From assembly GCA_016839785.1 (NCBI GenBank), contig JAEOTQ010000074.1, positions 1 to 14,423 of the forward strand: 14,423 nucleotides of DNA, read 5' to 3'. The notes under the pieces are model-generated. The model was given only the letters and a program-made list of their open reading frames with translations. It was not told the DNA's origin and did no database searches. The translations under genes and the position numbers were made by a program. Shown piece by piece: positions 1 through 14,423 of this stretch. The DNA is from Candidatus Hodarchaeota archaeon. GTDB lineage: Archaea > Asgardarchaeota > Heimdallarchaeia > Hodarchaeales > Hodarchaeaceae. Positions within the stretch are counted from its first letter, which is position 1. Each line of letters begins with the position of its first letter.

Positions 1-676
1 CTGTAACCACAAAATAATCAATACGCCATCCAATATTCCTTTCCCTTGCATTTGATCGATATGTCCACCATGAATAATGATCTGGATCTTGGTTGAACAT
101 CCGAAAGGTATCGATATAACCATGATCTAAAAGCTCGGTAAAGAATGCCCTTTCAGTTGGAGAAAACCCAGCATTCTTCTGATTAGTTTTAGGGTTTTTT
201 AAATCAATTTCCTTATGTGCAACGTTAAAATCGCCACATAAAACAACAGGTTTCTTTCTTTTCAACTTTTCTGTATATTTTAAGAGTGTCTGGTTAAATT
301 CTTGTTTATATTCTATACGTTTGAGTTCTCGTTGAGCGTTTGGAAAGTATAAATTGATAAGAAAAAAATTATCAAACTCCAATTGAAGAAATCGACCTTC
401 TGTATCAAGGATTGTGTGTCCTGTTTTTGTGACAGTACTCAAGGGTTTATTTCGAGTTAAAGTCAATACGCCACTGTACCCTTTCTTTTCAGCTGAATGC
501 CAATATAATTCATAGTCAGGAAGATCAAATGCTAAAGACAGTTGATCTGGTTGCGCTTTTGTCTCTTGAATAGCTAAAATGTCTGGTTTCCGTTGTGTAA
601 CCCATGGTAGAAAACTTCCCTTTGATATACACGCTCTAATACCATTAACATTCCATGAAAGTAATTCTAACACCAT
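1..676 (-). CDS. xth: Exodeoxyribonuclease III / AP endonuclease (partial, 3' end runs off the window)
   Basis: Manual translation from ATG at 676 gives MVLELLSWNVNGIRAC...PDILAIQETK and, at the window edge, WWTYRSNARERNIGWRIDYFVVT. These are hallmark ExoIII motifs. Absent from the ORF track because there is no stop in the window. Confidence 0.95.
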   Translation of the reverse strand, partial: MVLELLSWNVNGIRACISKGSFLPWVTQRKPDILAIQETKAQPDQLSLAFDLPDYELYWHSAEKKGYSGVLTLTRNKPLSTVTKTGHTILDTEGRFLQLEFDNFFLINLYFPNAQRELKRIEYKQEFNQTLLKYTEKLKRKKPVVLCGDFNVAHKEIDLKNPKTNQKNAGFSPTERAFFTELLDHGYIDTFRMFNQDPDHYSWWTYRSNARERNIGWRIDYFVVT

Positions 677-823
677 CAAAAACACCAATAATATATTGAA
701 AAGGATTCTTTCAAATCGATTAAGGTGTATTTTGTTGTGAATGTCTGGGGGAAAAGATTTGTAAATTACTCGATGATAAGAAATATTCAACTTTCTCAAT
801 GATAATTTGGTGTTGCAATAAAG

Positions 824-1663
824 ATGGCTGTTATTGGTACGGTAGAAGATCTTGTCAAGCGAGTAATTACTCCGAATAAAAAAATCTCGTTTGGGGGAGC
901 GGCACTCTTCCTAAAACCCATGGAAGTTGTTAGAGAAATTATCCGTCAGGGAATTAAAGAGTTAGAAATATACACGCTAATTGGTGACCTTGATATTGAT
1001 CTTCTCCTGGGAGTGAATGCAGTTAAGGAACTCCATTCTAGCTATGTAGGTTTACCTATGGTTGGAATGGCGAAACACTTTCGAAATGCTATTGAAAAAG
1101 AACAGAGTGTTATTTTCAAAGAATGGACTGAACTAAGTATGGTTAGGGCATTTCAAGCTGGGGCAATGGGAACTCCTGCAATAATGTTACGTTCATTACT
1201 TGGATCAGATCTTGTTAAACTTCGGGAAGATTTTGAAGAAGTAACATATGGAGGAAAGGAGTATATTCAAGTACCCGCTATTGTTCCAGATCTTGCGATC
1301 GTTCACGCTTATGCTGCTGATAAGAATGGAAATGTGTATTATCCCAAACATCACGCTCTAGATGAATTTTCAACTCTTCCAGCCCACTGCGCTAAAGAAT
1401 TATTTGTGACTGTTGAAAAAGTAATAACAAATGAAGAGGGCAGAAAACTAATTCAACAAGGACAGGCGACAATGTTTTCATCAATTGACACTGATTTTAT
1501 TGCTGAAACACCGAAAGGAGCCTGGCCCTCAGGGTTTCCTCCATTTTATGCAAGTGATATGGGTCATATCATGACCTATTCCGGAATGTCTCAAATGCCA
1601 GAGACTTTTGAGATTTATTTACAGGAATATGTTTTTGGAACACAGGAGGCGGAAAATCGATGA
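824..1663 (+). CDS. Family I CoA-transferase-fold protein, alpha subunit (GctA/IpdA-like)
   Basis: ISFGG...KPMEVVREIIRQG, DIDLLLG, AGAMGTP...SLLGSD, PDLAIVHA..AD..GN and GAWPS motifs. The stop overlaps the next start (ATGA 1660-1663). Confidence 0.88.
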   Translation: MAVIGTVEDLVKRVITPNKKISFGGAALFLKPMEVVREIIRQGIKELEIYTLIGDLDIDLLLGVNAVKELHSSYVGLPMVGMAKHFRNAIEKEQSVIFKEWTELSMVRAFQAGAMGTPAIMLRSLLGSDLVKLREDFEEVTYGGKEYIQVPAIVPDLAIVHAYAADKNGNVYYPKHHALDEFSTLPAHCAKELFVTVEKVITNEEGRKLIQQGQATMFSSIDTDFIAETPKGAWPSGFPPFYASDMGHIMTYSGMSQMPETFEIYLQEYVFGTQEAENR

Positions 1664-2472
1664 GTAAAAATCAAGATTATACACCAGTCGATCAAATCGT
1701 TGTTTCTCTGGCTCGTGAAATTAATGATTACGAATCCTGCTATACTGGAATAGCAATTCCTTCCGCAGTTGTAGCAGTTCAGCTTGCACGTATGACTCAC
1801 GCACCAAATCTTCAGTTTTTTTATGGAGGATATTGGATTAATCCAGATTTTGATGTTGATTTGTTTACAATCATGACAGACACAGAAGCATTCATAGAAT
1901 CAATTTCGAAAGCTCAAGGCTTTTCCTATTTAAGTCAACTTTACCAGTATTGGGAAGGTCCGAAGCATACTTTATCATTCGGTTTTATCCGTCCAGCTCA
2001 GATCGATCAATTTGGTAATATTAATAATAGTGTAATAGGTGATCCTAAACATCCTAAATTCCGTTTTCCAGGTGGAGCAGCTGCTGGAGACATTATCAAC
2101 ACATGCAGTCGTGTGATTGCCTATATTCCACGACAAGATACTCGAACCTTTGTACCAAATGTTGACTTTATTACTGGAAAAGGGAGCTCTTTAGAGTGGA
2201 GGAAAAACATTGGGTTGCACAATTATCAAGGAATTAGGAGTATAGTCACTGATCTAGCTGTTTTAGAATTCAATCCTAGGAATGAGAAGATGTGCGTTCG
2301 TTCTATTCACGAATTTTCGACTGTTGAGGAAGTTCAAGAGAACACGGGTTTCGATTTAGAGATTCCTTCAGATGTTCCAATTACACAAGCTCCTACTCAA
2401 GAGGAAATGGAAATACTTCAGACAAGAGCTGATCCTCTAGAAATTCGTAACTTTGATTCCCGTAATAGGTAA
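1660..2472 (+). CDS. Family I CoA-transferase-fold protein, beta subunit (GctB/IpdB-like)
   Basis: TGIAIP...LARMTHAPNL, AQIDQFGNINNS, RFPGGAAAGDI, FVPNVDFITG, IVTDLAVLEF and EEVQENTGFDL motifs. Translationally coupled to the alpha subunit. Confidence 0.88.
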   Translation: MSKNQDYTPVDQIVVSLAREINDYESCYTGIAIPSAVVAVQLARMTHAPNLQFFYGGYWINPDFDVDLFTIMTDTEAFIESISKAQGFSYLSQLYQYWEGPKHTLSFGFIRPAQIDQFGNINNSVIGDPKHPKFRFPGGAAAGDIINTCSRVIAYIPRQDTRTFVPNVDFITGKGSSLEWRKNIGLHNYQGIRSIVTDLAVLEFNPRNEKMCVRSIHEFSTVEEVQENTGFDLEIPSDVPITQAPTQEEMEILQTRADPLEIRNFDSRNR

Positions 2473-2530
2473 AAAATTAAGAGTGAGAATAACAGCGTTA
2501 GATAATCCTAATTAAATTCCTCGCCAATTT

Positions 2531-3799
2531 TTGGGTGACTATATGGATTCTATAACGGCTCGTAACTCTGTTTCGTATAATCGTGCTACTTGGACTGCAG
2601 GATTAGCAACATTATTTGCTAATGTACCCCTCTTGATATATGGATTATATGTGAACATTTTTTTACGAGAAGACCTCTTAACAATCATTCTAATCGTCAC
2701 AATAATCGGGACAATACGAAATATACTCCAGATCTTTTTACGAATTCCCCTCGGCGAATTATCCCAGATTATTGGTCGAAAACCGTTAATAATAATGGGG
2801 CATATTTCTTATACAATCGCACTTCTTCTTATGAGTATAGCCTCTGATTGGACTTTAGTGTTTTTAAGTACTGCTTTTATTGGATTTGGGATGTCATGTT
2901 ATTGGCCTGCTATTTTTGGCTACCTCGGAGATGTGGATATTGAGCGTATGGGTGAATCTCAAGGACGGATTTTTCGACAAAGCGACATTGGCTCTATAGT
3001 TGGATCAATTTTTGCATTCTACCTTCTAGACACCTTAGATTTTTCGTTGCAGGAACTTTTTGGTACAATAGCTGTAATTTCAGTTATTTCTGGAATAATT
3101 ACATTTATTCTCCTCCCAGAATCATTAACAAAAGAAAATAGGAAGGCTGTGGATAATATTCCTAAGGCGCTCCTCAACTCTTGGTCAACGATGATTCAAT
3201 CACTAAGATCGATGAGCACTACGAATCACTTATGGCATGTTTACTTCTTTCATTTCATTTTAGCTTTTATAGAATTTACTACCAGCTATTTTGTTCCATT
3301 AATTATAGTTTCTAAGGGATTTACAAATGCTGATGTATCAGCTATTTGGTTATGGTCACTTATCTTGGTTTTTTGGATGAAACCATACCTAGGAAAATTG
3401 ACTGACAAGTTTGAGTTTGTTTCAGCTATAACTGTATCTATGATAGTGACCTGTGCTTCAGTACTCGGTTATGTATTCGTGAACGAATTTATTTTACTAG
3501 TTGGAGCTTATATTTTGGCTAATAGTTCAATTTTAGTATCTTACATCGCAGCAAATGGAGAAACAGCTAGACGAGCACCTATAGAGTCTCGCGGTATGGC
3601 CTTGGGGGTATTTGGTGTTTATGTATCCCTTGGAAGGTCAACATCAACCATCGTCTTAGGGCCTATCTGGGAATTCTTTAATTTAAGTGCTGTTTTTGTG
3701 TTTACATCGATTCTCATATTTTTTATGATTTTTCTTCTCAGAAGGGTGATTAGAAATAATCAAAGTGCGGAATTAACGAAGACGCTTTCATCTATCTAA
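2531..3799 (+). CDS. Major facilitator superfamily transporter
   Basis: About 12 hydrophobic segments, with motif A variants GELSQIIGRK and GKLTDKFE. The start may instead be ATG at 2543. Confidence 0.88.
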   Translation: MGDYMDSITARNSVSYNRATWTAGLATLFANVPLLIYGLYVNIFLREDLLTIILIVTIIGTIRNILQIFLRIPLGELSQIIGRKPLIIMGHISYTIALLLMSIASDWTLVFLSTAFIGFGMSCYWPAIFGYLGDVDIERMGESQGRIFRQSDIGSIVGSIFAFYLLDTLDFSLQELFGTIAVISVISGIITFILLPESLTKENRKAVDNIPKALLNSWSTMIQSLRSMSTTNHLWHVYFFHFILAFIEFTTSYFVPLIIVSKGFTNADVSAIWLWSLILVFWMKPYLGKLTDKFEFVSAITVSMIVTCASVLGYVFVNEFILLVGAYILANSSILVSYIAANGETARRAPIESRGMALGVFGVYVSLGRSTSTIVLGPIWEFFNLSAVFVFTSILIFFMIFLLRRVIRNNQSAELTKTLSSI

Positions 3800-3818
3800 G
3801 AATGCCAGCTGAATCTCT

Positions 3819-4301
3819 CTATTTTAATCTTTGAATGACGGTCGCAGGACAGACTTTCGTAATCCCTGATAATTGCTCCAAATTCCTTAGAAAAACTGTT
3901 AAATGATCATTATCTTTGAACCAGCATTCCATCAGAAAATCATGATCTAGACTCGTTTGAAAAATACTTTTAACTTCTGGCCATTCCTTCACTTCTTCTA
4001 TAGTTTGAATATATGATTCAGCATCAACATCAAAACCAATAAATGAAGAAAGTTCATAACCGAGTTTTCTAGGATCAATTTCAATCGTAAATCTCTTAAT
4101 AATTCCTTCTTTCTTAAGATTATTAACACGCTTGCGTACAGCAGTATCTGATACATTTAGCAGATTTGCTAATTCTTTCCAATTTTTACTAGAATCTTGT
4201 AATAAATAATTTAACAAATCATCTACAATGATTTGGCCTTTACTCTCCTTGAGTTCAACTTTATTTGCCATAAGAAACTGATCCGAATGAGAATGGTTCA
4301 T
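3819..4301 (-). CDS. Lrp/AsnC family transcriptional regulator (LrpA-like)
   Basis: HTH ELANLLNVSDTAVRKRVNNLKKEGII, linker IDPRKLGY, and C-terminal GITKVCPA..LK as in Pyrococcus LrpA. The true start may be ATG at 4271. Confidence 0.92.
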   Translation of the reverse strand: MNHSHSDQFLMANKVELKESKGQIIVDDLLNYLLQDSSKNWKELANLLNVSDTAVRKRVNNLKKEGIIKRFTIEIDPRKLGYELSSFIGFDVDAESYIQTIEEVKEWPEVKSIFQTSLDHDFLMECWFKDNDHLTVFLRNLEQLSGITKVCPATVIQRLK

Positions 4302-4336
4302 TGTTCGATATCATATTCGAGTAATAAGTGTCTATA

Positions 4337-4353
4337 GGTTCGAATTCCGAACC
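4337..4353. promoter_or_regulatory. Inverted repeat GGTTCG-N5-CGAACC, candidate Lrp operator
   Basis: Perfect 6-bp arms in the divergent Lrp/ferritin intergenic region, with extra TTCG half-sites at 4304 and 4316. Confidence 0.55.
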
Positions 4354-4470
4354 ATGAAGTACTAAAGCCTGCAGAAAAAAGTGTTGTTAGATATCTTCTT
4401 ATGCAAACAATTAGTATAAGGATACCAAAAAACGGTTAAAAAGATAAATATTTATTAGAGGTTGAATAAA

Positions 4471-4968
4471 ATGGCTTTAATTAGTGAAAAATTTAATAAT
4501 GCGTTAAACGCTCAAATTCAGGAAGAATTAGATTCCGCGTACATTTACTTATCAATGACAACTTGGTTGAAGGAACATAACTTCAATAATTTGGGTGAAT
4601 GGTTCTTTTTTCAGTATAATGAAGAACTAACCCATGCTTACAAGTTTATGGACTATATTGTTGAGACTGGAGGCACCGTCAAATTACTTCCACTCAATGC
4701 CCCTAAAAATGACTGGCAAAATGTTGAAGAAATCGTTAAGGCTGCATATGCTCATGAACAACATATCACAGGCAAAATTAATGAGTTAGTCGTTCTTGCA
4801 GAAGAACTGAAAGATTATGGCCCTCGACAATTACTTACCTGGTTTGTTAGTGAACAGATTGAGGAAGAAGCATCGACTAGTGAGTTAGTTGATCGTCAAG
4901 CAGCTTTCCATAACGATATGTTATTCGATCATCATACCCATCGCGTTACCGAATCCTCAGAAGAATAA
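4471..4968 (+). CDS. ftn: Non-heme ferritin
   Basis: Ferroxidase motifs QIQEELDSAYIY, EELTHA, HEQHIT and EQIEEE. The SD-like GAGGT at 4458-4462 favours ATG 4471 over TTG 4462. Confidence 0.93.
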   Translation: MALISEKFNNALNAQIQEELDSAYIYLSMTTWLKEHNFNNLGEWFFFQYNEELTHAYKFMDYIVETGGTVKLLPLNAPKNDWQNVEEIVKAAYAHEQHITGKINELVVLAEELKDYGPRQLLTWFVSEQIEEEASTSELVDRQAAFHNDMLFDHHTHRVTESSEE

Positions 4969-4978
4969 ATCTATAATA

Positions 4979-5014
4979 ACTGACTTAGATAATAGGTCAG
5001 TCTTCTATTTTTTT
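4979..5014 (+). terminator. Putative terminator of ferritin (hairpin plus T-tract)
   Basis: ACTGAC (4979-4984) pairs with GTCAGT (4996-5001), followed by T7 at 5008-5014, between convergent genes. Confidence 0.55.
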
Positions 5015-5028
5015 CTATACTCCTCTCA

Positions 5029-7224
5029 TCATTCATAGAGGAAGAGTTTAATCTCATCTACAAGCTTATTTAGAGCCCTTTTTTCCTCTCTGGGGAGTAA
5101 GAGATCTTGAACATGGGGTTCAATGACATCATCGATACTACGTGCTTCAGCGACTTCATATTCATATTTTAACTCCATTGGATCTATTATCAGTTCGAAA
5201 AACTTTGCTACTTTCCCTGGTCGAGTTGCTCTTCCTACTCTTTGTATTTGCTCTCGTCGATTTTTTGTACCAGAAACAATGATGATTGTATCAGCAGGAG
5301 CGTCAAATCCTTCATTTAACATCTTAACAAGAATTAGGGTGTTAATTTCGTTTTGTCGAAATTTATCAAGGAGAATATTGAATTCTTTATCATTCAGGAC
5401 TGTTTCACCCGTTAGTAAAGTACTCTCTATCTTTCGATCTTTCAAAAACTTGTGGATAGCTTTTGCATGATTGATTCGACTTGTGAAAACAAGAGTTTGT
5501 GATGTCAACGGTGATTCAAGCAGTTTGTATACAGCGAACATCTTGTAACGTGCTTCTCGTGAAATTTTTCCATAAGAAGACTTCCCCTTTTGGTTAATTA
5601 TGGTTTTTTCCTCTGATGTTAAGGGAATATGTATTCTTTCAGAGTATATTGGAGCAATGAACCCCTCACGAGCTAATAAACCATAATTAATCTTGTGAAT
5701 GATTGGACCCATACACGCTACTACTAAACTTGAGTGTAAAGATTTTTCAATCGTAGCACTAAGCGCCATACGACGAGGGATCTCTAAATCTACCGCAATA
5801 TGACGAAACGTCTCTGCTTGGATATGATGTGACTCATCTGCGATTAATAGTCCGAATTTATCCGAGAAAAATCCAATCGTATCTTTAACTAGCAATTTGT
5901 CCCGAGATACTTTATCCAGTTCTTTCTTTTCTAACGCATGAAAATCCTGTAAGTATTGGGCAAGTAATTGAAATGTCGAAATAACTATCTGATACTGACG
6001 GAAAGCTTTTTTCTGTCCAGTAAAAATTCCGATATCAGAGGGTTTCACCCCAATGAACTTTCCAATTTGATCTATCCATTGATCAACTAAAGCGAGATTA
6101 GGAACAAGAATCAAAGTCCGTTGTTGGATCTGTCGTATTGCATCTATCCCAATAATGGTTTTTCCTGCCCCTGTGGGTAATTGTATTGTACCAAATTCTT
6201 GATTTTCAAACCATTTCTCAATACCTGTTTGTTGGTAAGACCGTAATTCATAATTGTGTAGCATTTCAGTCTTCCAGATTTTCTTACTTGGTGTAGGAGA
6301 AAATGGAGTGTATTTCAAATCAAATAAAGCTCTAGCTTGCGTTTCCGCCAGACTTTTTTCCACCATACGCCAGAAATGATTGGCTCGAAAAGCAGCCCAA
6401 TAAGCTACTTCTATCTCTCGCTCATCTACCTGAGTAATACAATGGAGATAGTCGGAATTAGGATCATCTTCTGATCGTATTGCCATATAACGTGAAAAAA
6501 TATCGAATAGTGTATGGAACCATGTATTAAATGCCTTATTCCACTTTATCCTTAATTTATCATCAACCGATTCGACAACGATTGAATAATCCTGATGGCC
6601 ACTCTCAGAAAGTGAATCTAGTTTCTCCTTTGTTCCTGGACTATATTTAATTGTAACTCCTGTTTTTTGTAAGAGTTTAATATCTTCATGGACAAGATGT
6701 GGGAATTGGAGAATGAATTTCGTTGGTCTATGAGTTCGTTTGTGTTCCCAATAGCTATTATGTTTCCGCCAATTTCGCTCCCAGATTCGAAATTGTTCAC
6801 CTATCCAAGGATAATAGAAGAATTTCCGATCATAATCCTCTGGTTCCTCTTCTTTCTTTAAATATTCAAAATAATCCTCTACATTTAAACTTCGTGAGCG
6901 TTCTTTCTTATAGTGAGAGCGTCGTATTGGGATCCATGCATTAATTTGCGTAAAAGGGTACCAGGGGAAATCAATTAGAAAACTCAAGTCCTCTTGAATT
7001 GTTATTTGGAACTCACTTTTTTCAGCAGTAATGAAGTTAATCCATGCCTCCTCGGTAATTGAAGCACCTTTCATACGTGGACTCTGCTTTCCCCGTAATC
7101 CAAGATTAGGCGAAGAACAGAGATGAGTTCGAATTTTATGGCGACATAATGGAGCAGAGCATTTACTACATCGGTAAATTTTTGCACCTGCTTCCGCACA
7201 TTCATTACATATTTCTAAGCTAAT
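5029..7224 (-). CDS. XPB/Rad25-like SF2 (DExH) helicase with long N-terminal region and probable N-terminal zinc finger
   Basis: LRSYQ Q-motif, LPTGAGKT, DESHH, SAT and QRVGRATR. The first ATG is at 7074, but the frame stays open to 7233 and encodes a Cys/His finger. A probable ATT start lies at 7224 or 7227 after a GAGGG SD; the start position is uncertain. Confidence 0.85.
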   Translation of the reverse strand: MSLEICNECAEAGAKIYRCSKCSAPLCRHKIRTHLCSSPNLGLRGKQSPRMKGASITEEAWINFITAEKSEFQITIQEDLSFLIDFPWYPFTQINAWIPIRRSHYKKERSRSLNVEDYFEYLKKEEEPEDYDRKFFYYPWIGEQFRIWERNWRKHNSYWEHKRTHRPTKFILQFPHLVHEDIKLLQKTGVTIKYSPGTKEKLDSLSESGHQDYSIVVESVDDKLRIKWNKAFNTWFHTLFDIFSRYMAIRSEDDPNSDYLHCITQVDEREIEVAYWAAFRANHFWRMVEKSLAETQARALFDLKYTPFSPTPSKKIWKTEMLHNYELRSYQQTGIEKWFENQEFGTIQLPTGAGKTIIGIDAIRQIQQRTLILVPNLALVDQWIDQIGKFIGVKPSDIGIFTGQKKAFRQYQIVISTFQLLAQYLQDFHALEKKELDKVSRDKLLVKDTIGFFSDKFGLLIADESHHIQAETFRHIAVDLEIPRRMALSATIEKSLHSSLVVACMGPIIHKINYGLLAREGFIAPIYSERIHIPLTSEEKTIINQKGKSSYGKISREARYKMFAVYKLLESPLTSQTLVFTSRINHAKAIHKFLKDRKIESTLLTGETVLNDKEFNILLDKFRQNEINTLILVKMLNEGFDAPADTIIIVSGTKNRREQIQRVGRATRPGKVAKFFELIIDPMELKYEYEVAEARSIDDVIEPHVQDLLLPREEKRALNKLVDEIKLFLYE

Positions 7225-7447
7225 AATAAGCCCTCATTCGGCTGGGTAGAGATTTTTTGAGTAAATTAATTAACGTCGAATACAAATTTTCAGGGATACA
7301 CCCCTAAATAGTAAAAAATTATGAGTAACGACTAATTTTTCGATTTTAGTAAAAATCCCTCTAATTTTCTATTTCTTATGGTAAAATTAAATATTTTTCG
7401 TCCCTGAACTCGTTTTTGGAGTATGTTACATAATTTCGAATTTTGTT

Positions 7448-9664
7448 TTATTTTTTCGGAAAATTAAGAGTGAACTTCATCCCGTGTCCTTTTCCCTCAC
7501 TATACGCGGTTATTGATCCACCATGTGAGTTCATAATTTCTCTAGATAAATAAAGACCAATCCCTGTTCCTTGTATAGAATATTCTGTCTCAATAGTTAC
7601 GAATTGATCAAAAATCCTCTCCAGATCTTTAGGATCTATCCCTGCTCCATTATCGATAATATCAACTTCGATACTCGTAATAGAATTTCTAATTTCGATT
7701 TTTATTTTCCTAGTTTCTTTCGAACTATTTTTAATCGCATTATCAAGCACATTATCAAAAACTTGTTGGATACGATCGCTATCAAGGGAATATTTTACTT
7801 GAGAAACTTCATCAAAATTAACAAATTTGAAATCAATCTGTTCGTCCAATAAATTCTGATACGGAGTTAATATTTTGATCAAGAACTCCTTAAAATCAAT
7901 TGATTGGAGATTTATTTGAAATAGTCCTCTTTCGAGTTGTGTAATTGCTTGACTATCTGCTATCAATCTCTCTAATCGATTGAGATTTTTTGTGATGATT
8001 GAAAAAACATCTTCTCTCTGTTGATTATTCATAGAGTCTAATTTCTTTTGTAGGAACTCAGTATATCCGAAAAGAACTGTTAAAGGAGTTCTTAATTCGT
8101 GATTAACCATTCTAATGAAATTATCTCTCCTTTTTTGTAATTCAACTCTAATCTCTTCCGCAACTTTTCTCTCTTCGACGTTTCTGAATATTCCTATATG
8201 GTATTTCTTATCTTCTAATGTGATGGGAGAAACGCTAATATCTGCATGGAATAGGGAGCCATTTTTTTTTAGAAGGGGAATTTCAGAAGCAAAAGTTGAA
8301 GTTTGGACATTAATTGCTTTCGTATCGTCATTAAAACCTTTATACGTCTTATTAGGTTGAATTTCAGCAAGGGAAAGGGTTCGGATCTCCTGTTGTGAAT
8401 ATCCGAACATATCACAAAAGGGCTGATTCGCTAAGAAGATTTCTCCATCCTCTGGGTTGGCAAGAATAATTCCATCCGTCACATTTTCAAAAATAGTCTT
8501 AAATCTTGACTCAGAATCTCTTACATCCTTTTCAGAGTTCTTTATGTCAGTAATATCATGAACTGAAACAGTCGCTTTGGCAGTATTATCCTCTTCAAAA
8601 ATCATTTTTGATCGTAATAGTACCCAAAGCTTCTTCCCTGATTTTGTAACAACTTGATACTCAATAGTGTTCGGTATTTCCTCTCTGGCCATGATTTTTG
8701 CTGCTCGACCCAACCATACTTCCTTACTTTCGTCTGTTAACATGTCATATAAATTTAGAGCAAGAGCTTCTTCATGTGAAACTTCGAACAATTCTAGTAA
8801 TAAGTCATTTGCATAAACAACACGTACCTCTCCAGTCGAAAAATTGAATATTGACTCATATATTCCTGTGGGTGCTTGTTTAACAAGTTGGCGATAGCGT
8901 TGTTCGCTTTCTCGAAGAGCATTCTCAATCGCTTTAATATCGGAAATGTCAAGAATGACACCCCGTAATCCAACAGGTTTCTGATCTCGGATAATAGGAC
9001 TTGAATAAATTAATACAGGGAAAGTTGTTCTTTTTCTATGCAACGCTGTATACTCATGATCTTCGAATAATTCTCCTTGCATCATTTTATTAATATTTTT
9101 ACGAATTCGATTTAGATCTTCGGGGATAAACAACTCAGAGACGTTCAACCCTCTCTTTAACTCCTCTTGTGTATAACCAAAGGTTTCCAGTCCCTTCGGA
9201 TTGGCATAAGTTATTTTTCCAGTGAAATCGATCTCGAATACAGTCTGGGGTAAAAGTTCTGCTAATTCCTTAACGTTCTGTTCACTGTGTCTTAATTGCG
9301 TGTCAAGTGTTTGTGTATGAATAAATTGTCGATAAAATCCATATATTCCTAAAATTGCACTTAATAGGAAGAATACCATGTCTATTTCATCAATAGAATC
9401 GGTAAAACCATATCTTACCAAATTGGGGTCAAAAGTTTGTGCAAAATCTTGAATCACATCAAAAAATAAAGGTATCATCAACAAAAGCATAGCTGTAAAT
9501 GTCCATGGGCCCGCTCCCCGATAGAATGCATCATTTTTTTTCATACTGAGAAAAATAATAACTGCCAGGGCAATAACTATGAGGAGAGTAGCCATTTCCA
9601 GTAAAAATTCAAAGTAATCAAAGAAATCAACGGCGAAGAAACGTCTCAGATTTATTTGAATCAT
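7448..9664 (-). CDS. Membrane-anchored PAS-domain sensor histidine kinase
   Basis: N-terminal hydrophobic helices, three PAS/PAC repeats (ending DIS, DIT, NVE), H-box HELRTPL, N-box NVLDNAIK, G1 DNGAGI and G2 GTGIGL. GAGGG SD upstream. Confidence 0.93.
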   Translation of the reverse strand: MIQINLRRFFAVDFFDYFEFLLEMATLLIVIALAVIIFLSMKKNDAFYRGAGPWTFTAMLLLMIPLFFDVIQDFAQTFDPNLVRYGFTDSIDEIDMVFFLLSAILGIYGFYRQFIHTQTLDTQLRHSEQNVKELAELLPQTVFEIDFTGKITYANPKGLETFGYTQEELKRGLNVSELFIPEDLNRIRKNINKMMQGELFEDHEYTALHRKRTTFPVLIYSSPIIRDQKPVGLRGVILDISDIKAIENALRESEQRYRQLVKQAPTGIYESIFNFSTGEVRVVYANDLLLELFEVSHEEALALNLYDMLTDESKEVWLGRAAKIMAREEIPNTIEYQVVTKSGKKLWVLLRSKMIFEEDNTAKATVSVHDITDIKNSEKDVRDSESRFKTIFENVTDGIILANPEDGEIFLANQPFCDMFGYSQQEIRTLSLAEIQPNKTYKGFNDDTKAINVQTSTFASEIPLLKKNGSLFHADISVSPITLEDKKYHIGIFRNVEERKVAEEIRVELQKRRDNFIRMVNHELRTPLTVLFGYTEFLQKKLDSMNNQQREDVFSIITKNLNRLERLIADSQAITQLERGLFQINLQSIDFKEFLIKILTPYQNLLDEQIDFKFVNFDEVSQVKYSLDSDRIQQVFDNVLDNAIKNSSKETRKIKIEIRNSITSIEVDIIDNGAGIDPKDLERIFDQFVTIETEYSIQGTGIGLYLSREIMNSHGGSITAYSEGKGHGMKFTLNFPKK

Positions 9665-9809
9665 TTTTACGTTGGTCCCTCAATTAAGAGCTGAATTCAA
9701 TGCTTTTACCTCGTGAGTGTAGAGTACGAGCAGGATAGTTGAGGTGTGTATACACAATCACAACATTGTTACTATTTATTTACTTCGAATTAGTTACGAT
9801 TCTTTGATC

Positions 9810-10778
9810 TTAGTCAGTTTGGAGACCTGCACCACAAGCTTCGCAAAAACGATCGTCTTTCAAAACCATTTCTCCACAGTGTGAACAATATCGGACGAAA
9901 TCATCAGTTTGAACATCTGGAACAGTGATAAATTGATCTAATGAAGATTGCGCGTCTTCACCAGCTCGTTTTCTAACATTGGTCATGTTTATTGTTTCTA
10001 ACTCTTTAAGCGGTTGTTTTAACAAGATTGCCAGCTGACGAGCATTAGCTGGAGCGGATCCTGCAGGATGATTATTAAAATAAGTGTATATTTCCTTAGT
10101 CTGGTCTTTTAGGATCTCGATCTTCTCTTTCCAGACAAGTAACTCTTTCCGAGAGTAAAAATAGCGATACCACAATTTTAATCCATGACCATGAAGGCGC
10201 ACATACGAAAAATCAGCCGTGACGGGTGTGATAGGAGGTAAAAGAGGTTCATCAACAATGCAATAAGCTACATTGAATTTTGAGAGTAAATCAACGGTCT
10301 GGTTTAGGTGCTTACACCAACTCATCTCCCGAAATTCTACTGCCAGTTTTAACTCTGAGGGCCAATGTTTGAGAAATACTGCAAGCGATCGACGATTCTG
10401 GTCCGAGAATTTTGGTGGTAATTGTAGTAATGCAGGGCCTAACTTCCTACGTAAACCACTCGACATGGTATCTAGAAATCGTTCAAGATCGGTATGAAAA
10501 TCGATGAGTTTCTTTTCATGAGTAATAGCCTTTGGAATCTTAAATGCAAACAAGAAGTCATTTGGGACGTGTTTTTCCCATCTCTGAACTACTCCCAGTC
10601 GGGGAAAGTGATAAAAACTAGTGTTAATCTCCACAGTGGAAAAAACTTCGCTGTACCATGCAAGACGCTGTTGTTCTTTTAGCATAGAGGGGTAGAAAGG
10701 GATTTTTGTTTTTTCGTTACGTGCCTGCCAGTCGGAATATCCAAATCCCGATGTTCCAATCAACACCTTAGCAGTCAA
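9810..10778 (-). CDS. DUF72 (YecE-like) protein with C-terminal PIP-like motif and zinc ribbon
   Basis: IGTSGFGYSDW, TVEINTSFY, LLQLPPKF, AVEFR, YVRLHG and YFNN...A..NA motifs. Tail has QSSLDQFI and CSHC-x10-CEAC. TTG start with GGAG upstream. Confidence 0.92.
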   Translation of the reverse strand: MTAKVLIGTSGFGYSDWQARNEKTKIPFYPSMLKEQQRLAWYSEVFSTVEINTSFYHFPRLGVVQRWEKHVPNDFLFAFKIPKAITHEKKLIDFHTDLERFLDTMSSGLRRKLGPALLQLPPKFSDQNRRSLAVFLKHWPSELKLAVEFREMSWCKHLNQTVDLLSKFNVAYCIVDEPLLPPITPVTADFSYVRLHGHGLKLWYRYFYSRKELLVWKEKIEILKDQTKEIYTYFNNHPAGSAPANARQLAILLKQPLKELETINMTNVRKRAGEDAQSSLDQFITVPDVQTDDFVRYCSHCGEMVLKDDRFCEACGAGLQTD

Positions 10779-10821
10779 TCGTTCAGAACTCCATTGCGTC
10801 GTCCTTCATCTTAGAACCTAA

Positions 10822-11025
10822 TTAATTCATTTTGAGTCGATACTCTTCCTGCTGGAGATTGAAAATCGATCCTGAAATCGTGAAAGCGAGGCCAAGTAAC
10901 CCAAATAGTATGATCCTTCCGAGATCTGTGTAAGTTAGCTCATATCCAGCAGTGATACCCATGAAGGCCAAGAAAAAAAACAAACCTCCAAGTATCCAGC
11001 AAACTAAATCTTTGCTATTTACCAT
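10822..11025 (-). CDS. Small two-helix membrane protein of unknown function
   Basis: 67 aa with two hydrophobic segments, a strong GGAGGT SD about 10 nt upstream, and no overlap with neighbours. Co-oriented with DUF72. Confidence 0.7.
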   Translation of the reverse strand: MVNSKDLVCWILGGLFFFLAFMGITAGYELTYTDLGRIILFGLLGLAFTISGSIFNLQQEEYRLKMN

Positions 11026-11042
11026 TCTCTGATTTACCTCCA

Positions 11043-11059
11043 GTATCTATCGTAGATAC
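11043..11059. promoter_or_regulatory. Inverted repeat GTATCTA-TCG-TAGATAC
   Basis: Perfect 7-bp arms immediately upstream of the SD of the small membrane gene. Confidence 0.4.
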
Positions 11060-11182
11060 CTGATTAAAAATATTTAGATGACGGACTGAATTCTAGAGAA
11101 TGGATTGCGATATTCATCTTTACCTTTGATTCTAAATATGAAACTACTATCCTGAAAACGTAAAAGCAAGACACCAGCGTAC

Positions 11183-11230
11183 TTTATCGGAAATTGTAAT
11201 TTATCAGAAACACTCATTTTCTTCATTTTC
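11183..11230. repeat. Short direct repeats upstream of the radA-like/polB2 operon
   Basis: TTTATCGGAAA (11183-11193) and TTTATCAGAAA (11200-11210); TCATTTTC twice (11214-11221, 11223-11230). Confidence 0.45.
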
Positions 11231-11292
11231 GCTGATGTCTGTCTCTGTATCAGAGTAATTAGTTAGGATCAAGATGAGCTAGCTGAAGACAA

Positions 11293-12090
11293 ATGGGTAC
11301 CGATGCCAGTCCATGGAACTCAGCTTGGGAATTACAACATGAAAAACGGTATAGGTCGGGACTTTTAGCTCTTGATGCATTGATTCCAGAAGGAATACTG
11401 CCAGGCAGTATGATCCTGCTACAGGGTGACCTTGACCGAAAATTATTACGACATGTAGTGACCCAACTCTCAATAGGTCTTTTAACTACTAATGATCCTG
11501 CGGAACTGGCATTTGTAGATGGAGCTAACCTTTTTCCTTACTATGAGATAGCGACTGAAGCACGAAGACAGGAGTATGATCCGTTAGTCATTTTGGATCG
11601 TATTCAGTTGTCACGAGCTTTCAATTTCCATCAAATGAGTGAAATACTAACTAAAAGACTTCCCAAACTCCTTGAAGTGAAAAATCACCTGAAAATAATA
11701 TTTGTTCCCCAGATTTCATCACAATACCTTTCTACGGAAGCTTTAGAGTATCTAGAATATGCAAAGTTATCCGTAGCAGAAGGGGCACTATCTGAATTGA
11801 CTCAAGCAGTTGGTACACTGAAAAGTCTTGCGTTGCAGCATAACCTAGTGGTTATCATGACGGCCGCGAGTGCCACAGGATCAAAAACCAGAGGCTTGGG
11901 AGGAACTTATCTTACTCATTCAGCTTCCTCGGTTATAAGAATGGCCACTTCGGCACACAGCACAGCCAAGGAATATGATATTCACTTTGTGTTACAAAAA
12001 GACCCTTCACGTCCAGTCATGCAGCTTACTCATTCACATCGACGAAAGAAACCTGTCAATGATCAAATGTTAATAAATCGCTATTGGTGA
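11293..12090 (+). CDS. Inactivated RadA/RecA-fold protein (PolB2-associated) with C-terminal PIP box
   Basis: RSGLLALDALI.EGI, FVDG, ILDRIQLSRAFN and GGTYLTHSAS match the Rad51/RadA fold. Walker A is degenerate (QGDLDRKL) and the Walker B Asp is missing (IIFVPQIS). Ends QMLINRYW. Confidence 0.85.
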   Translation: MGTDASPWNSAWELQHEKRYRSGLLALDALIPEGILPGSMILLQGDLDRKLLRHVVTQLSIGLLTTNDPAELAFVDGANLFPYYEIATEARRQEYDPLVILDRIQLSRAFNFHQMSEILTKRLPKLLEVKNHLKIIFVPQISSQYLSTEALEYLEYAKLSVAEGALSELTQAVGTLKSLALQHNLVVIMTAASATGSKTRGLGGTYLTHSASSVIRMATSAHSTAKEYDIHFVLQKDPSRPVMQLTHSHRRKKPVNDQMLINRYW

Positions 12091-12094
12091 TCCT

Positions 12095-12370
12095 ATGGGA
12101 CGAACATTACCTTCCTATCGAATGGTGCTAGAACATGAACGAGCACTTTGGATAAAACATTTTGCCAAACGTCTGCGAGAACCGTACCGCACAAGCTTTG
12201 ACTATCTTTGGGAGAAGGCTTTTCAGCTTGCTGATGCTTCCTCCGCAAATACTAGGCCAGTAGCCTTAGATAACATTCTTATGAGCATGGTAGTGGCCCA
12301 ACAGGCGGAAATCCAACGTTTGCAGAAAGATATTGCTGTACTACAACAACAAGTGAAGGGTACTAGCTAG
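12095..12370 (+). CDS. Small alpha-helical PolB2-associated protein (arCOG07300-like)
   Basis: MGRTLPSYR N-terminus, coiled-coil-like C-terminus, and position between the radA-like gene and polB2. The GGTGA SD overlaps the upstream stop. Family assignment is from recall. Confidence 0.78.
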   Translation: MGRTLPSYRMVLEHERALWIKHFAKRLREPYRTSFDYLWEKAFQLADASSANTRPVALDNILMSMVVAQQAEIQRLQKDIAVLQQQVKGTS

Positions 12371-12383
12371 CTGCCTGATTATT

Positions 12384-14423
12384 ATGGTTTCTCTATGTGC
12401 TTGGTTGCATGATGTAGCTGCGACTGATTGGGGAGTAAATACATACTGGATTACGCCAACAAGAGGGATTAAAGCTTTTTATCCACTGACGGTAGAATTT
12501 TTCTTGGCTAAAACCGATCAAGAAACCCAAAATCGGGTTTTAAGTCATCCCGAAGTAGAAGCAGTCGAAGAAGTATCCAAGTATGTTTCGATCCACGACT
12601 GGCAAGCAAGTCCTGTCCTCCGTGTTCGAGTCAATCCAGCTAAGATACGGACAACCTTTGAAGATCTTAGAAACCAGTGGGGAGAGTACCTCTATAATGC
12701 CGATCTCAGTATTTATCAACAGTTTTGTTTTCAAACCGGCCTGTTTCCGTATGTCTATGCGAAAATCAATGTCAATAACGAGAAATTACATGACGACTGG
12801 GAACTCCTCGAGCACTATTTACAGGCTGACTACCAGACAGTTCCTTTCCGTACCCTCTGGATGCAGCCATTCTTTGCAGAACAAAATTTCTTGCGCGGAC
12901 CAATAAGAGAAATACATATGCGGCATTCACTTGTCAATCAGGAAGAAGAACCGGTAGTATTTGCTGAAGATACGGAAACAGAGACATTACGGGAAAGTAT
13001 GATGTATCTAAACAAAGTCGATCCTGATATCCTTTTCACCTCAGGGGGAGATACTTTTTTTCCAATACTTGCCCAGCGTGCAACTGACCAGGGGATGGGG
13101 TATCTCCATCCAGGTAGAGGTAAGCGTCGTCTATACAGCTATGTAAGAAAGCAAAATCGACCACGAGGTCACAGCTATATGTCCTACGGGAGAGTTTTCT
13201 ATTCCCAGCATGGAAGTTATCTGGATGGTGGCCGGCATCATTATGACGTTGGTAATTCGTTTATGTGGAAGGAAGGGAGTATTGATGGAATTCATGAACT
13301 TGTTCGTTTAGGTTGTTCTGATCCACAACGGATTGCTCGTGCTACAATTGGAACTGCATTAACTGCTGTACAGATGAGAACCGCTTACAGTCGAAATATT
13401 TTGATCCCAGGACGAAAAGCCGATAGTGAAGATTTCCGCGCTGCATCTACAATGATGAGTGATGTAGGTGGATTAGTATTTTCTCCGCAGGTTGGATTCC
13501 ACCAGAATCTTGTTGAGCTGGATTTCTTATCCATGTATCCTTCAATTATGGTAAACCGTAATGTATCTCCCGATACAATTAATTGTAGCTGTTGTACTGG
13601 TATACAACGGTATCCTGTTCCTGAAACAGATCATTATATCTGCACTCAGCGTCCGGGTCTTGTTAGTTTAGCGTTGAAAAATATCTTAGATCGACGGGCG
13701 CACTTCAAAAGCAAACGAAAGGAACATCAACGGTATAATCGTAAACAAAAAGTGCTTAAGTGGTTACTTGTGTGCTCATTTGGTTACCAAGGCTATCGTA
13801 ACGCCCGATTCGGACGAATTGAGGCTCATGAGGCTATATCCGCGTATGGACGGGAAGCCTTGACCCGTACCAATCAAATTGCGATAGAGTATGGACTGCA
13901 AGTAGTAGCCGGCATTGTGGATTCGATCTGGCTGAAGAATTCTGATGATACCCCTATCGAACAATCAGTGATTGACGAGATATGTCAACGAATAGAAGCG
14001 GAAGTAAAGCTCCCACTGGAACATGCAGCTAATTACCATTGGATTGTATTTCTTCCGCGCCGTCATGAACCCACAATTGGTGTCCTTAACAGATATTATG
14101 GTCTGAAAACCGATGATTCCTATAAAATTCGTGGGATTGAGATTCGACAATCTAACAGTCCCTTGTTTGTTAAAAAGCTGCAACGACAGCTCTTAAAGAT
14201 TCTGTCCACTGCACAAACCCACGAAGAATTTATGGAATGTGCACAAAAGGCCAAGAGAGTGATGCGAAAATATCTAGCTGATTTGAAAGCAGGAACTATT
14301 CCATTAAGTGATCTTCTAGTGACCATTCGTCCTTCACGCGGTCCAGATGAGTATGTTAGTAATACTCGACAGGCCATTGCCGCTCGTCAATTGGTCGCGG
14401 CAGGGGTGAAAGTGGAAGCAGGA
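12384..14423 (+). CDS. polB2: Family B DNA polymerase, archaeal B2 group (Dpo2-like), partial at 3' end
   Basis: Manual translation from ATG 12384 (MVSLCAWLHDV...) stays in one frame through motif A DFLSMYPSIM (13521-13550), motif B KQKVLKWLLVCSFGYQGY (about 13743-13796) and motif C GIVDS (13911-13925), and appears open to the window end. Exonuclease motifs are degenerate. Absent from the ORF track because there is no stop. Confidence 0.93.
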   Translation, partial: MVSLCAWLHDVAATDWGVNTYWITPTRGIKAFYPLTVEFFLAKTDQETQNRVLSHPEVEAVEEVSKYVSIHDWQASPVLRVRVNPAKIRTTFEDLRNQWGEYLYNADLSIYQQFCFQTGLFPYVYAKINVNNEKLHDDWELLEHYLQADYQTVPFRTLWMQPFFAEQNFLRGPIREIHMRHSLVNQEEEPVVFAEDTETETLRESMMYLNKVDPDILFTSGGDTFFPILAQRATDQGMGYLHPGRGKRRLYSYVRKQNRPRGHSYMSYGRVFYSQHGSYLDGGRHHYDVGNSFMWKEGSIDGIHELVRLGCSDPQRIARATIGTALTAVQMRTAYSRNILIPGRKADSEDFRAASTMMSDVGGLVFSPQVGFHQNLVELDFLSMYPSIMVNRNVSPDTINCSCCTGIQRYPVPETDHYICTQRPGLVSLALKNILDRRAHFKSKRKEHQRYNRKQKVLKWLLVCSFGYQGYRNARFGRIEAHEAISAYGREALTRTNQIAIEYGLQVVAGIVDSIWLKNSDDTPIEQSVIDEICQRIEAEVKLPLEHAANYHWIVFLPRRHEPTIGVLNRYYGLKTDDSYKIRGIEIRQSNSPLFVKKLQRQLLKILSTAQTHEEFMECAQKAKRVMRKYLADLKAGTIPLSDLLVTIRPSRGPDEYVSNTRQAIAARQLVAAGVKVEAG

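Follow-up and report, generated by a model that had tools for sequence, protein, structure and literature searches.

The window analysed here is a stretch of 14,423 nucleotides from contig JAEOTQ010000074.1 of a Candidatus Hodarchaeota archaeon. Positions 11293-14423 (plus strand) carry three adjacent, co-oriented genes, iRadA, PPB2 and PolB2, separated by gaps of 4 nt and 13 nt, and each with the hallmarks of its family. This gene order is kept in all 13 loci of the genus in which the complete trio is found. Head to head with the operon lie a 67-aa membrane ORF and a gene combining a DUF72 domain with a zinc ribbon; the ORF calls agree with the preliminary description, which reported a tightly spaced operon, back to back with a membrane gene and DUF72.

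Two of the neighbouring genes are probably irrelevant to the system. The membrane ORF (10822-11025, minus strand), located between DUF72 and iRadA, contains two hydrophobic segments and matches no family among the Pfam and NCBIfam profiles. Of the three closest relatives, two have homologues (one of them in two copies), and none was detected in the third, L032; the ORF is variable and probably not part of the system. The PAS histidine kinase (7448-9664, minus strand; Pfam), inserted between the helicase gene described below and DUF72, occurs at this place only in the window and in the three relatives closest to it, is absent from the other loci, and is probably unrelated as well.

The iRadA-PPB2-PolB2 operon

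The iRadA protein (11293-12090, plus strand, 265 aa) is a RadA core that lacks the N-terminal HhH domain, which is present in the real RadA of the genome. It is matched weakly by Rad51/RadA profiles (Pfam, 3.2e-5; NCBIfam, far under the cut-offs). In the alignment, its Walker B segment reads IFVPQ where Pyrococcus RadA has LIVDS, Asp being replaced by Pro, and the presumed Walker A site, placed by eye, reads GDLDRKLL, devoid of GK[TS]; the early view of this protein as an ATPase-dead RadA paralogue is borne out by both. Its last residues, QMLINRYW (12064-12087, checked by translation), fit the client pattern Qxx[ILM]xx[FYW][FYWLIM], are terminal and are kept in orthologues; judged by its sequence, the protein terminates in a canonical PIP box. 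Counting the window's own copy, 14 orthologues of the genus were compared: 12 finish with [LS]L(N/T)x[YF]W, 10 of them with an in-register Gln, and the other two (L040 and L041) have a degenerate LTRFL end.

PPB2 (arCOG07300; 12095-12370, plus strand) is a helical protein of 91 aa, for which Pfam returns weak coiled-coil matches only. It begins with MGRTLPSYR, forming an N-terminal MGRT arm (Arg3, Arg9), and has a coiled-coil-like C-terminus. The MGRT sequence was found in 34 of the 48 PPB2 ORFs from Asgard loci. In PMC11791011 (Timinskas, Timinskas and Venclovas 2025), this arm is described in section 3.3.1, PPB2 is proposed to be a trimer, a heteropentamer PolB2:iRadA:PPB2(3) is modelled for other species, and a PolB2 loop mimicking the RadA oligomerisation motif appears in such models.

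The PolB2 gene (12384-14423, plus strand, 680 aa) runs off the contig end. By comparison with the closest relative (749 aa), about 69 aa are absent, and a search of the rest of the assembly did not recover the missing C-terminus; intein-free relatives measure 743-805 aa. The protein matches the profile NF004416 (E 8.7e-102), and its exonuclease domain yields a weak match of 53 residues only. In the alignment with the family B polymerase 5vu5, motif C reads IVD, aligned to DTD, the Asp of motif A is retained, and a gap in the query lies opposite an Asp of the 'NGDNFDF' segment of that chain, which we take to be the Exo II Asp. The short match and the gap agree with the initial notion of an exonuclease-degenerate enzyme, and PolB2 is read, from its sequence, as a family B translesion polymerase without proofreading. 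PolB2 relatives end in PIP-like TLExF[LW] or QTIEEYL, the C-terminus of this genome's own copy being unassembled. In 40 Asgard loci the ends of both proteins can be seen, and in 32 of them iRadA and PolB2 each have a PIP-like end, whereas the available part of PMC11791011 states 'rarely in both'.

Family matches, alignments and the MGRT survey, set against the descriptions in PMC4104785 and PMC11791011, identify this operon as a Hodarchaeales (Asgard) representative of the PolB2 'mutasome' known from archaea and bacteria. The three-gene core had been presented as already known, and the same three families indeed stand in the same order in both papers. Published features recovered here include a PolB2 in which IVD replaces DxD and the exonuclease domain is decayed, an iRadA deprived of the N-domain and Walker motifs and equipped with a C-terminal PCNA motif, the MGRT arm of PPB2, and a DUF72 neighbour. 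In contrast with the suggestion that the PCNA and DUF72 wiring might be new, PCNA motifs in the iRadA tail and the enrichment of DUF72 near polB2 are already in print (PMC11791011, sections 3.1 and 3.3.3 of the available part). The main text of PMC11791011, in its available part, makes no mention of an Asgard or Heimdall example.

The likeness to ImuA-ImuB-DnaE2 and Pol V is one of outline; the polymerase here belongs to family B, not C or Y, and shows no homology to theirs. In the ImuA-ImuB-DnaE2 system, an error-prone polymerase works with an accessory protein of the RecA family and is tethered to the clamp by an accessory subunit. Membership in that system, which has a C-family DnaE2 and a Y-family-like ImuB, was considered and rejected, the polymerase being of family B, which leaves an analogy only; compared with ImuA, iRadA is a RadA derivative, and PPB2 has no counterpart in bacterial mutasomes. 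Pol V (UmuD'2C-RecA), with which a comparison is drawn in PMC11791011, follows the outline given for ImuA-ImuB-DnaE2.

An upstream element shared with radA-1

A 30-bp element, CTCATTTTCTTCATTTTCGCTGATGTCTGT (11213-11242, plus strand), stands 70 nt before the iRadA ATG and constitutes a candidate regulatory site. In a position weight matrix (PWM) scan of the genome, with the reversed genome as control, it scores 26.8-35.9, against a control maximum of 19.5. It lies 69-73 nt from the iRadA ATG in 13 of 13 relatives, and is, with the window, present in all 14 operons. Of the 18 radA-1 loci of the genus, 17 also have it, 232-308 nt (~262 nt) upstream of the gene. Across 368 kb of genus loci, the element precedes iRadA, with one further copy in front of PPB2 (G003), and neither DUF72 nor the helicase gene paired with it was found to be preceded by it. 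Outside the genus, 754 kb of loci, covering other genera and other phyla, yield a single match to the matrix; at the level of the matrix used, the element is genus-specific.

The element contains two ATTTTC hexamers, of the ANTTTC type. The Orc1-2 element of Sulfolobales (5'-ANTTTC-3'), as given by Sun et al. 2018 (PMC6061795), resembles it in being near the start codon and shared by a recombination gene. Nevertheless, the fit to the 20-bp Sulfolobales consensus is 14-16/20, no better than background: 12% of random 130-nt windows score at least 15/20. The operon and radA-1 probably share a candidate regulon through the 30-bp element, possibly one of the DNA-damage type. In 8 of 20 loci, an orc1/cdc6 gene adjoins the region upstream of radA-1, where further conserved boxes are also found.

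DUF72: architecture, clamp motif and neighbours

The DUF72 gene (9810-10778, minus strand) encodes 322 aa, arranged as a TIM barrel (residues 1-256), a linker, and a CxxC...CxxC zinc ribbon (residues 297-319, about 9822-9890). It matches PF01904 with E 9.7e-67 and 225.6 bits (cut-off 25.3). The AF2 model has a pLDDT of 91, with low confidence (58-67) in the linker. The barrel is that of the DUF72/YecE family (1VPQ, 1VPY, 1ZTV): the model superimposes on 1vpq (TM1631) with Z 28.4 and an rmsd of 1.9 over 239 residues, and on 1vpy with Z 27.9. The additions to the family barrel are the linker, which bears a PIP-like motif, and the C-terminal ribbon. Beyond the family, matches include endonuclease IV (Z 13.8), an ASFV AP endonuclease (13.5) and UVDE (12.2), as well as MbnB (14.5) and sugar epimerases (13-14); with Z values tied at 12-14.5, this comparison of a predicted model does not separate a nuclease from a sugar epimerase. 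TM1631 has been predicted to be endonuclease IV-like from its binding site (Konc et al. 2013, PMC3828134, available part).

The PIP-like motif, QSSLDQFI, occupies residues 277-284 (9927-9950, minus strand). Its general form, [QR]xSLxx[FY]h, is found in 30 of 30 Hodarchaeales-type (zinc-ribbon) homologues, Arg replacing Gln in five of the 30 aligned (7/33 in a larger homologue list). The PIP-type motifs first reported for both the RadA paralogue and DUF72 were verified by translation, and their conservation in orthologues argues that they are more than chance. An unlinked DUF72 paralogue in the same genome ends in a PIP, QMTLQEFFS. In archaeal DUF72 proteins, clamp-type motifs are concentrated at one tail position, often the very C-terminus, as in known archaeal PCNA clients. 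Among 175 unique tails, a strict PIP pattern is found in 49, where 200 shuffles averaged 0.98 and never exceeded 4, and a relaxed one in 133, for a shuffle mean of 21.7 and a maximum of 33. In different archaeal lineages, the motif is terminal or is followed by a zinc ribbon or a long C-terminal domain, which reads, by eye, like a SWIM zinc finger. Bacterial plasmid-borne DUF72 proteins have no tail at all in seven of eight cases, and one Bacillota homologue ends in a beta-clamp-like QLDFF. From these sequences, the PIP motif appears to be general among archaeal DUF72 proteins, the unlinked paralogue included. None of the papers listed by the literature search connects a sliding clamp with DUF72, COG1801, YecE or TM1631; the conserved docking motif suggests a role for the family in DNA repair.

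Docking of DUF72 onto PCNA, for which a single gene was found in the genome, gave an ipSAE of 0.76 (runs 0.74, 0.76 and 0.78) against 0.02 for the best of three controls, a pass that may reflect model memory or likeness, as solved PIP-PCNA complexes exist. In the calibration of the docking tool, 58 of 80 solved complexes attained the mark used, as did 2 of 110 mismatched pairs. The partner has a pLDDT of 56 or more, and the runs agree in 55% or more of their contacts. In the predicted interface, DUF72 residues 276-285 face PCNA residues 43, 46-50, 127-128, 207, 210, 232-233, 249 and 251-255, the motif being placed in the pocket beneath the interdomain connecting loop. The linker motif could also be a structural element.

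The helicase gene (5029-7074, minus strand, 681 aa) encodes an SF2 enzyme with ResIII/Helicase_C domains. It adjoins DUF72 in every genus locus where both are visible, a pairing seen only in this genus. In archaea, XPB and Bax1 form a helicase-nuclease pair, and the present arrangement likewise places an XPB-related helicase gene next to a putative nuclease gene. It differs in that the match to the XPB profile NF045503 (E 2.1e-51, score 175.1) does not reach the curated cut-off of 610, the N-terminal 270 residues are unmatched, and the neighbour is DUF72, not Bax1; on its profile score, the helicase is XPB-like and not an XPB equivalog.

The survey of DUF72 near polB2 proposed in the preliminary description shows a loose linkage. 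DUF72 and the helicase lie within 10 kb of iRadA, and divergent from it, in 12 of the 13 genus genomes that have both on one contig, while DUF72 is within about 9 kb of polB2 in just one of 40 loci from other Asgard genera. Within the genus, the DUF72-iRadA gap varies from 0.3 to 9.7 kb, is filled by unrelated genes (CheC/CheD, an Arf-type GTPase, GH38, an acyltransferase, TrmB), and in one member DUF72 is 734 kb away from the operon. Head-to-head placement of DUF72 and iRadA is seen again in 6-7 loci with the labels Bathyarchaeia/Bathyarchaeota, Nitrosopumilales or Gagatemarchaeum, where DUF72 architectures differ, and this recurrence outside Asgard favours some functional tie between DUF72 and the operon.

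A probable PCNA-recruited mutasome and a putative separate PCNA client

The likely reading, to be taken as a whole, is that of a PCNA-recruited PolB2 mutasome controlled through an element shared with radA-1, with DUF72 as a separate client of PCNA. The PIP box of iRadA and the PIP-like tail of PolB2 in the genus make recruitment of the PolB2, PPB2 and iRadA complex to the single PCNA clamp most likely, and the common 30-bp element probably denotes a common, possibly DNA-damage, regulon. DUF72 would form a unit of its own: a TIM-barrel enzyme of the xylose-isomerase-like superfamily, to which endonuclease IV and UVDE belong, carrying a putative clamp-docking motif of its own together with a zinc module of the DNA-binding type, and always accompanied, in this genus, by an XPB-like helicase. 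As an independent client of PCNA, it most likely works on DNA at the clamp, and it may feed or clean up PolB2 substrates.

An integral place for DUF72 in the mutasome, as claimed in the preliminary description, is unlikely. DUF72, iRadA and PolB2 would then fill the three PCNA sites of a damage-induced machine, and sharing one ring would couple incision to error-prone synthesis. PIP-like motifs on three proteins of the neighbourhood in a genome with one PCNA gene, the modelled docking of the DUF72 tail in the PCNA pocket, the head-to-head loci in Hodarchaeales and beyond, with their different DUF72 architectures, and the enrichment reported in the available part of PMC11791011 are all consistent with it. 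Against it stand the variable gap and its unrelated cargo, the single nearby case in 40 loci of other Asgard genera, a PIP that archaeal DUF72 proteins carry in general, even when unlinked, and the absence of the iRadA upstream element before DUF72 and the helicase; the constant partner of DUF72 is the helicase, not the operon. Of that earlier interpretation, the mutasome operon with a PCNA-docking tail on iRadA is supported, as is a conserved PIP-like motif on DUF72 that a model puts into the PCNA pocket; membership of DUF72 in the complex is not supported.

It is quite improbable that DUF72 is a metabolic TIM barrel, of the sugar isomerase or epimerase kind, kept near the operon by inherited synteny, and that its 'PIP' is a linker helix with another role. 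Sugar epimerase folds match as well as nucleases do, tails are missing from most bacterial plasmid-borne homologues, and common descent can explain the linkage in the genus, but this leaves aside the strong enrichment of clamp-type motifs at one archaeal tail position, the zinc ribbon or SWIM-like (by eye) domain that follows the motif in different lineages, the recurrence of the adjacency to polB2 operons in a second phylum, and the beta-clamp-like end of the Bacillota homologue. Finally, a role of PolB2/iRadA/PPB2 in replication initiation or origin regulation, discussed in PMC4104785 (Makarova et al. 2014), with the 30-bp element as an Orc1/Cdc6 origin-type box in keeping with the orc1/cdc6 gene and conserved boxes near radA-1, is highly improbable in view of the requirement for PolB2 in targeted mutagenesis in S. 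islandicus (PMC11791011, available part) and of a clamp-docking design typical of polymerases at primer ends.

The separate-client reading may be extended, though the extension is unlikely when all its parts are taken jointly. Archaeal DUF72 would be a lesion- or structure-specific endonuclease, tethered to PCNA and, in Hodarchaeales, working with the XPB-like helicase, that passes nicked or gapped damaged DNA to PolB2/iRadA/PPB2, the three clients occupying three sites of the same PCNA ring. The operon and radA-1 would be switched on together through the 30-bp element by an Orc1/Cdc6-type regulator, as in Sulfolobales. If this were true, Asgard archaea would have a damage regulon that includes a pathway of excision plus bypass.

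The iRadA-PPB2-PolB2 operon and its PCNA motifs

Three genes are found on the forward strand of the contig, which belongs to a 4.04 Mb assembly that is 84.5% complete and which the labels of close DUF72 homologues and of related contigs assign to the Hodarchaeales, an Asgard lineage. They encode the ATPase-dead RadA-like protein iRadA (11293-12090, 265 aa), the helical protein PPB2 (12095-12370, 91 aa), and the family B polymerase PolB2 (12384-14423, cut by the contig end), and are separated by gaps of 4 nt and 13 nt. The reverse strand carries an ORF of 67 aa (10822-11025) in which two segments are hydrophobic, the DUF72 gene (9810-10778; PF01904, E 9.7e-67), whose 322-aa product has a zinc ribbon at its C-terminus, and genes for an XPB-like helicase at 5029-7074 and a PAS histidine kinase at 7448-9664. 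The preliminary description had correctly recorded the operon genes, their spacing, and the membrane ORF and DUF72 gene on the opposite strand. The missing C-terminus of PolB2 was not found elsewhere in the assembly.

iRadA gives only weak matches to Rad51/RadA models and is devoid of the helix-hairpin-helix N-domain, which is present in the genome's real RadA. In an alignment, its Walker B segment reads IFVPQ, compared with LIVDS in Pyrococcus RadA, while GDLDRKLL stands at the putative Walker A position (placed by eye). The PPB2 N-terminus, MGRTLPSYR, corresponds to the MGRT arm with Arg3 and Arg9 described by Timinskas et al. (PMC11791011, section 3.3.1), and MGRT was found in 34 of the 48 PPB2 ORFs detected in Asgard loci. 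PolB2 keeps the motif A aspartate, and its motif C reads IVD instead of DTD. In the exonuclease domain, a 53-residue remnant alone can be aligned, with a gap facing an Asp of the NGDNFDF segment.

The length of PolB2 is 743-805 aa in intein-free relatives. In five relatives of the same genus (locus L043, G008:C2 4247-8092, and genomes G015, G006, G009, and G013), it is interrupted at residue 466/467 by an insertion of ~530 aa, in the segment reading KWLLVCSFGYQGY in the window, whose own copy is uninterrupted. We take this segment to be motif B. The insertion begins with Cys and ends in ...SHN, followed by Cys, and these residues form an intein signature.

These three core genes make up a PolB2 mutasome as already known from the literature: the PolB2/arCOG07300/inactive-RadA operon was described by Makarova et al. 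2014 (PMC4104785), and a heteropentamer was modelled by Timinskas et al. 2025 (PMC11791011). The present operon is an Asgard example added to this system. A 4226-bp contig (L080, G101:C80), from the genome of another Asgard family, carries a genus-type operon with a genus-type upstream element and a PolB2 that is 66% identical, pointing to misbinning of the contig or to recent transfer of the operon.

Both terminal proteins of the operon can carry putative PCNA-docking (PIP-like) motifs. The iRadA C-terminus is QMLINRYW, and the ending [LS]L(N/T)x[YF]W is shared by 12 of the 14 genus orthologues, including that of the window (with Gln in register in 10), the other two showing a degenerate LTRFL. 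The genus PolB2 proteins end in TLExF[LW] or QTIEEYL. Section 3.3.3 of PMC11791011 reports C-terminal PCNA motifs on iRadA, commoner than on PolB2 and 'rarely in both'. In contrast, PIP-like ends are present on both proteins in 32 of the 40 Asgard loci where both termini are visible (relaxed pattern; the loci are related). The PIP-type motif that the preliminary description noted on iRadA was confirmed, although the possible newness of the PCNA wiring does not hold, as such motifs are already reported in that section. A single PCNA gene was detected in this genome (G000:C135, locus L052 1486-2349). The protein has a long acidic C-terminal tail, ...DDYDDDEYDDEYDDEED, which is kept within the genus and absent from the PCNAs of the more distant families sampled.

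Linkage between DUF72 and polB2

Within the genus, DUF72 is encoded upstream of iRadA, in divergent orientation. The two genes are 0.3-1.5 kb apart in the window and the three relatives closest to it, whereas eight other loci have gaps of 2.7, 3.2, 4.7, 5.3, 7.3, 8.4, 9.6, and 9.7 kb. In one genome the two genes are 734 kb apart, in another they are on different contigs, and four contigs are too short to judge. The genes separating them in relatives encode CheC/CheD, an Arf-type GTPase, GH38, an acyltransferase, and TrmB; no repair gene was found among these spacer genes.

PolB2 matches (E ≤ 1e-45) are present in 259 of 400 genomes of the phylum. Across 40 polB2 loci from ~30 other Asgard genera (some on short contigs), DUF72 was found within ~9 kb only once. 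A DUF72-centred scan of 80 loci revealed six non-Asgard loci, labelled Bathyarchaeia/Bathyarchaeota or Gagatemarchaeum, with a tight head-to-head arrangement of DUF72 and iRadA-PPB2-PolB2, and one further weak case labelled Nitrosopumilales; the DUF72 architectures of the non-Asgard loci differ. This recurrence agrees with PMC11791011, where DUF72 near polB2 is stated to be 'enriched to some degree'. The linkage that the preliminary description proposed to survey is thus real, in the genus and in six to seven non-Asgard loci, but loose, given the variable gap and the single occurrence among the loci of other Asgard genera. Nor is it new, since the DUF72 neighbourhood of polB2 already figures in that paper.

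In L140, L150, L176, L185, L194, and ~20 more of the compared loci (Bathyarchaeia, Nitrososphaeria, and other labels), DUF72 is often accompanied by a second, divergent paralogue of ~315 aa, in most cases immediately upstream of it. This paralogue shows a weak DUF2795-like tail in three of the four scanned, and is the gene facing iRadA wherever polB2 adjoins.

The constant genus neighbour of DUF72 is the XPB-like helicase, adjacent to it in every locus showing both; a histidine kinase splits the pair in the window's clade only. The helicase and its orthologues have an unmatched N-terminal region of 270 residues. Their conserved C-terminus, DxIK[LI]xF[YL], was considered as a PIP motif and rejected, its spacing being unfit.

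The proposal that DUF72 is a partner of the mutasome is not borne out, as the gap is variable, the spacer genes are unrelated, and the constant neighbour is the helicase. On the evidence, DUF72 is more likely to be an independent client of PCNA that pairs with the helicase than a mutasome subunit.

The clamp tag and fold of DUF72 proteins

Residues 277-284 of the DUF72 protein read QSSLDQFI and are located in a linker of low model confidence (pLDDT 58-67) between the confident TIM barrel and the zinc ribbon. The motif, [QR]xSLxx[FY]h, is kept in all 30 Zn-ribbon-type homologues (30/30), with an invariant Leu280. A strict PIP pattern is present in 49 of 175 unique archaeal DUF72 tails, whereas 200 shuffles gave 0.98 on average and never more than 4; a relaxed pattern is present in 133, against 21.7 (maximum 33), although these sequences are related and the counts, therefore, not independent. 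Many short archaeal forms end in canonical motifs, such as QKKLDSFF or QVGLTTYF, while forms of ~390 aa have an extra, long C-terminal domain resembling a SWIM zinc finger (read by eye). The genome itself encodes a second DUF72 paralogue of 277 aa, away from polB2 (G000:C201, locus L054 1408-2241, minus strand), with the canonical C-terminal PIP QMTLQEFFS.

Docking was modelled with PCNA 1-255 and DUF72 255-322, each provided as an alignment. The score was 0.76 (0.74, 0.76, and 0.78 in individual runs), compared with 0.02 for the best of three controls, with a contact agreement of at least 55% between runs and a partner pLDDT of at least 56. When the tool was calibrated, 58 of the 80 solved complexes passed the docking mark, as did 2 of the 110 mismatched pairs. 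As PIP-PCNA complexes are among the solved structures, a pass indicates likeness, not binding. The modelled interface brings DUF72 276-285 to PCNA 43, 46-50, 127-128, 207, 210, 232-233, 249, and 251-255, a predicted surface that we read as the classical PIP pocket.

Among the papers listed by a literature search, no tie of DUF72, COG1801, YecE, or TM1631 to a clamp was found. The putative clamp tag, conserved across homologues, is a real feature for which no published description was found, and a predicted trait of archaeal DUF72 proteins in general. DUF72 was matched in control genomes ranging from E. coli to Sulfolobus, including Sulfolobus acidocaldarius and Methanosarcina acetivorans. In a small test for a beta-clamp tag on eight plasmid-borne bacterial DUF72 proteins, one has a tail (Priestia, ending in KQLDFFNEF) and the other seven stop at the barrel. 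Several contigs labelled bacterial (loci L131, L153, L167, and L182, and genome G402: Acidiferrales, Krumholzibacteriaceae, Desulfaltia, and Dormiibacterota) carry long, archaeal-like DUF72 genes of the Zn-finger type, the L182 locus being almost identical to loci with archaeal labels. These contigs are probably mislabelled or misbinned. The phylum drawn around the Dormiibacterota-labelled contig was not counted as a bacterial test, due to its small genomes (0.8-2.4 Mb) and DUF72 forms of the same Zn-finger type as in archaeal loci.

The DUF72 barrel matches solved DUF72 structures with Z scores of 28.4 and 27.9. The next-best matches are xylose-isomerase-like barrels with tied scores: MbnB (Z 14.5), endonuclease IV (13.8), the ASFV AP endonuclease (13.5), sugar epimerases (13-14), and UVDE (12.2). 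Neither endonuclease IV nor UVDE was among the top matches listed by Foldseek against the PDB; a wider structure search found both, but tied with sugar epimerases. TM1631 was proposed as a nuclease by Konc et al. 2013, which is also remarked in PMC11791011. A nuclease activity of DUF72 is plausible from these matches, but the fold alone does not establish it.

An upstream element common to the operon and radA-1

A conserved 30-bp element, CTCATTTTCTTCATTTTCGCTGATGTCTGT, occupies positions 11213-11242, 70 nt before the iRadA ATG. It was found 69-73 nt from this codon in 13 of 13 relatives examined, and the proteins of the loci sharing it are only ~50% identical. In 368 kb of genus loci, it precedes iRadA wherever that region is included, while the matrix scan found none upstream of DUF72 or the helicase. 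The window's clade has a single site, placed in the divergent spacer common to both genes and 435 nt away from the start of DUF72, and an effect on DUF72 is, therefore, possible there. In genome G003, ~300 nt separate iRadA from PPB2, splitting the operon, and a second copy (L046, G003:C85 7455-7484; score 36.3) precedes PPB2.

A matrix built from the 30-bp blocks was scanned over the whole genome, with the reversed genome as a control (maximum score 19.5). The window's own site scored 35.9, followed by a site between radA-1 and an orc1/cdc6 gene (contig C150; 26.8), two near-identical copies on C206 and C1 (25.2 and 24.0), and weaker sites with lower scores. The C206 and C1 hits (G000:C206:1029 and C1:3942, reading ...TTCGTCATTTTCACCGCTCTCTCT) were discarded as near-identical copies, the one on C1 adjoining a gene whose sequence has a TnpB-like zinc ribbon (by eye); they are probably part of a mobile-element end. 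Hits inside ORFs (C129 and C182) were also discarded, as was one upstream of orc1/cdc6-B (C98), which is not conserved (1/10 loci). Outside the genus, 754 kb yielded one matrix site of note and one near threshold (15.2).

Upstream of radA-1, the element is found in 17 of 18 genus loci, at 232-308 nt (260-263 nt in 13) and pointing away from the gene, with no conserved ORF after it; it precedes the second RadA paralogue in only 1 of 12 loci. Among 20 genus loci (G000:C150 35343-38491; L247-L306), 8 have radA-1 and an orc1/cdc6 gene arranged head to head, and, from coordinates, several genomes have the second RadA paralogue next to the second orc1/cdc6 paralogue. Further conserved boxes upstream of radA-1, e.g., GGATTTCGAATAGGAA, may be origin-type boxes.

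The element contains two ATTTTC hexamers, matching ANTTTC, the Orc1-2 damage-response element of Sulfolobales (PMC6061795). It agrees with the 20-bp Sulfolobales consensus at 14-16 positions out of 20, a range reached by 12% of random windows, and this likeness was, therefore, rejected as evidence. A look-up of RNA runs over window positions 9800-13000 listed none. The operon may be damage-induced, and the element shared with radA-1 is the best lead on this point.

The clamp-docking tag, as a computational lead, would offer a testable handle on the function of the widespread DUF72 proteins, pointing to DNA work at PCNA. Hodarchaeales are discussed as close to eukaryotes, and the element common to the PolB2 operon and radA-1, likewise a computational lead, would be a first foothold on the regulation of their damage response.
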